From assembly GCF_963422545.2 (NCBI RefSeq), contig NZ_CAXVYT010000026.1, positions 11,844 to 75,843 of the forward strand: DNA of 64,000 nucleotides, given 5' to 3'. Positions within the stretch are counted from its first letter, which is position 1; the number at the start of each line of letters is the position of its first letter. The translations under genes and the position numbers were made by a program. The notes under the pieces are model-generated. The model made no database searches. It saw only the letters and a program-made list of their open reading frames with translations, and had not been told where the DNA came from. Below, in pieces: positions 1 to 64,000 of this stretch. This stretch comes from an uncultured Flavobacterium sp. (lineage in GTDB: Bacteria; Bacteroidota; Bacteroidia; Flavobacteriales; Flavobacteriaceae).

Positions 1-1112
1 TGAAAACATTCAAAACCATCTTTGAACAATATGACTGGGATTCCATTCAATCAAAAATATACCAAACCACATCAAAAGATGTTGAGCGCGCTTTAGTAAA
101 AAACAAACGAAATCTCGATGATTTTTTAGTTTTGATTTCTCCTGCTGCGCAACAATATTTAGAGCAAATGGCACAACAATGTCATGAAATCACCAAAAAG
201 CGTTTCGGGAAAACCATACAAATGTATGCGCCTCTGTATTTGAGTAACGAATGCCAGAACATTTGCACCTATTGTGGTTTTAGCTTAGACAATAAAATCA
301 ACCGAAAAACACTTTCTGATGCCGAAATTAAACTTGAAGTTGAAGCGTTAAAAAATACCGGTTTTGACCATGTTTTATTAGTTACCGGCGAAGCAAATTA
401 CACTGTAAATATTAATTATTTCCTGAATGCGATTGCTTTAATCCGAGAACAATTTTCAATTATTTCTGTTGAAGTTCAACCACTTTCTACCGAAGATTAT
501 AAACGTTTGCATGAAGCCGGAGTTTATTCCGTTTTGGTATATCAGGAAACCTATCATCAGGAAGTTTATAAAAAATATCACACGAAAGGCAAAAAATCAA
601 ACTTCGATTACAGACTGGAAACTCCCGACCGAATTGGAATTGCAGGAATTCATAAAATAGGACTAGGCGTTTTATTAGGTTTGGAAGATTGGCGAACAGA
701 TAGTTTTTTTAATGCTTTACACCTCGATTATCTTCAGAGAAAATACTGGCAGACTAAATATTCAGTTTCATTTCCGAGATTACGTCCTGCAGAAGGCATT
801 ATTGAACCCAATTTTATTATGGATGATAAGGATTTAACCCAACTTATTTGTGCGTATCGTTTATGGAATGAAGATTTGGAAATTTCTATTTCGACCCGTG
901 AAAATGAAAAATTCAGAAACAATATTATTCCAATTGGAGTTACAAGTATGAGCGCAGGTTCAAAAACAAATCCGGGTGGCTATGTTGTTGATCCACAATC
1001 ATTGGAACAATTTGAAATTAGCGACGAACGCTCTGCAGAAGAAATAGCGAAAATCATAACAGAATCAGGCTACGAACCTGTTTGGAAAGATTGGGACAAA
1101 AGTTACAATTAA
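1..1112 (+). CDS. thiH: 2-iminoacetate synthase ThiH (radical SAM); start codon clipped by left window edge
   Basis: It has the radical-SAM CxxxCxxC motif 'CQNICTYCGFS' and a ThiH-like sequence. The listed start (TTG at 132) is not real. The same frame stays open back to nt 3 (KTFKTIFEQYDWDSIQSKIYQTTSKDVERAL...), and nt 1-2 'tg' look like the end of the ATG. Confidence 0.9.
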   Translation, partial: KTFKTIFEQYDWDSIQSKIYQTTSKDVERALVKNKRNLDDFLVLISPAAQQYLEQMAQQCHEITKKRFGKTIQMYAPLYLSNECQNICTYCGFSLDNKINRKTLSDAEIKLEVEALKNTGFDHVLLVTGEANYTVNINYFLNAIALIREQFSIISVEVQPLSTEDYKRLHEAGVYSVLVYQETYHQEVYKKYHTKGKKSNFDYRLETPDRIGIAGIHKIGLGVLLGLEDWRTDSFFNALHLDYLQRKYWQTKYSVSFPRLRPAEGIIEPNFIMDDKDLTQLICAYRLWNEDLEISISTRENEKFRNNIIPIGVTSMSAGSKTNPGGYVVDPQSLEQFEISDERSAEEIAKIITESGYEPVWKDWDKSYN

Positions 1113-1207
1113 AGAAATTCCAAATTGAAAATCCCAAATTCCAACCAAATCTAAAATTTCAGGTTTCAAATTTCACAAACAACATTTCACATTTCACCTT
1201 TTACAAA

Positions 1208-1918
1208 ATGAGCATTATACAAGAATTTTTACGCTACAATAGACAAACCATCCTTCCCGAAATTGGCGATGAAGGTCAGGAAAAACTCAAAAAAGCAAGA
1301 GTTTTGGTCATTGGTGCCGGAGGTTTGGGATGTCCAATTTTACAATATATTGCTACGGCAGGCGTCGGTTTTATTGGGATAATGGATTTTGATACTATTG
1401 AAATTCACAACCTGCACAGACAAATTTTATATACTGAAAATGAAATCGGACAAAGCAAAGTTCGTGTTGCCAAAGAAGTAGTTTCAAAACTAAATCCGTT
1501 GATTGAGACTGAAGCTATTAATGAGAAATTGACCGTAGAAAATGCAAGTGAAATTATTCAAAAATATGATATTATTGTGGATGGTTCTGACAATTTTACG
1601 ACACGTTATTTAGTTAACGATACTTGTGTTGCATTACAAAAGCCTTTAGTTTATGGAAGTATTTTGAAGTTTGAAGGGCAAGTTGCCGTTTTTAACCACA
1701 ACGGAAGTAAAAATTTACGCAATTTATTTCCTGAAATGCCAGATCCAAAAGATGTTCCTAATTGTAATTTGAATGGTATTTTAGGAACTTTACCTGGAAT
1801 TATTGGTACTATGATGGCGCACGAAACTCTGAAACTAATTTTAGAATTACCTACTTTAAAAAATGAATTGGTTCTTTTTAGTACTTTGAATTGGAGCTTT
1901 ACAAAACTGAATTTCTAA
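1208..1918 (+). CDS. thiF: ThiF/MoeB/HesA-family adenylyltransferase (thiazole biosynthesis)
   Basis: It has the Rossmann motif 'VLVIGAGGLGCP' and the start 'YNRQTILPEIG', and it lies directly after thiH. I place the start at the ATG at 1208 (MSIIQEF...). The 1082-1207 part of the ORF is a low-complexity repeat-filled spacer. Confidence 0.85.
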   Translation: MSIIQEFLRYNRQTILPEIGDEGQEKLKKARVLVIGAGGLGCPILQYIATAGVGFIGIMDFDTIEIHNLHRQILYTENEIGQSKVRVAKEVVSKLNPLIETEAINEKLTVENASEIIQKYDIIVDGSDNFTTRYLVNDTCVALQKPLVYGSILKFEGQVAVFNHNGSKNLRNLFPEMPDPKDVPNCNLNGILGTLPGIIGTMMAHETLKLILELPTLKNELVLFSTLNWSFTKLNF

Positions 1919-2709
1919 AATACAATTTTATCTCCAACACTAATAATTCCACTATTTAAACTCACAATATTTGTCCCGAATAAAACAGAATTATTAACAT
2001 TTCTGTATTTACTCAAAGTTTTTAAAGGTTCTTTTTTTACAATACCTTTCTGCGGATCATTATTTACCATAATACATCTTCCGCAGGGTTTTACGTTTTT
2101 AAAATTAACTTCACCGATCTTGAAAGTATTGAAATCATCTTCTTCATGAGGAACTTCGCTGCTTATAACAATATTAGGACGAAATCTCAAAATAGTAATT
2201 TTATCCTCAAGTTTTTCATTCAAAAAATCCAGGCTTTTTGTCCCAATTAGTAAGTAAGGATAACCGTCGGCCAGACTTACATTGAAGGTTTCTTTTAGTC
2301 TTGAACTTTCATGTTTACGATCTCCGCTTTTAATAATTTTAACGAGTTTACATTCAAATCCTAATTGTTTACTAAACCATTTTGAAGTAGCAGAATTTAC
2401 CTCAACAACTTCGCTTTTATCATCCCAAACGTTCACTTTTATTGGACTATTTAAATGTTCTGTTGTAAAAAATTCATGTTTTTGATCCTGAAAAGTAATG
2501 CTGATTTTTCCATCTGAAATTTGTGGATAAAACTGACTTAGAATTGGATATTCTCTTTGTGTTATAAATTGATTTTCAGCATCAACCAACATCCATCTGC
2601 GATCATTCTCGAATCCCATTTCTTCTGCAAAAGCTTTCTGACAACTAATGCCGGCTAAGCTTTTTATCGGATATACATAAATTTCTTTTACAGTATAAAT
2701 TGTGCTCAT
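1915..2709 (-). CDS. MOSC domain-containing protein
   Basis: It has the MOSC_N start 'YVYPIKSLAGI' plus 'RFRPNIV' and 'PCGRC'. Its stop overlaps the thiF stop convergently by about 4 nt. Confidence 0.8.
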   Translation of the reverse strand: MSTIYTVKEIYVYPIKSLAGISCQKAFAEEMGFENDRRWMLVDAENQFITQREYPILSQFYPQISDGKISITFQDQKHEFFTTEHLNSPIKVNVWDDKSEVVEVNSATSKWFSKQLGFECKLVKIIKSGDRKHESSRLKETFNVSLADGYPYLLIGTKSLDFLNEKLEDKITILRFRPNIVISSEVPHEEDDFNTFKIGEVNFKNVKPCGRCIMVNNDPQKGIVKKEPLKTLSKYRNVNNSVLFGTNIVSLNSGIISVGDKIVF

Positions 2710-2711
2710 TA

Positions 2712-3350
2712 CTACTTATTTTCTAAAATAAACATAAATTCTTCACGATCAATTTCGCGACAGCCTAAACTCTCTAAATGCGGATTGTAAACCTGACAAT
2801 CTAAAAGTTTGTAATTTTCTTTTTCTAAATAATTGACCAAAGCGATAAAGGCAACTTTTGAGGCATTTGATACTTTCGAAAACATACTTTCTCCGCAAAA
2901 AACATGTCCTAAATCAATACCATATAAACCTCCAACCAAAACCTCATCTTGCCAGACTTCAACAGATTTTGCAATTCCCTGTTCATTCAATTTGCAATAA
3001 GCATCAATCATTTCGTTAGAAATCCATGTTCCGTTTTGACCGTCGCGCTTTATTTTTTGGCAATTCGAAATCACGTCTGCAAAACTTTTATTAAAAGTAA
3101 CTTTAAACTGATTTCTGTTTAAGATGTTTCTCATGCTTTTAGACACAATTAATTCATCCAGAAACAAAACCATTCTGGGATCTGGCGACCACCAAAGAAT
3201 GGGTTCTCCTTCATTAAACCAAGGAAAAATTCCGCTTTTGTAAGCCAGTTTTAATCGTTCCGGATTTAAATCACCGCCAACTGCCAGAATTCCTTCTTCA
3301 TCAGCTTCTGTAACGGGAGGAAAAAATAAATCGTTGAATATATAATGCAT
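2712..3350 (-). CDS. aat: leucyl/phenylalanyl-tRNA--protein transferase
   Basis: The motifs 'GIFPWF', 'ILWWSPDPR' and 'ESMFS' are typical of Aat. There is a 2-nt gap to the downstream MOSC gene. Confidence 0.88.
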   Translation of the reverse strand: MHYIFNDLFFPPVTEADEEGILAVGGDLNPERLKLAYKSGIFPWFNEGEPILWWSPDPRMVLFLDELIVSKSMRNILNRNQFKVTFNKSFADVISNCQKIKRDGQNGTWISNEMIDAYCKLNEQGIAKSVEVWQDEVLVGGLYGIDLGHVFCGESMFSKVSNASKVAFIALVNYLEKENYKLLDCQVYNPHLESLGCREIDREEFMFILENK

Positions 3351-3403
3351 CTTTTAAATAAAATTCCAAATTTTAAATCCCAAATTCCAATTCTCTCAAT
3401 ATT

Positions 3404-3490
3404 GTCATTGCGAGGAACAAAGCAACCACACTAGCTATAAAACACAAAGTTCGATTTTGTAAATGAGGTTGCTTCGTTCCTCGCAATGAC
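3404..3490. repeat. REP-like inverted pair of the 24-nt unit GTCATTGCGAGGAAC(A/G)AAGCAAYC
   Basis: The left arm at 3404-3427 is 'gtcattgcgaggaacaaagcaacc'. The right arm at 3467-3490 is 'ggttgcttcgttcctcgcaatgac'. This is a reverse complement with 1 mismatch and a 39-nt spacer. The same unit recurs at 6695-6718 and 16115-16199. Confidence 0.9.
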
Positions 3491-3518
3491 ATAAAATGCG
3501 TTGAGTTTCCAATACAAA

Positions 3519-3566
3519 AAATTCCAAACTCCAATTACATATTTTATGAATTGGAATTTGGAATTT
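3519..3566 (-). terminator. hairpin of the AATTCCAAATTCCAA family, downstream of the DUF3127 gene
   Basis: 'aaattccaaactccaatt' (3519-3536) pairs with 'aattggaatttggaattt' (3549-3566) with 1 mismatch. It lies 20 nt past the stop of the 3587-3958 gene. Confidence 0.6.
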
Positions 3567-3586
3567 AATTTTTAGATTTTAAACGT

Positions 3587-3958
3587 TTAGAAAGGTAAAT
3601 CGTCCGGTTCGTCTTCGTTTAAATTAGTTGCCGGAGCAAAAGCTTCTGCAGCAGGCATTGGTGGTGTTTGCGCAGGACCTTCCGGAGCTAATCTTTCGAT
3701 TCTCCAACCTTGAATACTATTAAAATATCTGGTTTCTCCTTGTGGATTAACCCATTCTCTTCCTCTTAAATTGATAGAAACTTTTACTGCCTCTCCTTGT
3801 TTGTAGCTACTTAATAAATCGCATTTATCTTGTGTAAATTCGATCAAAATATGCTGTGGATACTGCTCATCTGTGGTAACAACCAACTCTCTTTTTTTGA
3901 ATGCAGCACTAACTTGTTGCTCTGGGTTAACCACTTTTACTTTTCCTGTAACTTCCAT
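3587..3958 (-). CDS. DUF3127-like OB-fold protein with an SSB-type acidic C-terminal tip
   Basis: The 123-aa ORF has a Pro/Ala-rich linker and ends in 'EDEPDDLPF', resembling the SSB 'DDDIPF' tip. Confidence 0.75.
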   Translation of the reverse strand: MEVTGKVKVVNPEQQVSAAFKKRELVVTTDEQYPQHILIEFTQDKCDLLSSYKQGEAVKVSINLRGREWVNPQGETRYFNSIQGWRIERLAPEGPAQTPPMPAAEAFAPATNLNEDEPDDLPF

Positions 3959-3989
3959 CTTCTTTCTATATTAATTATTGTTTCTTTTC

Positions 3990-4865
3990 TTATTTCTTAG
4001 CTAAAAGCACTTTCCAAGCCGACGAAATATCATCTTTATTCAGGTATTTTTTGGCTTCTAAATGTATTTTTTCCTGATCGTCTGAGCTTAAAACTCCTTT
4101 TACAGAAAAATTTTCTTTCACAAATATACTAACTTCTTCCGTTGTAGGCAAGGCTTCTACATTGCCTAATTTCCCAAGATCATTTCCGTCAAATACGGGG
4201 CTTTCTTTTATATAATTGGGAATTGCATCTACACCAACTCCTAAAGTTGTCAATGGTTTTGGCACTTCAAAAAGCCCTTGATTTGACCTTGAATACCAAT
4301 TACTTCCCAATCTCGAAACTAAGTCTATTTTGTGTTGATCGATTGCTCCATTTTCATCTAAAATAGCTTCATGAATATGAATTTTAACTACTTCGCAAAG
4401 AATCAAATTTCCTGCTCCGCCCTCTGTTCCCAAAGGAATTATCTGTGTGACTTTGCACTCAAACTGCACTGGAGACTCTTTTACCCGATACGGTTTTACA
4501 AAATCTGATGGAATTTGTGTTAATCCGGCTTTTATAAACTCGTTTACACCTTCTCCATATTCTGTACTTGCCAATGATGTTTGTTGTACCAAATCATAAT
4601 TAACAACATTAATTACTACTTCACGAGTTGCCTCAGCATTAATTAAAGTATGTTTTATGGTGTTATCGCGTACACGTCTTGCAGGCGAAAAAACCAATAT
4701 TGGCGGATTGGCACTGAACACATTAAAGAAACTAAATGGCGACAAATTCGGGATTCCTTTTGCACTTAACGTACTTGCAAATGCGATTGGTCTTGGTCCA
4801 ATGGCACTTTGCAAATAACCCTGCAATTTTGCCGTTGGTATCTCTTTTGGATCGATGCTAATCAT
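3990..4865 (-). CDS. flavin reductase-like (FMN-binding split-barrel) family protein
   Basis: 'GPRPIAFASTLSAKGIPNLSPFSFFNVFSANPP' matches the Flavin_Reduct signature pattern. Confidence 0.7.
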   Translation of the reverse strand: MISIDPKEIPTAKLQGYLQSAIGPRPIAFASTLSAKGIPNLSPFSFFNVFSANPPILVFSPARRVRDNTIKHTLINAEATREVVINVVNYDLVQQTSLASTEYGEGVNEFIKAGLTQIPSDFVKPYRVKESPVQFECKVTQIIPLGTEGGAGNLILCEVVKIHIHEAILDENGAIDQHKIDLVSRLGSNWYSRSNQGLFEVPKPLTTLGVGVDAIPNYIKESPVFDGNDLGKLGNVEALPTTEEVSIFVKENFSVKGVLSSDDQEKIHLEAKKYLNKDDISSAWKVLLAKK

Positions 4866-5027
4866 ACTTTTTCTTTTTAACCGAATCTCGTTTCGGAAGC
4901 TACAAAAGTAGAGAAATCGTTTTTGTCAAAGAAATACTTTCGGACTTAAAAACAAAAAAAATCTTTAGAGCTTCATAAAATATTAAATGTGTTTATTTCG
5001 TTATATTTATACCTCAAAAAATAATTT

Positions 5028-6179
5028 ATGTCTTTTTCCGAAAGAAGAAATATAACCCGCTGGATCATTGTTTTTATTTCCTTTCTAATCATTTCTTTGA
5101 TTCTTTGGAATACTTATACTTTTTTTCAAATTTTCAAAAATGAGGAACGCCTTAAAATGAATCTTTGGGCTAATGCTCAAAAGACTTTAGTTAATGCCGA
5201 TGAGAACACTAATTTAGATCTTCCGTTGGATATTCTAAACAATAATACTTCGGTACCGGTAATGCTTACGATGTATGATAAGGTCATTAGTTCTGTCAAT
5301 GTTCCTGAGGAAGTTCTGGCCGACAGAGAGAAGACTACATCTTATTTGAATAATTTAAAGAGCGAAAATGATCCTATAGTTATTGAATATGCTCCCGGAA
5401 AACATCAGGAAGTATATTATGGAAACTCGGCATTACTTAATAAACTCAAATATTATCCAATTGCTTTATTGTTGATTATCTTTTTGTTTGGCGCTTTAAT
5501 TTATAATTTCTACAGAAGTACTAAAATGGCGACTCAAAATAAACTTTGGGCAGGAATGGCAAAAGAAACCGCACATCAAATTGGAACACCATTATCTTCC
5601 TTAATAGGTTGGGTTGAAATCTTAAAGACCGAAAACATTGATCTGTCGATAACATCAGAAATAGAAAAAGATATTGAGCGACTGCAAACTATTACGGATC
5701 GTTTTTCAAAAATTGGATCTGTTCCTGTTTTAGAAAAACATGATATTGTTGCCGAAACCCTGAATACTTACGGGTATTTACAATCTCGTTTTTCGAAGCA
5801 GGTTACTTTCTCTTATCACACTCCCGAAGAACCAATTTTTGCTATGATAAACCCAACATTGCATAGTTGGACTATTGAAAATCTAGTTAAAAACGCAATT
5901 GATGCCATGAAAGGAAAAGGAACTCTGGACCTTCAAATTGAACAAGATACGCATCATGTAAAAATCAACGTGAAGGATTCCGGAACGGGAATTTTGAAAA
6001 AGCAATTTAATACCATTTTCGAACCTGGTTTTACTACCAAGAAACGTGGCTGGGGATTGGGACTTTCTTTAACCAAAAGAATCGTAGAAGAATATCATCG
6101 CGGAAAAATAAAAGTCTTGCATTCTGAAATTGGAAAAGGAACCACATTTCAGATTTCTCTAAATAAAAAAGTGCAGTAA
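5028..6179 (+). CDS. sensor histidine kinase (two TM segments, no adjacent response regulator)
   Basis: It has the H-box 'ETAHQIGTPLSSL', the N-box 'NLVKNAIDAM' and the G-boxes 'DSGTGI' and 'GWGLGLSL'. Confidence 0.88.
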   Translation: MSFSERRNITRWIIVFISFLIISLILWNTYTFFQIFKNEERLKMNLWANAQKTLVNADENTNLDLPLDILNNNTSVPVMLTMYDKVISSVNVPEEVLADREKTTSYLNNLKSENDPIVIEYAPGKHQEVYYGNSALLNKLKYYPIALLLIIFLFGALIYNFYRSTKMATQNKLWAGMAKETAHQIGTPLSSLIGWVEILKTENIDLSITSEIEKDIERLQTITDRFSKIGSVPVLEKHDIVAETLNTYGYLQSRFSKQVTFSYHTPEEPIFAMINPTLHSWTIENLVKNAIDAMKGKGTLDLQIEQDTHHVKINVKDSGTGILKKQFNTIFEPGFTTKKRGWGLGLSLTKRIVEEYHRGKIKVLHSEIGKGTTFQISLNKKVQ

Positions 6180-6275
6180 ATTTCTTTACTACACTTTACT
6201 TATTTTTATTTCGAATGGACTTCGACTTCGCTCAGTCTGACAATAATTTGACTCTACTCCGTCTGATAATAGGTT

Positions 6276-6662
6276 TTACAAATTCTCCTGAATACTTTTG
6301 GCCAAAGCCTCAAATTCTTCTTTAGAAAGTGATACTTTATTATGAAAGCGCATTTCATCCATATGATTTAACGGAATCAAATGTACGTGTGCGTGAGGAA
6401 CTTCTAAACCTACAACTGCCATCCCGACTCTTTTACAAGGAACCGTTTTCTCTAAAGCAATTGCAATTTTCTTAGAAAACTTCATTAACCCTAAATACAA
6501 TTCATCTTCCATATCAAAAATCTTATCGATTTCTTGTTTTGGAATACATAGTGTGTGTCCTTTAGCATTTGGATTTACATCTAAAAAAGCCAAATAATTA
6601 TCATCTTCAGCAATTTTATAAGAAGGAATTTCTCCTTTTACTATTTTGGTAAATATGCTCAT
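6276..6662 (-). CDS. HIT family hydrolase
   Basis: It carries the histidine triad 'HAHVHLIP'. Confidence 0.88.
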   Translation of the reverse strand: MSIFTKIVKGEIPSYKIAEDDNYLAFLDVNPNAKGHTLCIPKQEIDKIFDMEDELYLGLMKFSKKIAIALEKTVPCKRVGMAVVGLEVPHAHVHLIPLNHMDEMRFHNKVSLSKEEFEALAKSIQENL

Positions 6663-6694
6663 TGTTTATTAATTTTTAAAAAACTTAATCGTGT

Positions 6695-6718
6695 GATTGC
6701 TTCGTTCCTCGCAATGAC
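6695..6718. repeat. solo copy of the 24-nt REP-like unit
   Basis: 'gattgcttcgttcctcgcaatgac' abuts the greA stop codon. I found no partner arm within the 6663-6694 spacer. Confidence 0.85.
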
Positions 6719-7195
6719 TTAGTCTCTTGTGATTTCTAAAATCTCAAATTTCAAAACTCCGTTTGGTACTGTGATTTCTGCAACTTCGCCAACTGATTTT
6801 CCAAGTAAACCTTTTCCAATAGGAGAAGTTACTGAGATTTTTCCAGTTTTCAAATCAGCTTCACTTTCGGCAACGAGTGTGTATTTCATTTCCATTCCGT
6901 TGCTTTGGTTCTTAATTTTTACATTAGAAAGCACCAATGCTTTTGAAACATCTAATTGTGATTCATCAATTAATCTCGCATTAGAATACACTTCTTCCAG
7001 TTTATTAATTCTCATTTCTAACAAACCTTGTGCTTCTTTTGCTGCATCATATTCGGCGTTTTCAGATAAATCACCTTTGTCTCTTGCTTCTGCTATATCT
7101 TGAGATGCCTTAGGACGCATTACACTTTTTAAATGCTCCAATTCATCTTTCAATTTTTTTAATCCTTCTGCGGTATAATAAGATACTTTACTCAT
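6719..7195 (-). CDS. greA: transcription elongation factor GreA
   Basis: It is 158 aa with 'DLSENAEYDAAKE' and a GreA C-terminal domain. Confidence 0.93.
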   Translation of the reverse strand: MSKVSYYTAEGLKKLKDELEHLKSVMRPKASQDIAEARDKGDLSENAEYDAAKEAQGLLEMRINKLEEVYSNARLIDESQLDVSKALVLSNVKIKNQSNGMEMKYTLVAESEADLKTGKISVTSPIGKGLLGKSVGEVAEITVPNGVLKFEILEITRD

Positions 7196-7319
7196 AACTT
7201 CATCGTTTATATAAATACAAAAAATCCCATCGGGACGGGATTTTGTATTACAAATATACTATTATTTTTAATAGTACATAATTATATGTTAATCATATAA
7301 ATTTCAAACCTAAATAATT

Positions 7320-7327
7320 TATTTTTG
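7320..7327 (+). promoter_or_regulatory. Bacteroidota -7 promoter box TAnnTTTG
   Basis: 'tatttttg' lies 24 nt upstream of the ATG at 7351. Confidence 0.45.
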
Positions 7328-7350
7328 TTTCACTAATTCTTATTAAAATA

Positions 7351-7764
7351 ATGAAAAAAATCTGGCTTATAATCGTATTTGTTTCTGTGCTCTTCTCTTG
7401 TAGCGATAATAGCAAAAGCAATAAAAATCCTAATATCCCAAATTATTCCATTAATCTGTCTATAGATATGAATCTGCCGGCTTATTCAAATCTTAAATTT
7501 GCAAGTAATGGAGTTATCGTTCCTAGTTATGGAGCAAAAGGTGTTATTATTTTTAATGCAGGAAGCGGCTATAATGCATTTGATGCAGCTTGCCCAAATC
7601 AACCCATAACCGCATGTACTGCGATGACAATTGATGGTATTAATGCCGTTTGTTCCTGTGATAAATCTTCTTACAGTTTATTTACCGGACTTGGAGGTAA
7701 AGAATATCCATTGAAACAATATCGTGTTGAAGTTATTGGAAGCGTAGTTCATGTTTACAACTAA
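7351..7764 (+). CDS. hypothetical lipoprotein
   Basis: It has a signal peptide with the lipobox 'VLFSC'. It is Cys-rich ('DAACPNQ', 'AVCSCD'), possibly a degenerate Rieske-like fold. That fold call is unverified. Confidence 0.65.
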   Translation: MKKIWLIIVFVSVLFSCSDNSKSNKNPNIPNYSINLSIDMNLPAYSNLKFASNGVIVPSYGAKGVIIFNAGSGYNAFDAACPNQPITACTAMTIDGINAVCSCDKSSYSLFTGLGGKEYPLKQYRVEVIGSVVHVYN

Positions 7765-7767
7765 AAT

Positions 7768-7806
7768 AAAAAAAGCCTGAAAATTTAAAACTTTCAGGCT
7801 TTTTAT
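7768..7806. terminator. bidirectional rho-independent terminator
   Basis: The stem 'agcctgaaa'/'tttcaggct' is flanked by an A-run and a T-run. It sits between convergent genes ending at 7764 and 7821. Confidence 0.75.
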
Positions 7807-7820
7807 TTTGTAGAAATCCT

Positions 7821-10010
7821 TTAGAATTTCAGAGTCAGTCCGGCAAGGAAATTAATTCCCGCCTGAGGATAGTAGTACGGGTAAACATCCCACATATACC
7901 CATTTGAAACATACTTTTTATCCAAAATATTATTTACTAAACCAGTAATCATAATTGATTTAAAGATTGATTTAGGTTTTATTTCATAAGAAACATTCAA
8001 ATCGTTTACAAAATAGTCAGCTAGTTTTGCGGCAGGCAATTCTATATTGTTCATGTATTGCTCTCCAACATATTTTTGCAATAATGAAAGGTGTAAACTT
8101 TGAATTGGACTATAAACAATAATGTTTCCAGCAATAACAGATGGCGAATAAGCAATTTCTGTTGTTCCATAATTTTGACCTTCAACAGCCAAATCAATAT
8201 TTTTATTACTGCTTAAAGTAAAATTTGGACGAAGAATAAACTTCTCTGAAAGCTTAATTGTTGCATCTGCTTCAAATCCTAAGCGGTAACTTTTTTCGGT
8301 ATTAGCACGAATTGGAGATCCTACATCGTCAAGCCTTCCTGTCAGAATCAATTGATCTCTGTAACCCATATAATAAACATTTGAGTTCAATTGAAATTTC
8401 TCTGAATTGAATCTCCAGCCTAATTCAAAATCATTTAATTTTTCCGGTTTTGCATGTCCACCTTCGTAATCTGTTCTGTTTGGCTCACGATTTGCACGAG
8501 CGTATGAAAAATAAAGAGTATTTTTTTGATTGATTTCGTAATTCAATCCTGCTTTTGGGTTAAAGAAATTGAAGTTATCATCAACTACACCGGTTTCAGC
8601 GCTATTAGCTTTATATTTTACATTTCTATATTGCAAATCTCCATAGAAACTCAATTTTTCTGTGAATTGATAGTTTGCTTTCGCGAAAATATTCCCATCT
8701 GTTTTTGTTGAAAAATCATCGTAATAATGATCGCCTAATTCAGACTTATCAGAATATCTGGCCCAGATTACTTTACCAAAATGATCTCCTTCATATTTAT
8801 TCCAGCCTCCGCCAAGAATAACATCTAACTTTTCTTCTTTATATTTTACTGAAAAAGTTGTTCCGTAGAAATCATTATCTAACCATTTCTGACGGATTAA
8901 ATCGGTTCCAAGAACTAATTCTCCTAAAGCATTTTCAACCATTTTTGTAGACTGAATTGGTCCATATCCAGCAACTGGTTCATTATATTTATAATTTTCA
9001 TAAAACCCTTTTCCTTTAGTATAATGAATAGCTAAGTTGCTGCTCCATTTATCAGAAAGCGATTCACTCCAATGTAATTGATAATGATTTTGTTTATAAT
9101 TATCAGTTTCGTTGTCATAGAAATGGACATTTCCTGCATCATCTTTATACTTTCCTGCTGAATTATAAGTTCGATCTGAATTTAATGTCTCAGCATCAAT
9201 TCCGTTCCAGGATTGGTATGTTTTTTCAGTTCCTCCAAAAACTAACGCTTTAATTAAAGTTGTTTTTCCAACATAAGTTCCTTGAAGAAAATACGATTTT
9301 AAATCTGAGCTTGCACGATCTACATAACCATCAGATTTAATGGTAGACAAACGTCCTGCAAGTTCAAAATGATCGTTTAATAGACCTGTGCTAAATTTTA
9401 CTGTATTTTTATTAGAATTAAAACTTCCGTAAGAACTTGAAATTTCTCCATTAGCTTTAGACGCATAATTGTCTGTCAACATATTCAAACTTGCACCAAA
9501 AGCAGCAGCACCATTTGTAGAAGTTCCTACACCACGCTGCAATTGCAGACTCTCTACAGAAGAGGCAAAATCAGGCATATTCACCCAGAAGGTCCCTTGA
9601 CTTTCGGCATCGTTGTATGGAATTCCGTTTATCGTTACATTTACTCTCGTTGCATCGCTACCACGCACTCTGATTCCGGTATAACCCATTCCGTTTCCTG
9701 CATCAGAAGTTGTTACAACTGATGGTAAGTAATTCATTAAAATTGGAATATCCTGACCCAGATTTCTAAATTTAATATCTTTTTTATCCAGATTGCTAAA
9801 ACTTACCGGCGTTTTTGCAGTAACACGAACCGCAGAAACCAATACATCGTCAAGCTTGTTGACTTTTGTAGAATCTTGTTCCTGAGCGAAAGAAAAAAGA
9901 GTAAAGAAAATAGAGAATAGAGTAAAGAAAATAGATTTTTGATTCAACTTTGAACCTTTGCAACTTTGTACCTTTGTACCTTTAAAAGCACCTTTAATAA
10001 TAGTTTTCAT
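7821..10010 (-). CDS. TonB-dependent outer-membrane receptor (TPP-riboswitch controlled; probable thiamine/precursor uptake)
   Basis: It has a plug and barrel with a C-terminal 'LTLKF' and the TonB-box region 'DDVLVSA'. A TPP riboswitch lies about 90 nt upstream. The true start may instead be the TTG at 9947, giving MNQKSIFFTLF...FA|QEQ (see finding). Confidence 0.88.
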   Translation of the reverse strand: MKTIIKGAFKGTKVQSCKGSKLNQKSIFFTLFSIFFTLFSFAQEQDSTKVNKLDDVLVSAVRVTAKTPVSFSNLDKKDIKFRNLGQDIPILMNYLPSVVTTSDAGNGMGYTGIRVRGSDATRVNVTINGIPYNDAESQGTFWVNMPDFASSVESLQLQRGVGTSTNGAAAFGASLNMLTDNYASKANGEISSSYGSFNSNKNTVKFSTGLLNDHFELAGRLSTIKSDGYVDRASSDLKSYFLQGTYVGKTTLIKALVFGGTEKTYQSWNGIDAETLNSDRTYNSAGKYKDDAGNVHFYDNETDNYKQNHYQLHWSESLSDKWSSNLAIHYTKGKGFYENYKYNEPVAGYGPIQSTKMVENALGELVLGTDLIRQKWLDNDFYGTTFSVKYKEEKLDVILGGGWNKYEGDHFGKVIWARYSDKSELGDHYYDDFSTKTDGNIFAKANYQFTEKLSFYGDLQYRNVKYKANSAETGVVDDNFNFFNPKAGLNYEINQKNTLYFSYARANREPNRTDYEGGHAKPEKLNDFELGWRFNSEKFQLNSNVYYMGYRDQLILTGRLDDVGSPIRANTEKSYRLGFEADATIKLSEKFILRPNFTLSSNKNIDLAVEGQNYGTTEIAYSPSVIAGNIIVYSPIQSLHLSLLQKYVGEQYMNNIELPAAKLADYFVNDLNVSYEIKPKSIFKSIMITGLVNNILDKKYVSNGYMWDVYPYYYPQAGINFLAGLTLKF
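9948..9983. repeat. tandem 8-nt repeat CTTTGNAC x4.5 in the riboswitch-to-CDS leader / annotated N-terminus
   Basis: The sequence reads 'ctttgaac ctttgcaa ctttgtac ctttgtac cttt'. The 8-nt period is not a multiple of 3. Confidence 0.85.
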
Positions 10011-10097
10011 CCGTAAAAAAATTACGAATAAAAGGGGGAATTATTCTTTTTGTTAAATTAATAAATGTTTCACGACAAAATATAGTATACACGCTAA

Positions 10098-10186
10098 AAT
10101 TGTCGTTTTTCCCTTAGCAACATTACTCGCTCAGGTTCTTTGGGTATGATCTCAGCTCGTTATTTAGAGCACCCCTTTGAGACAGT
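10098..10186 (-). promoter_or_regulatory. TPP (THI-box) riboswitch
   Basis: The minus-strand RNA reads 'CAAAGGGGUGCUCUAAAUAACGAGCUGAGAUCAUACCCAAAGAACCUGAGCGAGUAAUGUUGCUAAGGGAA'. It contains the conserved GGGGUGC, GCUGAGA, ACCC, AACCUGA, GUAAU and AAGGGA blocks in canonical order. Confidence 0.9.
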
Positions 10187-10187
10187 G

Positions 10188-10195
10188 CAAATGTA
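10188..10195 (-). promoter_or_regulatory. -7 promoter box TAnnTTTG for the riboswitch transcript
   Basis: The minus strand reads 'tacatttg', immediately 5' of the aptamer. Confidence 0.55.
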
Positions 10196-10261
10196 ATGTT
10201 AAAAATTTCAAAAATCAAATTCCAAAAACATTACAACAAATAATTTACTGACTTTATCTTT

Positions 10262-10747
10262 TTATTTGTTCTTTTCAATTATCATATTTATTTTTTTTAG
10301 GCTAAAGAGTGATATTCCAATTATCAAAAATAATATTCCTTGCGCAATATATTTGTATCGCAAATTGTAGTTTACATTTTCAGGAGAAATAATTCCTCTC
10401 ATAACTCCGTTAAACAAGCCAAGCCTGCTTATTAAAATACTCAACAAAAACACAAATAGACAATTTAACAATAACCATTTCTTTTTTACAGAAACTGCTA
10501 TTGAAAGAACAGTGCCAATTAATATAACTATGGAAATTGAAAGTCCCTTAGCCAAAGATACATTCATAATATCTACAGAACTTAACGCATATTTTTTTGC
10601 GTTATGAGCTATTTTTTCAACTCCGTTTTTCTGTGATAATTCTAAAATCCGTATATTATACAGTCCTGAAAAAGAATATATTGACAAAATAAGAATCCAA
10701 ACTCCTATTGTATGGAAAACAATTTGCAAATAATTAAGTTTCTTCAT
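10262..10747 (-). CDS. hypothetical integral membrane protein
   Basis: The 161-aa ORF has about 4 hydrophobic segments. I recognise no motif. Confidence 0.6.
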   Translation of the reverse strand: MKKLNYLQIVFHTIGVWILILSIYSFSGLYNIRILELSQKNGVEKIAHNAKKYALSSVDIMNVSLAKGLSISIVILIGTVLSIAVSVKKKWLLLNCLFVFLLSILISRLGLFNGVMRGIISPENVNYNLRYKYIAQGILFLIIGISLFSLKKINMIIEKNK

Positions 10748-10778
10748 AATTAAATTATCTTTTTATTCAACAAGAGTA

Positions 10779-11183
10779 TTAATCTAAATCCGGTTTTCTT
10801 CTTGATTGTTTAAGATCAGAAATATTCTTTTTGTCTTTGATACGTTTTTTAATTACAGATTTTGGAATCTTAGTCGCTTTTCGAGCCTTAGGAACAAACA
10901 ATCCTTTTTTAATTATTTCCAAAAATCGCTTTGTAACAATATCTTTGTTTTTAAGCTGGCTTCTATCTTCATCACAATTTAAAACAAGTATATTTTCAGT
11001 TGTTAATCGTGATGCAATGTTGGTTTGTAAAAGCAGTTTTTCTTCTTCAGACAAAGCCTGAGAAGTATTCAAATCAAAAGTCAAAACCACTTTTGAGGAG
11101 ACTTTATTCACGTTTTGTCCACCGGCACCACTACTTCTAACAGCCTTAAAACTTAACTCTGATATGATTTTATCTATATCCAT
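10779..11183 (-). CDS. arfB: alternative ribosome-rescue factor ArfB (peptidyl-tRNA hydrolase, GGQ)
   Basis: It has the GGQ motif 'SGAGGQNVNKVSS' and a basic C-terminal tail. Its ATG overlaps the upstream stop (TAATG). Confidence 0.88.
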   Translation of the reverse strand: MDIDKIISELSFKAVRSSGAGGQNVNKVSSKVVLTFDLNTSQALSEEEKLLLQTNIASRLTTENILVLNCDEDRSQLKNKDIVTKRFLEIIKKGLFVPKARKATKIPKSVIKKRIKDKKNISDLKQSRRKPDLD

Positions 11184-13297
11184 TATTGTAGTTGGTGTGC
11201 TGGTTTTAGCAAATCATTTACTGTTTTTACCGGATTAAAAGTGATTAACGGTACCGACACAAAAATAGTCAGCCAGTTTGCCATTGCACCATTCCATAAT
11301 CCTGGCAATTCATAGCTTTTTACTGTTTTGCCGTCTACACTTTTCTCTACAATAAAACCCGCATTTTGATCTACAAATCGCAACAAATCAAATTTTTGAT
11401 TTTTATAATTTCTGATTCCGCAAACTAAATCTACCGGGTTGAAATGTGTCGCTTCGGTTAAAATTTTTTGCTGCTTTTTACTTTCTATATCAACTTGAGA
11501 GCTCTCTACAATTTGAAGACTTACTACACCATGATCATTCATAACCCAAAACGGACCTCCGCCAGGTTCTCCTTCATTTTTAACCATTCCGCATACTCGG
11601 ATTGGTCTGTCCAGTAATTCTTTAATTTTATCAATTTTGTTTTCAAAAGTAAACTTATCAAAGTCTTCTGTGATTTCTATATTTAGCTTTTTAGTCAAAA
11701 ACGTAACTACTTCGTCTATAGAATCTTCTTTTATTTCCTGCTTATCGATCGCTTTTAAATAATTGAAAACTCTTTGTTGATTTTCTATTAAAATTCCCGC
11801 CAAAGCCTTTTTGTACAATGTAGTTTCTTCAATATGATTTTGAATCACATTGTCAATATTCTTTATAAAAATAACATCTGAGTCAAGATTACCCAAATTT
11901 TCAATCAATGCTCCGTGTCCTCCAGGTCTAAAAACCAGTGCTCCATTTTGATCTCTGAAAACTTTATTTTTTGTTTCAATAGTAATAGAATCTGTGGCTT
12001 TATTTTGATAAGAATAGCTAATATCAATTTTAGTTTCTGAACGTTCTTCTACTTTATCTTTTACCAATTCTACAGCTTCTTCAAATAAATCCTGATGTAT
12101 TTCAGAAACGGTAAAATGCAAATGAGAAACTTGATTTGCTGTTGCATAATGCACACACTCATTCAAATGCTCCTCTATTGGGTTTGCGATATGCGTTTTA
12201 TACTTATGAAAAGGTAAAACTGCTTTTGGTTTATTGGCAAAATTAAAATGATCCGAAGACATTAATAATTTTATAAAATAATAGTTTTTATAATTTCTAT
12301 CTAAAGTTTCAAAATCAGGATAGATTTCTTTTAATTTTTTATCTATAGCTTCAAAAAACGGAAACTTCTCCATTGCTACAATAAAAATTGGCAGTTCTTT
12401 GTCTTTTTTTCTATTAATATAAGCATTTATTGTTTCTTTTTCGACTTCAAACTCATTCAAAAATGATTTCAAAAACTTAAACATTCTTGTTGCCGCTCCA
12501 GAAGCCGGAACAAATTTATTTAATTTTAAATGTTCTCTTTGACAATCAAAAAAAGCTGCTTTTTCTTCAAAATCTTCATTTGATAATTCTACAATTCCGT
12601 TACCAATAGTTGCCGGACTTATCAAATTGCTTTTTGAAATCCCCTTCTTTAAAATCTTAAACTGTTCAATTATATTCTGAAAAGGAATTCCATGCTCGTA
12701 AATCTGAACAAAATCTTCTGATGTAAAATTACGTTCTTTAGCCATAGTCAAATCATTGATAATAGCTATAGCTTTTGCCAGTCGACATTCTTTATCTCCG
12801 GAAAGTGTTATAAAAGGCTTTTTAGTATCAATCAGTGTTTGTTTAAAAACTGAAAAAACACTTTCTCTACCATCAGGAGTATCTCTAATGTCGTCTTTTT
12901 CCCAAGGAACATCAATATCTGTAAGGAAAAACAAATCGTATTCATGCTCTAAAGCTGCTTCGTGTAATAATGGATCTGAGAAGCCATAATACATTTCAGA
13001 AAAAACCTTAGTAACCATTAAATTAGTATCGCAAAACAAATACTTATTTGCCACAGTAAGTTTTTTATTTTCTAGTGCAACTTGTCCGTATGCAATAGGC
13101 ATCATATCATCAGCTACGCAAATATGCTGATTCTCTTCCCATTTTTCTTGTAAATAGTCACGTGCAAACTCAGGAACCCATTCGGTTTCATAGTATTCTG
13201 CAAGTTGTTTTGCCAATGTGGTTTTTCCTGTACTTTCAGGACCAAATAAAGCAATTTTTATGATAGCTGTTTTTTGCTGTCTAAGATCTTTCTCCAT
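11183..13297 (-). CDS. fusion protein: NadR-type ribosylnicotinamide-kinase-like P-loop domain + DUF4301-like domain with UGPase-like motifs
   Basis: Residues 1-184 carry 'FGPESTGKTTLAKQLA...EFARDY...FCDT...DVPWEKDDIRD', matching the NadR RNK/AAA_28 pattern. Residues 185-704 carry 'FVPASGAATRMF', 'FRPGGHGALIENL' and 'IFIKNIDNV'. No stop separates the two parts, and an internal Met lies at nt 12745. Confidence 0.8.
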   Translation of the reverse strand: MEKDLRQQKTAIIKIALFGPESTGKTTLAKQLAEYYETEWVPEFARDYLQEKWEENQHICVADDMMPIAYGQVALENKKLTVANKYLFCDTNLMVTKVFSEMYYGFSDPLLHEAALEHEYDLFFLTDIDVPWEKDDIRDTPDGRESVFSVFKQTLIDTKKPFITLSGDKECRLAKAIAIINDLTMAKERNFTSEDFVQIYEHGIPFQNIIEQFKILKKGISKSNLISPATIGNGIVELSNEDFEEKAAFFDCQREHLKLNKFVPASGAATRMFKFLKSFLNEFEVEKETINAYINRKKDKELPIFIVAMEKFPFFEAIDKKLKEIYPDFETLDRNYKNYYFIKLLMSSDHFNFANKPKAVLPFHKYKTHIANPIEEHLNECVHYATANQVSHLHFTVSEIHQDLFEEAVELVKDKVEERSETKIDISYSYQNKATDSITIETKNKVFRDQNGALVFRPGGHGALIENLGNLDSDVIFIKNIDNVIQNHIEETTLYKKALAGILIENQQRVFNYLKAIDKQEIKEDSIDEVVTFLTKKLNIEITEDFDKFTFENKIDKIKELLDRPIRVCGMVKNEGEPGGGPFWVMNDHGVVSLQIVESSQVDIESKKQQKILTEATHFNPVDLVCGIRNYKNQKFDLLRFVDQNAGFIVEKSVDGKTVKSYELPGLWNGAMANWLTIFVSVPLITFNPVKTVNDLLKPAHQLQ

Positions 13298-13881
13298 TCT
13301 AAATAAGCTGAAATAGCCAAAATTGTAAAAATTAAATACTGAAGTGACAACATCCCTAAGCCGCGATAAGCATAAAGAGGCACTACAATAATATCACCAA
13401 TAATCCAAAGTGTCCAGTTTTCGATTTTTTTCCTGGCCATGTACCACATTCCTGCAAAAAATATTCCAGACGAAATCATGTCAACATAATTGTCTTTTTT
13501 GATATCGTAGTCAAAAAACTTATAAATCCCGAAAACTACAAAAACAGTAACAATAAACAGTCCGATTCCGATTATTTTTTCATTAAAACTCGTTCGGGTA
13601 ATTGGTAAATTATCCTCGGCTGTTCCTCCTTTTGCCCAGACATACCAACCATAAATACTCATAATCGAGAAATATCCATTGATAATCATGTCTCCTATGT
13701 AACCTGCAATATATAAGAGATATACTGAAATTACTGTAGCAATTAGACCTGTAGGATATACCCAAATATTTTCTTTTTTAGCAAACCAAACGCTCAAAAT
13801 TCCGCAAACAAAAACCAAAAACTCCAGAGCAATATGCCATAAAGGAGCGTTCTTGTAACTATCGAGAAAAAAATCAATCAT
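13258..13881 (-). CDS. pnuC: PnuC-family nicotinamide riboside transporter
   Basis: It is a 207-aa polytopic protein with a PnuC-like sequence. Its 3' end overlaps the next ORF by 40 nt. Confidence 0.8.
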   Translation of the reverse strand: MIDFFLDSYKNAPLWHIALEFLVFVCGILSVWFAKKENIWVYPTGLIATVISVYLLYIAGYIGDMIINGYFSIMSIYGWYVWAKGGTAEDNLPITRTSFNEKIIGIGLFIVTVFVVFGIYKFFDYDIKKDNYVDMISSGIFFAGMWYMARKKIENWTLWIIGDIIVVPLYAYRGLGMLSLQYLIFTILAISAYLEWRKILDSKKQLS

Positions 13882-13902
13882 TTTGGGTTTGTTTTGGTTG
13901 TT

Positions 13903-14634
13903 TTATTCTGATTCAAAAAAATGACTGTCATTTTCAAAAGCAGTTCCAATAACTACTAAATCAGCACCAGCATTATATGCATTTTGAATTCCGTGCAAAT
14001 CTACAATTCCTCCTCCAACAATTACAGGAATTCTGATATTTTGCGAAATTAACTGTATCATTTCCAGCGGAACGGCATTTTTTGCTCCGCTTCCAGCCTC
14101 TAAATAGATTAATTTATTTCCTAACATTTCTCCCGCCTGTGCGGTTGCCAAAGCCAGATCAAAATCTTCTCTATTAAGCGGTTTTGTTTTACTAACCCGG
14201 GCAACAGCAGTTTCATTACCACTTTCTATTAAAATATAACCTGTAGAAATAACCTCCAGATTCGTTTTTTTAAGAATTGGTGCCGCCTGAACCTGATATT
14301 CTATTAAATAATCAGGATTGCGACCAGACAATAAAGACAAGAACAAAATAGCATCTGCCTGAGGTGAAATCTGTGACGGATTACCCGGAAATATCACAAC
14401 TGGCAAATTGGTATTTTGTTTTAATTGTGCAATCAAATCTTCTAAGATTGTTGATTCCACAATACTCCCTCCCACAAAAATATGTGTTGCAGGAGATTCG
14501 TTTATCTTCTGTAATAAATGGTCTAAATTTTCCCAGACAATTTTATCCGGATCCAAAAGTATAGCCAATAATTTTTGTCCATCTCTTTTAGCCTCTAAAA
14601 TTTGCTGATGTATATTGCGTAATTTTTGCTGCAT
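13903..14634 (-). CDS. pcrB: PcrB/GGGP-synthase family prenyl-glyceryl-phosphate synthase
   Basis: The TIM-barrel motifs 'IFVGGS', 'IYLEAGSGA' and 'VIVGGGI' are present. Confidence 0.82.
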   Translation of the reverse strand: MQQKLRNIHQQILEAKRDGQKLLAILLDPDKIVWENLDHLLQKINESPATHIFVGGSIVESTILEDLIAQLKQNTNLPVVIFPGNPSQISPQADAILFLSLLSGRNPDYLIEYQVQAAPILKKTNLEVISTGYILIESGNETAVARVSKTKPLNREDFDLALATAQAGEMLGNKLIYLEAGSGAKNAVPLEMIQLISQNIRIPVIVGGGIVDLHGIQNAYNAGADLVVIGTAFENDSHFFESE

Positions 14635-14686
14635 AATCGCCGTAAAAGTAAAAGTTTTTTAATGTAGAAGAACTATTTTGAATAAT

Positions 14687-14694
14687 TATATTTG
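14687..14694 (+). promoter_or_regulatory. -7 promoter box TAnnTTTG
   Basis: 'tatatttg' lies 34 nt upstream of the ATG at 14728. Confidence 0.5.
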
Positions 14695-14727
14695 TGTGTT
14701 ACCTTTTAACTACCAAGAAACAATATT

Positions 14728-15324
14728 ATGATTGCATTTGATCTTTTGGAAAAATATGGTGCTGTGAAGAAAAATTTCGCCAAAAACGAAATTATTTTTG
14801 AGGAAGGGAATTTGCCAACTCATTATTATCAAATTGTTTCCGGCGAAGTAAAAATGAGCAATTATAATGATGATGCCCGCGAATTTATTCAGGGAATCTT
14901 TTATAAAGAACAATCTTTTGGAGAACCGCCTTTGTTCTTAAATCAAAAATATCCTGCTAATGCCATTGCGGTTGAAGATTCAGAAATTCTTCTGTTGCCT
15001 AAAAACAGTTTTATGAAATTGCTGGAAGAAAACTCCGCTATTAGCATTAAAATCATCGAAAATTTAGCCCAACGTTTGTATTACAAATCGGTTATGGCAG
15101 CCGAAATGTCTACGCAGGAACCTGAACATCGTGTTTTGAAATTAATCGATCACGGAATTGCTTATTTTAATTTCAAGAAAAACGAAAACGGCTACCTCAT
15201 TAATTTCACAAGACAACAAATTGGGGATTTAACCGGTTTACGCGTCGAAACTGTCATCAGAACCATAAAAGCTTTGGAAAAAAAAGGTGTTTTGAAGATT
15301 ATAAACAGGAAAGTATACCGATAA
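14728..15324 (+). CDS. Crp/Fnr family transcriptional regulator
   Basis: It has a cNMP-binding beta-roll ('FEEGNLPTHYYQIVSGEVK', 'FGEP') and a C-terminal HTH ('QQIGDLTGLRVETVIRTIK'). Confidence 0.88.
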   Translation: MIAFDLLEKYGAVKKNFAKNEIIFEEGNLPTHYYQIVSGEVKMSNYNDDAREFIQGIFYKEQSFGEPPLFLNQKYPANAIAVEDSEILLLPKNSFMKLLEENSAISIKIIENLAQRLYYKSVMAAEMSTQEPEHRVLKLIDHGIAYFNFKKNENGYLINFTRQQIGDLTGLRVETVIRTIKALEKKGVLKIINRKVYR

Positions 15325-15376
15325 AATAGTTCTTGTTTTATGATTTTAGTCATAAAATAGAGCCTCAAAGTGCTTG

Positions 15377-15384
15377 TAACTTTG
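15377..15384 (+). promoter_or_regulatory. -7 promoter box TAnnTTTG
   Basis: 'taactttg' lies 21 nt upstream of the ATG at 15405. Confidence 0.5.
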
Positions 15385-15404
15385 TAACTCTAAAAACAAA
15401 TATT

Positions 15405-15692
15405 ATGACACTTTATCAAACAACATTTGAAAATTTCAATAAAAATTATATTGGTTCTGCAACAATGGCTGTAATTGGTCAAAGCTGTTTAGGTGCAGCT
15501 GCAGCAATGTATATTCTTTCTCACGGAACCTCTATTGGTCAGATGATACAATTGGGTATTATTGTTTTGGCTTGTATCTTAGCCAATACCTCTATCTTGG
15601 CACAAATGAAACACAAAGTGGTTTTTAACTTCATTCTTACCAGCGTTATATTAAGTATTTTATTTATAATCCTGAACAACTTCTTAGTATGA
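15405..15692 (+). CDS. small 3-TM membrane protein
   Basis: I place the start at 'MTLYQTTF' rather than 15333, because the promoter box lies inside the longer ORF. It overlaps the globin gene by 4 nt (ATGA). Confidence 0.6.
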   Translation: MTLYQTTFENFNKNYIGSATMAVIGQSCLGAAAAMYILSHGTSIGQMIQLGIIVLACILANTSILAQMKHKVVFNFILTSVILSILFIILNNFLV

Positions 15693-16075
15693 GAAAACAA
15701 ATAGAAAATAGAGCTGATGTTTCTTTTTTAGTACATCAGTTCTATACTAAAATAAGAGCCGATGAAGAAATTGGTTTTTATTTTAATACCATGATTAAAG
15801 ATTGGGACACACATCTTGAAAAGCTAACAGATTTTTGGGAAACCAATTTATTTGCAGTAAAAAAATACAAAGGCAATCCGCATGCAGTACACAATAAAGT
15901 TGACGCACATTTTGAGGGCTCAATCACCTCGAACGAATTCGGAATATGGCTTAATTATTGGGTTCAGACTTTAGATGAACATTTTGAAGGCGAAAATGTA
16001 GAAACCCTGAAAAGACGTGCCCGAAAAATGGGAACTTTTTTGTTTGTGAGCATGTTTGAACATCGCAAAAGATGA
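15689..16075 (+). CDS. group III truncated haemoglobin (Ctb-like)
   Basis: 'FYTKIRADEEIGFYFN...W..HLEKLTDFWETNLF...YKGNPHAVH' follows the pattern of group III trHb. Confidence 0.72.
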   Translation: MRKQIENRADVSFLVHQFYTKIRADEEIGFYFNTMIKDWDTHLEKLTDFWETNLFAVKKYKGNPHAVHNKVDAHFEGSITSNEFGIWLNYWVQTLDEHFEGENVETLKRRARKMGTFLFVSMFEHRKR

Positions 16076-16114
16076 GTGAAGTTTCTAAGCTATAAGCTAT
16101 TAAACGTATTGTCT

Positions 16115-16199
16115 GTCATTGCGAGGAACGAAGCAATCTCGCTGCAAAGAAACGTTGGTTAATTTAATGAAGTGTGGTTGCTTCGTTCCTCGCAATGAC
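16115..16199. repeat. REP-like inverted pair of the 24-nt unit
   Basis: 'gtcattgcgaggaacgaagcaatc' (16115-16138) and 'ggttgcttcgttcctcgcaatgac' (16176-16199) are separated by a 37-nt spacer. They lie between convergent genes. Confidence 0.9.
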
Positions 16200-16249
16200 A
16201 AGATTGTCCTTATTCACTGGAGACTGCCACTGAACACTGAGACTAAAAA

Positions 16250-16912
16250 CTACTTCTCAAAAGCATAAACCAAAGTAAAATCCTGTCCTGAAGTACTAGA
16301 TTTTATTTCTTCATAATGCACATCAAATTCTATTACCAAATCATTAAAATGAAGGCTTGCCTGGGTTTGATTTTTGTCTAAAGAGAAAGCGTCAATGCTA
16401 ATATGATCTTTAAAACTGATTCCTTTTTCGTTTCTGATTTTAAAGATGGCTTCTTTTGCTCCCCAGATTACTGTAAGCTCCCTAATATAATCGGCACCGT
16501 TTTGAATTCCGGAATTTCGGGATAAATAACTATTTTCTGTGTCGACAAACTTATCGGCAATTCTAAGAATTTTTTCGCGTTGTAATTCCATATCGATTCC
16601 CACCGTTTCGTCGCTAATTATAATAGCCGCAAAATCATGCGAATGCGTAATCGAAATATAATTATGACAATCAAAATAGGGTTTCCCAAACTCGTCATAA
16701 TGCAATTCATGATCTGTAAAACCCATTTCCTGTATTAACATACGAACGCTCAAAAAGGCACGCTGATGCATTTGTGACTTCATACCGTTTAGACGAAGCT
16801 GCGTTTTTTCTTTCAAAACTACTTTGCTTAATAACTCCTCAAAAGATTCGGTTATTTGCCAAACTAAGATTTTGGTAGTTTCGTTGAATTGTATGGTTTG
16901 AAATAAAGGCAT
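16250..16912 (-). CDS. 4'-phosphopantetheinyl transferase (Sfp-type)
   Basis: The motifs 'VGIDME' and 'WGAKEAIFK' are present. Confidence 0.82.
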   Translation of the reverse strand: MPLFQTIQFNETTKILVWQITESFEELLSKVVLKEKTQLRLNGMKSQMHQRAFLSVRMLIQEMGFTDHELHYDEFGKPYFDCHNYISITHSHDFAAIIISDETVGIDMELQREKILRIADKFVDTENSYLSRNSGIQNGADYIRELTVIWGAKEAIFKIRNEKGISFKDHISIDAFSLDKNQTQASLHFNDLVIEFDVHYEEIKSSTSGQDFTLVYAFEK

Positions 16913-17089
16913 GCTTTTCTAATTATGAATGATTAATGATGTTAAATCAAAGAATATAATATTATATTCTAATTTAAACCATATATGTGATATAAATTCA
17001 TATATCTTTAGTTTTTTTATTGTATTTTATTATGTAACAAAAATATTTTATTATGATTTTACAGTAATCAAATTTTAGAATCTTTATTT

Positions 17090-17890
17090 TTATAACATTT
17101 CAGCTAATTTCACAATTAACCATGCCAACGGAATAAAAATAAATTGTCCCAAAATGGTTCCAAAAATACGTGCAATTATAACAAAAGTTAGATGTCTTCT
17201 AAAAAATGATTCGGTTACAGAACCGTCTATAACTTTGTCTGTTAAAGTTGCATGATATGGCTCTATAAACAACATCATACCAATAGAGCCTAAGCTAACG
17301 GCAACACCACTCATTGACAATGATGTAGTTCTTAAATTTGGATTTAAATAGCCTGCATATAAACATGATAATACACTTACTGTAATAAAAGCGTATACCA
17401 CAACGTTCAGTAACACTAATTCTATATATATATCTTTAAATTTATTTAATCGATCAAAATTAGATTTCTTTGGTATTGTACAACTATTTTTAAAATGAAT
17501 AACTGTAGACAAACTAAACGATTTAATTACTACCAAAAAAACTGAGCGATTATTATATAATGCATTTACACCTTTTTCCATAAATCTGTGAATTGTTGGA
17601 ATCAATAAACCTCCCAAAACACTTCCAATTGTAGCAGAAAAGATAATATATCTAAAGATTGAAAGATCTGGCGAGTTTCCAAGATTGATATTATTTTCGA
17701 CCGTTTTTGTCAACAAAGGAGCTTGTATTGTATTTGAAAATTGTGATATGATAATTATTATATTAAAAATAGAAGCAGAAGAGGCAATTCTCCTGGTCCT
17801 TGTTCCAACAATCTTAGCCGATAAACTAATAATCCCTATAAAATGAATTATCAAAGTAAGTATGCAAACTATTAAAATATTAGCTGTCAT
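17090..17890 (-). CDS. polytopic membrane protein resembling lipid II flippase Amj (DUF2837)
   Basis: It is 266 aa with about 8 hydrophobic segments. The N-terminus 'IHFIGIISLSAKIVGTRTRRIASSASIFNIIIIISQFSNTIQAPLL' matches my recollection of the Amj/DUF2837 signature. This needs HMM confirmation. Confidence 0.5.
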   Translation of the reverse strand: MTANILIVCILTLIIHFIGIISLSAKIVGTRTRRIASSASIFNIIIIISQFSNTIQAPLLTKTVENNINLGNSPDLSIFRYIIFSATIGSVLGGLLIPTIHRFMEKGVNALYNNRSVFLVVIKSFSLSTVIHFKNSCTIPKKSNFDRLNKFKDIYIELVLLNVVVYAFITVSVLSCLYAGYLNPNLRTTSLSMSGVAVSLGSIGMMLFIEPYHATLTDKVIDGSVTESFFRRHLTFVIIARIFGTILGQFIFIPLAWLIVKLAEML

Positions 17891-17936
17891 ATTATTTCTT
17901 GCAATTATTAATTTATATTATTAAAAGAATTTTGCA

Positions 17937-19010
17937 TTATTTTTTTAAACAATACTTTAAAAAAGCATACAATTTAAGAAATTTCGATTTTAAACGAAGC
18001 TTCGTTAAATTTACTATTATACACTTATATATAAATATATATTGAAAAAATGGAGAATTATATTTTCCTCTTATTTGATTTTTAAAATCTATTATCACAT
18101 CTGAGTAAATCTCTTCTAATTGTGAAACAACCGAAAGAAAATTAGACTCTTTAATAATATATTCAGAAACTTTAATTGTATCGCAAAAATCATATTTATT
18201 AATCTCTACAATCAGATTATTTTTTGTCGGGATATTCGTCATGAGTTTCATTCCAAAATTAAAATCTCTAAAATGTTTCATATTAGAACTTGTAACCATA
18301 CCTCCTAATCCTCTAAAATCACAAACAATTACAGCGGCTCCTGTTGCCATAGCTTCTATTGCTGCTTTTGCTTTCGCAAACACCAAATCATATTCATTAA
18401 GTATTTTTTCAGGCTGCAGACAAATATTCCCACTTGAATAACCTATTATTTCAACTTCAACTCCAAGCTCTTTACAAGCCTCTTTTATTTGAGGATAAAT
18501 ATTATTATCATTCAAATAATTAGAAAAAACCAATGCCTTTTTTGGTTGTTTATTAATATTTTCTTTCAAACGAAATCGGTCTGTATTTACCCAATTATAA
18601 ACAATTTCCACATCCTCTTCTTTAAAATTATTTTCTAAACAATATCGTTCTTTACAATTATAATCAACAGCTACATATCTAAGAATATTCTTATGTATAT
18701 ATGGATGATCAAATATAAAAGTCCTATCATGAATAAAATAAACTACAGGGGTAAATTTAAAAAAACTTATTGCTTTAAGTGCGGTAATATTGTGATGTGC
18801 ATGAATAATATCAGGAATTAGCTTTAACTTTTTTAAATTAGAAGTAACGTTAATTCCTTTTTCTATCAACTCCTTCGACAAATTACCCATTCTCAATGTG
18901 AAAATTTCTACTAAATGCCCTCTGTTGACGAGTTCAATTGCTAATTCTTTTACATATGTTTCTGTTCCGGTGTATTCAGAAATAGCAATGTTTGTGATTA
19001 ATACATTCAT
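17937..19010 (-). CDS. GT-B glycosyltransferase, family 4 (Glycos_transf_1)
   Basis: The C-terminal-domain motif 'AKAKAAIEAMATGAAVIVCDFRGLGGMV' is present. Its ATG directly abuts the upstream stop. Confidence 0.78.
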   Translation of the reverse strand: MNVLITNIAISEYTGTETYVKELAIELVNRGHLVEIFTLRMGNLSKELIEKGINVTSNLKKLKLIPDIIHAHHNITALKAISFFKFTPVVYFIHDRTFIFDHPYIHKNILRYVAVDYNCKERYCLENNFKEEDVEIVYNWVNTDRFRLKENINKQPKKALVFSNYLNDNNIYPQIKEACKELGVEVEIIGYSSGNICLQPEKILNEYDLVFAKAKAAIEAMATGAAVIVCDFRGLGGMVTSSNMKHFRDFNFGMKLMTNIPTKNNLIVEINKYDFCDTIKVSEYIIKESNFLSVVSQLEEIYSDVIIDFKNQIRGKYNSPFFQYIFIYKCIIVNLTKLRLKSKFLKLYAFLKYCLKK

Positions 19011-19790
19011 TTATACTAAATTATCATTAATACCCAAACACAATTCAGCAATAGGTTTAATATGTTTTTCAAAAGTTATAACAGTAGAGTACGATCCCTC
19101 TTTCACTCTTTTTTCTCCAAACTGCTCGTAGTAAGGTTTTGAAGTATTCCAGTTTGAAATTTGACTAAGATCTGACACCTTTCCAAATGATTCCCACAAA
19201 AAGACTTCTTTCCCATATTTCTTAACAGCCGTTTCAACTTCATATTTTAACTCCGGATAATTCATTGCCGCTTCCATTTTCATATAAAATTCTTCGTCAG
19301 AAAGCCTCAGAGACAGTCCTCCTATATTATTATCAATTGAAATGTTATTTGGTGCAGAGTCTAATACAAAATCATAATTTAAGATTTCTTTTGAACTATC
19401 ATCAGAAGATATCGCTGAAAGAATCCCGTTGATCAAATACCTGCAAATATCATGAGTAGGATTAAATCCTTCTAAAGCATCACCTACAATTACATCATAA
19501 TTATTTGTAATAATGAGATTCTTCAAGCTATTCATATATGATGATATCTCAGACAAATCTTGCTCTAAAACTATATTATATAATTCCTTATCTGTAAATA
19601 CTTTTATAGAATCTTGAAATTTCGCCCCTATTGAATCTAGTAATTTTATAGATTGATGAATTCTTGAAGCATTACTTGAGCCAGAGCCATCAGTTAAAAT
19701 AAATACATCTGGTTTGTATTTTTTTATATATGTATATGCTCTTAGTTCATGTCCGGGATGGCCAATTATTAATGCTGTTTTTGTTTTCAT
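19011..19790 (-). CDS. PIG-L/LmbE-like de-N-acetylase with non-canonical metal motif
   Basis: 'ALIIGHPGHELRAY...VFILTDGSGS...GFNPTHD' aligns to the PIG-L pattern 'AHPDDE...TdG...HpDH'. The motif DD is replaced by GH. Confidence 0.55.
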   Translation of the reverse strand: MKTKTALIIGHPGHELRAYTYIKKYKPDVFILTDGSGSSNASRIHQSIKLLDSIGAKFQDSIKVFTDKELYNIVLEQDLSEISSYMNSLKNLIITNNYDVIVGDALEGFNPTHDICRYLINGILSAISSDDSSKEILNYDFVLDSAPNNISIDNNIGGLSLRLSDEEFYMKMEAAMNYPELKYEVETAVKKYGKEVFLWESFGKVSDLSQISNWNTSKPYYEQFGEKRVKEGSYSTVITFEKHIKPIAELCLGINDNLV

Positions 19791-20142
19791 TTTTTTCCTA
19801 AAATTGTTAAATCAATGATTTAATTCATAGCGCAAGATAGTAATTATAGAATACTATGAAAAAAAAATACAAAATACCAAAACAACTTCTTTCCATAAAA
19901 ATAATACAACAATAAAATCTAAATCACCAAAAAGATGTCTAATACTATATTAAAAAAACGAAAGACTAGTATAAAAAAACAGATTACAAAAATCCTAATT
20001 TATAAACTGATAGAATTAAAAAGGATTTCATCAAAAGAGGAATTAACTTCTAAAAGCTATACCTAACTAACATTCTAAAGATTAAGAAATTAAACATTTC
20101 ACAAATCTTACAGAAAGTAGTCAAAATTAAAAAGCTATTCCG

Positions 20143-20150
20143 TAAATTTG
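20143..20150 (+). promoter_or_regulatory. -7 promoter box TAnnTTTG
   Basis: 'taaatttg' lies 34 nt upstream of the ahcY ATG at 20184. Confidence 0.5.
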
Positions 20151-20183
20151 CAAAAATTTTACAATATACAAATATACTATATA

Positions 20184-21500
20184 ATGAGTACTACAACTAC
20201 GCCTTTTGTGGCTTTCAAAGTAAAAGACATTTCTCTAGCGGCTTGGGGAAGAAAAGAAATTGAACTAGCTGAAGCTGAAATGCCAGGTTTAATGGCGCTT
20301 CGTGCTGAATATAAAGACGAACAACCTCTTAAAGGTGCTCGTATCGCTGGATGTTTGCACATGACGATTCAGACTGCTGTTTTGATCGAAACTTTAATCG
20401 CTCTTGGTGCTGAGGTTACTTGGTCTTCTTGTAACATTTTCTCTACTCAGGATCAGGCTGCTGCTGCTATTGCTGCTGCCGGAATTCAGGTTTATGCATG
20501 GAAAGGTCTTGATGAGCAATCATTTGACTGGTGTATTGAGCAAACTTTATTCTTTGGTGAGGACAGAAAACCATTGAACATGATTCTTGATGACGGTGGA
20601 GATTTAACAAACATGGTTATTGACCGTTTCCCGGAATTAGTTCCTGGAATCAAAGGATTGTCTGAAGAAACTACAACTGGAGTTCACAGACTTTACGAAA
20701 GAGTAAAAGCCGGAACTTTACCAATGCCTGCAATCAACATTAACGACTCTGTTACTAAATCGAAATTTGATAACAAATACGGTTGTAAAGAATCTGCTGT
20801 AGATGCAGTTCGTCGTGCAACTGACTTAATGTTAGCTGGAAAAAGAGTTATCGTTTGTGGATACGGTGATGTTGGAAAAGGAACTGCAGCTTCTTTTAGA
20901 GGTGCTGGATCTATTGTAACTGTTACTGAAATTGACCCAATTTGTGCTTTACAAGCTGCAATGGACGGTTATGAAGTTAAAAAATTAAACACTGTAATTG
21001 CTAATGCTGATATCATCATTACAACTACAGGAAATAAAGATATCGTTCTTGGAAGTCATTTCGAGCAAATGAAAGACAAAACTGTTGTTTGTAACATCGG
21101 ACACTTTGATAACGAAATTGATATGGCTTGGTTGAACAAAAACCACGGTGCATCAAAAATCGAAATCAAACCACAAGTTGACAAATATACTATCGCTGGA
21201 AAAGATATCATCATTCTTGCTGAAGGTCGTTTAGTAAACCTTGGTTGTGCTACAGGTCACCCAAGTTTTGTAATGAGTAACTCATTTACAAACCAAACTT
21301 TAGCGCAAATCGAATTATGGAATAACAGCGCTGCTTACAACAATGACGTTTATATGTTACCAAAACATTTAGATGAAAAAGTTGCTGCTTTGCACTTAGC
21401 TAAATTAGGAGTTGAATTGGAAACTTTACGTGACGATCAAGCTGCTTATATTGGTGTTCCAGTTGAAGGTCCATTCAAACCAGAATACTACAGATACTAG
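20184..21500 (+). CDS. ahcY: adenosylhomocysteinase
   Basis: It has the NAD-binding motif '[10 protein letters not shown]' and full-length AhcY similarity. I place the start at MSTTTTPF, since the ORF start at 20148 overlaps the promoter box. Confidence 0.95.
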
Positions 21501-21552
21501 TAAATTTTAGATTGAAGATTTCTGATTTTAGATTTCTTCGATTACATATTTC

Positions 21553-21585
21553 AAACCCGATAGATTTTAAAAATCTGTCGGGTTT
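21553..21585 (+). terminator. hairpin of the AAACCCGACAGGTTT family (variant) after ahcY
   Basis: 'aaacccgatagattt' pairs with 'aaatctgtcgggttt' and is followed by 'tgtttt'. Confidence 0.7.
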
Positions 21586-21602
21586 TGTTTTATAAGAAAG
21601 AC

Positions 21603-21610
21603 TAACTTTG
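21603..21610 (+). promoter_or_regulatory. -7 promoter box TAnnTTTG
   Basis: 'taactttg' lies 16 nt upstream of the ATG at 21626. Confidence 0.45.
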
Positions 21611-21625
21611 TAAAAACCGTGAAAT

Positions 21626-21958
21626 ATGAAAAACTTCTTCTTTTTAGGAATTGCTATTATATTCGAAATCATTGCAACATCGGCATTAAAAAAATCCGAA
21701 CAATTTACACAACTTATTCCCAGCATTGTTACGATTGTGGGGTATTTTGCCGCATTTTACTTTTTGAGTTTTGCTATTAGAACTATTCCCGTTGGGATTG
21801 CTTATGCAATTTGGTCTGGTGTTGGGATTGTGTTAATTACTATTATTGGAGCCGTTTTTTTCAAACAAATTCCAGATTTACCTGCTATTATTGGATTAAC
21901 TTTGATTGTAATTGGCGTTGCAGTAATTAATCTTTTTTCTAAAACTACAGTGCATTAA
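21626..21958 (+). CDS. SMR-family (EmrE/QacE-like) multidrug efflux protein
   Basis: It is 110 aa with 4 TM segments and the conserved membrane Glu in 'IIFEIIATS'. Confidence 0.88.
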   Translation: MKNFFFLGIAIIFEIIATSALKKSEQFTQLIPSIVTIVGYFAAFYFLSFAIRTIPVGIAYAIWSGVGIVLITIIGAVFFKQIPDLPAIIGLTLIVIGVAVINLFSKTTVH

Positions 21959-21969
21959 TTTCGAATCTA

Positions 21970-22437
21970 ATGGATATAAATTTCAGAAAAGCGACAATTT
22001 CAGACCTGAAAGAAATGCAGGAATTGTATATCGGAACGATTCAAGAAGTTTGCAAAAATGATTATAATTTGGCTCAAATTGAAGTCTGGAGTTCCGGAGT
22101 TCAAAATACAGAACGTTGGCTTGATGTTATTAATACGCAGTTTGTTTTACTGGCTGTTATCGAAAATAAAATCACAGGTTTCGGAACTTTAAAAGACGCA
22201 AATTATATTGATTTCTTTTACGTTCACAAAGATTTTCAAAAACAAGGAATCGCCAATAAAATCTTAACCAAATTAGAACTTGAAGCGAAGAATCAGCATT
22301 CAAAAATTATAAATTCTGATATCAGCATAACTGCAAAACCATTTTTTGAAAAGAAAGATTTTATTGTTAAAGCCGAACAAAGAAACATAAGATTAGGTGT
22401 TGAGCTTATTAATTATAAAATGGAAAAGAAGTTATAG
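21970..22437 (+). CDS. GNAT family N-acetyltransferase
   Basis: It has the acetyl-CoA motif 'VHKDFQKQGIANKIL'. Confidence 0.82.
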   Translation: MDINFRKATISDLKEMQELYIGTIQEVCKNDYNLAQIEVWSSGVQNTERWLDVINTQFVLLAVIENKITGFGTLKDANYIDFFYVHKDFQKQGIANKILTKLELEAKNQHSKIINSDISITAKPFFEKKDFIVKAEQRNIRLGVELINYKMEKKL

Positions 22438-22444
22438 CATCAAT

Positions 22445-22487
22445 TGTTTCAGGTTTCAAGTTGTTACAGAACTTGAAACCTGAAACA
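22445..22487 (+). terminator. perfect 18-bp stem hairpin after the GNAT gene
   Basis: 'tgtttcaggtttcaagtt' pairs with 'aacttgaaacctgaaaca' around a 7-nt loop. There is no T-tract. Confidence 0.6.
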
Positions 22488-22559
22488 AACAGCGACACTT
22501 CCGCAAGTTTCGGATTTTATACCCGCAAAAACCAATCGATATTTGCATTATAAAATTGA

Positions 22560-23411
22560 ATGAAAATGAACACACAGGAAAACATCAATTATAACCGAAT
22601 TGCAGATGCGATTGATTATATCAAAACCAACTTTAAAACGCAACCTAATCTTGATGAAGTTGCCGAAAAAGTCCATTTAAGTCCGTTTCACTTTCAGCGT
22701 TTGTTTACAGAATGGGCAGGAACAAGTCCGAAGAAGTTTTTGCAATATATTAGTGTTGAACACGCCAAAAAAATTCTGAAAGAAGACAATCAGGCCACCT
22801 TATTTGACGCCGCTTTTGACACGGGACTTTCCGGAACAAGCCGACTTCATGATTTGTTTGTAAACATCGAAGGAATGACTCCCGCCGAATATAAAAATGG
22901 CGGTAAAAATTTAGAAATCAATTTCAGCTTTGCCGAGAGTCCGTTTGGGAATATCATTGTTGCTTCTACCCAAAAAGGCGTTTGTTTTATGGCTTTCGCC
23001 GAAAGCGAAGAAATTGGATTTGAAGATTTAAAACATAAATTCCCTAATGCAACTTTCACCCGAAAACTGGATTTAATGCAACAAAATGCTTTATTCATTT
23101 TTCAGAACGACTGGAGCAAATTATCTGAAATAAAACTGCATTTAAAAGGAACTGATTTCCAGTTGAAAGTTTGGGAAACCTTACTCAAAATTCCAATGGG
23201 ACAATTGTCTACTTACGGATCAATCGCACAACAAATCGAGAAACCAAATGCTTCACGTGCTGTCGGAACTGCAATTGGCAGTAATCCTGTTGCCTTTTTA
23301 ATTCCGTGTCACCGCGTTATTCAATCTACCGGAACCTTTGGTGGTTATATGTGGGGAAATACCCGAAAAACAGCCATTATTGGGTGGGAAGGTGCGCAGT
23401 TAAATCCATAA
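22560..23411 (+). CDS. AraC-type HTH fused to O6-methylguanine-DNA methyltransferase (Ada C-terminal half; lacks N-Ada zinc domain)
   Basis: It has the HTH 'LSPFHFQRLF' and the MGMT active site 'LIPCHRVI'. Confidence 0.88.
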   Translation: MKMNTQENINYNRIADAIDYIKTNFKTQPNLDEVAEKVHLSPFHFQRLFTEWAGTSPKKFLQYISVEHAKKILKEDNQATLFDAAFDTGLSGTSRLHDLFVNIEGMTPAEYKNGGKNLEINFSFAESPFGNIIVASTQKGVCFMAFAESEEIGFEDLKHKFPNATFTRKLDLMQQNALFIFQNDWSKLSEIKLHLKGTDFQLKVWETLLKIPMGQLSTYGSIAQQIEKPNASRAVGTAIGSNPVAFLIPCHRVIQSTGTFGGYMWGNTRKTAIIGWEGAQLNP

Positions 23412-23535
23412 TTTTTTCAGCCACGACCCGAGCGATAGCGAACGGACGAAGTAATTCACGAATTATTTTTTTTTATTTTGAAAAAATCTACACTGCAGAA
23501 TTAGTTTAATTCGCGAATTCCTGGCGGAAAAAAAA
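23412..23535. repeat. degenerate copy (with about 27-nt insertion) of the CGCCACGAATTCACGAATTA hairpin element
   Basis: It reads 'ttttttcagccacga[cccgagcgatagcgaacggacgaagta]attcacgaatta...aatcta...gaattagtttaattcgcgaattcctggcggaaaaaaaa'. It ends 20 nt before the ATG at 23555. Confidence 0.75.
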
Positions 23536-23554
23536 TCTAAATCTAAAAATTCTT

Positions 23555-24268
23555 ATGCAAAATATACAATCAAAAATTGCTTCTCTTAATTGGGACAGCA
23601 TCACCGAATCTATGCACGAAAATGGATTCGCAATTATTCCAAAAGTGCTTAATAACGAACAATGCGAAGATTTAAAATTCGATTATGATAATCCAAATTT
23701 ATACCGAAAAACGGTTGTAATGGAACGTTATCGGTTTGGTTTGGGCGAATACAAATATTTTAATTATCCGTTGCCTGATTTAATTCAAAACATTCGTTCG
23801 GCCATTTATCCAAAATTGGCACCAATTGCAAATGCATGGATGAAAGTTCTAAATATCAACACTACTTTTCCTGAAACTCACGCAAAATTGTTAGAAGAAT
23901 GTCACGCAAATAATCAGCTAAAAGCAACGGTTTTAATTTTAAAATATGGTAAAAGTGGTTTTAATACTTTGCATCAGGATTTATATGGCGATATATATTT
24001 CCCTATTCAAATCGTGATTTTTCTCAACGAACCTGATGAAGATTTTACCGGTGGCGAATTTGTTTTAACGCAACAAACGCCCAGAGCGCAATCGAAGGCA
24101 ATTGTGTTGAAACCTAAAAAGGGAGATATTTTAGTTTTTACAACAAATTTTAGACCTGTAAAAGGTACAAAAGGTTATTATCGTGTGAATATGAAACATG
24201 GCGTAAGCGAAATTCATTCGGGTGAACGACATACATTGGGGATTATTTTTCATGATGCACTTTCGTAA
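23555..24268 (+). CDS. Fe(II)/2-oxoglutarate-dependent oxygenase (prolyl-hydroxylase-like), not AlkB
   Basis: It has the HxD motif 'LHQDLYGD', a distal His in 'GVSEIHSG' and 'GGEFVL'. Confidence 0.72.
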   Translation: MQNIQSKIASLNWDSITESMHENGFAIIPKVLNNEQCEDLKFDYDNPNLYRKTVVMERYRFGLGEYKYFNYPLPDLIQNIRSAIYPKLAPIANAWMKVLNINTTFPETHAKLLEECHANNQLKATVLILKYGKSGFNTLHQDLYGDIYFPIQIVIFLNEPDEDFTGGEFVLTQQTPRAQSKAIVLKPKKGDILVFTTNFRPVKGTKGYYRVNMKHGVSEIHSGERHTLGIIFHDALS

Positions 24269-24273
24269 ATAAC

Positions 24274-24358
24274 TTTTTTTTCGCCACGAATTCACGAATT
24301 ATTTTTAAAATCTATGCGAATAGAATTAGTTTAATTCGTGAATTCGTGGCGAAAAAAA
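24274..24358. repeat. intact copy of the CGCCACGAATTCACGAATTA hairpin element
   Basis: The perfect 20-nt arms at 24282-24301 ('cgccacgaattcacgaatta') and 24332-24351 ('taattcgtgaattcgtggcg') are flanked by T8 and A7 runs. It starts 6 nt after the stop at 24268. Confidence 0.88.
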
Positions 24359-24416
24359 CTCAAAACGTTAGACGCACTGCAGTGCATCTCTACAATAAAA
24401 TATCTATAAAAACAAT

Positions 24417-24662
24417 ATGATTCAACACAACAAAATTCTTGATTCAGATCTACGAAATAAAATTAAAAATGCAGAAATTTGTTTTGGTGGAAACCGAAAA
24501 CTAAAAATCTACGGAACTTTAAAATGTTCTTCGGGCAAAAGAATGAAACGTGAAAACCGAGTTTTCTTTTTATCTGAAAATGAAGCCAAACAAAATGGTT
24601 TCAGACCATGCGGACATTGCATGAAAACCGAATATCAAAACTGGAAAAATGGACTTATTTAA
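24417..24662 (+). CDS. stand-alone Ada N-terminal zinc (methylphosphotriester) domain protein
   Basis: It is 81 aa with 'VFFLSENEAKQNGFRPCGHC', matching the Ada_Zn_binding pattern. It overlaps alkB by 14 nt. Confidence 0.75.
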   Translation: MIQHNKILDSDLRNKIKNAEICFGGNRKLKIYGTLKCSSGKRMKRENRVFFLSENEAKQNGFRPCGHCMKTEYQNWKNGLI

Positions 24663-25257
24663 TCCGCATACAGACGAAACGACCAATTTACTTCCTAAAG
24701 ATGGAACTGTAAATTATTATGGAAAGTTATTCTCCAGAGAAAATGCCAATCATTATCTGGATGTGCTTTTGAATACGATTGAATGGAAAAATGATGAGGC
24801 AATTATATTCGGGAAACTAATTCTTACCAAACGAAAAGTAGCATGGTACGGCGATTCGGGTTTTGAATATACGTATTCGAATACCACAAAAAAAGCACTT
24901 CCGTGGACTAAAGAATTACTCAAATTAAAAGCTGTTATTGAAGAAAAAACAGGTGAAACATTTAATTCTTGTTTACTCAATTTGTACCATTCCGGTGATG
25001 AAGGTATGGCGTGGCACAGCGATGCCGAAAAAGACTTAAAGAAGAATGGTGCGATTGGTTCGGTAAGTTTTGGCGCTGAAAGAAAATTTGCTTTCAAGCA
25101 CAAGGAAACCAAAGAAACGGTTTCGTTAATCTTAGAACATGGTAGTTTATTGGTCATGAAAGGCACTACACAAACACATTGGCTGCATCGTTTACCGCCA
25201 ACAAAAACAACATCAAAACCTCGTGTAAATTTAACTTTTAGAACCATTATTGAATAA
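24649..25257 (+). CDS. alkB: alpha-ketoglutarate-dependent DNA/RNA dioxygenase AlkB
   Basis: 'MAWHSDAE' (HxD), 'THWLHRLP' and 'RVNLTFR' are the canonical AlkB motifs. Confidence 0.9.
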   Translation: MDLFNPHTDETTNLLPKDGTVNYYGKLFSRENANHYLDVLLNTIEWKNDEAIIFGKLILTKRKVAWYGDSGFEYTYSNTTKKALPWTKELLKLKAVIEEKTGETFNSCLLNLYHSGDEGMAWHSDAEKDLKKNGAIGSVSFGAERKFAFKHKETKETVSLILEHGSLLVMKGTTQTHWLHRLPPTKTTSKPRVNLTFRTIIE

Positions 25258-25271
25258 ACACACACGCAAGT

Positions 25272-25304
25272 AAACCCGACAGGTTTTTGAAACCTGTCGG
25301 GTTT
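25272..25304. terminator. AAACCCGACAGGTTT hairpin, bidirectional
   Basis: 'aaacccgacaggttt ttg aaacctgtcgggttt' lies between convergent genes ending at 25257 and 25306. Confidence 0.8.
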
Positions 25305-25305
25305 G

Positions 25306-25665
25306 TTAATTCAAAAAAACTTTAGAAAAAGGATATTTCCAATACACCAAAACGATGTTCATTAATAAAAATGGCATTTCAACAATTGCTCCTTTTAAGT
25401 TTTGATTCTGAATCTGAAGAACCATTAAAAGCAAAATAGTTGTGGCCATTATAAAATTTCCTGCCAAGAATGTCTTTGGATGAAAAATCAAAAATCCGCT
25501 AATTAAAGTGATTATTCCAAATACCAAAATTTGGGTTTTATTGAAATTAAAATCTTCGAACATTCTTATCATTTCTGTTTCGCCACTTATAATCGCGTAA
25601 CCTTGTTTTATTCCCATAAAAACGACGAATAGAAACAATCCAGCATGTATTATTTTTAGAAACAT
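25306..25665 (-). CDS. small 4-TM membrane protein (DoxX-like?)
   Basis: The profile is hydrophobic. I chose the start at the second Met (MFLKIIHAG), although the ORF extends to 25695. Confidence 0.6.
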   Translation of the reverse strand: MFLKIIHAGLFLFVVFMGIKQGYAIISGETEMIRMFEDFNFNKTQILVFGIITLISGFLIFHPKTFLAGNFIMATTILLLMVLQIQNQNLKGAIVEMPFLLMNIVLVYWKYPFSKVFLN

Positions 25666-25731
25666 ATCTTTAAAATAAAAAAAGCAACAAAACATCTTGA
25701 CATTTTACTGCTTTTTGGTTTGTATTGATTC

Positions 25732-26484
25732 TTAGTTTGTTGCTCCACCATTTACTAATAAATGTTGACCGTTAACGAAAGAAGATAAATCGCTGGCAAA
25801 AAATTCGGCTACATTAGCAACATCTTCAACCTCAGCCAAACGCTGCATTGGACAACTGTCTAACAATTGTTTTCTTAATTCAGGATAACTATCTGCTTCA
25901 GCAAAAATCCCGGAATGATCTACTGCAAACGGAATAATTGAATTTACTGTAATTCCTTTATGACCAATTTCTTTAGATAAAATATCTACCAAATATCTTG
26001 GAGTAATTTTACTTCCGCCATAAACGGCCATTCCTGGAACCGGGAAAGAGGTTGTACTTGATGCGATGTAGATAATTCTACCGTTATTTTCAACATGTTT
26101 TGCGGCTTGTTGCAAAGTAAAATAAGTCCCTTTGGTATTGATCGAAAATACTTTATCAAATTGTTCTTCGGTGAACTCGGTTACGGGAACTTCTACCATT
26201 TCGATTCCGGCATTTGCCACGACAATATTTATTTTTCCGAATGCTTTTTTGGCTTCGCCAAATAAATATTCTAAATCAGTTACTTTGCTTACGTCAGCTT
26301 TTATCGCAATTGCTTTCACGCCCATCGCCAGAACATTGCTCAAAACTTCATCGGCAGAAGCTTTATCTCTTGAATAATTAATAACGATATCTGCTCCTAA
26401 AGCTGCATAACGTTCTGCGATTGCTTTTCCTAATCCTCTTGCTGATCCGGTAATAAGGGCTACTTTATTTTTTAAATTTTTCAT
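25732..26484 (-). CDS. SDR family oxidoreductase
   Basis: It has 'TGSARGLG', 'NAG' and the catalytic 'YGGSK'. Confidence 0.88.
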   Translation of the reverse strand: MKNLKNKVALITGSARGLGKAIAERYAALGADIVINYSRDKASADEVLSNVLAMGVKAIAIKADVSKVTDLEYLFGEAKKAFGKINIVVANAGIEMVEVPVTEFTEEQFDKVFSINTKGTYFTLQQAAKHVENNGRIIYIASSTTSFPVPGMAVYGGSKITPRYLVDILSKEIGHKGITVNSIIPFAVDHSGIFAEADSYPELRKQLLDSCPMQRLAEVEDVANVAEFFASDLSSFVNGQHLLVNGGATN

Positions 26485-26546
26485 AATTCTTAATTTTAGA
26501 TTTTTTTGAAATTGAGATTGTCATTGACTTTTGACATTGTAATTGT

Positions 26547-27287
26547 TTACGCCATTCCTCCGTTTACACCAATGTTTTGTGCTGTAATCCATTTGGCATT
26601 ATCGCTTGCCAAAAACACTACTATTTTTGCAATATCATCCGGCTCTCCCAAACGATTAAAGGCAGAAAGTGAAGCTAAACGATCGATTACTTCCTGAGGT
26701 TTTCCGTTGGTAAATAACTCCGTATTTGTTGGTCCTGGAGAAACAGAATTTACATTGATTCCTTTTCTTCCTATTTCTTTAGAAAACACTCTGGTTAATT
26801 GTTCTACAGCAGCTTTGGTGGCTACATAAGTTGCATAAGAAGGCAACATGATTCTATTTACTGAAGTTGAGAAATTAATGATACTTCCGTTGTTTTCCAG
26901 ACGAGTTGCGGCTTCACGCATCGTGTTGAAAGTTCCTTTTACGTTAATATCAAATTGTCTTGTAAAATCTTCATCAGTAGTGTCTTTGATTAGTTTGGTA
27001 ATCATGATTCCAGCATTGTTTACCAATACATCGATTTTACCAAAATGTGCAATTGCAGCATCAAATAAGTTTTTAACCTCAGCTGTTTTGCTTACATCAG
27101 CCTGAACTGCAATTGCTTCTCCATCTTTTGCAATAATTTGGGCTACCACTTTATCAGCAGCATCTTTACCGCCTGAATAATTGATAATTACTTTGGCTCC
27201 GGCCTCTGAAATTTGGCTGGCAATTGTAGCTCCAATTCCTCTTGATGCTCCCGTAACTAATACTACTTTTCCGTTTAAAGTTTCCAT
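26547..27287 (-). CDS. SDR family oxidoreductase
   Basis: It has 'TGASRGIG', 'NNAG' and the catalytic 'YVATK'. Confidence 0.88.
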   Translation of the reverse strand: METLNGKVVLVTGASRGIGATIASQISEAGAKVIINYSGGKDAADKVVAQIIAKDGEAIAVQADVSKTAEVKNLFDAAIAHFGKIDVLVNNAGIMITKLIKDTTDEDFTRQFDINVKGTFNTMREAATRLENNGSIINFSTSVNRIMLPSYATYVATKAAVEQLTRVFSKEIGRKGINVNSVSPGPTNTELFTNGKPQEVIDRLASLSAFNRLGEPDDIAKIVVFLASDNAKWITAQNIGVNGGMA

Positions 27288-27380
27288 TTTTTCTTTGTTT
27301 TAAAATTATAGTACAAAGGTGCAATGGAGATACTTCTGAAAAAGTACGCGTTTTAAAGCAAAAGATGCAAATTTCTAAGA

Positions 27381-28307
27381 TTAGCCTTTTTTATGCTCTT
27401 TTTTGTAGTTTGCTGGTGTTGTTTGGGTATTTTTTTTGAAATAATTACTAAAATGAGCCGATTCTGTAAAACCTAAAAGAAAGGCAATTTCTTTAATACT
27501 CATTTCCGAATTCTGAAGTAATGATTTCGCTTCGGCAATTGTTTTCTCGGATAACCAGGTTATGATGGTTTTTCCGGTTTTGGTTTTAATCACATTACTC
27601 AAATAATTAGGATGCAGGCTTTGAAGTTCTGCATAATCATTTACACGAAAAATTCTTTCGGTTTTATGATTTACTAAATCACGATAATGGTTCTCTATAT
27701 TTTGCTTGAAGGTCTTTACAATTTGAGAACTTCGATTTCCTTCATATATAGGATCATAATCTGTCCAGAAATGTTCTTTTATTTTTAGAAGAATTACAAT
27801 AAACAGATTTCCGATGATTCTATATTTATAAATTGAATCTTCATGATACTCTTTATGAATCTGAAGATACAACCGTTCCATTTCGGCGAAAGCCTCAACT
27901 TCCATTTTTTTGGGCTGAATGGTTTCTGTCAATAAAAAAGAGAACTCATTGAATATATCGTGGTGTAAATTCTCTTTTAGAAAAGTTTCGTCAAAAGTGA
28001 TTAAATAAACTTCTTCAATCGTATTCCATCTAAAAGTTCTGTAATTACTTGGATTGGTAAAATAGATTGAACCGGGAACTATTTCAAACGTGCTTCCATC
28101 GATTGTATATTCTCCGGAACCGTCTTTCACAAAGACAAAAGAAAAATAATTTGGACGAAAAACCGGAGATTGATATGGTAATTGAAATGGAATATCTTTC
28201 AGGTTATGAATCGTAAATCCCGAATCCTGATGAATTAAATCGACCGGAAGCCCTAAATCATGGTATAAATCATACAATGTTTTTGATATGATTTCTTTTT
28301 CTTTCAT
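27381..28307 (-). CDS. AraC family transcriptional regulator
   Basis: It has a C-terminal double HTH ('LHPNYLSNVIK', 'FTESAHFSNYFKK') and an N-terminal cupin-like domain. Confidence 0.85.
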   Translation of the reverse strand: MKEKEIISKTLYDLYHDLGLPVDLIHQDSGFTIHNLKDIPFQLPYQSPVFRPNYFSFVFVKDGSGEYTIDGSTFEIVPGSIYFTNPSNYRTFRWNTIEEVYLITFDETFLKENLHHDIFNEFSFLLTETIQPKKMEVEAFAEMERLYLQIHKEYHEDSIYKYRIIGNLFIVILLKIKEHFWTDYDPIYEGNRSSQIVKTFKQNIENHYRDLVNHKTERIFRVNDYAELQSLHPNYLSNVIKTKTGKTIITWLSEKTIAEAKSLLQNSEMSIKEIAFLLGFTESAHFSNYFKKNTQTTPANYKKEHKKG

Positions 28308-28325
28308 GTGGTATTTTTAAATTTT

Positions 28326-28358
28326 AAACCCGACAGGTTTTAAAAACCTGTCGGGTTT
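28326..28358. repeat. AAACCCGACAGGTTT hairpin copy
   Basis: 'aaacccgacaggtttt aaaaacctgtcgggttt' lies between the MmcQ stop and the AraC start. Confidence 0.8.
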
Positions 28359-28374
28359 GCTATTGCGTCTAATG

Positions 28375-28695
28375 TTACTTCTTTTTTGGTGCTACATTTT
28401 GATATGAAAGCGTCAAGGCGTCTTCAAACATTTCTGGTCTTACTTTTGAAAGTTCTACTATTGTCCAACCTTGTTTTCCCCATTTATTAGGAACAGGGTA
28501 AAAAATCATTTCGCTTGAAGCGGAAAAAACAGATTGATCGATTTCATTTAATTTCAAAACTGCCTGATTATTCTTTTCATCAAAACTGGCGAATATTTTC
28601 TTGTTGATTCTAAAAGAGGTCTTCTCGAAATGTGGTTCTTCAGTTGCATTTTCATACGCTAAAGCTAATTTTCTAAATGTTTCAATATTTATCAT
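28375..28695 (-). CDS. MmcQ/YjbR family protein
   Basis: 'EEPHFEKTSFRINKKIFASF' matches the YjbR pattern. Confidence 0.72.
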   Translation of the reverse strand: MINIETFRKLALAYENATEEPHFEKTSFRINKKIFASFDEKNNQAVLKLNEIDQSVFSASSEMIFYPVPNKWGKQGWTIVELSKVRPEMFEDALTLSYQNVAPKKK

Positions 28696-28710
28696 CGTGT
28701 ATTGATTTAG

Positions 28711-28743
28711 TAAACCTGACAGGTTTTTGAAACCTGTTGAGTC
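28711..28743. repeat. degenerate AAACC(C/T)GACAGGTTT hairpin copy
   Basis: 'aaacctgacaggttt ttg aaacctgttgagtct' has an eroded right arm. Confidence 0.65.
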
Positions 28744-28768
28744 TCTGTTGACTATAACTAGCTATATT

Positions 28769-29524
28769 TTACCAACCTTGATTCAAACCATTTTTAAGGA
28801 CTTCTTCGTATTTATCTTTATCAAAAGTATATAAATTTGGCGCTTTATGTGCTACGTTACTTTTCTTTTCGTCGAGTTTTGTCAGGATTCCGATGTTGGT
28901 TATTTTTCTAAGAAAATTTCTTCTGTCCAGTTTTTTATCTAAAATGGTTTCATACAGTTTCTGAAGTTCTGGAATTGTAAATTTTTCGGGTAATAAATTA
29001 TAACCAATTGGCATTAAATTCAATTCGATTCTGAGCGTTTGTAAGGCTTTATCGAGAATTTCTTTATGATCGAGAATAAGTTCAGGAACTTCTTTATGAT
29101 CAATCCATTCTATCGTTTCTTCTTTATTTACAGATTTCGGAATCGTTTTAAGAAAATCGACCAGAGCATAATAACCAATCGTTACAAAACGCTGCGTGAG
29201 CCATTTTCCTTTTTCTTCGTCGATTTTCAAATATTCTAAAACTTCTTTCCCAAAATGCAGATCGTTTCGTTTTATTTTTCCGAAGGTTGCAAATTGCCTC
29301 AAAAAGATTCCCTCTACTCCTGTTCTGCTGTTTAAAACCGTTACTGCTGCTGTATCTATATCCTGATCAATTGGAATAAATCCGCCGGGTAAAGACCACT
29401 TTTGACTGCGCGGAACTTTAATCAATAAAACCTTAAGTTGATTGTCGTGAAAACCAAAAATCACACAATCTATTGAAAGTCCAGGTTGGTAATTTTCATT
29501 ATTTTCTAAAATGTCTTTTAACAT
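28769..29524 (-). CDS. NrtR-like Nudix-fold regulator (degenerate Nudix box + C-terminal winged helix)
   Basis: 'LPGGFIPIDQDIDTAAVTVLNSRTGV' aligns to Gx5Ex7REUxEExGU with E->Q and REUxEE->TVLNSR. The C-terminal about 80 aa are wHTH-like. Confidence 0.7.
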   Translation of the reverse strand: MLKDILENNENYQPGLSIDCVIFGFHDNQLKVLLIKVPRSQKWSLPGGFIPIDQDIDTAAVTVLNSRTGVEGIFLRQFATFGKIKRNDLHFGKEVLEYLKIDEEKGKWLTQRFVTIGYYALVDFLKTIPKSVNKEETIEWIDHKEVPELILDHKEILDKALQTLRIELNLMPIGYNLLPEKFTIPELQKLYETILDKKLDRRNFLRKITNIGILTKLDEKKSNVAHKAPNLYTFDKDKYEEVLKNGLNQGW

Positions 29525-29872
29525 CTACTTTTTATTAAATACAACTTTCCGGTTTTTATTGGTACTGCAATTTAATTCATTTTTATAAAATCGAAACATT
29601 TTTTAGAAATTCAAATCAAATTATTGTTCTGAATCAGCCAAAACACAAGTGTTAAAATCACAATTTTAACTTAAAAATAAAAAAACAAATTGAAAAAATA
29701 AGTACATTGCGTCATAATAACACATTAAGCTTTTAACTTGTTGTTTTTGCAACAAAAAGGCATAAAAAATAAGTACAGAAGAAATATATAATTGACCGTT
29801 TTAACCTGTAATTCTGTAACATAAGTTAAAATAATGCGTCTCTTTTATATAGAAAATTAAACTGGTTTAAAT

Positions 29873-30130
29873 ATGAGCATTCCAAACCTAGAAAAACTGA
29901 ACAAGAAGTTTATGAAACGAATCTATTCTTCTTTTGGATTAGTATCCAAAAATGATCTTCTGGAGGCTTCTATAAAATATAGTGAAGAACAAGAGAGAAT
30001 TTTCAATCAAATGATTACTGAAACTGAAGCAAAGGATAAAAAAGCAAAACGAGAAGCTTTTGATAAGGCCTTGTATGCATCTTATAAAGGTATTGGCGCT
30101 ATGGATTTTATAAATACCGTTTTAAAATAA
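29873..30130 (+). CDS. hypothetical small Lys/Glu-rich helical protein
   Basis: The 85-aa ORF sits in a low-GC spacer. I recognise no family, so its coding status is uncertain. Confidence 0.4.
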   Translation: MSIPNLEKLNKKFMKRIYSSFGLVSKNDLLEASIKYSEEQERIFNQMITETEAKDKKAKREAFDKALYASYKGIGAMDFINTVLK

Positions 30131-30376
30131 TTCTGTTCTCCTTTTAATCTTCTGCATTTTTTATCCCATTTTTTTTCTGTCAATTGTAATCTCTTCTGAT
30201 TAATTATTGATATTTCTACTTGTTTTACCCTTTACATCTTTCTCAATTCTTTCAGAATTTCATTAAATTATCTAAGATTAAACTTCTATATAATCAGATA
30301 ATAAAATCTTTATTGTAAGAAAACCAAACTTATCTCAATAATCAATCTGCCATTATTAGATCTTGGCAAAATTCTA

Positions 30377-30384
30377 TATTTTTG
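30377..30384 (+). promoter_or_regulatory. -7 promoter box TAnnTTTG
   Basis: 'tatttttg' lies 44 nt upstream of the ATG at 30428. Confidence 0.5.
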
Positions 30385-30427
30385 TTATATACGAAAGATT
30401 TTACCTACTTCAATTAAAAGCCTTACT

Positions 30428-32449
30428 ATGGAACAAACTCTTCAATCAGAAATTTATAAAATTCAAAAGCCTGAACATTGGGCTAGCAATATCAGCGATT
30501 CGCAACTTATTGAATATATCAAAGAATCTGAATTCTCTCAAAAACAAGCAGACGAGGGACGTGACTATTGCTATTTTTTAGATAAAATATATTACACAAG
30601 CGATAATGAAAATAGCGAATATGCTTGTTTAGCCTATACGTTAAATGAGCCTGCAAATTTAGAGCGGGCATCTGTAGTAGATGTTGTTCTGGAAGAAAAT
30701 GAAACGTATGTTATACACAGAATAAGTGTTTTGAGGGATGGTGTTCTGGTTGATAAAATTCCGGACACTAAGGTTAAAATACTTGATAGCGAAAACCAAA
30801 GTGGCGGAGGCGTTTTAAGCAGTAATAAAAAAGTCAATATCACTATAAAAGATCTTCGCCTTTATGACATTTTGATTATGGAGGATTCCAGAATTAAAAT
30901 TTTTACTGATCGTGATTTTTTACGCAAAGAGTTCTCTAAATATGTTTGGGTAGGTCCTGACAGTTATTGGGCTTACGGAAAGTATAAGTTTACTTTTAAA
31001 AATGATCGTGAAAGAACAATTGCTTATAAAAAGACTTTTTTTAGGGATGAAAACGGGAATGTTCTTGAACCTGAAGTTAACTATTTGAAAAAAGGTGAGG
31101 AATACGTAATCGATGAGGAGAACTACATCAATTTTGTCGATTCAAATCGAGAAGTTTCTTCTTACATTGATTTTGCAACGGATGCGAACTGGAAGGAGTT
31201 ATCAAATTATATCGCTCCAATTTATGATGCTATTTTTGAGAAGTCTCCGCTAAAGGAATTTGCGCCGGATTTAGTCGAAAAGCTTGACAAAATCGATAAC
31301 AAAGATGAGCAGCTGCAATTTGCAATAGAATATGTGCAAAACCACATTAATTATATTTACAATGCAGATGAAATGAACGGTCACAAACCTCAGGAACCGT
31401 CTATTACTTATGAAAACAAGCAGGGTGACTGTAAAGCAAAATCTGTTTTATTGAAAGTGATTTTAGATTATATTGGTGTTGATTCTTCAATTGTTTTGGT
31501 CAATTTTAATACTGACTTCTACATGAAATATTATTTGCCGTCGTTACTGACTTTTAATCACGTAATTGTTAAGATTAATTACAAAGATGAAAGTTATTTT
31601 ACGGATGTAACTCTTCGCGATGAATTTGGATTAATTGAAAATCGCGGCTTTATTTTCTTTATGCATTATCTGGAGATTAAACCAAATTTGGAGTTACAAA
31701 TTAAACCTCCACATCGTTTTTCTTATTATGCTGTTGATGAAAAATCAGAACTTACTGTAGAGAACAATATTGGTAAGCTAAATTTAACGACTAAATACAA
31801 AGGAAATCGCGCAAATTATATGCGTAAATATTTCAAGAAAACGAATAAAAGGGAAATCATAGACAGTTGGAATAATTTCTTCTTTCATACGCTAAACTAT
31901 GTTAACGACAGAAACGGAACTGATCTTAGAAATATTTTTAAAGATGCTGTAATTGAGATCGCAAGTGATGATAAAAAGCTAAATGAATTTATAGTTGAGT
32001 ACAAAACAACAATTGAAAATCCATATTATACAGATGGTAAAAACAATCGTTTTTTAATGTATTTTGATGGGAATATTGTCAAAAATACTGCTAGAGATTT
32101 TATGCATAAGGACATCACTTTCTGGCATAATTTTGACAGCGAACGATTTGAAATTAAACTTTTGACGGATCAAAAAATAGATATTACAGAAAAGTTTACG
32201 ATACAGGAAAGCACTATCAACAATCCGTATTTTGATTATACCAGCCGTAAAAAAATCACCAAAAACGGAGGAACTATCAATATTGATTTTAAACCATTGA
32301 TTAACTTAGAAATTCCTGAGAAAGATTTTGAAGATTTCAGGACCGCACACCACGAAGTTGCAGATAGCAATTTTGGAATTGGTGTCGATATTATTGAAGA
32401 GGGAATTTTGAATAAAATAAAATTCAATTTCAAAAAACACTTTAATTAA
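30428..32449 (+). CDS. DUF3857/transglutaminase-like cysteine-protease superfamily protein, no signal peptide
   Basis: It has a Cys-His-Asp core: 'QGDCKAKSVLL' (Cys codon 31430-31432), 'TFNHVIVKI' and 'YFTDVT'. The N-terminus 'MEQTLQSEIYKIQKPEHW' is hydrophilic. Confidence 0.72.
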   Translation: MEQTLQSEIYKIQKPEHWASNISDSQLIEYIKESEFSQKQADEGRDYCYFLDKIYYTSDNENSEYACLAYTLNEPANLERASVVDVVLEENETYVIHRISVLRDGVLVDKIPDTKVKILDSENQSGGGVLSSNKKVNITIKDLRLYDILIMEDSRIKIFTDRDFLRKEFSKYVWVGPDSYWAYGKYKFTFKNDRERTIAYKKTFFRDENGNVLEPEVNYLKKGEEYVIDEENYINFVDSNREVSSYIDFATDANWKELSNYIAPIYDAIFEKSPLKEFAPDLVEKLDKIDNKDEQLQFAIEYVQNHINYIYNADEMNGHKPQEPSITYENKQGDCKAKSVLLKVILDYIGVDSSIVLVNFNTDFYMKYYLPSLLTFNHVIVKINYKDESYFTDVTLRDEFGLIENRGFIFFMHYLEIKPNLELQIKPPHRFSYYAVDEKSELTVENNIGKLNLTTKYKGNRANYMRKYFKKTNKREIIDSWNNFFFHTLNYVNDRNGTDLRNIFKDAVIEIASDDKKLNEFIVEYKTTIENPYYTDGKNNRFLMYFDGNIVKNTARDFMHKDITFWHNFDSERFEIKLLTDQKIDITEKFTIQESTINNPYFDYTSRKKITKNGGTINIDFKPLINLEIPEKDFEDFRTAHHEVADSNFGIGVDIIEEGILNKIKFNFKKHFN

Positions 32450-32466
32450 AAATGACATTTTAGTAT

Positions 32467-32498
32467 AAAAAAGCGGAGTTGTAAAACTCCGCTTTTTT
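32467..32498. terminator. bidirectional rho-independent terminator
   Basis: 'aaaaagcggagtt gtaa aactccgctttttt' lies between convergent genes ending at 32449 and 32528. Confidence 0.85.
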
Positions 32499-32527
32499 AC
32501 TTAATTACAGTTTTGGAGATTGTAATT

Positions 32528-34753
32528 TTAAAGTAATTCAAAATTTGATCTTAATTTAATATCTGCTGACGAAGCTCCGATCATTACTTCGAAATCTCCC
32601 GGCTCCGCTGTCCATTCTAATTTATTATTGTAGAAAGAAAGTTTCTCTTTCTCAATTGTAAATTCTATAGTTTTAGATTCTCCTGCATTTAATTTTACTT
32701 TTTGAAAATCTCTTAATTCTAAAACCGGTCTTACTACAGATCCAAATTTATCTTTCAAATACAATTGCACTACTTCTTCTCCTGCAACTTTTCCAGCGTT
32801 TGATAATTGAAACGAAACTTTAATTGTTTCATTGCTTTTTATTTTAGTCGAAGACAATTTCAAATCAGAATAATTGAATTGTGTATAACTTAATCCATAC
32901 CCAAAAGGAAATTTAGGTGAGTTTTTTAAATCAATATAAGCTGAAACATAATTGGTTTGATTTTCATCTTTTGCTGGTCTTCCTGTACTGAAATGGTTGT
33001 AATAAATAGGCACTTGCCCTACTTCTCTCGGGAATGTCATTGGCAATTTTCCTGACGGATTGTAATCTCCAAATAAAACATTTGCTATTGCATTTCCTGC
33101 CTCAGTTCCTAACCACCAAGTGTAAACAATTGCCGGAACATTATCTGCTGTCCAGTTAAAAATTAATGGTCTTCCTGCATTTACCAGCACTACAACCGGT
33201 TTTCCTGTTGCCTGAATTGCTTTTACTAAATCTTCCTGAACGCCCGGTAAATGAAGATCGCTTCGGCTTTTTGCCTCACCGCTCATATCGCGTCTTTCGC
33301 CAATACTCAAAATAACAACGTCTGCTTGTTGAGCTGTTGCAACTGCTTCAGCAAATCCGTCTTTGTTATCTCCGTCAACTTCACAACCTTTTGCATAAAG
33401 CAATTTGGTGTTTTTGCCTACTTTATTTTGTAAACCGTCCCATTGTGAAACTACCCATTTATCATAATTTACATCCGGTAATTCTACTGACCAAAATCCC
33501 ATATTGGCTTTGTATTCTTTTACCATTGGACCAATAAATGCAATTGTTTTTACACTTTTAGAGATTGGTAATGTTTGGTTGTCATTCTTTAATAAAACAA
33601 TACTTTTTTGAGCCACTTCAAGTGCTGCTTTTCTATTCTCAGGATTACTTAAAGCTTTTTCAGCCCTTTTTTCATCTGAATATCTGTACGGATCGTCAAA
33701 TAAACCCAGTTCGAATTTCTTGCGAAGAATACGTTTTACAGCATCATCAATTAAGTCGATAGAAACTTTGCCTTCTTTTACTAATTCGGCTAAATTATAA
33801 CGGTAAGCATTACTTTCCATATCCATATCACTTCCGGCTGTAATTGCAGAAAGTGCGGCAGCTTTAAGGTCTTTTGAATATCCGTGTGCTACCATTTCTC
33901 CAATAGAACCCCAATCAGAAACTACAAATCCCTGAAAGTTCCATTTTCCTTTTAAAATATCACGTTGCAAGTGCACATTTGCTGTTGCAGGAATTCCGTT
34001 TAAATCATTAAATGAATTCATAAAAGTTGCAGCACCAGCATCAAGAGCTGCTTTAAAAGGCGGCAAATAGGTTTCAAGCAACATACGCTCGCTCATGTCT
34101 ACTGAGTTGTAATCTCTTCCTCCCACTCCTGCGCCATAAGCTGCAAAGTGTTTTACGCACGCCATAACAGAGTTTAAATCGCCTAATTTATTTCCCTGAA
34201 AACCTTTTACTCTAGCATAAGCAATTTTAGAACCTAAGTAAGTATCTTCTCCCGCTCCTTCCATTACTCTTCCCCAACGTGGATCGCGGCCAATATCAAC
34301 CATCGGTGCAAATGTCCAGTGGATTCCGCTTGCAGACGCTTCTGTAGCCGCAACTCTCGCTGCTAATTCAATCGCTTGTAAATCCCAGCTTGCTGCTTCG
34401 GCTAACGGAATTGGGAAGGTTGTTTTATAGCCATGAATTACATCCTGACCAAATAACAACGGAATTTTTAAGCGTGATTGCATTGCTAATTCCTGATATT
34501 GTCTGGTGTATTTTGTTCCGATAATATTAAGCATCGAACCTACTAAACCTGCTTTTATTTCGGCTTGTTTGTTTGGGTTTATGGTGATTGGCCCTGTTGC
34601 AGAATTATCGCCTGTGTATTGAGTAAGCTGACCTATTTTTTCTTCAATAGTCATTTTTTTCAATAAAGCATTTACTTTCTGATCGATTGTTTCTTGTTGA
34701 GCGACCGCAAAAAAGGACACCATCAACAAGGTAAATGTGGTTAATTTTTTCAT
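32528..34753 (-). CDS. GH3 beta-glucosidase (BglX-like), secreted
   Basis: It has the nucleophile region 'GFVVSDWGSIGE' and a three-domain length. I place the start at the second Met (MKKLTTFTLL...AQQ), which removes the overlap with the upstream gene. Confidence 0.9.
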   Translation of the reverse strand: MKKLTTFTLLMVSFFAVAQQETIDQKVNALLKKMTIEEKIGQLTQYTGDNSATGPITINPNKQAEIKAGLVGSMLNIIGTKYTRQYQELAMQSRLKIPLLFGQDVIHGYKTTFPIPLAEAASWDLQAIELAARVAATEASASGIHWTFAPMVDIGRDPRWGRVMEGAGEDTYLGSKIAYARVKGFQGNKLGDLNSVMACVKHFAAYGAGVGGRDYNSVDMSERMLLETYLPPFKAALDAGAATFMNSFNDLNGIPATANVHLQRDILKGKWNFQGFVVSDWGSIGEMVAHGYSKDLKAAALSAITAGSDMDMESNAYRYNLAELVKEGKVSIDLIDDAVKRILRKKFELGLFDDPYRYSDEKRAEKALSNPENRKAALEVAQKSIVLLKNDNQTLPISKSVKTIAFIGPMVKEYKANMGFWSVELPDVNYDKWVVSQWDGLQNKVGKNTKLLYAKGCEVDGDNKDGFAEAVATAQQADVVILSIGERRDMSGEAKSRSDLHLPGVQEDLVKAIQATGKPVVVLVNAGRPLIFNWTADNVPAIVYTWWLGTEAGNAIANVLFGDYNPSGKLPMTFPREVGQVPIYYNHFSTGRPAKDENQTNYVSAYIDLKNSPKFPFGYGLSYTQFNYSDLKLSSTKIKSNETIKVSFQLSNAGKVAGEEVVQLYLKDKFGSVVRPVLELRDFQKVKLNAGESKTIEFTIEKEKLSFYNNKLEWTAEPGDFEVMIGASSADIKLRSNFELL

Positions 34754-34767
34754 GAATTTAATTTTAG

Positions 34768-36192
34768 TTACCAAACGTAAGTTGCAACTGCTCCAGCATT
34801 TAGAGTAGTTGAAATTTGTTTTTGATTGTATTTGATGTTGAATGATTCGGCTGAGGTTCCGTCATTTTCTACAATTAGAACAATTTGTCCTGAAGGAGTT
34901 TTAAACGCAACATTGTATAAATTACTACTAATATTACTCCCGATTCTAACTGATCCTTCGGGAACAAATTTTGAAGCGTGACCAATGATGTAATAACCTA
35001 CTTCTCTTTTGATATTCTGAGCCTGATCAATCATTAATGCGCCTTTACAAGTAGAACATCCACCTGGCGTAAACGGTTTGTAGTATTCATCATTTGCCAA
35101 TCCCCAGGAAAGTGCATTTACACTCCAGTTGCGCATCGAACCAATTACGACATTTTTTACGCTCCATTTTAAATCAGATTCAAAACTGCTTCCTGATCCT
35201 GTGTATTGTTCTGTAAAATACAAATCTTTGTTTGGGTATGCATTATGAACCGTAGACAAAGCGCTGATATCTCCTTCGTATAAATGAAACGCTGAACCTG
35301 CTACAAATGGCAACGCTTTTGGATCATTTAATATCGTTAAAGGATATTCGGGTTTGTTACAATTGTGATCGTAAACTACGATTTTGGTTTTTATTTTTGC
35401 TTTCGCAAAAGCGGGACCTAAATTGGTTTTAATAAAATCGGCCTGTTGCAAAGCTGTCATATACATACTCGGATTATTTCCGGGATGTAAGGGTTCATTT
35501 TGGGGTGTTATAGCGTCAATTACAATTCCCTGAGCTTTCATTGCCTGAATGTATTTTACAAAATACTCAGCATAAACCTGATAATATTGTGGTTGTAAAC
35601 TTCCGCCTTTTGAGCTTCCGTTGTCTTTCATCCAAACTGGAGGTGACCAAGGAGAACCCATAATTTTTATTTTTGGATTTATTGCTAAAATCTCTTTTAA
35701 CAAAGGCACAACGTCATTCAAATCGGGACCAAGATTAAAGTGTTCCAATTTTAAATCAGTTTGCCCTTCCGGCATATCATCATACGAAAAAACTTTTTCA
35801 TTCAAATCAGAAGCACCGATACTAATTCGCAAATAACTCAAACCAATTGCATCATTTTTTCTGGAAAACAATTCCTGAAGCAATGCTTCTTTCTTTGCTT
35901 TATCCAGTTTCATAATTGCCTGAGCACTTCCTCCCGTTAAGGAAAACCCAAAACCTTCAATAGTTTGAAATTTTTGAGAAGCGTCTACTAAAATAGTTTG
36001 ATTAGAATTCATTTCTGAATTAAAAATCAAATCATTTTGCCTTTGCAATTTTGATGATTCATCGGTTGTCGTAATCCAGGATTCTGCTTTACCGGAAGTG
36101 GCAACTGTTTTTTTTGAAGTTCCGCATTTTATTTGAACTGCAATAAGTGGCAGTAAAAGTAAAATTTGAAGTTTTTTGTTGATGTTTTTCAT
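34768..36192 (-). CDS. GH30 glycoside hydrolase, endo-beta-1,6-glucanase-like (GH30_3-type)
   Basis: It carries 'LRISIGASDL', 'SPWSPPVWMK', 'ITPQNEPL' and 'YFTEQ'. It is a paralogue of 40035-41507. Confidence 0.82.
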   Translation of the reverse strand: MKNINKKLQILLLLPLIAVQIKCGTSKKTVATSGKAESWITTTDESSKLQRQNDLIFNSEMNSNQTILVDASQKFQTIEGFGFSLTGGSAQAIMKLDKAKKEALLQELFSRKNDAIGLSYLRISIGASDLNEKVFSYDDMPEGQTDLKLEHFNLGPDLNDVVPLLKEILAINPKIKIMGSPWSPPVWMKDNGSSKGGSLQPQYYQVYAEYFVKYIQAMKAQGIVIDAITPQNEPLHPGNNPSMYMTALQQADFIKTNLGPAFAKAKIKTKIVVYDHNCNKPEYPLTILNDPKALPFVAGSAFHLYEGDISALSTVHNAYPNKDLYFTEQYTGSGSSFESDLKWSVKNVVIGSMRNWSVNALSWGLANDEYYKPFTPGGCSTCKGALMIDQAQNIKREVGYYIIGHASKFVPEGSVRIGSNISSNLYNVAFKTPSGQIVLIVENDGTSAESFNIKYNQKQISTTLNAGAVATYVW

Positions 36193-36193
36193 T

Positions 36194-37033
36194 TTAATCT
36201 ATTTCTATTAAAACAGGTAAATGATCTGAAGGATATCTTAAATCCTTGGAATCACTTAGTACTGCGTGTTTTTTAATTTTTAATCCGCTATTTTTAGAAA
36301 TAAAAATATAATCTATTAATAACGTTACTGGCTTATTGTGCTCAAAATCATTGAATGTTCCTGATGGTCCAAAAGGTTTTTCGATTGAAACATCTCTGGT
36401 GTCATCCATTACTTTTCTAACTTCTGCAATTTGTTTTGTGTCTGGTTCTGAGTTAAAATCTCCCATCAAAAAGGCTGGATACTTTTTAGTATTTAAAGCT
36501 GCCATTCTCGAAAGAATCAGTTGTACGCCTTTAACTCTTGCTTCGTTACCAATATGGTCGAGATGCACATTAAAAACCCAAAACGATTTTTTAGTTTTTA
36601 AATCCTTAAAAAGAGCATACGTACAAACTCTGTTACAAGCGGCATCCCAACCTTTTGAAACTACATCTGGTGTTTCTGACAGCCAAAATGTATTCATTTC
36701 CTGTACCTGAAAATGATCTTTTTTGTAATAAATCGTACAAGCTTCACCTGTTCCTCCTTCTTCTCTGCCAATTCCATACTTGTTGTAATTAGGCAAAGCC
36801 GAAGCTATATAAGTAACTTGACTTGGTGTTGCTTCCTGAACTCCAAAAATATCCGGACTATAAAATTGTATTTGAGAAGTAAAATACTCTTTTCGGTTTG
36901 ACCATGCATTTTCTCCGTCAGATGCAACATCCAGACGAATATTATAGGTCATCATTTTTAAGTTTTGACCATAAAACGAACTGCTAACCAAAAGCAGCAT
37001 TACTACTAAAACAATTGTATTTATCTTTTTCAT
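36194..37033 (-). CDS. secreted endonuclease/exonuclease/phosphatase (EEP) family protein
   Basis: It has a signal peptide plus 'MTYNIR', 'FGVQE', 'GDFNSEP' and 'SDHLPV'. Confidence 0.82.
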   Translation of the reverse strand: MKKINTIVLVVMLLLVSSSFYGQNLKMMTYNIRLDVASDGENAWSNRKEYFTSQIQFYSPDIFGVQEATPSQVTYIASALPNYNKYGIGREEGGTGEACTIYYKKDHFQVQEMNTFWLSETPDVVSKGWDAACNRVCTYALFKDLKTKKSFWVFNVHLDHIGNEARVKGVQLILSRMAALNTKKYPAFLMGDFNSEPDTKQIAEVRKVMDDTRDVSIEKPFGPSGTFNDFEHNKPVTLLIDYIFISKNSGLKIKKHAVLSDSKDLRYPSDHLPVLIEID

Positions 37034-37105
37034 GTTAAAAAATTTTATTCTGGTAAAGCTAGTGTTTCAAAGCCTCTACTGAAAAAAATCAATTTAAAAC
37101 TTATG

Positions 37106-38185
37106 TTAATTATACACTCTTACGTAATCAATTTCAAATGTTGTATTGGTGAAAGCCGGATCTACTGTTCCTCCAAAATTTCCTCCCATAGCCAAATTCA
37201 AAATCAGAAAAAAGTTTTGGTTAAATGGCATCGAACTACTGTTTGTAAATGTGTAAAACAATTTATCATCTACATAAAATTTAATACTTTCGGCAGTCCA
37301 ATCGGCTGCATAAACGTGAAATTCAGTTGTCGAATTTGATACTGTTATAGTGGCTGTATCCGGTGTATTTCCTGAACGTCCAGGTGAATGCAATGACGAA
37401 TGATTTACATTTGGATTATTCCCTACCGATTCCAAGATATCAACTTCGCCACATAATGGCCAACCTGCCGTGTCAATATTGTCACCCAACATCCAGAATG
37501 CTGGCCAGGTTCCACCACCTGCCGGTAACTTTGCCCTAACTTCTGCTCTTCCGTATTTAAACGAGAATTTCCCTTTTGTAAGCATTCTTGCAGAGGTGTA
37601 ATGGCTTCCCATATATTCTTCTTTTATAGCTTTAATTTTCAGAGTTCCATTTGAAACAATTACATTTTCGGGGCGAGTTGTGTAATATTCCAGTTCGTTA
37701 TTTCCCCAACCGTCACCGGTTCCTGTGTTGTATCCCCATTTTGATGTATTTGGAGCTCCATCGACATCAAACTCGTCTGACCAAAGTAATTTTCTGGCTA
37801 CATTAACATTTACTGATGTTGTACTGCTTACAAATTGCCCGATCGCATTATAGGCAGAAACAATTATGGAATATGATTTTGTGCCTGATGTTGTAAATAT
37901 GTATGTTAAATCACCTGTGGTAAGATCTTTTAACTGGCCATCGATAGCAACTTTATATGATGTCGCATTTGATGCATTTATCGTTAAATGTATTTTTCCG
38001 CTTCCGTCTCCATCAGGTTTATCGGCTGTTTTACCAATTATTTCAACCTGAACCGAAAGATTTGACGGAGCTGGATTCACAGGAGTTCCGTCGCCGGAAT
38101 CACTGCCACTGCTGCAAGACTGAAAACCAAATAATATGGCAAATGTTAAAACACCAATCTTGCTTATGAGATTATTTATTTTCAT
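37106..38185 (-). CDS. GH16 beta-1,3(4)-glucanase (laminarinase-type) lipoprotein with N-terminal Ig/PKD-like domain
   Basis: It has the lipobox 'GFQSC' and the catalytic ExDxxE motif in 'CGEVDILES', plus 'WPAFWMLG'. Confidence 0.88.
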   Translation of the reverse strand: MKINNLISKIGVLTFAILFGFQSCSSGSDSGDGTPVNPAPSNLSVQVEIIGKTADKPDGDGSGKIHLTINASNATSYKVAIDGQLKDLTTGDLTYIFTTSGTKSYSIIVSAYNAIGQFVSSTTSVNVNVARKLLWSDEFDVDGAPNTSKWGYNTGTGDGWGNNELEYYTTRPENVIVSNGTLKIKAIKEEYMGSHYTSARMLTKGKFSFKYGRAEVRAKLPAGGGTWPAFWMLGDNIDTAGWPLCGEVDILESVGNNPNVNHSSLHSPGRSGNTPDTATITVSNSTTEFHVYAADWTAESIKFYVDDKLFYTFTNSSSMPFNQNFFLILNLAMGGNFGGTVDPAFTNTTFEIDYVRVYN

Positions 38186-38238
38186 TATTATTTATTTTGA
38201 TTTGTTATTAACTAAATCTTCTAAATATAATTTCTCAA

Positions 38239-39996
38239 TTATTGTTTAGAGTTCCCTTTTTTACCTTCTGAAAAATCCAAATAATTCAAATTAAATCCTC
38301 CTTTTTCGAAAACTACTTTGATTTTATTTGTTCCTGTATTTAATTCTATTCCGGATAAAACAACGGTTTTAAATTTGTCATTTCCCCCAGTTACCGGAAG
38401 TGTAATTGTTTCTGATTTTTTCCTGTTTTCTGTTTCTAAATGAAGTTTTCCTTCTAAGTTTTCACTTGAATAACGAATTGCAACTTTGTATGCTTTTTGT
38501 TTTGCAACCTGAGTTGTGAACTGAAGCCATTCGCCATCTTCAATAAACGAAACCTGATAACCGTTTGATCCTGCATCTTTGCATGGTAAAATATCGACAC
38601 CATCATTTCTCATGGTATTTCCTTTATTCCATTGATCAAAATTGCCTGTTTCTACTCTGTAGTTTATAAAATCTTTGTCTGAATAGGCATATTCATTGGT
38701 GCCTAAATCATATTGCGTTGCGGCAATTTTCCCCGGAATCAAATGTTTTTTATACGGTTTTGTATCGTTGGTTTGTACTTGTCTGAACATTGCATCGATT
38801 ACATCTGGCTTTACGGTTACGTTTTCCATTTTGTAATTATCCGCCATTTTCATTAATGCTTTTTTAGCAAAATCTGCACTTGGTTTTTGACCTCCATCTT
38901 TCCAGTATTTCAATAAAACATCATATTCCGGAATTTTAGTTACTGAAGTTACTCCTGCAATATTTTCGATTTTTTTCATTGGCCAAAATGCCCATCCAAT
39001 ATTATTGCTTTCTACTAAAGTCAACGCATCTTTAAACCAAACATTTGAGTTTTCCCCGCTTTCTCCCAACCAGATCGGAACATTATATTGTGTTCTGTAA
39101 TCCAGCATTTTTTGGATCGAAGCTGTAGTGTTGTAGTTCCAGTATTTATGAAAACTCAACGCCATATTTTCATCCCATAAAGGAAAAATTCCGTTGTAAT
39201 TATTTCCCCAGCAATTTCCTTCAATAAAAATTAAATGGTTTGTATCAACTTCACGAATGGCTTTTGTTACCTGAACCATTAAATCTCTCAAAGGTCCGTT
39301 TGAGTTTTCGTCGCAGCCATTTTTATTTGTTCCTGTAAAATTCCAGTTAGGTTCATTAATAATGTCGTAAGCTCCAATCCAGGGATTGTCTCTGTAACGA
39401 GAAGCCAGTTTTTTCCATAAAGCAATCATTTTTTTCTGATTGGCTTCGCTTTGCCATAAAGATGGTTTTGTAGTATCGTAGTCAGAAATTGCAGCGTCAT
39501 TTCCTTGTCCTCCCGGAGTTGCATGCAAATCTAAAATAAGATAGATTTTATTTTCGGCACACCATTTTAGCAAATTGTCAGTCATGGCAAAACCTTCTTC
39601 TATCCAGGTGATTTCGCCATTTTTCTCTTGTTCAATTGGTGGCGTGTATAAGTTATAATGCATTGGCAAACGAATTGAATTGAATCCCCAGGCTGCCAAT
39701 GAATCGATATCACGTTTTGTGATTCCGTTTGCTTTATAAGCTGCATAAAATTCTTTTGTGCCTTGTTCTCCAACAACGTCCTGAATTTTTTGTTTGATTA
39801 TATATTGCGGACTTGCAAAAGGCTGAGTTTGCATCATGTAACCTTCCTGCACCATCCATCCTCCTAATCCTAAACCTCTTAATATTATATTTTTTCCGTT
39901 TCCGTCAACAATCTTTTGTCCGTCTCTATGCAAAAAACCTTGTCCGAAAGTTGCAACCGAAACCAGTAATTGTAGTGTTATTATAATTTTTTTCAT
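38239..39996 (-). CDS. GH5 glycoside hydrolase with C-terminal CBM6-like module
   Basis: The acid/base is in 'YDIINEPN' and the nucleophile in 'IWLGESGE'. The C-terminal about 140 aa ('IPGKIAATQYD...GEWLQF...IRYSS') are CBM6-like. Confidence 0.82.
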   Translation of the reverse strand: MKKIIITLQLLVSVATFGQGFLHRDGQKIVDGNGKNIILRGLGLGGWMVQEGYMMQTQPFASPQYIIKQKIQDVVGEQGTKEFYAAYKANGITKRDIDSLAAWGFNSIRLPMHYNLYTPPIEQEKNGEITWIEEGFAMTDNLLKWCAENKIYLILDLHATPGGQGNDAAISDYDTTKPSLWQSEANQKKMIALWKKLASRYRDNPWIGAYDIINEPNWNFTGTNKNGCDENSNGPLRDLMVQVTKAIREVDTNHLIFIEGNCWGNNYNGIFPLWDENMALSFHKYWNYNTTASIQKMLDYRTQYNVPIWLGESGENSNVWFKDALTLVESNNIGWAFWPMKKIENIAGVTSVTKIPEYDVLLKYWKDGGQKPSADFAKKALMKMADNYKMENVTVKPDVIDAMFRQVQTNDTKPYKKHLIPGKIAATQYDLGTNEYAYSDKDFINYRVETGNFDQWNKGNTMRNDGVDILPCKDAGSNGYQVSFIEDGEWLQFTTQVAKQKAYKVAIRYSSENLEGKLHLETENRKKSETITLPVTGGNDKFKTVVLSGIELNTGTNKIKVVFEKGGFNLNYLDFSEGKKGNSKQ

Positions 39997-40034
39997 CTAA
40001 AAACTCAATTAATTTTTGATTATAAATTGCTAGA

Positions 40035-41507
40035 TTATTTCCAAGAATAAGTTCCTACAGCTCCTCCATTTAAAGAAGTTGTAACCCATTTACCGTCAAA
40101 TTTGATGTTAAAAGTTTCTGTTCCCGACCCGTCATTTTCAACAATTAAAACTTTTAGTCCGGTTGGTGTAATAAATGCAACATTTTGAAGGTTTCCGCCT
40201 GAATTACTCTCAATTCTTATAGAACCTGCCGGAACAAATTTTGAAGCATGAGCAATAATATAATACCCTACATTACGCTGAAAATTTTCGCTTGAAGTAA
40301 CGGTCAAAGCACCTTTACATTCTGTGCAACCACCATTTGTATGAGGTCCGAAATTACCATTGTTAGCTAAATTCCACTCTAATGCATTTTTACTCCAGTT
40401 GCGCATTGAGCCAATAACAATATTTCTAAGATGCCATTTTAAATCTCCGTCAAAACTACCTGTAGAAGAAGTCCACTGTTCTGTAAAATAAATATTTTTG
40501 GCAGGATAAGCACTGTAAACATTAGAAAGTGCACTAATATCTCCCGCGTATAAGTGAAAAGCTGATCCGTCTACAAAAGGATAGGCGGCTGCATCTGCCA
40601 AAATTGATTTTGGATAATTTGGCACATCACAATTATGATCGTAAGTAATGATTTTTGTCGTTAGATTTGCCGCTTTGAATGCAGGGCCTAAATTATTCTT
40701 TATGAAATTTGCCTGTTCCAGAGCAGACATCTCCATACTTGGAGTGTTATAGGGATTTAACGGTTCATTTTGAGGCGTTATAGCGTCAATCGTAATCCCT
40801 TCGGCTTTCATTTGCTGAATATATTTTACAAAGTATTTTGCATAAACATCATAATATTTAGTATCTAATCTCCCACCTTTAAAACTGTTTTCGGTTTTCA
40901 TCCAAAGTGGCGCAGACCACGGAGTTGCAACAATTAAAATCTTAGGATTGATTGCTAAAATTTCTTTCAGGAGTGCAATTACTCCGGTTTTGTCTTTATC
41001 TAAACTAAATTTGACAAGATCAAAATCTGTTTCTCCAGTTGCAAGATCATTATAAGTAAAAGTATCTGCATGTAAATCTGATGCTCCAATACTGATTCTA
41101 AGATAACTTATCCCGATTGAAGTTTCTGATGATCCAAACAATTCCTGTAAAAGAGCTGCCTTTTTTGTTGCAGTTAATTGATTGATAACGTCTGCGCTTC
41201 CGCCTGTTAAAGTATATCCGAAACCGTCTACTGTTTGGTATTTTTGAGCGGCATTTACTTCGATATTCTGGAATGCATTTACGGTAGTACCAAAACCTAA
41301 AACATCGGTTTGTTTTGCCAATAATGCTGTTTGATCTCCTTTTGTAAGCCAAAAATCAACGTCATTTTTTACTACAACTGGCGGTATTACAGGAGGCGTT
41401 ACCGGAGGATTTTCGACTGCATCATTTGATGAGGAACATTTTATCTGGGCAAATATCGCTACAGCAAAAAATAATATTTTTATAGCGTTTTTAAAATTTG
41501 GTTTCAT
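40035..41507 (-). CDS. GH30 glycoside hydrolase, endo-beta-1,6-glucanase-like (GH30_3-type)
   Basis: It carries 'LRISIGASDL', 'TPWSAPLWMK', 'ITPQNEPL' and 'YFTEQW'. Confidence 0.82.
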   Translation of the reverse strand: MKPNFKNAIKILFFAVAIFAQIKCSSSNDAVENPPVTPPVIPPVVVKNDVDFWLTKGDQTALLAKQTDVLGFGTTVNAFQNIEVNAAQKYQTVDGFGYTLTGGSADVINQLTATKKAALLQELFGSSETSIGISYLRISIGASDLHADTFTYNDLATGETDFDLVKFSLDKDKTGVIALLKEILAINPKILIVATPWSAPLWMKTENSFKGGRLDTKYYDVYAKYFVKYIQQMKAEGITIDAITPQNEPLNPYNTPSMEMSALEQANFIKNNLGPAFKAANLTTKIITYDHNCDVPNYPKSILADAAAYPFVDGSAFHLYAGDISALSNVYSAYPAKNIYFTEQWTSSTGSFDGDLKWHLRNIVIGSMRNWSKNALEWNLANNGNFGPHTNGGCTECKGALTVTSSENFQRNVGYYIIAHASKFVPAGSIRIESNSGGNLQNVAFITPTGLKVLIVENDGSGTETFNIKFDGKWVTTSLNGGAVGTYSWK

Positions 41508-41536
41508 TTTTATAGTTTTTTAGTTAATAGCACAAA

Positions 41537-42994
41537 CTAATATATAATGGTTTGTATAGCGTGTGCAGGAATAGTTATAGTGGTTTTTAAAGTGTTGCTG
41601 GTTAAGTTGTATACAACATCTTTATTTGATTGATTCATAACAATTGTAGCAATTTTTCCATCTGTGTTTTTAAATGATGTACTTAATAACCTTTTGTCGC
41701 TTATCGTATCGTTTATTCTTTTAGCATTTGGTCGAATAAACTTTGAGAAATGACCAATATAATAATACATTGGTGTAAAGATTAGTTCATCTTTTGTAGT
41801 ATCGGCGTGAATTGGCGCAAAGCAAAAATTGCCTACATGGTTTGGCCCTCCGTTTTGATCCAGAAGAATATTCCAATCTGTCCAACCCACAGTTCCGTTA
41901 TTGAAATCGTTGATCATATTGATTCCGTATCGCTCTGCATTTCCCCAAAACTGAAATCTTGAGGCATCGAATTTTTCGATACAACCTTCTGTAAAAAGTA
42001 AATTTTTATTTGGAAATTTGGCATGAACATTTCCTACTGATTCAAATTTAGGAGTTCTGCCTTTCCAGGCTTCGTACCAGTGAAATCCAATTCCCCAGGC
42101 GTATTTTGAGACCTCTGAATCTGAGAAAACAAGTTTGGCTCTTTTTTCTAACATGTCTCCTCGATTGTGATCCCAAATGATAATATTTTTAGAACCAAGT
42201 CCTTCTTTTTCTAAAGTTGGTCCCAGAAAGTTTTTTAAAAAATCTTTTTCAGCTTCCGGAGTATAAATACAAGATTCCCAACTTTGTTTGGCCATTGGCT
42301 CGTTTTGAATGGTTAATCCCCAAATTGGGATGCCTTCTTTTTCGTATGCTTTTATAAACCTGGCATAATAATTTGCCCAGGATCGTGCAAATTCCGGCAA
42401 CAAAACGCCGCCGTGCAAAATATCATTATTGTCTTTCATGAAAGCTGGGGGACTCCAAGGACTGGCAAATAAGGTTAATTTTCCGCCGGCTGTTTCAATT
42501 GCTTTTTTTATTAATGGAATTCGATATTTTCTGTCGTGATCAATATTGAAGGTTTTTAGGTCTTTATCTCCTTCAGTAACATAAGTGTAACTCTCGCTGC
42601 TAAAATCGCAGCTATGTATGTTGGTTCTGGCTAATGTATAACCAATTCCTTTGTTTTTGTCATAATAGGCAGTCAGAAATTCTTGTTGTTTTTTAGGAGA
42701 TAATCTGGCAAAAACTTCAGCACTTGCATCTGTTATGGCACCACCAATTCCTAAGAAAGTCTGGTCTGTTTTTTCTGGATCTAAAATGATAGAAACTGTT
42801 GAATTTGTTGATTCCGAAATTAAATTATTCGATAATGATAATCTTAAATTTGTGTTTTCGGCTGTGGTATAAACTTCAACTTTTTTGTTTGATTGGGATG
42901 CGGAAATCCCTAAACCATCCACAACTTTTGATGAAGAACAACTTAATTGTAGAACTAGTATTGGTGCGATTAAAATTCTATTTATTACTTTCAT
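41537..42994 (-). CDS. GH30 glucosylceramidase-like hydrolase (GH30_1-type, probable exo-beta-1,6-glucosidase)
   Basis: It carries 'GIGGAITDASA', 'ASPWSPPAFMK', 'TIQNEP' and 'LFTEGC'. Confidence 0.82.
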   Translation of the reverse strand: MKVINRILIAPILVLQLSCSSSKVVDGLGISASQSNKKVEVYTTAENTNLRLSLSNNLISESTNSTVSIILDPEKTDQTFLGIGGAITDASAEVFARLSPKKQQEFLTAYYDKNKGIGYTLARTNIHSCDFSSESYTYVTEGDKDLKTFNIDHDRKYRIPLIKKAIETAGGKLTLFASPWSPPAFMKDNNDILHGGVLLPEFARSWANYYARFIKAYEKEGIPIWGLTIQNEPMAKQSWESCIYTPEAEKDFLKNFLGPTLEKEGLGSKNIIIWDHNRGDMLEKRAKLVFSDSEVSKYAWGIGFHWYEAWKGRTPKFESVGNVHAKFPNKNLLFTEGCIEKFDASRFQFWGNAERYGINMINDFNNGTVGWTDWNILLDQNGGPNHVGNFCFAPIHADTTKDELIFTPMYYYIGHFSKFIRPNAKRINDTISDKRLLSTSFKNTDGKIATIVMNQSNKDVVYNLTSNTLKTTITIPAHAIQTIIY

Positions 42995-43087
42995 TGTACT
43001 TTCAAAAAGAGGGATTTAATTTAGACAATAGTAAATTGAGGGCCAAAATGGATGATTCAAATCAGCCCTCTAATCTACTATAAATTA

Positions 43088-44539
43088 TTAATAAACAAGC
43101 GTTTGTATTGCATGTGCAGGAATTTTAACTACGGCTTTCTCGCAGCAATAATTAAATTATAGGTAATCTCTTTATCAGATTGGTTCATGACGATTGTTGC
43201 CATTGTACCATCAGTATTCAAAAATGAAGTACTTAATAAGGCACTTCTGCTTACTGCAGAACTAACTCTTACGGCATTTAAGTGAATGAATTTTGAAAAA
43301 TGTCCGATATAATAATATGATGGTGTGTATATTAATTCTCCTGTCGTTGTATCAGCATGAATTGGCGCAAAGCAAAAGTTACCTACATGGTTTGGTCCTC
43401 CATTTTGATCTAATAGAATGTTCCAGTCTGTCCAACCCGCAGTTCCATTATTAAAATCATTAATCATAGAAATACCATATCTTTCTCCGTTACCCCAAAA
43501 CTGATATTTTGCAGCATCAAATTTTTCAACACAGCCTTCTGTAAACAAAAGTTTTTTGTCCGGATATGCTTCATTTACTTTGGCTACATTATCAAACATT
43601 GATGCTCCGCCTGACCAGTTTTCGTACCAGTGAAAACCCATTCCCAAACATACTTTGAAGCTTCAGGATCTGAATAAATTACGTTGGCTCTGTAATTCAT
43701 CAGGTCACGATTGTGATCCCATGCAATAATTTTTACGTCGCTTAACTTTTCTTTTTTAAGAGTTGGCCCCAGAAAGTTTTTAATAAAATCTCTCTCGGCT
43801 TCGGCAGTATAAATACAAGATTCCCAGGTTTGAACTGCCATTGGCTCATTTTGAGTAGAGGTTCCCCAAATTGGAATTCCTTCTTTCTCGTATGCTTTTA
43901 TAAACTTAACATAAAAATTTGCCCAGGTTTGATAATACTCTGGTAATAATGTTCCTCCTTTTAGGACGTTTTTATTGCTTTTCATAAAGGCATTTGGTGA
44001 CCAAGGGGCAGCATAAGTTGTTAATTTTCCTCCTGCTGTTTTTATCGCTTGCTTTATCAATGGAATGCGATATTGCTTATCGTGATCGATAGAAAAAGTC
44101 TTTAAATCTTTGTCTCCTTCTTCGATATAAGAATAGCTTCCACTGCTAAATCAGAACTTTGTATCGTTGTTCTTAGCAATGAATAGCCTATACCTTTTTG
44201 TTTATCATAGTAGGCATTTAAAAATTCAGTTTGTTTTTCTTTCGAAAGCTTAGCAAAAATCTCAGCACTCGCATCTGTGATAGCACCACCAATTCCCATA
44301 AAGGTTTGAAACTTTTTAGATGGTTCTACAAAAACAGATGACTCTGTTTCAAGAGGTTGTTTTGACGCTGAAAAAGTCAAATTATCTGTAGATGTTAATC
44401 TTAAATTTGAATTTTCAGCAGTTGTATAAACTGTAATCTTTTTTCCATTTGTTGTAAATTCTTTTTTTGTTTTTGTTTGTTGCGCAAAAGCTCCAACCGA
44501 AAACAGAAAGCATAGAATTTTATAACTATTTTTTCTCAT
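43088..44539 (-). pseudogene. tandem GH30_1-type paralogue disrupted by three -1 frameshifts
   Basis: ORF fragments 44102-44539, 43584-44060 and 43129-43647, plus a 43088-43131 tail, together align end-to-end with the 41537-42994 protein. The frame breaks lie at homopolymers near 44150-44152, 43643-45 and 43136-38. Confidence 0.85.
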
Positions 44540-44627
44540 TCTTCCGTTATTATTTTAAATTCTAAATTGAAATTTTTAAAGAAACTCATTTTCAATAAAA
44601 ACACATTCTGATAGTTTAAGGATTTAA

Positions 44628-44662
44628 AAATAGCCCATACTCATAGTGATTATGGGCTATTT
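44628..44662 (-). terminator. intra-PUL hairpin after the SGBP gene
   Basis: 'aaatagcccat' pairs with 'atgggctattt' around a 13-nt loop, in the 151-nt gap between 44692 and 44539. Confidence 0.5.
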
Positions 44663-44691
44663 ACAACCAAACTTAAACTTAACTTAATCTT

Positions 44692-45591
44692 TTATTTTCC
44701 TCTTAATTCAATCTTAGTTACCGTAATTCCGTCTTTAGTAAATGTGTTACCACCACTTCTGATTAGAAGGTAAATTTTACCGCTTTGAGCAAATTTTACT
44801 ACATTAGAAACTGTGCCTGTTACATCATTTTTCACACAACCAACTTTCGATAATTGTCCTGAAAAAGCAGCTTTAGCACAACCGTCCCAAGTACTTAAAC
44901 CCATCACTTTGTTATCTTTGTATTCTACTCCTGAACTTGGAACTGATGTACCGACATAAACTTCAAACCAGGTTTCATCAGATCCGCTAGGGCAAGAAAC
45001 CGCCATATCAATTGTATATTCTTTATCTTTTACAACATCAATTGCTTGATAAATTCCTTCTTGAGCCCATCCTCCCGGAGAATGAATTGTTGCGCTTTTG
45101 TTTGCATATGACCAAAAAGCCACTCCGGTAGCACTTAAGTTCAAAACAGTCCATTTAGCTTGGTCTGCTGCAGTTTCAAAAGAACCTCCCTGAACTAAAT
45201 TACCTTTAGCCGGATCTGTCGTTGCAACAACAACTTGAGCAGTGGCAGTTCCTGATGCACCTCCTGCGCCAATTGCTGTATGTGTAATTGTATAAGTTCC
45301 CGCATCAGGTAAAGAAATAGTTTCAGTCATTTTACCTTGATAAGCCCCGCCACCGGTATCCCATTTTGATAAAATAACTCCTTTTGGCTGTGCTGTCAAA
45401 AGATAAGTATTTACTGCTCCTGCAACAGGAGTTACGGTAAATGAAGCATCAACATTAGTTGCTGTTAATCCGTTACCATTGCCAACTTCTTCGTCGCAGC
45501 TAATTAGCGTTCCTAATGCTAATGCAAGCATTAAGAAAACACCTCTTTTTAATTTTATATTTAGGTTCATGTTTTTTTGATTTTGGTTCAT
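44692..45591 (-). CDS. surface glycan-binding lipoprotein (SusE/F-position; PKD-like + CBM-like domains)
   Basis: It has the lipobox 'GTLISC' and lies directly downstream of SusD. 'GNLVQGGSFE' resembles the start of a CBM4/9-type module. Confidence 0.7.
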   Translation of the reverse strand: MNQNQKNMNLNIKLKRGVFLMLALALGTLISCDEEVGNGNGLTATNVDASFTVTPVAGAVNTYLLTAQPKGVILSKWDTGGGAYQGKMTETISLPDAGTYTITHTAIGAGGASGTATAQVVVATTDPAKGNLVQGGSFETAADQAKWTVLNLSATGVAFWSYANKSATIHSPGGWAQEGIYQAIDVVKDKEYTIDMAVSCPSGSDETWFEVYVGTSVPSSGVEYKDNKVMGLSTWDGCAKAAFSGQLSKVGCVKNDVTGTVSNVVKFAQSGKIYLLIRSGGNTFTKDGITVTKIELRGK

Positions 45592-45598
45592 TAATTGG

Positions 45599-47110
45599 TT
45601 ATTCGTAATTAGGATTTTGTTTCAATTTAGTCCCTTTTAATTCCACAAATGGTATTGGGAAAATTTCATCGGTACCAGCATTAAAACCTCTATCAGCTAA
45701 AGCTGTAGCAGCTTCTCCCCATCTTACTAAGTCAAAAAATCTATGACCTTCACCTGCAAGTTCCATTCTTCTTTCGTTTTTAATGGCGGCCAATGTTACG
45801 GGAATCGGTGCTAAACCAACTCTGCTTCTAACAGCATCTAATAATGCTTGTGCTCTGGCTCCTGAACCTAATGCTTCAGCTTCCATTAAATAAGTGTCAG
45901 CAAGTCTGATGATATATGAATTTTGTCTGTAGTTCAACTCAGCAGCTCCTCCACCTGTACGAACATCTGATTTTCTTGGAAGATATTTATTCAGGAAATA
46001 ACCTGTGTCTTGGTAACCTGGAATATAATCTGCACTACCTGCAGCTTTTAAAGCTTTCATATCAAGAATTGTAGCTCCAAATCTTGGATCATTTTTGATT
46101 GCATCATATAATTTTTGAGTAGGAACGCTAAAACTCCATCCTGAAGGAAGATCTGGTGCTGTAGAATTTGCAGGTCTGGAATATCCTCTAGGCCCAACCA
46201 TAACGTTTAATGAGTTTCCTTCGTCTTTACCTGAACCCCAGAATCCCCAATCAGAGTTACCTGCACTTGTGTGAGATACTTCAATTAATGATTCAGCATT
46301 GAATTTATTAGACGTTACCCATAAATCACTATAGCTAGCTAATAATTTGTTTCCATATTGATTTGGTTGTCCCGGAGTTCCATTTACCTGAGCAAGTATA
46401 GCGGCTGCATCAGCATTTTTTCCTTCAAATAAATAAACTTTTCCTAATAATGCCTGAGCAGCAACCTTTGTTAAACGCCCAGACTCTGTAGCAACATTAA
46501 CACTTGCTGGCAAAGCCGGAATTGCTTCTAATAAATCTTTTTCAATTTGTGCATATACAGCTTCCGGAGTTGCTTGCTCAACAGTTGAAATTGCAGATGT
46601 TGTTAATGGCTGCAGAATTAACGGAACGTTTTTAAACATTCTAACTAAGTTAAAATAGTACAACGCTCTTAAAGATTTAGATTCGGCAGTAAATCTAATT
46701 TTTAATGCATCTGACATCTTTACATCAGCCATTTTTGACAACAATACATTTGCTCTATAAATACCTTGATAATGATCATTCCAGAAACTACCCGGAATTA
46801 TTACTGAAGTAAGTGAATGTGTCGAGAAATTTTGAATTCCTGCACCATCTGATGCACCACCACCACCAGCATAAAAATCATCTGAGCCAGCGTTTAACAT
46901 TGCAACCATGTTCTCAAAACCACCTGTGTTTTTTCTGATAGGATCATAAACTCCAACTAGTGCTGCAGTTGCCTGTTGCTCATTACTATAATAACTTGTC
47001 GAAAGGAAAGATCCTTTTGGTTCAATGTTTACAAAGTCTTCAGAACAAGATCCTCCTAAAGCAGCCATTGCTACTGCAATGTATATATATTTAAATTTTA
47101 TATTTTTCAT
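45599..47110 (-). CDS. SusD/RagB family nutrient-binding outer-membrane lipoprotein
   Basis: It has the lipobox 'LGGSC', is 503 aa and lies immediately downstream of SusC. Its C-terminal region is SusD-like. Confidence 0.9.
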   Translation of the reverse strand: MKNIKFKYIYIAVAMAALGGSCSEDFVNIEPKGSFLSTSYYSNEQQATAALVGVYDPIRKNTGGFENMVAMLNAGSDDFYAGGGGASDGAGIQNFSTHSLTSVIIPGSFWNDHYQGIYRANVLLSKMADVKMSDALKIRFTAESKSLRALYYFNLVRMFKNVPLILQPLTTSAISTVEQATPEAVYAQIEKDLLEAIPALPASVNVATESGRLTKVAAQALLGKVYLFEGKNADAAAILAQVNGTPGQPNQYGNKLLASYSDLWVTSNKFNAESLIEVSHTSAGNSDWGFWGSGKDEGNSLNVMVGPRGYSRPANSTAPDLPSGWSFSVPTQKLYDAIKNDPRFGATILDMKALKAAGSADYIPGYQDTGYFLNKYLPRKSDVRTGGGAAELNYRQNSYIIRLADTYLMEAEALGSGARAQALLDAVRSRVGLAPIPVTLAAIKNERRMELAGEGHRFFDLVRWGEAATALADRGFNAGTDEIFPIPFVELKGTKLKQNPNYE

Positions 47111-47123
47111 GATTCTTTATGTA

Positions 47124-50100
47124 TTAAAATTGTAAGTTCGCTCCAAGCATGAAAGATTTTGCTTGTGGATAGATACCTTTGTCTACACCAAATACCTGAC
47201 CTCCAATTTCAGGATCATATCCAGTGTATTTAGTAAATGTGATTAAATTCTCTCCTGTAACATAGAAACGAATCTTATCTGCACCAATTTTAGAGGATAA
47301 GTTAAAAGGAAGTGTGTATCCTAATTGAACAATTTTCAAACGTACATAATCTCCGCTTTCAAGATAAAAATCAGACATTTTACTGAAGTTTCCATTTCCG
47401 TCATTATTGGCAAGTCTAGGATAATCATTTGAAGTTCCTTCTCCTGTCCAACGATTTAAAACTTCTGTTTGGTAGTTTGCATTTAAGATATCCAATCTGC
47501 GTAATCCTTGAAAAATCTTGCTGCCTGCTGCTCCTTGAGCAAATGCCATAAAGTCGAAGTTTTTATAATCTAAATTAACTGTCAAACCAAAAGTATATTT
47601 TGGAATACTAGTTCCTAAATATTGTTTGTCATCATCAGTGATAGCACCATCTCCATTATTATCAACCCAACGGAAATCCCCAGGTTTGGCATTTGGCTGG
47701 ATCATACCTCCTGCTGCATTTGTATAAGCAGCAATTTCAGCTTGATTTTGAAAAATTCCTGCAGTTTTGTAACCAAAGAATTCATTATAAGAATGCCCTA
47801 CCTGAGTTCTAGTAACAGGTCCCATAGATTGAAAACTGGCATCTCCAATGATATAGTTGTTTTCAGGTCCTACATACGTGATTTCATTTTTTAAGTAAGC
47901 AACATTTCCGTTTACCCCTAAATTAAACTCACCTAATTTTTTCTTATATCCTAATTCAACTTCTAAACCGCTGTTATTCATATTAGCAACGTTAGCCCAT
48001 GGTTGTTCAGCAACTCCTACAAATCCAGGAATAACTACTGGTCTTAAAATACCTGTCGTCGTTTTTTTGTAATAATCAATAGTAAGATTAAAATCATTAA
48101 ACAGTTTAGCATCAAAACCAAAACTTGTTTGAGCAGTTTCTTCCCATTTCAAATCAGGGTTATCTAGTGTTACATTAGCATAACCAGTTGTTATAGCTCC
48201 TGTATTCCCAAAAGAATAGTTATATCCTCCCGATACCAAAGAAAGGTATCTAAAATCAGTAAGGTTGTCATTACCAACAACTCCATAACCTCCGCGGAAT
48301 TTTAATGTATTGACTATATTGTTTTCTTTCCAGAAATCTTCTTTTGAAACTACCCATCCTAAAGAGAATGAAGGGAAAACTCCAAATTTATGATTTCCTC
48401 CAAAACGAGTTGATCCATCACGACGAATTACTCCTGTCAAAAGATATTTTTCTTTATAATCGTAATTTAAACGGCCAAATAATGACGTTACTTTATGCTG
48501 AATATAGTCATCTGTAGAGCTTGTTCTATCTGCTTGTGGAATATCAAAGTCAAATGATGCATCTTTGTAGTTTGTAATTGGCAAACCAAACATAGTATTT
48601 CCTACTTCTCCACCAATATTTTCAACATAAGATCCCTGACCCACCAAAACATTAATGTTATGATCTCCAAATCTATTAGCATAAGTAAGAACGTTCTCAA
48701 CGTTCCAGTTGAATGATTTTCTGTTAATTTGATAATAACTGTTTTTCAGCGTATTTACGTTTGAACTTAAGAAATTTACCGGTGTAAATCCTTGTTCTCC
48801 CCAATATGAAATTTTTCCTCCAAGGGTAGATCTAATTTTTAAATGATCTGTAATGTTTGCTTCAAGATAAGCATTTCCAACAAAATCATCAGACCAATTG
48901 TATCTTCCTAATCTTGTTTGAACATATCCTAAAGGGTTTGTCATTTCCTGACCTACCACGCTCGAAATTCCGTAAGGATTCCCATTAGCATCACGAATTA
49001 CAGGATTTGTAGAATATGGAGCTGAATTTGCAACAACTGGATCTGTAACCACCAAAGGAGTAGTTGGATCAAGGTTGATAGCAGAACTTAAAGGTCCACC
49101 AAATTCACTGTTTTTATTTCCAATATCCAACGTTTTTTGTCTTGCAAAACCAAAAGTTTGTCCAAAAGTAAAATACTTAGATATTTTGTGTGTAGAGTTT
49201 AAACGGAAACTCTTTTTAGTATAATTAGAGATATCACTTGTTACAATACCTTGTTGATCCTGAAGACCAAAAGAAGCATAAAAAGTAGAAAACTCACCAC
49301 CTCCACTAATACTTAATTCGTGAGAATATCTATAAGCGTGATCATTAAAAATAGCATCTTGCCAATTTGTACCTGCACCTAAAGCATTAGGATTTGGATA
49401 TTTAATTGATCCGCCATCAGCTACTGATTTTTCATTCATAATAGTAGCATACTGGGTAGCATTTAATAAATCTAATTTTTTAGCTGGAGAAGAAACTCCT
49501 GAAAAACCAGTATAGTTAACTGTTATTTTTCCAGATTTCCCTTTTTTAGTTGTAACTAGGATTACTCCAGTCGCAGCACGTGTTCCGTAAATTGCTGCAG
49601 ATGCGGCATCTTTAAGAACCTCAATAGATTCAATATCTGATTGATTTAAGAAACCAATTGCTCCTGCATCAACAACGTTACCATCTATTACCCAAAGCGG
49701 ATTGTTACCACCATCTCCAAAAGTAGTTATACCGCGAATACGAATCGTAGAAGCTGCTCCGGGCTGACCTGAACTTGATGCAATAGTTACACCTGCAACT
49801 CTACCCTGAAGTGCTTGTTCTACACGTCCGTTTGGTACTTTTTCAAGATCAGCTGCTTTTACGCTGGAAATTGCTCCCGTAACTACTGATTTCTTTTGAG
49901 TACCATATCCTACAACCACAACCTCATTTAATGATTGTGATTCTGGTTTTAATTTAATTGCAATTTTAGTTCTCCCATTTACAACTTCACTCACTGAAGC
50001 ATATCCAATAAAAGAAACTGTTAAAACACCGTTTGAAGGGGCCTGAATTTGGAATTTTCCATCAAAATCTGATGCCGTAGACTTAGGTGTCCCTTTTAAT

Positions 50101-50234
50101 ACAATAGTTGCACCTGGAACTGGCATTCCACTTTCATCAGTTATTACTCCGTTTACCGTGACATCCTGAGCCATAGCGATAACCGAGAATAACAAAGACG
50201 AAACACAAAAAATAAATAATTTTGTTAATTTCAT
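47124..50234 (-). CDS. SusC/RagA family TonB-linked outer-membrane transporter
   Basis: It has an N-terminal carboxypeptidase-regulatory-like domain ('VNGVITDESGMPVPGATIVLKG'), 'VVVGYGTQKK' and a C-terminal 'LGANLQF'. No STN/anti-sigma domain is evident. Confidence 0.93.
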   Translation of the reverse strand: MKLTKLFIFCVSSLLFSVIAMAQDVTVNGVITDESGMPVPGATIVLKGTPKSTASDFDGKFQIQAPSNGVLTVSFIGYASVSEVVNGRTKIAIKLKPESQSLNEVVVVGYGTQKKSVVTGAISSVKAADLEKVPNGRVEQALQGRVAGVTIASSSGQPGAASTIRIRGITTFGDGGNNPLWVIDGNVVDAGAIGFLNQSDIESIEVLKDAASAAIYGTRAATGVILVTTKKGKSGKITVNYTGFSGVSSPAKKLDLLNATQYATIMNEKSVADGGSIKYPNPNALGAGTNWQDAIFNDHAYRYSHELSISGGGEFSTFYASFGLQDQQGIVTSDISNYTKKSFRLNSTHKISKYFTFGQTFGFARQKTLDIGNKNSEFGGPLSSAINLDPTTPLVVTDPVVANSAPYSTNPVIRDANGNPYGISSVVGQEMTNPLGYVQTRLGRYNWSDDFVGNAYLEANITDHLKIRSTLGGKISYWGEQGFTPVNFLSSNVNTLKNSYYQINRKSFNWNVENVLTYANRFGDHNINVLVGQGSYVENIGGEVGNTMFGLPITNYKDASFDFDIPQADRTSSTDDYIQHKVTSLFGRLNYDYKEKYLLTGVIRRDGSTRFGGNHKFGVFPSFSLGWVVSKEDFWKENNIVNTLKFRGGYGVVGNDNLTDFRYLSLVSGGYNYSFGNTGAITTGYANVTLDNPDLKWEETAQTSFGFDAKLFNDFNLTIDYYKKTTTGILRPVVIPGFVGVAEQPWANVANMNNSGLEVELGYKKKLGEFNLGVNGNVAYLKNEITYVGPENNYIIGDASFQSMGPVTRTQVGHSYNEFFGYKTAGIFQNQAEIAAYTNAAGGMIQPNAKPGDFRWVDNNGDGAITDDDKQYLGTSIPKYTFGLTVNLDYKNFDFMAFAQGAAGSKIFQGLRRLDILNANYQTEVLNRWTGEGTSNDYPRLANNDGNGNFSKMSDFYLESGDYVRLKIVQLGYTLPFNLSSKIGADKIRFYVTGENLITFTKYTGYDPEIGGQVFGVDKGIYPQAKSFMLGANLQF

Positions 50235-50316
50235 TTTTCTAAAAATTTTGGTTAATTAATTAGTAATTTGATGCAATAATAATGTTATTTTTTTACTATC
50301 AGCATTTAAAATTCCC

Positions 50317-50364
50317 TACAAAAACACATCAAACTAAAACTTATCACATTACAAAAACACATCA
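50317..50364. repeat. perfect 15-bp direct repeat TACAAAAACACATCA x2, 33 nt apart
   Basis: The copies lie at 50317-50331 and 50350-50364, in the divergent SusC/regulator intergenic region. Confidence 0.85.
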
Positions 50365-50579
50365 TTTTTTTTGTAATTACTTGATTTACATAGATTTAAA
50401 AAATAAATATTAAATGTTATCAAAATGTTAATTACAAAAATAAACACTACACTTGTATAAGATTGCTTATTTTTAGTACTGAATTAGTTTTCTACATCGA
50501 AATAGTAGTCACAAATAGGAACCAAACAACTGAAAAACAAATATTTACAACCAAAAAACCAAAATAAATAGAAAAATTT

Positions 50580-53449
50580 ATGAAATTGATGAAATCATAT
50601 TTTTATATTACTTTTTTTACATTATTCACAATCACCCTTTTTGGGCAAGTAAAAAACATTGGACTTCCTGATGTAAGAAATTACAAGCGAAATGAATATA
50701 AAGGCGGTACCCAAAACTGGAATATTGGTCAGGATAAAAACGGAAATCTGTACTTTGCTAACAATAATGGTCTTTTACAGTTTGACGGCTCTTCATGGCG
50801 AAAATATCCTTTGCCAAATCTAACTTCTGTGAGATGTTTGAAAATTGATGATTCGGGAAAGATTTTCGTTGGCGGTTATAATGAGTTTGGCTATTTTCAA
50901 CCTGACAATAAAGGAAAACTTAAATACACATCATTAGCTAAACTGGTAGATAAAAACAAAATCAAGATCATCGATTTTATCTGGAAAATACACTCTTTTA
51001 ATAACCAGATCATTTTTCAGTCTTTTGCCAGGATTTACATATTCAAAAACGGAAAATTATCAATTTTACAAGCTCCTAAACGCTTTCAATTTTCATTTAT
51101 CGTCAACAACAAACTTTATTTACAAGATGTAGAGAAAGGAATAGTAGAATATAAAAATGGAAAACTATATACATTAGCCAATACAACCAGTTTAAACAAT
51201 ACGGAGATCTGGGGAATGTATTCGATCGCAAAAAACAAAACCTTAATTATTACTCTCGAAAAAGGTTTGTTTATTTATGAAAACAATAAAGTAACACCTT
51301 GGGATACTGAAGCCAATAATTTTGTCAAAAGAAACAACTCATTAGGAGGCGTAACCATTAACAACAATTTTATTGTCTTAAACACAGTCCTAGACGGCAT
51401 TATAATCTGTGATTTTAACGGAAAAATAATCCAGCATATCAACAGAAAAAAGGGATTACAAAATAATACTGTTCTAACCTCTTTTATAGACAATAAAAAC
51501 AATCTTTGGCTAGGTCTTGATAATGGTATTGCATTTGTCAATGAGAGCTCTCCGTTTACTTATTTCGGGTTTAGTTATGACATTAGTACTGTTTACGCTT
51601 CAGTAATTCACGACGGAAATTTGTATGTCGCAACAAATCAAGGTGTTTTTTATCACGCCTGGAACAATAGTTTTAAAGAAGATGTTTTTAAACTTGTTGA
51701 AGGAACTACAGCGCAATCGTGGAACGTTCAGGTAATTGACGATGAACTTATATGCGCAAACAATAGAGGCGCACTGCATATAAAAGGCGGAAAGGTTACT
51801 AATATTATAGATCCAAAAGGTTATTTTGGGTTCAAGAAAATACCAAATCATCCCGGATTTTTTATTGGCTCGAACTATGATGGATTTGCTATATTCCAAA
51901 AAACACCAAATGGACTAGTTTACAAAAATCAACTTATAGGATTTGATAAATCATCAAACAGTTTTGAACTTGATGATTCTTATTTATGGCTCAAAAAAGA
52001 TGAGTCTATTTATAGAATGTCACTTAGCGATGATCTGACAAGATTTTCTTCGATCAAAAAAATTGATCATTTAACTCCTAAATATAAAAATATTGGAAGT
52101 CTCCAAAAAATTGACAATAGCATTTACTTTCAAACTAACAATCATTTTTATAAATATTCAAAAGAGCAGGATTTATTCTTGAGGACAAAAAGCTGAGCAA
52201 TCTCTTCAAAAACATTCCAATAATTAATGCTTTAAGCGAAGATTCTCAATCTAATTTATGGTATGCATTTAATGAATCTTTAGGCGTTTTAATGAAGCAA
52301 AATAATGGCTATAAAAATATTGTAGCGCCATTTTCTAATCTGACAGGTAATTTAGTAAGCAATTATTTATCCGTAAACACGATAGATTCAAAAAATATTT
52401 TTATTGGATTAACTGATGGACTTGCGCATTACGACTCCCAATTTCTGAATAACTTCGTAACAAAACCAAAGGCATTTATTCGTAGTTTTTCATTTCCAGG
52501 CGACACAATAATCTTAGGAAATAGTCCAAATAAAACCGAGAACATTCGCATTCCATATTCTTCAAATCACGTTCGATTTACGTTTTCTTCACCAACGTAC
52601 GAGAATCTGGAAAATGTTGAATTTTCATATCAATTAGAACCTTTTGATGACAAATGGAGCAACTGGTCTACTATATCACTTAAGGAATATACCAATTTAC
52701 GTGAAGGAGAATATACTATGAATGTAAAAGTTCGAAACAGTTATGGCGTTCAATCCTTACCTGCAAAACTTTCTTTTACTATTTCTCCGCCTTGGTACAG
52801 GCATTTTTTAGCCTTTATGCTCTATTTTATATTAATTGTCGTGGGAATCTATTTAATTTCTACCCGAATAAAAATGAAAATAAGGAAGAATAAATACTAT
52901 GAAACCATCGAACAACGAAGACTTTATCTCGAAAAAGAATCAAAAATCAGACAAGAACAATACGATCTTGAAAAAGAAATTGAGAAATTAAAAAATGACA
53001 AACTTCAGATAAAAATCTTAGCAAAAGATAAAGAGTTAGTAAACAATTCTTTGCAGGTAGTAAAGAAAAACAAAATCTTAAACGGAATCATCCACAAGTT
53101 AAAAGAAATTGACGTTGAGGCACTTGACGATTCAACAAAGTTTCAGGTTAGCAAACTAAACAAAAGCATTGTAAAGGAAGTAAATACAGATAAAAGCTGG
53201 AAAGATCTCGAAAAACACATCAAAAACGTGCATTTTGAATTCTTAAAACGATTAAAAGAAAAATATCCTACGATTTCGCCTCGAGAACTCGATCTGTCTA
53301 CTTATCTATTAATGAATATGTCAACAAAAGAAATAGCCGAAATCATGAATATTTCGACCGGAGGAGTTGAACTGGCCAGATACAGATTAAGAAAAAAACT
53401 TGGTTTAAATAAAAAGGAAAACCTAATTGGTTTTTTAATGAGCATCTAA
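50580..53449 (+). pseudogene. PUL sensor-regulator (beta-propeller repeats + Y_Y_Y + TM + coiled coil + LuxR-type HTH) interrupted by one frameshift
   Basis: ORFs 50580-52196 and 52292-53449 are two halves of one protein. The second frame is open from 52154 and reads on as '...ILEDKKLSNLFKNIPIINALSEDSQSNLWYAF...'. The HTH is 'STKEIAEIMNISTGGVELARYRLRKKLG'. This could also be a sequencing error. Confidence 0.7.
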
Positions 53450-53454
53450 TAATA

Positions 53455-53485
53455 AAAAAGCCATCAGCCGCGGCTGATGGCTTTT
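53455..53485. terminator. bidirectional rho-independent terminator
   Basis: The perfect 22-nt palindrome 'gccatcagccgcggctgatggc' is flanked by A5 and T4 runs. It lies between genes ending at 53449 and 53490. Confidence 0.85.
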
Positions 53486-53489
53486 ACAT

Positions 53490-54773
53490 TTAAATATACT
53501 CTAACGTTCGCTCCAGCGCCATGCCTCGTGAACCTTTTATTAAAATTGTATTCTCACTAAAATGAATTGTTTTAAGATATTCTGCAAAACCATCAAAAGT
53601 TTCAAAAAAGTGAATATTGTTATTAGAAATTCTGTTCTCGTAAAAATATTTCCCAATCAAATAACAAACTGAATTTTCTTGATTTGCCAGCGAATCAACA
53701 ATGATTTTATGTTCTTCATGACTTTCATTCCCAAGTTCAAACATATCTCCCAAAATCATCACTTTATTCTGATTTTCTAATTGCAGAAAATTAGTAATCG
53801 CTACAGCCATACTGCTCGGATTGGCATTATAAGCGTCTAGTATAATTTGATTTGATTCCTTTTTTAATAATTGCGATCTGTTATTTTCAGGAATATAGTT
53901 CTCTATAGCTTCTTTTACATCAGCTTCAGCAACTTTAAAATACTTTCCTATTGCAACTGCAGCATTAATATTGTTAGCATTATAAAGCCCAATTAAATGA
54001 GATTCTACGGTAAAATTCTCATAATTAACAACAACAAAAGGATTTGCCTGAATACTTATGATATTAAGATCTGATTGCTCTTTATTCACTCCAAAAGTAA
54101 AGGTTTCAATTCCCTTAGATTTTTCAATCTGAATTGGATCTTCCAGATTAACAAAAGCCAATTTCTTATTTTTTAAAAGATATTGATACATTTCGCTCTT
54201 GCCTTCAATAACGCCTTCAACACCTCCAAAACCTTCTAAATGTGCTTTTCCAAAATTGGTAATATAGCCATAATCAGGTTGGGCAATTTCGCACAAAAAC
54301 TCAATTTCCTTTTTGTGATTGGCACCCATTTCAACAATTCCTATTTCAGTTTCTTTTGAAAAGGACAATAATGTCAACGGAACTCCAATATGATTATTCA
54401 AATTTCCAACGGTAGCTTTCGTTTTAAATTTCTTAGAAAGAACTACATTAATAAGTTCTTTTGTGGTAGTTTTTCCGTTACTTCCGGTGAGTGCAACAAT
54501 AGGCAATTTCAAATAGGAACGATGAAATTTAGCCAACTCCTGCAACGTTTCTAAACTGTTCTTGACCAAAATAGTTCTTTCGTCTATAGAATAAGCCGCG
54601 TTATCAATAACAACATACAAAGCTCCCAATTCGAGCGCTTTTGCAGCAAAAGTATTAGCGTCAAAGTTCTCGCCTTTTATAGCAAAAAACATAGATCCTT
54701 TTTCAATTTTTCTTGTATCGGTTGAAATTGAACTACATTGTAAAAACAAGTTATGAATGTCCTGAATATTCAT
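53490..54773 (-). CDS. murF: UDP-N-acetylmuramoyl-tripeptide--D-alanyl-D-alanine ligase
   Basis: It has the Mur ligase P-loop 'LTGSNGKTTTKE', and its length and sequence are MurF-like. Confidence 0.9.
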   Translation of the reverse strand: MNIQDIHNLFLQCSSISTDTRKIEKGSMFFAIKGENFDANTFAAKALELGALYVVIDNAAYSIDERTILVKNSLETLQELAKFHRSYLKLPIVALTGSNGKTTTKELINVVLSKKFKTKATVGNLNNHIGVPLTLLSFSKETEIGIVEMGANHKKEIEFLCEIAQPDYGYITNFGKAHLEGFGGVEGVIEGKSEMYQYLLKNKKLAFVNLEDPIQIEKSKGIETFTFGVNKEQSDLNIISIQANPFVVVNYENFTVESHLIGLYNANNINAAVAIGKYFKVAEADVKEAIENYIPENNRSQLLKKESNQIILDAYNANPSSMAVAITNFLQLENQNKVMILGDMFELGNESHEEHKIIVDSLANQENSVCYLIGKYFYENRISNNNIHFFETFDGFAEYLKTIHFSENTILIKGSRGMALERTLEYI

Positions 54774-54807
54774 TTATAAAAATATTTAGATATTAAAAAT
54801 AAGCAAT

Positions 54808-54864
54808 AAAAAAATTCCAAATTCCAAAAGCTGAGTAATTCAGTTGGAATTTGGAATTTTTTTT
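54808..54864 (-). terminator. long AATTCCAAATTCCAA-family hairpin after gldJ
   Basis: 'aaaaaaattccaaattccaa' pairs with 'ttggaatttggaattttttt', and there is an inner 'ctga/tcag' stem. Confidence 0.8.
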
Positions 54865-54881
54865 ATTGAATTTTCTAGAAT

Positions 54882-56573
54882 TTAGTTTCTAGGCGATTTT
54901 CTTTTTTCAGTTTTAGCACCTACTCTAGACATTGCACATCTAAATCCGATGTAATCAGTTGCCATATCCTGAGGAAAATATCTTCTTTGAGCCGGATCTA
55001 ACCAATAAGCTCTATCTCTCCAAGAACCACCTTTATAAACTCTTACGTTATCATCGATTAACGTAGTACGTTTACTTGAGCTGTCGTATTTTCTAACCAT
55101 ATGACCTAAACTATCAGTTGTGATATTATGCTTAGGAGAATTGTACATTGCCTGATCCGCTTTTGGTCCAGACTCAGAATCTCCAAAGTCAAAATATCTT
55201 GAAGATTGTTTATCACCATCTCTGTAATTGATATTGTCACTTGTGCTGAAGTTCGTTCTTAAGTAAGTTTCATTTTCATCAACTGGAACCTGAGCGATTT
55301 CTCCTGGTAAGTTTGTTGCTACTTTTTTACCGTTACTTAATGTTTTGTATTGAATATTATCTTTAGTGATAATTTCAATTTTACCATCTTTTCCAATTTT
55401 GTTTTTAGCATATTGATTTCCTCTAAAGTAGTTGAAATCATTAGCTTCATTATCGATAATAGGTCTGTAAACGTCCGCAACCCATTCTGCTACGTTTCCT
55501 GCCATATCATATAATCCAAAATCATTAGGAGCATAGCTTTTTACAGCGTTTGTGATATCTGCACCATCATCTGACCAACCAGCAATTCCACCGTAATCAC
55601 CGTTTCCTTGTTTAAAGTTAGCCAATTGATCTCCTTTATTTTTACGTTTTGCTGAACGTGTATAATCTCCAGACCAAGGATATTTCTTTTGCCCTTTATA
55701 TATATTGTATTCTCTTTGTCCAACATCTGCTGCAGCTGCATACTCCCATTCTGCTTCAGTAGGAAGTCTGTACTCTGGCAAAATAACTCCAGAAGAACGT
55801 TGTGCATAAACATTTTTAGCTTCAGGAACTACCCCGTCTTTTCCTGCTTTTGGTTTTCTTCCGTTTGGATTTTTCTTTAAAACTAATTCTTCATTACCAC
55901 CATAAGTAGTACTTGGAGAAGCAACGTAAGTTTCAGTATTAAATAAACTTTCAGCGCTTACATCTTGTGTTTTAGCACCTTTTTTAAGATATCCATTTTT
56001 CTCTAAGACAGCTTCGTTTACACGATCTGTTCTCCATTTAGCAAATTCAACTGCTTGAATCCAGTTAACACCTACTACAGGATAATTAGCATAAGAAGGG
56101 TGTCTTAAGTAATTATTAGTCATCGTTTCGTTATATCCTAAACGATTTCTCCACACCAATGTATCTGGTGATGCTCCTTCATAAATGTTTTTGTAATTTT
56201 CTTCTGTTGGAGGGAAAACTTTCTTTAACCACTCCAGGTACTCTAAGTACATACCATTCGTAACTTCAGTTTCATCCATATAGAATGATTGAACATGTTG
56301 TTGAGTCGGTGTGTTATTCCAATCATGCATAACATCATCCTGTACTTTACCCATAGTAAACGTACCTCCTTCAACAAAAACCAAACCAGGACCAGCCTGT
56401 TGTTTTTTTCCTGCGTTTCTAGCAGCCGTTCCATTCTGACTATCTACATCCCAACCGGTTGCCCTTGAAGCGTGACTGGAACTCGATTTTTTGCTACAAC
56501 TAGCCGTGCCCAACATCAATACCATTGACATCATTAATTGCAAGGCTACAATTTTGTTTACTTTCATACTCAT
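54882..56573 (-). CDS. gldJ: gliding motility lipoprotein GldJ (FGE/SUMF1-like fold)
   Basis: It has the lipobox 'LGTASC' and FGE-like motifs 'RLPTEAEWEYAA' and 'KGGSWRD'. It shows the murF-gldJ-porU-porV synteny known from F. johnsoniae. Confidence 0.85.
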   Translation of the reverse strand: MSMKVNKIVALQLMMSMVLMLGTASCSKKSSSSHASRATGWDVDSQNGTAARNAGKKQQAGPGLVFVEGGTFTMGKVQDDVMHDWNNTPTQQHVQSFYMDETEVTNGMYLEYLEWLKKVFPPTEENYKNIYEGASPDTLVWRNRLGYNETMTNNYLRHPSYANYPVVGVNWIQAVEFAKWRTDRVNEAVLEKNGYLKKGAKTQDVSAESLFNTETYVASPSTTYGGNEELVLKKNPNGRKPKAGKDGVVPEAKNVYAQRSSGVILPEYRLPTEAEWEYAAAADVGQREYNIYKGQKKYPWSGDYTRSAKRKNKGDQLANFKQGNGDYGGIAGWSDDGADITNAVKSYAPNDFGLYDMAGNVAEWVADVYRPIIDNEANDFNYFRGNQYAKNKIGKDGKIEIITKDNIQYKTLSNGKKVATNLPGEIAQVPVDENETYLRTNFSTSDNINYRDGDKQSSRYFDFGDSESGPKADQAMYNSPKHNITTDSLGHMVRKYDSSSKRTTLIDDNVRVYKGGSWRDRAYWLDPAQRRYFPQDMATDYIGFRCAMSRVGAKTEKRKSPRN

Positions 56574-56780
56574 TCTTAGGTGATAAATTTAGGTGCTGCA
56601 ATATAATAATTAACATTTAATTAGCAACATCTGTTCTAATAATTTTATTTAGCTGTTTTTTACCAGAAAATAACCTATAGTTACGAACGCAAAAATATAC
56701 TTTTTATTATTTACTATAACATGAAATACTATATTTTTACTTACTAAAATATTTTTAAATTAATCCCCTTTTCCCAGCTG

Positions 56781-59700
56781 ATGAAACAAGCCCTAATCTT
56801 TTATTTTTTTTTAATTCCATTTATCTCATTTTCACAGATAAACGACAGATTTACATTAGATTGGCAAAATAAAAGAGAGATGAGTTTTGGCGATTCAAAA
56901 ACAACTATTCCTTTCTTTTCAGGAAACAGTTTTCGTTATGACACTACAAAAAAAAGCATAACATTATTACTTAACCTGAATGAAACAGGTATTCCGGACG
57001 CCAATTCTGCACAAATAACAAACATTATCTACGAATCAATATCGATTGCAGATCTGGGAGATTTAACAAAAGAAAACATCCCTGAGAAACCAAATGAAAC
57101 TATAAAAACGGTCACTTCAAGAGACCGAAAGCAAACTTTTCTTTCTTTATCTCCTATTATAAAAGAAGGAAACAGCTTTAAGCGAATTAAATCATTCTCC
57201 TATTCTTCAAATAACTCAACATCAAAAAACAGCAACAGCTCTTCTTTTCAAAAAACCAGTATTATATCAAATTCCGTTTTAGCTACTGGTGACTGGTATC
57301 GATTTTATGTTGAAAAATCTGGTATTTATAAAATTTCGAAGGCATTTTTACAAAGTTTAGGATTTGATCCAACCAAAGTTGACCCAAGAAGAATAAAAAT
57401 TTACGGAAACGGAGGCCAAATGCTTCCTCTTGCAAACAACATCTATTATCCGGACGATTTAACAGAAAATGCCATTCAGATTATTGGGGAAAGTGATGGC
57501 GTTTTTGACAACGAAGATTATATCCTTTTTTATGCCGAAGGAATCGGAAATTGGAATACTGAAAGCCAAACCAATCTTAACTTGTTTGACACAAAATCCT
57601 ACTATTATATTACCGTTACCGGAAGTGACGGAAAACGAATTTCAAACATTAACCAGCCTCTAGGAAACAGCACACTGGACTTAACAACTTTTGACGACTA
57701 TCAATACCACGAAGTCGACTTAACCAATATTGCTCATTTAGGACGTGAATGGCTTGGAGAATCCTTCGATATCAATCAAGAACAGGAATTTGAGTTTAAT
57801 TTCCCAAATCTTGAAGTTTCTACTCCTATAAAGATCGAACTAAACGCCGCTTCAGCCGCCTACACTCCTACTTCGTTTACCGTTCTCGCGAATGGACAAA
57901 ATGTTGGCACCATTAATTTTAATGCATTAGCACCGAGTTCAGATATAAAATTCTACAACGGAAAACTTCCTTCAAACAGTACATTTACGGGTACAGATAA
58001 CATAAAAATCAAACTAACATACAATAATAATGGTGTTCCCGGATCAAAAGGATATCTCGACTACATTAATTTAACAGCAAAAAGAAAACTGCTGGGTTTT
58101 GGCAAACAATTTAAATTTCAATACAATTTAGCCGGTTCAACCGCGGGAATTGTAAATTACACCATTGGAAACGCAGCTGGAATTTCTCAAATATGGGATA
58201 TTACAGACCTATATAATGTATCAAAAATTGAAAATCCAAATCAAGCTACTTTTAGCTTCAAAGCTGCTTTAGGAGAAATTAGAAAATATATCGCAGTTGA
58301 CCCTTCAGATTATTTTACACCTTTAAAGGAAAGTCAATCAAAAATTGCAAACCAAAATTTAAAAGGAACTCTTTTTAAAAACAATCAAAATAGTTTTCAA
58401 GATATAGACTATGCAATTATTACACCCAAATCCTTATTGTCTCAAGCCGAAAAATTAGCCAGTTTTCATCGAACTTATTCTAACCTGAACGTAAAAGTGA
58501 TTACATTAGAAAACATCTATCAGGAATTTTCTTCAGGAAAACAGGATATTTCAGCCATTAGAAACTGTATTAAATACATCTACGAAAATGCCTCTTCTCC
58601 AGAAAGAAAAATAAAATATGTGAATTTATTCGGAGACGCTTCTTATGACTATAAAAACAGAATTTCAAACAATACGAATATTGTACCTATATATCATTCT
58701 ATAGTTAGCACTACAATTGGAGAAGCGTCATTTGCTTCAGATGATTTTTACGGACTTATGGATCCTGACGAAGGAAACGTAATTTCGTTTTTTGGAGGAA
58801 TTGATATTGCAGTTGGCAGAATGTTAGTATCAAGCAACTCGCAAGCCGCAGAAATGGTCAATAAAGTTTTAGAATATCACGATTCTAAATCTTACGGCAA
58901 CTGGAGAAACAATTTCGTTTTAATCAGCGATGATTCAGATCAAAGCTCAGATGCAACAATACAATCACGTCAAAACAAACTTGCAGATGTTATTGCTGCC
59001 GAAAAACCATTCTTTAATATCGATAAAATAATCCTTGACTCTTATACTCAGGAAGCTTCTGCCGGAGGATCGAGATATCCAAAAGCAAGAACCGATTTGT
59101 TTAATGCTTTCGAAAAAGGCGCTTTGGTTTTTAATTATTTGGGACATGGCGGTGAAGATGGTCTGGCAAGTGAAAGAATTTGGGAAAAAGCAGATGGTCA
59201 AAACCTAAACAATCAATACAAATATCCTTTATTCATAACAATTACCTGTGAATTTTCCAGATTTGACGATCCAACAAGACCAACAGCAGGCGAATATACT
59301 TTTTGGAACCCAAAAGGAGGCGCAATCTCAATGCTGACAACAATTCGTGCTATTGGACAATATAATGGTGAAAACTTCAATGACAGCCTGAGTAAAAATT
59401 TGCTTTCGTACGGATCAAATCAGTATACCTCAATTGCGGAAGCGCTAAGAATTTCAAAAAACGAAAACCCAAGTTCCTCAAGCAATGTTGTTTTTTACAT
59501 TGGAGATCCTGCTTTAATGCTGGCAATTGCAAAACCCCGAATAAATTTAACAAAAGTAAATGATATTGTGATTTCTCAACCAATTCCAGATTTCAAATCT
59601 TTGGCTAAAATCAAAATTACAGGAGAGGTTACAGATGAAAACAATATTATTTTAAGTAATTATAATGGAGAATTAGCAACGGCAATTTTCGACAAATTAA

Positions 59701-60617
59701 TTACAACTTCAACCTTAAATAATGATGGATATAGCCCTGCAATGTCATTCAAAACTCTTGGTGAAACTATTTTTAGAGGAAACGCTTCAGTAACAAATGG
59801 TCAGTTCGAATTTAGCTTTGTTGTACCGCGAGATATTCGAATTCCGGTTGACAATGGAAGAATTAGTTTTTATTCGAAGAAAAACGGAGCTCTGGAAAAC
59901 CAATCCGGCTACAACAGCACCATTAAAATAGGAGGAATAAATGAAAATGCACCTCAGGACAATATTAATCCAAAAGTTAAGTTATATATGAACGACGAAA
60001 CTTTTGTATCAGGTGGAATCACAAACGAATCGCCATTTTTATTGGCTTTTCTTGAAGATGAAAACGGAATCAATACAGCAAGTGGAATTGGGCATGATAT
60101 TGTAGCAATTTTAGATGGGGATGTAAGTAATCCGTACATTTTAAATGATTATTATCAAACGAAATTAGACGATTACACTAACGGAAATTTACGTTTTCCT
60201 TTAAGAAATCTGGCTCCGGGATTACACACCATAAGCTTTACCGCATGGGATGTTTACAATAACCCAGTAACAAGCGAAATACAATTTACAGTTGTTGGAG
60301 ATGATTCGTTGACATTAACACACGTTCTTAATTACCCAAATCCTTTTTCGACTTACACTCAATTCTGGTTCTCTCACAACAGACCTTACGAACCTCTGGA
60401 AGTACAGGTTCAAGTGATGACAATTACCGGAAAAGTAGTATGGACAAAAAACCAAATCATTACAACTGAAGGGTTTTTATCAAGAGAAATAACCTGGGAC
60501 GGGAAAGATGATTTTGGAGATCGAATTGGAAAAGGGGTTTACATTTACAAGCTTACCGTAAAATCTAATTTAACAAATAAAAAGGCAGAAAAATATGAAA
60601 AGCTTGTCATTCTATAA
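56781..60617 (+). CDS. porU: type IX secretion system C-terminal signal peptidase/sortase PorU (C25-like)
   Basis: It is 1278 aa with a signal peptide, lies directly upstream of porV and ends in a CTD-like 'GKGVYIYKLTVKS'. Confidence 0.85.
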   Translation: MKQALIFYFFLIPFISFSQINDRFTLDWQNKREMSFGDSKTTIPFFSGNSFRYDTTKKSITLLLNLNETGIPDANSAQITNIIYESISIADLGDLTKENIPEKPNETIKTVTSRDRKQTFLSLSPIIKEGNSFKRIKSFSYSSNNSTSKNSNSSSFQKTSIISNSVLATGDWYRFYVEKSGIYKISKAFLQSLGFDPTKVDPRRIKIYGNGGQMLPLANNIYYPDDLTENAIQIIGESDGVFDNEDYILFYAEGIGNWNTESQTNLNLFDTKSYYYITVTGSDGKRISNINQPLGNSTLDLTTFDDYQYHEVDLTNIAHLGREWLGESFDINQEQEFEFNFPNLEVSTPIKIELNAASAAYTPTSFTVLANGQNVGTINFNALAPSSDIKFYNGKLPSNSTFTGTDNIKIKLTYNNNGVPGSKGYLDYINLTAKRKLLGFGKQFKFQYNLAGSTAGIVNYTIGNAAGISQIWDITDLYNVSKIENPNQATFSFKAALGEIRKYIAVDPSDYFTPLKESQSKIANQNLKGTLFKNNQNSFQDIDYAIITPKSLLSQAEKLASFHRTYSNLNVKVITLENIYQEFSSGKQDISAIRNCIKYIYENASSPERKIKYVNLFGDASYDYKNRISNNTNIVPIYHSIVSTTIGEASFASDDFYGLMDPDEGNVISFFGGIDIAVGRMLVSSNSQAAEMVNKVLEYHDSKSYGNWRNNFVLISDDSDQSSDATIQSRQNKLADVIAAEKPFFNIDKIILDSYTQEASAGGSRYPKARTDLFNAFEKGALVFNYLGHGGEDGLASERIWEKADGQNLNNQYKYPLFITITCEFSRFDDPTRPTAGEYTFWNPKGGAISMLTTIRAIGQYNGENFNDSLSKNLLSYGSNQYTSIAEALRISKNENPSSSSNVVFYIGDPALMLAIAKPRINLTKVNDIVISQPIPDFKSLAKIKITGEVTDENNIILSNYNGELATAIFDKLITTSTLNNDGYSPAMSFKTLGETIFRGNASVTNGQFEFSFVVPRDIRIPVDNGRISFYSKKNGALENQSGYNSTIKIGGINENAPQDNINPKVKLYMNDETFVSGGITNESPFLLAFLEDENGINTASGIGHDIVAILDGDVSNPYILNDYYQTKLDDYTNGNLRFPLRNLAPGLHTISFTAWDVYNNPVTSEIQFTVVGDDSLTLTHVLNYPNPFSTYTQFWFSHNRPYEPLEVQVQVMTITGKVVWTKNQIITTEGFLSREITWDGKDDFGDRIGKGVYIYKLTVKSNLTNKKAEKYEKLVIL

Positions 60618-60624
60618 TAATATA

Positions 60625-60632
60625 TATATTTG
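60625..60632 (+). promoter_or_regulatory. -7 promoter box TAnnTTTG
   Basis: 'tatatttg' lies 29 nt upstream of the porV ATG. Confidence 0.45.
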
Positions 60633-60660
60633 CATTATAAATACCATTTAGCTACATCTA

Positions 60661-61869
60661 ATGAAAAAACTATCACTTTTATTAATTTGTTTTTTAATTG
60701 TTTCATACGCAAAAGCCCAAGAACTTGTTCGACCTATTACAACTGGAGTTCCATTTTTATTAGTCGCAGCAGATGCCCGAGCGGCAGGCTTAGCAGATCA
60801 GGGAGTAGCCACTTCATCTGACGTTTTCTCACAACAATGGAATCCTGCAAAGTATGCTTTTTCAGTGGACAAGCAGGGATTTTCTGTCAGCTACACTCCC
60901 TATTTAACAGATCTTGCGAATGATATTTCTCTTGGTCAGGTAACGTATTACAACAAAATCAATGAACGAAGCGCCTTTGCAGGAAGTCTCCGTTATTTTG
61001 GTTTTGGAGATATCGAGTTACGAACAACCGGAGACCCAAATGAAGTTCCAAGAATAGTTTCTCCAAATGAATTCGCTTTGGACGGATCTTACTCTCTGAA
61101 ACTCAGCGAAAAATTCTCAATGGCAGTAGCCGCAAGATACATTCGTTCTAACCTGAAAATTGCTTCGGAAGATATCGATGCAAAAGCCTCAGGTACTTTC
61201 GCTGTAGACGTTGCCGGATTCTACCAATCTGAAGAAATTGCTTATTCTGATTTTAACGGAAGATGGAGAGCCGGTTTCAACATGCAAAACCTTGGACCAA
61301 AAATAAGCTATGATAACGACAATATCAGTTCCAACTTTTTACCGGCAAATCTTAGATTAGGTGGTGGTTTTGATTTTATATTTGATGATTACAACAAATT
61401 TGCTCTTAGCGTTGAATTTACTAAACTTTTAGTACCAACTCCTCCGGGACCAGGAACTCCTGTCGATGCCAACGGAGATGGCGATTATACAGATCCGGGA
61501 GACATTTCGCAAGAACAGGCAAATGCAATAAACTATAAAAACTACAATAACATTGGTTGGGTTTCCGGAATTTTCAAATCATTTGGAGATGCTCCGGGTG
61601 GTTTTAGTGAAGAATTAAAAGAAATCACTTATAGTGTTGCAGGAGAATATATGTATCAGGATGCTTTTGCAGTGCGTTTAGGATATTATCATGAAAGTCC
61701 GGAAAAAGGAGCAAAAAAATTCTTTTCTCTTGGAGCCGGTTTCAAATACAATGTAGTAAAAGTTGACGTTTCGTATTTATTCTCGGCATCAAAAGTTAAA
61801 AATCCGTTAGAAAACACACTTCGTTTTTCTTTAACGTTTAACTTTGGCGACAAATATGAAGTTTACTAA
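60661..61869 (+). CDS. porV: type IX secretion system outer-membrane shuttle PorV (LptO)
   Basis: It is a 402-aa beta-barrel with a signal peptide and lies after porU. Confidence 0.85.
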   Translation: MKKLSLLLICFLIVSYAKAQELVRPITTGVPFLLVAADARAAGLADQGVATSSDVFSQQWNPAKYAFSVDKQGFSVSYTPYLTDLANDISLGQVTYYNKINERSAFAGSLRYFGFGDIELRTTGDPNEVPRIVSPNEFALDGSYSLKLSEKFSMAVAARYIRSNLKIASEDIDAKASGTFAVDVAGFYQSEEIAYSDFNGRWRAGFNMQNLGPKISYDNDNISSNFLPANLRLGGGFDFIFDDYNKFALSVEFTKLLVPTPPGPGTPVDANGDGDYTDPGDISQEQANAINYKNYNNIGWVSGIFKSFGDAPGGFSEELKEITYSVAGEYMYQDAFAVRLGYYHESPEKGAKKFFSLGAGFKYNVVKVDVSYLFSASKVKNPLENTLRFSLTFNFGDKYEVY

Positions 61870-61893
61870 ATTCAAACAATAAAAATATTAACA

Positions 61894-61932
61894 ATCCAAA
61901 TTTCTATTTATTTAGGAATTTGGATTTTTTTT
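61894..61932 (+). terminator. rho-independent terminator after porV
   Basis: 'aatccaaatt' pairs with 'aatttggatt' and is followed by a T-run. Confidence 0.75.
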
Positions 61933-61945
61933 CCCATAAAAAGAA

Positions 61946-62428
61946 ATGAAAGAAATAAGCATTACATCATCATTTATAGTTTTTGACACCTTAAATGAAT
62001 TACCAAAAGACATTCAGGATTTAATGACCCAAGCCATTGAAATTCGCAAAAAAGCTTACGCTCCGTATTCCCAATTTAGAGTTGGTGCGGCTTTATTACT
62101 CGATAATGGAAAAATAGTTCTGGGATCAAATCAGGAAAATGCAGCCTATCCTTCAGGATTATGTGCAGAACGTGTAGCTATTTTTCACGCAGGAAGTATT
62201 TATCCGGAAGCTAAAATTCTCAAAATAGCCATTACAGCAGCTTCAGACACAAACCAAACCAAAGCACCAATTCCACCGTGTGGCTCTTGCCGTCAGTCAA
62301 TTGCAGAATACGAAATCAAACAAGACACCCCCATAGAAATTTATTTTATGGGCGAAATTGGTGAAGTTTATAAATCATCGTCCCTAAAAAATTTACTCCC
62401 ATTTATGTTTGATAAAAAGTTCTTGTAA
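61946..62428 (+). CDS. cdd: cytidine deaminase
   Basis: It has the zinc motifs 'CAERVAIF' and 'PCGSCRQ'. Confidence 0.9.
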   Translation: MKEISITSSFIVFDTLNELPKDIQDLMTQAIEIRKKAYAPYSQFRVGAALLLDNGKIVLGSNQENAAYPSGLCAERVAIFHAGSIYPEAKILKIAITAASDTNQTKAPIPPCGSCRQSIAEYEIKQDTPIEIYFMGEIGEVYKSSSLKNLLPFMFDKKFL

Positions 62429-62478
62429 AAAAAAGCCAAAAAGTCGCTTTTAAATTTTAGTTCTTAATAGGAAAGTCT

Positions 62479-62486
62479 TATTTTTG
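62479..62486 (+). promoter_or_regulatory. -7 promoter box TAnnTTTG
   Basis: 'tatttttg' lies 100 nt upstream of the pdhA ATG, inside the spurious 5' extension of the ORF. Confidence 0.4.
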
Positions 62487-62585
62487 CATCCCGACCTTTC
62501 GGGCGCAAATTTGTGGGAGGAAACTATTTTGCGTTATAGGCAACAATTGATAACACAAACAACTTTAGCAAAAGAAAGAATTCAG

Positions 62586-63584
62586 ATGAAAGAAGTTACA
62601 AAAGAAGTATATTTAAAGTGGTACGAAGACATGCTACTTTGGAGAAAGTTTGAAGACAAACTTGCAGCACTATACATTCAACAAAAAGTTAGAGGTTTTC
62701 TACACTTATATAATGGACAGGAAGCTGTATTAGCGGGCGCTTTGCACGCTATGGACCTGACCAAAGACAAAATGATTACTGCTTACAGAAACCACGTACA
62801 ACCAATTGGTATGGGAGTTGATCCAAGACGTGTAATGGCTGAACTTTTAGGAAAAGTTACAGGAACATCTAAAGGTATGGGAGGTTCTATGCACATTTTC
62901 TCTAAAGAACACCGTTTTTACGGAGGTCACGGAATCGTAGGTGGACAAATTCCGGTAGGAGCTGGTTTAGCTTTTGCTGACAAATATTTCAACACTGGCG
63001 GAGTTACTATGACTTACTTTGGTGACGGAGCTGCCAGACAAGGTTCATTACATGAAGCTTTCAACATGGCTATGCTATGGAAATTACCAGTTGTATTTAT
63101 CGTTGAAAACAACGGTTATGCAATGGGAACTTCTGTTGAAAGAACTGCAAACCACACTGATATCTGGAAACTTGGTTTAGGATACGAAATGCCTTGCGGA
63201 CCAGTTGACGGAATGAATCCTGTAAAAGTTGCCGAAGCAATGACAGAAGCTATCGAAAGAGCTCGTCGTGGTGACGGACCAACTTTCCTTGAAATGAAAA
63301 CATACCGTTACAGAGGACACTCAATGTCTGATGCACAATTATACCGCTCTAAAGAAGAGGTTGAAGAATACAAAAAAATTGACCCTATTACTCAGGTTTT
63401 AGATGTAATTATGGATCAGAAATATGCTACAGAAGAAGAAATTGAAGCAATTGACCAAAGAGTTAAAGACTTGGTTGAAGAATGTGTGAAATTTGCTGAA
63501 GAATCTCCATATCCTGAATTACAACAATTATACGATGTAGTATACGCACAAGAAGACTATCCATTTACACCTCATAAACTATAA
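62586..63584 (+). CDS. pdhA: pyruvate dehydrogenase E1 component alpha subunit
   Basis: It has the TPP motif 'YFGDGAARQGSLHEAFNMAMLWKLPVVFIVENNGYAMGT'. I place the start at MKEVTKEVYLKWY. Confidence 0.9.
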   Translation: MKEVTKEVYLKWYEDMLLWRKFEDKLAALYIQQKVRGFLHLYNGQEAVLAGALHAMDLTKDKMITAYRNHVQPIGMGVDPRRVMAELLGKVTGTSKGMGGSMHIFSKEHRFYGGHGIVGGQIPVGAGLAFADKYFNTGGVTMTYFGDGAARQGSLHEAFNMAMLWKLPVVFIVENNGYAMGTSVERTANHTDIWKLGLGYEMPCGPVDGMNPVKVAEAMTEAIERARRGDGPTFLEMKTYRYRGHSMSDAQLYRSKEEVEEYKKIDPITQVLDVIMDQKYATEEEIEAIDQRVKDLVEECVKFAEESPYPELQQLYDVVYAQEDYPFTPHKL

Positions 63585-63588
63585 ATCA

Positions 63589-64000
63589 ATGGCAACAATT
63601 ATTACAATGCCTCGTTTGAGCGATACGATGACGGAAGGAACGGTAGCGACTTGGCTTAAAAAAGTAGGCGACAAAATTAGCGAAGGAGATATCTTAGCTG
63701 AAATTGAAACAGATAAAGCAACAATGGAATTCGAGTCTTTCAACGAAGGAACTCTTTTACATATCGGAATACAAGCTGGAGAAACTGCTCCGGTTGATTC
63801 ATTATTAGCAATCATTGGTAACGAAGGAGAAGATATTTCTACTCTTTTAACTGGTGGTACTGCCCCTGCCGCAGAAGCTCCAAAAGCTGAAGCTGCAGAA
63901 GCAAAAATAGAAACTGCTGCACCTGCAAAAGCTGCAACTGAATTACCAAAAGGTATTGTAGTGGTAACTATGCCACGTTTGAGCGACACAATGACTGAAG
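63589..64000 (+). CDS. dihydrolipoamide acetyltransferase (E2), 5' part; runs off the window
   Basis: This gene is not in the ORF track. The ATG at 63589 gives 'MATIITMPRLSDTMTEGTVATWLKKVGDKISEGDILAEIETDKATMEFESF...', a lipoyl domain. An Ala/Pro linker follows, and a second lipoyl domain starts at 'VVVTMPRLSDTMTE' (about 63955). Confidence 0.9.
   Translation, partial: MATIITMPRLSDTMTEGTVATWLKKVGDKISEGDILAEIETDKATMEFESFNEGTLLHIGIQAGETAPVDSLLAIIGNEGEDISTLLTGGTAPAAEAPKAEAAEAKIETAAPAKAATELPKGIVVVTMPRLSDTMTE

Follow-up and report, generated by a model that had tools for sequence, protein, structure and literature searches.

The window, by which we mean the whole 64,000-nucleotide stretch of Flavobacterium DNA that was analysed, carries on its minus strand a gene for a Pnu-family facilitator (pnuC), a single ORF fusing a predicted NadR-type kinase domain (RNK) to a full-length DUF4301 domain, and a gene for a TonB-dependent receptor (TBDR) (Table 1). 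The last 40 nt of pnuC overlap the start of the fusion gene, and the coordinates confirm exactly the overlap that a sequence-only reading of this DNA had reported. Only one minus-strand terminator-like hairpin is found from the PcrB homologue to the end of the TBDR gene, and this consensus scan for terminators suggests that PcrB, pnuC, the fusion gene, arfB, a membrane ORF and the TBDR gene may form one transcription unit. A sigma-70 promoter scan was discarded as not meaningful for Bacteroidota promoters. Riboswitch control (TPP, NAD+-II/pnuC motif) was also dismissed, with no Rfam match in the window and just 21 nt upstream of pnuC.

Table 1. Features of the locus, with positions counted in the window.
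Feature	Coordinates	Strand	Description
pnuC	13258..13881	(-)	Pnu-family riboside/vitamin facilitator, 207 aa
Fusion ORF	11183..13297	(-)	704 aa; predicted RNK (residues 1-190) and full-length DUF4301
RNK domain and helical connector	12722..13297	(-)	residues 1-192 of the 704-aa ORF
DUF4301 domain	11183..12721	(-)	residues 193-704 plus stop; predicted divergent UDPGP-superfamily nucleotidyltransferase
TonB-dependent receptor	7821..10010	(-)	Plug and TonB_dep_Rec_b-barrel domains
Intrinsic-terminator-like hairpin	7770..7804	(-)	16-bp stem plus T-run; from consensus scan

The fusion ORF matches the Pfam families AAA_28 at residues 14-170 (E 4e-38) and DUF4301 (PF14134) at residues 193-702, the latter over its full length (model positions 2-507 of 507, E 2e-200), while PnuC matches PF04973 (E 4e-48, 164 bits vs a cutoff of 27.3) and TIGR01528 (84 bits vs 42.45); the Pfam E-values rule out chance matches. 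All motifs quoted in the sequence-only reading, which had proposed just such a 704-aa protein, were located, with GPESTGKTTL (19-28), EFARDY (43-48), FCDT (88-91) and PWEKDDIRD (131-139) on the kinase side and PASGAATRMF (264-273), RPGGHGAL (457-464) and FIKNIDNV (477-484) on the DUF4301 side; the internal Met (nt 12745) corresponds to residue 185, inside the connector. A search of genome contigs with a shallow Flavobacterium alignment, which yielded Flavobacterium loci only and therefore reports on genus-level synteny, found the fusion as an ORF of 704-706 aa in 80 of 80 loci. Since the same ORF recurs in all of them, it is not an assembly or frameshift artefact, and the protein is a genuine two-enzyme fusion that is genus-wide in Flavobacterium. 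The model of the full-length fusion has a pTM of 0.83, with an ordered connector and low pLDDT in the LID.

As judged from its motifs and homologues, the N-terminal domain is a NadR-type nicotinamide riboside (NR) kinase, for which we infer NR as the substrate. Its matches in the PDB are exclusively the RNK halves of known structures (9x6f, E 1e-20; 8x7f; 1lw7; 6gye), a result that bears out the earlier assignment together with the AAA_28 match. The best structural relative is 9x6f, the phage NadR Bas30_86, for which conversion of NR to NMN and on to NAD was shown experimentally (PMC13464706). The alignment to 9x6f, 8x7f and 1lw7 matches GxxxxGKT, hhhhDT(D/N) and W-x-x-D-x-(I/L)-R, and in a set of 15 fusions conservation is 90% or higher in Walker A (GPESTGKT), in Walker B (FCDTN) and in the LID (PWEKDDIRD). 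The likeness to NadR and to Bas30_86 (NARP3) thus comprises a homologous kinase domain that has the Walker A, Walker B and LID elements and, for NARP3 and many nadR-pnuC operons, the tight pairing of the kinase gene with pnuC. In contrast to NadR, where the kinase is C-terminal, it is N-terminal here, and its partner is predicted to have an unrelated UDPGP-type fold. TIGR01526 is covered at model positions 164-320 only (99 bits vs a cutoff of 341), and PRK08099 is likewise matched solely through the RNK portion. The fusion protein has no Pfam match to CTP_transf_like, the HIGH-motif Rossmann domain of NMN adenylyltransferases (NMNATs), in agreement with the earlier statement that a classical NMNAT is missing, and none to an HTH repressor domain, the protein beginning 13 residues before the P-loop strand. 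A canonical NMNAT domain is also absent from all 120 closest RNK homologues. A phage origin or NARP-like context was considered and rejected, as only three unannotated faecal-virome contigs and nothing in IMG/VR matched.

The PnuC protein weakly resembles PnuC of N. mucosa (4QTN) and carries the substrate-binding motif WxxW(x)3D/N of TM6 as WTLWIIGD, ending in Asp like the thiamine transporter PnuT, whereas N. mucosa PnuC has Asn. The overlap of pnuC with the kinase gene is kept at 37-46 nt in five further loci (L081, L088, L090, L178 and L179). Synteny of the TBDR gene extends to all 80 Flavobacterium genome loci and to 4 linked loci from metagenomes, and orthologues of the receptor adjoin the module in L090 (full length, 42% identity) and in Wenyingzhuangia L178 (51% identity); the split locus L081 has no TBDR match. 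Clusters of a TBDR, PnuT and thiamine pyrophosphokinase have reportedly been described in Bacteroidetes, and because of the analogy to these the receptor is probably the outer-membrane partner of the PnuC-RNK module. In both arrangements a vitamin uptake module is made up of a receptor in the outer membrane, a facilitator of the Pnu family and a kinase that traps the substrate; the Flavobacterium locus differs in the kinase, which is of the RNK type, in the lack of a TPP riboswitch by Rfam and in the extra UDPGP-like gene embedded in it.

Could PnuC then import a different riboside or glycoside, which the AAA_28 domain phosphorylates and DUF4301 activates as an NDP derivative? The Asp of this PnuC clade in WxxW(x)3D/N and a Thiamine_BP/YkoF-like small gene that precedes pnuC in most linked loci outside Flavobacterium would fit such a sequential salvage, and bifunctional kinase/pyrophosphorylase salvage enzymes such as Bacteroides Fkp set a precedent. 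But the kinase matches NR kinases specifically (9x6f, NadR RNK domains), RNK targets the 5'-OH of ribose and not the anomeric position, no riboswitch is matched in the window, and the distribution arguments given below against an NMNAT hold equally, so that this reading is very unlikely.

What kind of enzyme is DUF4301? Sequence and profile searches of the PDB with it returned nothing even at E 10, and fold comparison alone succeeded. With the AlphaFold (AF2) model of the domain (pLDDT 94.7, pTM 0.93), the top 23 Foldseek matches in the PDB are all UGPase, UAP1 or USP structures (E 8.5e-11 to 8.5e-6, probability 1.0, TM 0.35-0.49), the next families following at E >= 1e-3; among the weak matches is inositol-1-phosphate cytidylyltransferase, of the wider GT-A-like nucleotidyltransferase fold. 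The UDPGP family (PF01704: UGPase, UAP1/AGX1, USP) is not matched by the Flavobacterium domain itself, but sub-threshold matches occur in 23 of 65 DUF4301 relatives (best E 1.4e-6). Default hhalign aligns only the C-terminal 100 residues (27% probability); with -mact 0.05 the motifs of the two families come out collinear, again at 27%, so that this partial alignment taken alone gives a low-confidence motif map. The common order is a putative G-rich loop with T-R, PK, GGHG, NIDN, GG, xVExxQ, FN, E and PVKxxxDLL. Taken together, the model and these matches identify DUF4301 as a predicted divergent member of the eukaryote-type UDP-sugar pyrophosphorylase (UDPGP) superfamily, and the kinship to UGPase-type nucleotidyltransferases suggested earlier from motifs has held up on fold, sub-threshold matches and motif order.

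Across 65 diverse DUF4301 sequences G75, R79, K166, Q239, H269, N288, N291, G387, G388, E406, F427, E471 and K499 are invariant. The positions that we take from AGX1/UGP structures to bind sugar or phosphate in UGPase and UAP (Asn of NIDN, GG, Glu of xVExxQ, Asn of FN, Lys of PVK, His of GHG) are invariant or at least 90% conserved in the same set. The catalytic and substrate motifs are thus retained (PK Lys, (P)GHG, NIDN, GG, Glu, FN Asn, PVK Lys), and with these family motifs invariant the active site looks intact. The motif PASGAATRMF, placed by motif similarity and model topology and not by alignment, resembles AGGQGTRL, contains the invariant G75 and R79 and precedes the PK motif by about 83 residues. 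DUF4301 shares predicted fold and motif order with the UDPGP family but differs from it in its helical insertions, of which there are two, at about residues 83-160 and 297-370 of the domain; about 83 helical residues separate G-rich loop and PK motif, and about 45 extra ones come after NIDN. No C-terminal beta-helix, the oligomerisation domain of UDPGP enzymes, is present in the model; the fusion protein ends 7 residues past FNPVKTVNDLL and 13 past its Lys.

These peculiarities raise the alternative that DUF4301 nucleotidylates a phosphate ester other than NMN and the classical hexose-1-phosphates, for example the phosphate of a polyol, of glycerol or of an amino sugar, or a cell-envelope precursor peculiar to FCB bacteria, its link to RNK being incidental or regulatory. 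The family is too divergent to pass PF01704, has invariant motifs of its own (CGMVKNEGEPGGGPFW, ELPGLWNG) besides the two large insertions, and belongs mainly to Bacteroidota and relatives, a range that also sets it apart from UDPGP. A PcrB/GGGP-synthase homologue lies nearby in Flavobacterium and linked relatives, with a faint PcrB-like gene near the unlinked DUF4301 of L085, and the GT-A-like fold extends to the inositol-1-phosphate enzyme mentioned above. Against this, no consistent neighbour indicates such a pathway and the retained Asn, Glu, Asn and Gly positions resemble a pyranose-1-phosphate site, which leaves the alternative improbable.

The distribution of the family bears directly on the question whether kinase and DUF4301 act in one pathway. 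DUF4301 is highly conserved and comprises 2602 clusters (50% identity) at E <= 1e-3 and 1088 at E <= 1e-30, mainly in Bacteroidota and relatives including gut and rumen Bacteroidales, and 147 of the best 150 cluster representatives are stand-alone proteins of about 500-530 aa. In 80 diverse loci, sampled by a metagenome search led by the family consensus, RNK or pnuC adjoins DUF4301 in seven, all from one Flavobacterium-related clade whose every named member belongs to Flavobacteriaceae; of the unlinked loci, the 62 that have an upstream flank of 600 bp or more contain neither gene. The linkage of pnuC with DUF4301 is therefore conserved within one clade, but not elsewhere. More than 90% of the family, with named examples in Bacteroidales, Cytophagales and a Chlorobiota MAG, stands alone without a pnuC or RNK neighbour, amid widely varying genes (PEPCK, PGK, RRF and RelA/SpoT among them). 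Linked or fused proteins showed no residues that distinguish them from unlinked ones, and 80 alignment columns reach 95% identity or more in each group. Conversely, the uptake module exists at loci that contain no DUF4301, as small ORF-PnuC-RNK-ArfB-TBDR in Wenyingzhuangia marina and as PnuC-RNK-TBDR in Tenacibaculum. Where the two genes are split, the stop of RNK and the start of DUF4301 overlap or are separated by at most 7 nt, so that a single mutation would fuse them; translational coupling of the two is seen in six split loci.

Fusion of a vitamin kinase with its adenylyltransferase is common, NadR and RibF being examples, and the architecture therefore invites the reading that DUF4301 is a UDPGP-fold NMNAT. 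The fusion would then be a NadR analogue in which RNK converts NR to NMN and DUF4301 with ATP converts NMN to NAD, and elsewhere in the FCB group the stand-alone DUF4301 would serve to recycle NMN, such as that released by DNA ligase. The fusion and the 40-nt pnuC overlap, the coupling in the six split loci, the survival of the trio in reshuffled surroundings in L088 and L090, the 120 close RNK homologues without an attached canonical NMNAT, and SIR2, an NAD consumer adjoining the L090 cluster, are consistent with this. The chemistry would be analogous, a phosphate monoester attacking the alpha-phosphate of an NTP, and invariant Trp/Phe residues on the acceptor side (PGLWNGxMAxW) could stack on a pyridinium ring. 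However, more than nine tenths of the family lack the neighbours, the Wenyingzhuangia and Tenacibaculum modules lack DUF4301, and linked proteins have no residues of their own. Moreover, the structural neighbours all use UTP and sugar-1-phosphates, for which DUF4301 retains the sugar-binding positions. Bacteroidota have NadD and usually PncC, leaving no obvious pathway gap for a further NMNAT to fill. No characterisation of DUF4301/PF14134 was found in the literature, the sole mention being a row in a metaproteome table; there the Prevotella ruminicola protein is abundant enough to show in the rumen metaproteome, an abundance unusual for an NMNAT. We consider the NMNAT reading rather unlikely. 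The salvage line of transport, phosphorylation and nucleotidylation that the sequence-only reading had proposed accordingly stands for the kinase and for the UGPase-type kinship, but DUF4301 in the NMNAT role is not the best-supported part, given 7 of 80 loci linked and modules that lack it.

The most likely reading, to which we give a probability of about 0.45, is that an NR uptake-and-trap module has merged with a housekeeping NDP-sugar pyrophosphorylase that is not a dedicated NMNAT. A housekeeping enzyme is most likely because DUF4301, conserved at the same positions, stands alone in over 90% of the family and because modules occur at loci without it. The TBDR would carry the riboside across the outer membrane, PnuC would let it pass the inner membrane by facilitated diffusion, and RNK would trap it by ATP-dependent phosphorylation to NMN. 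DUF4301 would catalyse NTP + R-O-phosphate -> NMP-phosphate-O-R + PPi throughout the phylum, most probably with UTP and a hexose-1-phosphate, and the fusion, presumably neutral in origin, would go back to a lost stop codon between two adjacent genes already coupled in translation. RibF (riboflavin kinase/FMN adenylyltransferase), Fkp (fucokinase/GDP-fucose pyrophosphorylase) and AmgK-MurU likewise place a kinase and a nucleotidyltransferase in one polypeptide or operon beside an uptake system, but their activities are consecutive steps that always co-occur, whereas in most genomes RNK and DUF4301 are found apart, without linkage, and some uptake modules have no transferase in the locus. A candidate role of DUF4301 is to supply the GT3-type glycogen synthases of Bacteroidota. 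Prevotella synthesizes glycogen via UDP-glucose (PMC4432691), GT3 synthases occur in Bacteroidetes (PMC11046441), and the literature searched gave no statement on the UGPase gene employed by Bacteroidota. In L090 the gene directly upstream of DUF4301 encodes a GT3 glycogen synthase (PF05693, E 6e-190); as a general rule this adjacency was rejected, with 0 of 80 diverse loci showing it.

Several observations sit less easily with a merger. Gene fusion is usually a good predictor of a shared pathway, and the trio is intact in L088 and L090 although every other flanking gene differs. The fusion has been kept in all 80 Flavobacterium species sampled, with the connector ordered in the model (pTM 0.83), and none of the 120 closest RNK homologues has a canonical NMNAT domain. 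Glycogen-synthase adjacency is confined to just one of about 100 distinct contexts.

The placement of DUF4301 in the UDPGP superfamily with a seemingly intact active site turns it into an assayable enzyme with few candidate reactions. Should it prove to be the pyrophosphorylase for UDP-glucose or UDP-sugars in Bacteroidota, the supply of their eukaryote-like GT3 glycogen synthases would be explained and a further non-orthologous type of UGPase added. If it is an NMNAT, it would give a core reaction of NAD synthesis a new fold, making three unrelated structures that turn NMN into NAD, and the Flavobacterium protein would be a convergently assembled NadR with reversed domain order. The fusion also counsels caution in inferring a shared pathway from fused genes, as it is fixed in one genus while its halves are independent elsewhere.

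The sequence-only reading had proposed that a gene overlapping pnuC by 40 nt joins a NadR-type ribosylnicotinamide kinase (RNK) domain and a DUF4301 domain (PF14134) in a single ORF. The coordinates confirm the overlap, and every one of 80 Flavobacterium genome loci carries the ORF at 704-706 aa, which indicates a genuine fusion that is fixed throughout the genus. All motifs quoted in that reading were found at their positions, the internal methionine is residue 185 and lies within the connector, and a Pfam search assigned residues 14-170 to AAA_28 (E 4e-38) and residues 193-702 to full-length DUF4301 (E 2e-200). The best genome matches of the DUF4301 domain are Flavobacterium sp. JAS and ov086 (94-95% identity), and database entries already show the architecture, labelled for example 'DUF4301 family protein' or 'nicotinamide riboside kinase'.

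Features of the window and of related loci (L-numbers)
Feature	Locus	Position	Strand	Remarks
Radical-SAM and ThiF genes	window	132-1918	+	window edge
137-aa ORF	window	7351-7764	+	no Pfam match; flanks TBDR
TonB-dependent receptor (TBDR)	window	7821-10010	-
161-aa predicted membrane ORF	window	10262-10747	-	no Pfam match; flanks TBDR
ArfB, alternative ribosome-rescue peptidyl-tRNA hydrolase	window	10779-11183	-	NF006718, 121 bits
Fusion ORF	window	11183-13297	-	704 aa
pnuC	window	13258-13881	-	207 aa; passes PF04973 and TIGR01528
PcrB/GGGP-synthase family gene	window	13903-14634	-	NF003198, 299 bits; end 21 nt upstream of pnuC
Crp/cNMP-regulator group	window	14728-16075	+
Amj homologue	window	17090-17890	-	PF10997, E 1e-70
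GT4 glycosyltransferase	window	17937-19010
Thiamine_BP-like small gene	L081	4598-4858
Thiamine_BP-like small gene	L090	2570-2821		also L104, L118, L136, L163, L169, L178
GT3-type glycogen synthase	L090	4124-5920		PF05693, E 6e-190
RelA/SpoT gene	L113, L114, L122, L123, L125, L128 and 16 more metagenome loci	about 140 nt upstream of DUF4301	opposite

Elsewhere in the window, thiamine-biosynthesis-like genes for a radical-SAM protein with BATS domain (ThiH/BioB-like) and for ThiF lie 6-8 kb from the TBDR; no TPP riboswitch was found within the window. Divergent from the PcrB-pnuC block are genes for a Crp/cNMP-binding regulator, a small membrane protein and a weakly bacterial-globin-like protein, and a homologue of the lipid II flippase Amj ('alternate to MurJ') adjoins a GT4 glycosyltransferase. 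A tblastn search of the 80 Flavobacterium loci (cut-off E < 1e-8) gave no match to the 161-aa ORF.

What kind of protein is DUF4301? Sequence and profile searches against the PDB gave no match for this domain. An AlphaFold model built from 65 diverse homologues (pLDDT 94.7, pTM 0.93) was compared with the PDB by Foldseek, and the 23 best matches were without exception UDP-sugar pyrophosphorylases of the eukaryote type (human, plant, Leishmania and Aspergillus UGPase, UAP1 and USP; E 8.5e-11 to 8.5e-6, probability 1.0, TM 0.35-0.49), RmlA, GalU and GDP-Man pyrophosphorylase coming later in the ranking with E of at least 1e-3. Moreover, 23 of the 65 members weakly match the Pfam model of this superfamily (UDPGP, PF01704; best E 1.4e-6), any other Pfam family being matched by at most one of them. 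A relaxed-stringency hhalign alignment was made with human UGP2 and AGX1, whose sequences match 4r7p and 1jv1 at 100% identity. It reached a probability of only 27%, with the motifs collinear: PK with GPKS, FRPGGHG with YPPGHGD, FIKNIDNV with FVSNIDNLG and EPGGG with DVKGG, as well as LQIVExxQ with LRLVEIAQ, HFNP with FNTNN, ELPG with LETA and FNPVKTVNDLL with FLPVKTTSDLL. Throughout the DUF4301 family the residues of these motifs vary little or not at all, among them the PVK Lys, which is K691 of the fusion protein (K499 of the domain). Unlike UDPGP proteins, DUF4301 has about 83 extra helical residues separating its G-rich loop (PASGAATRMF) from the PK motif, has a second helical insertion after NIDN, and lacks the C-terminal beta-helix. 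Fold matches, weak PF01704 matches and motif order thus uphold the earlier motif-based guess of a UGPase-type relationship. Judged by model and motifs, DUF4301 is a divergent branch of the UDPGP superfamily, predicted to be catalytically intact; it is a new, bacterial branch, here fused to RNK. Among the papers of the library searched, none characterizes DUF4301, the sole mention being in a metaproteome table.

The kinase half (residues 9-185) is the only part of the fusion protein matching PDB sequences, and its matches there are confined to the RNK portion of NadR proteins (9x6f, E 1e-20; 8x7f; 1lw7; 6gye). Of these, 9x6f is the phage protein Bas30_86, for which conversion of nicotinamide riboside (NR) to NMN and on to NAD, alongside a PnuC-like transporter, was found experimentally (PMC13464706). 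Walker A, Walker B and LID are conserved in the RNK domain. Domain-model searches found neither an NMN adenylyltransferase (NMNAT) nor an HTH domain in the fusion protein, and an NMNAT domain is likewise missing from the 120 closest RNK homologues, all of which are RNK-only (185-209 aa) or RNK-DUF4301 proteins. The overlap of pnuC with the RNK gene is kept in distant relatives (37-46 nt). Concerning the transported compound, the WxxW(x)3D/N motif of the window PnuC reads WTLWIIGD (TM6, residues about 164-171). Its Asp is shared with PnuT, a thiamine transporter, and with the relatives' loci L081 (split) and L090, but Asn takes this place in the NR transporter PnuC of N. mucosa. In addition, a gene of 83-86 aa with weak similarity to Thiamine_BP/YkoF (PF01910), absent from the window and from two related loci (L166, L088), lies directly upstream of pnuC in most relatives outside Flavobacterium; its product may assist the uptake module by binding ligand, and so bears on the identity of the cargo. 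We regard NR as the likely cargo of the window PnuC and a pathway for a different cargo as very improbable.

How closely is DUF4301 tied to pnuC and RNK? Among 1.84 billion cluster representatives scanned, 2602 DUF4301 clusters were found, and only 3 of the best 150 are fusions of about 700 aa. Named carriers include Bacteroidales, Cytophagales (Flexithrix, Cyclobacteriaceae), one Chlorobiota MAG and one Brocadiaceae MAG, and named members are annotated solely as DUF4301 or hypothetical. Three phage records (MT839125.1, MT837672.1, MT837181.1), which are short 'Bacteriophage sp.' contigs without annotation obtained from viromes of human faeces, also encode DUF4301 (43-55% identity); they are probably bacterial DNA, from Bacteroidales, that entered the virome data. 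In a diversity sample of 80 metagenomic loci (54-61% identity to the family consensus placed as first sequence), the linkage suspected beforehand held in one clade but not family-wide, RNK lying directly upstream in only 7 loci. These seven contain PnuC in 6 cases, ArfB in 7, TBDR in 4 and PcrB in 6, the seventh being a short contig; of the 80 Flavobacterium loci, 78 have PcrB in synteny as well. One of them is fused, and in the 6 split loci the RNK stop and the DUF4301 start overlap or are at most 7 nt apart. Neither RNK nor PnuC occurs in any of the 62 unlinked loci having at least 600 bp upstream, and the surroundings of unlinked DUF4301 are diverse (PEPCK, PGK, RRF, carboxyltransferase); one such locus, L085, has a faint PcrB-like gene about 4 kb upstream. 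A divergent full-length RelA/SpoT gene (HD_4, RelA_SpoT, TGS, ACT) adjoins stand-alone DUF4301 in 22 of 53 loci with enough flank, which may reflect lineage synteny or shared regulation. A rough NJ tree groups the linked DUF4301 proteins in a single clade, in which the fused forms branch basally and all named members are Flavobacteriaceae.

Several observations speak for functional coupling of RNK and DUF4301. PnuC-RNK-DUF4301 is retained in L088 and L090 while the remaining neighbours all differ, the window TBDR is orthologous to that of L090 (42% identity, full length), and the full-length model of the fusion is compact (pTM 0.83) with an ordered connector. The gene fusion itself and the persistence of this trio would also suit DUF4301 being the NMNAT of a NadR analogue. 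This main rival is weakened, however, by the family-wide distribution of DUF4301 and by PnuC-RNK modules devoid of it, and we consider it unlikely. Wenyingzhuangia marina has small ORF-PnuC-RNK-ArfB-TBDR in the Flavobacterium order (PnuC 61%, RNK 60%, ArfB 57% and TBDR 51% identity to the Flavobacterium orthologues) and a Tenacibaculum MAG has PnuC-RNK-TBDR, both loci lacking DUF4301. Furthermore, no alignment column separates linked (n=13) from unlinked (n=79) DUF4301, and 80 columns reach 95% identity or more in the one group as in the other, which suggests that DUF4301 chemistry would be the same with or without pnuC and RNK nearby. Tight packing also argues little for coupling, since plainly unrelated genes (PcrB, ArfB) are packed equally tightly in the Flavobacterium block: the ArfB ATG shares 1 nt with the fusion stop (TAATG), in Flavobacterium, the linked split loci and Wenyingzhuangia the gene just after DUF4301 (or after RNK, if there is no DUF4301) is ArfB, and the sole terminator-like hairpin on the minus strand of the block comes after the TBDR. 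We take TBDR-PnuC-RNK, to which the small Thiamine_BP-like protein is sometimes added, as the conserved functional unit, a putative vitamin uptake-and-trap module. DUF4301 would be a housekeeping nucleotidyltransferase that adjoins RNK in one clade and became fused to it in Flavobacterium.

For its activity we favour, at a probability of about 0.45, an NDP-sugar (probably UDP-hexose) pyrophosphorylase fused via loss of a stop codon. The positions that we take, from AGX1 and UGP structures, to contact sugar and phosphate in UGPase/UAP are all retained in DUF4301, and its structural relatives all use UTP and sugar-1-phosphates; that DUF4301 acts on another acceptor substrate seems rather improbable. 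Activation by fructose-1,6-bisphosphate has been reported for one UGPase, that of P. bryantii. The pyrophosphorylase reading is also consistent with a Prevotella orthologue abundant enough for detection in a rumen metaproteome, and with glycogen synthesis from UDP-glucose by GT3-type (eukaryote-like) synthases in Bacteroidota: Prevotella glycogen is made via UDP-glucose (PMC4432691), and Bacteroidetes carry GT3 glycogen synthases (PMC11046441). At one locus, L090, such a synthase sits between RNK and DUF4301, 81 nt upstream of the latter; a SIR2 gene is divergent from this cluster. A phylum-wide domain of unknown function can thereby be put to direct enzyme assay, with two concrete hypotheses on its activity that can be told apart.

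Follow-up and report, generated by a model that had tools for sequence, protein, structure and literature searches.

A three-gene cassette for a variant LmbE-fold protein, a divergent GT4-like glycosyltransferase and an Amj-family membrane protein in an uncultured Flavobacterium: a candidate module for lipid-linked amino sugars

The locus described here is located within a stretch of 64,000 nucleotides from an uncultured Flavobacterium sp., the whole of which is referred to as the window, and it consists of three co-oriented genes on the minus strand (Table 1). The coordinates of these genes in a preliminary description of the sequence agree to the base with the listing of open reading frames (ORFs), and the other features of the layout reported there were also borne out. 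The stop codon of gene 1 (19013-19011) directly adjoins the ATG of gene 2 (19010), a gap of 46 nt precedes gene 3, and the cassette is set between two long spacers, of 177 nt on the downstream side and of 352 nt on the upstream side when measured to the TTG start of the ahcY ORF. With the ATG at 20184 as the start of ahcY, a choice in agreement with the 438-aa orthologue in the related locus L001, the upstream spacer is 393 nt long.

Table 1. Genes and intergenic regions of the cassette (positions are those of the window).
Feature	Position	Strand	Length and description
Gene 1	19790-19011	minus	259 aa, ORF; cytoplasmic LmbE-fold metallohydrolase variant, putative de-N-acetylase
Gene 2	19010-17937	minus	357 aa, ORF; divergent GT-B/GT4-like glycosyltransferase
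Gene 3	17890-17090	minus	266 aa, ORF; polytopic Amj-family (PF10997, formerly DUF2837) membrane protein, putative flippase
Gap between genes 2 and 3	17891-17936	minus	46 nt, AT-rich, 13% GC
Divergent intergenic region, gene 1/ahcY	19791-20183		presumed site of cassette promoter
Spacer from Amj gene to downstream PPTase gene	16913-17089		177 nt, 14.7% GC

The AT-richness ascribed to the cassette is real though modest, and by the computed GC contents the three genes form the most AT-rich stretch nearby. The values for genes 1, 2 and 3 are 30.5, 26.8 and 29.1%, respectively, whereas the average over 57 ORFs of the window is 34.1% (sd 3.1). The glycosyltransferase gene has the lowest GC content of all (z=-2.35; GC3 z=-2.1), and in 10/10 related loci that were checked the GC content of the cassette is lower than that of its flanks. 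In the intergenic region between gene 1 and ahcY, approximately 70 nt nearest to gene 1 are kept among close relatives and approximately 200 nt nearest to ahcY are almost invariant; the promoter of the cassette is presumably located in this region. No match to an Rfam-type RNA or riboswitch was found in the long spacers at E≤1. The scan for terminator-like sites detected none between the cassette genes, its counts being at shuffle level, and a 46-nt gap of this kind is consistent with co-transcription of the glycosyltransferase and Amj genes. The sigma-70 promoter and terminator scan was set aside as evidence, since its counts did not exceed those of shuffled sequence and the promoters of Bacteroidota lie outside its models. 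The PPTase gene is not part of the module, because it is syntenic with the cassette in the closest relatives only. An initiating phosphoglycosyltransferase, ligase or polymerase is absent near the cassette in the window, and a role in anti-phage defence was rejected as PADLOC gave no match.

The product of gene 1 was initially assigned to the PIG-L/LmbE deacetylases. The fold supports this assignment, whereas the sequence-level relationship and the defining motif do not. The AF2 model (pLDDT 92.4) displays the single alpha/beta Rossmann-like fold of the LmbE type, and its top Foldseek matches, all of them full-length, are the LmbE/PIG-L deacetylases 2ixd, 6iiy, 2x9l, 3dfi, 3dff, and 1uan, with BshB (BC1534) as the best structural match. 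These matches are distant (TM 0.42-0.54, E 1e-4 to 8e-3, 10-16% identity). No family was found for gene 1 by Pfam and NCBIfam searches, and none of 46 members of its family matched the PIG-L profile PF02585 at E≤10. A sequence link to PIG-L was rejected, as phmmer and profile searches against PDB sequences returned no PIG-L/LmbE match and hhalign against the validated MshB gave a probability of 0.4%. The family to which gene 1 belongs comprises 1,460 representatives at 50% identity.

The unusual HPGHE motif is indeed present, at residues 11-15, and it is invariant in the 46 family members (33-94% identity). Two further motifs are LTDGSG (32-37) and D104..E107-G-x-N-P-x-H113-D114, and the residues H11, H14, E15, D104, E107, H113, D114, and R117 are invariant in these same members. 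In the LmbE superfamily, the two His and D2 of the motif H-X-D1-D2 + H are the metal ligands and D1 is the general base; this motif holds in all characterised LmbE-like enzymes, and 97-148 residues separate the second ligand from the third (PMC4101496). Gene 1 keeps both His, and its spacing of 99 residues between ligands 2 and 3 is within the superfamily range, but it departs from the motif at two positions, with Gly13 in place of D1 and His14 in place of D2, where the equivalence of residues is based upon motif order and predicted secondary structure and not upon superposition of coordinates. The metal is predicted to be bound by H11, H14, and H113.

Fusions of gene 1 with a sulfotransferase exist in both domain orders and suggest that modification of a newly exposed nucleophile is the next step. 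Their resemblance to NDST is one of analogy and not of homology, because the deacetylase domain of NDST is a CE4-like (beta/alpha)7 barrel and is not LmbE-like. An apparent fusion of gene 1 with a thioredoxin-like protein (P0468) was discarded as a likely read-through over an Arg-rich linker in a high-GC genome. The above results bear on an alternative in which gene 1 is not a de-N-acetylase and either catalyses some other hydrolysis, as an O-deacylase or as an amidase for a different N-acyl group, or serves as a non-catalytic partner of the glycosyltransferase. While the replacement of the general-base Asp by Gly and of the Asp ligand by His, which breaks the HXD1D2+H rule (PMC4101496), the missing PF02585 match and the moderate similarity in fold speak for it, about ten invariant polar residues cluster at the three motif positions of which the LmbE active site consists, both His are retained with the expected spacing, the strict pairing with a GT4-like enzyme parallels the known GT4/LmbE pairs, and the sulfotransferase fusions also point to an exposed nucleophile. 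We assign this alternative a low probability.

The description of gene 2 as a GT4 enzyme was upheld in the sense that its product is GT-B/GT4-like, BshA, MshA, PimA, and PglA being among its nearest solved folds. It matches PF13439 (2.8e-12, 47.4 bits; cutoff 28.5) over the N-terminal domain only, which is of the Glyco_transf_4 type, and its AF2 model (pLDDT 93.9) has a GT-B fold. Of 193 PDB matches obtained with Foldseek at E≤1e-3, retaining GT4 enzymes are the leading ones, and those to tll1591, BshA, MshA, PimA, WbnH, and PglA have E values of 1e-12 to 1e-9. A Glycos_transf_1 C-terminal domain (PF00534) was not detected in gene 2 by Pfam at E≤1. The invariant residues of this protein include F211, K213, K215, and E219, and in an alignment with biopterin glucosyltransferase E219 is found at the second Glu of the EX7E motif and the invariant Phe211 at the first. 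Because a Glycos_transf_1 domain is not recognised and, in this alignment, Phe takes the place of the first Glu of EX7E, the donor and the chemistry of gene 2 may differ from those of typical GT4 enzymes. The C-terminal tail is hydrophobic and strongly basic (+10/0 in the final 42 residues), and in many homologues coiled-coil or amphipathic extensions are present. No transmembrane segment or signal peptide is predicted for either gene 1 or gene 2, and three of the enzymes matched in fold by gene 2, viz. PglA, WbnH, and PimA, use lipid-linked acceptors.

For gene 3, an N-terminal resemblance to Amj had been noted, which proved to be an understatement. The protein matches the Amj profile PF10997 over its full length (E=1e-70, 238.5 bits, cutoff 27), residues 11-262 corresponding to positions 1-252 of the 253 in the model, it has about 6 hydrophobic segments as expected for a polytopic protein, and the NCBI name for a protein identical to it is 'lipid II flippase family protein'. 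It shares its Pfam family, a similar size and polytopic topology with Amj (YdaH) of Bacillus subtilis; however, the B. subtilis gene is a stand-alone, stress-induced gene for an alternate lipid II flippase, whereas here one Amj subclade is encoded within an operon-like cassette that also has glycan-modifying enzymes. Lipid II is the sole demonstrated substrate of Amj, and even this role is debated (PMC12096821). As the physiological role of Amj is disputed, an operon context of this kind makes the question of its substrate testable in a cultivable Flavobacterium.

The expectation that all three genes would co-occur as a conserved unit was not supported, since only genes 1 and 2 stay together across phyla. 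Of 80 genomic loci, 79 contain both genes; these loci represent at least six phyla (Bacteroidota, Acidobacteriota, Verrucomicrobiota, Gemmatimonadota, Planctomycetota, and a Chlamydiae MAG), and in 69 of them the two genes are co-oriented and within about 200 nt of each other. On the evidence of gene order, the pair is a functional unit and the conserved core of the cassette. F. araucananum DSM 24704 is a cultured carrier of genes 1 and 2. An Amj gene follows the pair in 7/80 pair loci (L001-3, L005, L008, L009, and L021), which represent two Flavobacterium clades and one Chitinophagaceae MAG. In the reverse test, the pair was present beside Amj in 4/80 Amj loci (the metagenomic contigs L089-L092), and across these 80 loci it is linked only to Amj copies that are at least 67% identical to that of the window. 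An HMM search of unannotated neighbours in L081, L083, L085, and L086 revealed no homologues of gene 1 or gene 2 beside other Amj genes. The idea that Amj usually resides in glycan operons, to which four Bacteroidota loci had hinted, was abandoned when the 74 nearest neighbours tallied in 76 metagenomic Amj loci showed no conserved neighbourhood. Further, L006 and L007, which are nested in an Amj-bearing Flavobacterium clade, contain the pair and lack Amj, and hence Amj is dispensable for retention of the pair. Where the triad is present, the identity matrices of all three proteins are congruent, and it occurs in three different sets of flanking genes, including that of the Chitinophagaceae MAG, and spans two classes; by this comparison the triad appears to move as a unit.

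Among the genes nearest to the pair in the 80 pair loci, members of flippase families are the most frequent (Polysacc_synt ×11, Amj ×7). A flippase gene is found at a distance of up to 6 kb in 26 of these loci, in at least six arrangements, and is not found within 6 kb in the other 54. In other phyla, the family met most often beside the pair is that of the MOP/Wzx flippases, and in two Longimicrobium loci (L051 and L076) the MOP gene begins at the stop codon of the glycosyltransferase gene, i.e. in the slot that Amj takes here. Supposed glycosyltransferase-MOP fusions in L076 and L062 were rejected, as the stop-to-stop ORFs are misleading and the genes are adjacent in different frames. Other recurrent neighbours are GT1/GT2/GT4 enzymes, sulfotransferases, and methyltransferases, and the pair often stands by itself among unrelated genes, as in L082. 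In agreement with the preliminary description, no ligase comes after the pair within 4 kb in the window; a BshC/MshC-type Cys ligase is likewise absent from the top neighbour families of the 80 loci, although such genes are often unlinked. Recurrent mur or PBP genes beside the pair were not observed in these loci.

In the reading that we tentatively favour, and which we consider plausible though somewhat short of probable, an N-acetylhexosamine transferase acts with a de-N-acetylase to produce a lipid-linked amino sugar, which a flippase then translocates, the cassette being a small envelope-glycoconjugate module. In the order of steps that we infer, gene 2 would be held at the cytoplasmic surface of the membrane by its basic, hydrophobic C-terminal tail and would transfer an N-acetylhexosamine to a lipid-linked acceptor; the sugar would most likely be GlcNAc, with UDP-GlcNAc as donor, and the candidates for the acceptor are an undecaprenyl-PP-linked sugar or a glycerophospholipid/glycolipid. 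Gene 1 would then strip the N-acetyl group to leave a free amine, and in this Flavobacterium lineage the Amj-family protein would flip the lipid-linked amino sugar to the outer leaflet. In other phyla, this last step would be carried out by the MOP/Wzx flippase beside the pair or, where none is linked, by a housekeeping flippase. The invariant residues of gene 1 and the spacing of its ligands speak for a catalytically competent enzyme, and the sulfotransferase fusions for later use of an amine; Gly13 and the modest fold match of gene 1, the unrecognised Glycos_transf_1 domain and Phe211 of gene 2, and the lack of an initiating phosphoglycosyltransferase, ligase or polymerase near the cassette weigh against this reading.

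The part of this reading that concerns Amj has to be weighed against the possibility that the pair builds a lipid-linked amino-sugar glycan, with generalist flippases serving it, and that Amj is a mere neighbour, viz. an accessory lipid II flippase that stands alone in the manner of the B. subtilis protein and whose gene was fixed beside the pair in one lineage. Most Amj genes are indeed stand-alone with heterogeneous neighbours (76/80 Amj loci are without the pair), the pair is kept without Amj in L006 and L007, the majority of pair loci have no linked flippase, and HexF and GpgF of the systems discussed below are likewise unneeded for product formation. However, the intact triad in three genomic contexts and two classes with congruent protein divergence, the common strand and 46-nt gap with no terminator-like site, and the occupation of the same slot by MOP flippases in other phyla all argue for a functional link, and we regard Amj as a bystander with some reserve as unlikely.

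A second alternative is that the membrane protein is unrelated and the product of the pair is a soluble GlcN-glycoside, for example a precursor of a low-molecular-weight thiol or other small metabolite, formed by a route of the BshA/BshB or MshA/MshB kind. This is distinctly unlikely in view of the recurrent neighbours of the pair (flippases, glycosyltransferases, sulfotransferases, and methyltransferases), the tail of the glycosyltransferase and the extensions of its homologues, the absence of a BshC/MshC-type ligase from the surroundings of the cassette in the window and from the most frequent neighbour families, and a gene 1 motif that differs from BshB/MshB at catalytic positions, even though BshA/MshA and BshB (BC1534) are among the best structural matches of genes 2 and 1, respectively, neither protein has a transmembrane segment or signal peptide, and loci such as L082 show the pair alone. 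Lastly, the pair could add a sugar to, or deacetylate, lipid I/lipid II on the cytoplasmic face, with Amj as the dedicated flippase of the modified lipid II. This proposal is very improbable: most pair loci have either a Wzx-type flippase or no linked flippase at all, and not Amj/MurJ, no mur/PBP genes recur beside the pair, and there is no precedent for it, against which stand the fact that lipid II is the only known substrate of Amj (PMC12096821) and the need for a pre-existing lipid-linked acceptor in a cassette with no initiating transferase.

The favoured reading can be extended to an envelope pathway, so far undescribed, that spans phyla, in which a new LmbE branch, its metal site being His-His-His and its general base relocated, would act with a divergent GT4 enzyme to put a hexosamine with a free amine onto a lipid-linked glycan, the amine would be sulfated in some lineages, to which the sulfotransferase fusions point, and an Amj subclade would have been recruited as the dedicated flippase in Flavobacterium. 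In this full form the proposal is doubtful. If it is true, an Amj subclade dedicated to the pair would be the first natural evidence of transport beyond lipid II by this family. If the favoured reading is right, a family of about 1,460 clusters (50% identity) without a Pfam model would become defined, the LmbE superfamily would extend past its supposedly universal HXDD+H motif, and a pair that is strictly kept together in Bacteroidota, Acidobacteriota, Verrucomicrobiota, and Gemmatimonadota would be given a role.

The succession of a GT4 enzyme and an LmbE-type deacetylase is well established as a pair of steps in the GPI, mycothiol, and bacillithiol pathways, in which GlcNAc is added by a retaining GT-B enzyme and then deacetylated by an LmbE-fold metallohydrolase (PIG-A/PIG-L, MshA/MshB, and BshA/BshB), the GlcN-lipid being subsequently flipped in GPI synthesis (PMC4101496). 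Among solved structures, these enzymes come closest in fold to genes 2 and 1, from which they differ in that gene 1 has HPGH...H in place of HXDD...H and gives no PF02585 signal. Unlike in mycothiol and bacillithiol synthesis, no ligase step comes after the pair, and its neighbours suggest assembly of a lipid-linked glycan and not of a soluble thiol.

The statement in the preliminary description that no such pathway is known in Flavobacteria calls for a qualification, since the same succession of synthase, deacetylase, and flippase is proven for GpgSDF and HexSDF, where the deacetylase and the flippase belong to other protein families (PMC12713373, PMC10128005). GpgSDF of Pseudomonas aeruginosa, an experimentally proven operon for glucosaminyl-phosphatidylglycerol synthesis, is similar in that its three genes code for a cytoplasmic GlcNAc transferase of the GT4 superfamily, a putative flippase of polytopic topology and a cytoplasmic deacetylase, which converts GlcNAc-lipid to GlcN-lipid (PMC12713373) as, by analogy, gene 1 may do. 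HexSDF of Clostridioides difficile, whose logic is also that proposed for the cassette, makes aminohexosyl-hexosyl-diradylglycerol, a free-amine glycolipid, and when its deacetylase is lost the N-acetyl intermediate accumulates (PMC10128005). Both GpgF and HexF are dispensable for product formation (PMC12713373, PMC10128005).

The individual proteins of these systems differ from those of the cassette. GpgD is a COG3233-type deacetylase and HexD a polysaccharide deacetylase of the CE4 type with a possible extracellular site of action, whereas gene 1 is LmbE-fold and cytoplasmic; GpgF is UPF0104/MprF-like and HexF MprF-like, in contrast to the Amj of gene 3; and GpgS is a typical cd03814 GT4 enzyme and HexS is MGDG-synthase-like, while gene 2 has no detectable Glycos_transf_1 domain or first Glu of EX7E. 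HexSDF thus has no family-level homology to genes 1-3, the deacetylase and flippase components of both systems are not homologous to those of the cassette, and the gene order is S-D-F in GpgSDF and D-S-F here. With its co-oriented glycosyltransferase, deacetylase-like, and polytopic flippase-like genes, the cassette is, to judge from these family assignments, similar in design to known operons and built from different protein families. A comparable order of events is found in the Arn pathway (ArnC/ArnD/ArnE-F), where a sugar is put on a lipid carrier, de-N-acylated in the cytoplasm and flipped by a dedicated small flippase; in this pathway, which serves for the aminoarabinose of lipid A, ArnC is a GT2 enzyme, ArnD is CE4-like and ArnE/F is SMR-like, with Und-P as carrier and Ara4FN as sugar. 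Free-amine sugars on envelope lipids, such as GlcN-PG and HNHDRG, change surface charge and resistance to cationic antimicrobials.

The three open reading frames of the cassette lie exactly where the preliminary description had placed them (listed below), and the ORF listing and GC measurement also bear out the abutment, gap, long spacers and AT-richness that it had noted. The ATG of gene 2 directly follows the stop codon of gene 1, genes 2 and 3 are separated by 46 nt, and the flanking spacers of 177 nt (14.7% GC) and 352-393 nt (21% GC) are both very AT-rich. The GC content of the cassette genes is 26.8-30.5% versus a mean of 34.1% (sd 3.1) for 57 ORFs in the window, among which gene 2 has the lowest value, and this dip is also present in ten related loci. 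In the closest cultured relative, F. araucananum (L001), genes 1, 2 and 3 show 94, 87 and 95% identity, respectively, and ahcY 100%.

Genes of the cassette in the window, and position of the flippase gene near the gene 1-gene 2 pair in different lineages
Feature	Lineage	Window coordinates	Strand	Description
Gene 1		19790-19011	-	ORF, 259 aa
Gene 2		19010-17937	-	ORF, 357 aa
Gene 3		17890-17090	-	ORF, 266 aa
Flippase near pair	Aquimarina			divergent, upstream
Flippase near pair	Roseivirga			2.4 kb upstream
Flippase near pair	Chitinophaga			convergent, downstream
Flippase near pair	Pyrinomonadaceae			co-oriented, upstream
Flippase near pair	Longimicrobiaceae			co-oriented, downstream
Flippase near pair	Flavobacterium			Amj, downstream

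No Pfam or NCBIfam family matches gene 1; its own family comprised 255 word-indexed matches and, in an exhaustive search, 1,460 cluster representatives at 50% identity. No match to PF02585 was found among 46 diverse members even at E<=10, and nothing was retrieved by its profile from the PDB sequences or by hhalign against MshB (the sequence used is identical to 1Q74). Because these sequence, profile and hhalign searches were empty, the link of gene 1 to LmbE/PIG-L rests on its fold. The best full-length matches of its AlphaFold model (pLDDT 92.4, pTM 0.91), viz. BC1534/BshB, teicoplanin Orf2*, Dbv21 and TT1542, are distant (E 1e-4 to 8e-3, TM 0.42-0.54), and by this predicted structure gene 1 is a distant LmbE/PIG-L-fold protein. 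The order of its motifs and its predicted secondary structure mirror the LmbE active-site scaffold (beta1, HPGHE, alpha1; beta2, LTDGSG; beta strand, D-ALEGFNPTHD). The LmbE superfamily is defined by the residues H-X-D1-D2 and a further H, of which the two His and D2 are metal ligands and D1 is the general base, with 97-148 residues between ligands 2 and 3 (PMC4101496). The corresponding motif of gene 1, H11-P-G13-H14 ... H113, with 99 residues between these ligands, shows no variation across the family, including the HPGHE variant noted earlier in place of the zinc motif; compared with LmbE, both His ligands remain, whereas Gly stands for D1 and His for D2. We infer from this pattern a metal site formed by three His (His3), the base having been relocated; candidates for the base are the invariant residues E15, D114, E107 and D104. 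The earlier assignment to PIG-L/LmbE was thus right in outline as regards the fold, but membership in PIG-L itself fails the sequence and motif tests. That gene 1 is something other than a deacetylase, a reading to which the exchange of D1 and D2 lends itself and the mirrored scaffold does not, appears decidedly improbable.

The calls of a GT4 glycosyltransferase and an Amj-like protein for the other two genes were sound, although the former is divergent. In gene 2, Pfam recognized the N-terminal GT4 domain alone (PF13439, 2.8e-12) and no Glycos_transf_1 domain was detected; of the two Glu of EX7E, the second alone is retained (E219), an invariant Phe taking the place of the first. The best structural matches of its confident AlphaFold model (pLDDT 93.9) are the retaining GT-B/GT4 enzymes tll1591, BshA, MshA, PimA, WbnH and PglA (E 1e-12 to 1e-9), and the modelled protein is accordingly placed as a divergent GT-B/GT4 member. 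It has no TM helix; however, its C-terminal tail is hydrophobic and strongly basic (+10/0 over 42 residues), which suggests that it associates with the membrane surface. Formation of a soluble GlcN-glycoside by the pair, in the manner of BshA/BshB, would agree with the matches to these two enzymes and less well with such a tail, and it is considered quite unlikely. Gene 3 belongs unambiguously to the Amj family, with a full-length match (PF10997; E=1e-70; score 238.5 bits, cutoff 27) and about six hydrophobic segments; NCBI names it 'lipid II flippase family protein'.

When one genome per species was scanned, 407 loci encoding a gene 1 relative were identified, of which the best 80, from six phyla, were examined. 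A gene 2 homologue is present beside gene 1 in 79 of these best 80 loci; 69 of the pairs are co-oriented and within about 200 nt, seven are convergent, and in three a gap of 0.5-0.7 kb separates the genes. Only seven of the best 80 loci have Amj after the pair; they belong to Flavobacterium clade A (L001-3), clade B (L005, L008, L009) and a Chitinophagaceae MAG (L021). Two loci nested within clade B, L006 (a Flavobacterium MAG) and L007 (F. fluviatile), possess the pair without Amj: a convergent mfd (TRCF) is reached about 66 nt after the pair (~7840-7910), at the slot where their sisters L005, L008 and L009 carry Amj. Inside a single clade, Amj is cleanly lost or absent. In the reverse test, where 80 metagenomic Amj loci were searched for the pair, it was found upstream in only four (L089-L092), whose Amj is at least 67% identical to that of the window, and in none of the remaining 76. 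The cassette is therefore a conserved pair plus a lineage-specific Amj add-on and not a conserved triad; of the co-occurrence envisaged across Bacteroidota, only the part concerning the pair holds. The identity matrices of the three proteins are nevertheless congruent and the triad is found in three different flank contexts, which indicates that it has travelled as a unit.

A flippase-family gene is located within 6 kb of the pair in 26 of the best 80 loci (Amj in 7, MOP/Polysacc_synt in 19), with at least six different layouts. The MOP gene of L051 and L076 begins at the stop codon of the glycosyltransferase, precisely the slot that Amj has in the window; an apparent GT-MOP fusion was rejected as a frame artefact. 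When the single nearest gene on each side of the pair is counted, flippases are the top category (Amj 7, Polysacc_synt 11), followed by GT1/GT4 (6), sulfatases (5, downstream), GT2 (4), sulfotransferases (3) and TylF-type methyltransferases (3). Many pair loci, e.g. L082, are without any glycan context.

The best-supported reading is that the cassette constitutes a minimal module which builds and then flips a lipid-linked amino sugar. The membrane-associated GT4-like enzyme would put a HexNAc on a lipid-linked acceptor, the LmbE-fold enzyme would de-N-acetylate the product at the cytoplasmic face, and a flippase, in the window Amj, would export it; everything here past family assignment and synteny is what we infer. 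Amj and the Wzx-type flippases alike handle Und-PP-linked substrates, and the close structural matches of gene 2 include PglA and WbnH; for these reasons we slightly favour an acceptor that is linked to Und-PP and comes from elsewhere. The data agree equally well with a phospholipid or glycolipid as acceptor, of the kind used by PimA, PIG-A and GpgS. The preliminary description was aware of no such pathway in Flavobacteria; the synthase-deacetylase-flippase logic is already known from GpgSDF of P. aeruginosa, where a GT4, a COG3233 deacetylase and a UPF0104 flippase yield GlcN-PG (PMC12713373), and from HexSDF of C. difficile (PMC10128005), both proven by lipidomics. In both systems the product is formed without the flippase (PMC12713373; PMC10128005), in agreement with the dispensability of Amj in L006 and L007.

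The literature found on Amj describes no function for it other than flipping lipid II, and what it does physiologically is debated (PMC12096821). The nearest neighbours of the Amj genes in the 76 pair-less loci are heterogeneous. In a Sediminibacterium-like contig (L086:1265-8871; GT1, UDP-GlcNAc 2-epimerase, GNAT, DegT, Bac_transf, Amj, carbamoyltransferase) and in Aquirufa (L084:4562-6819; RmlC-like, GT2, Amj), the Amj homologues lie in classic lipid-linked glycan operons at the place expected for a Wzx flippase, a setting that is not the rule for the family. That the pair acts as described while Amj is no more than a neighbouring stand-alone lipid II flippase would fit this literature and the pair loci lacking Amj; set against the joint travel of the triad and the MOP genes in the same slot, it seems rather unlikely. 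Modification of lipid II itself by the pair would likewise suit the lipid II substrate known for Amj, and in view of the rarity of Amj beside the pair we regard it as very improbable.

Three things are new here: an LmbE-fold branch that is large, has no name and shows an HxGH...H motif; the strictness with which it is paired, across phyla, with a divergent GT4; and a subclade of Amj that forms part of such a cassette. The observation made in the preliminary description thus stands, and its interpretation does so in part, the triad and PIG-L membership having been given up and the pathway logic having precedents.

Two metagenomic proteins (P0375, P0403) contain the gene 1 domain fused, in opposite orders, to a sulfotransferase domain, which points to a subsequent modification, in some lineages, of the group that gene 1 exposes. 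Sulfotransferase genes also adjoin the pair in at least 7 loci (this sulfotransferase context covers the two proteins and L013, L017, L041, L051, L058, L076, L077 and L081), and in a Saprospiraceae locus the third slot is held by a weak sulfotransferase-like gene. These links are analogous, but not homologous, to the N-deacetylase/sulfotransferase logic of animal NDST.

The cassette is flanked in the window by housekeeping genes (PcrB-family, Crp, globin and PPTase on one side; AhcY, SMR, GNAT and Ada-like on the other), and searches there for a regulatory RNA and a defence-system signature found none. The PcrB-family (polyprenylglyceryl-phosphate synthase-like) gene (13903-14634, minus strand) is 2.5 kb away; as its synteny with the cassette is limited to the closest relatives (L001-3), the two have no conserved link. 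In the divergent spacer, the ahcY-proximal ~200 nt (~19980-20183) hardly differ between the window and L001-L004, whereas the gene-1-proximal half is far more variable. The conserved part, which has no Rfam match, may be an ahcY leader or promoter; a Bacteroidota-type TAnnTTTG box is present at 20143 on the plus strand, and ahcY probably starts with the ATG at 20184 rather than the TTG at 20148. Between the convergent globin-like and PPTase genes, a near-perfect hairpin with a 28-bp stem (16111-16204; RNA MFE -58.3 kcal/mol, z=-7.6) gave sub-threshold matches to plant miRNA-precursor models on both strands, which are due to the palindrome alone. The hairpin probably serves as a bidirectional terminator or represents a REP-like element.
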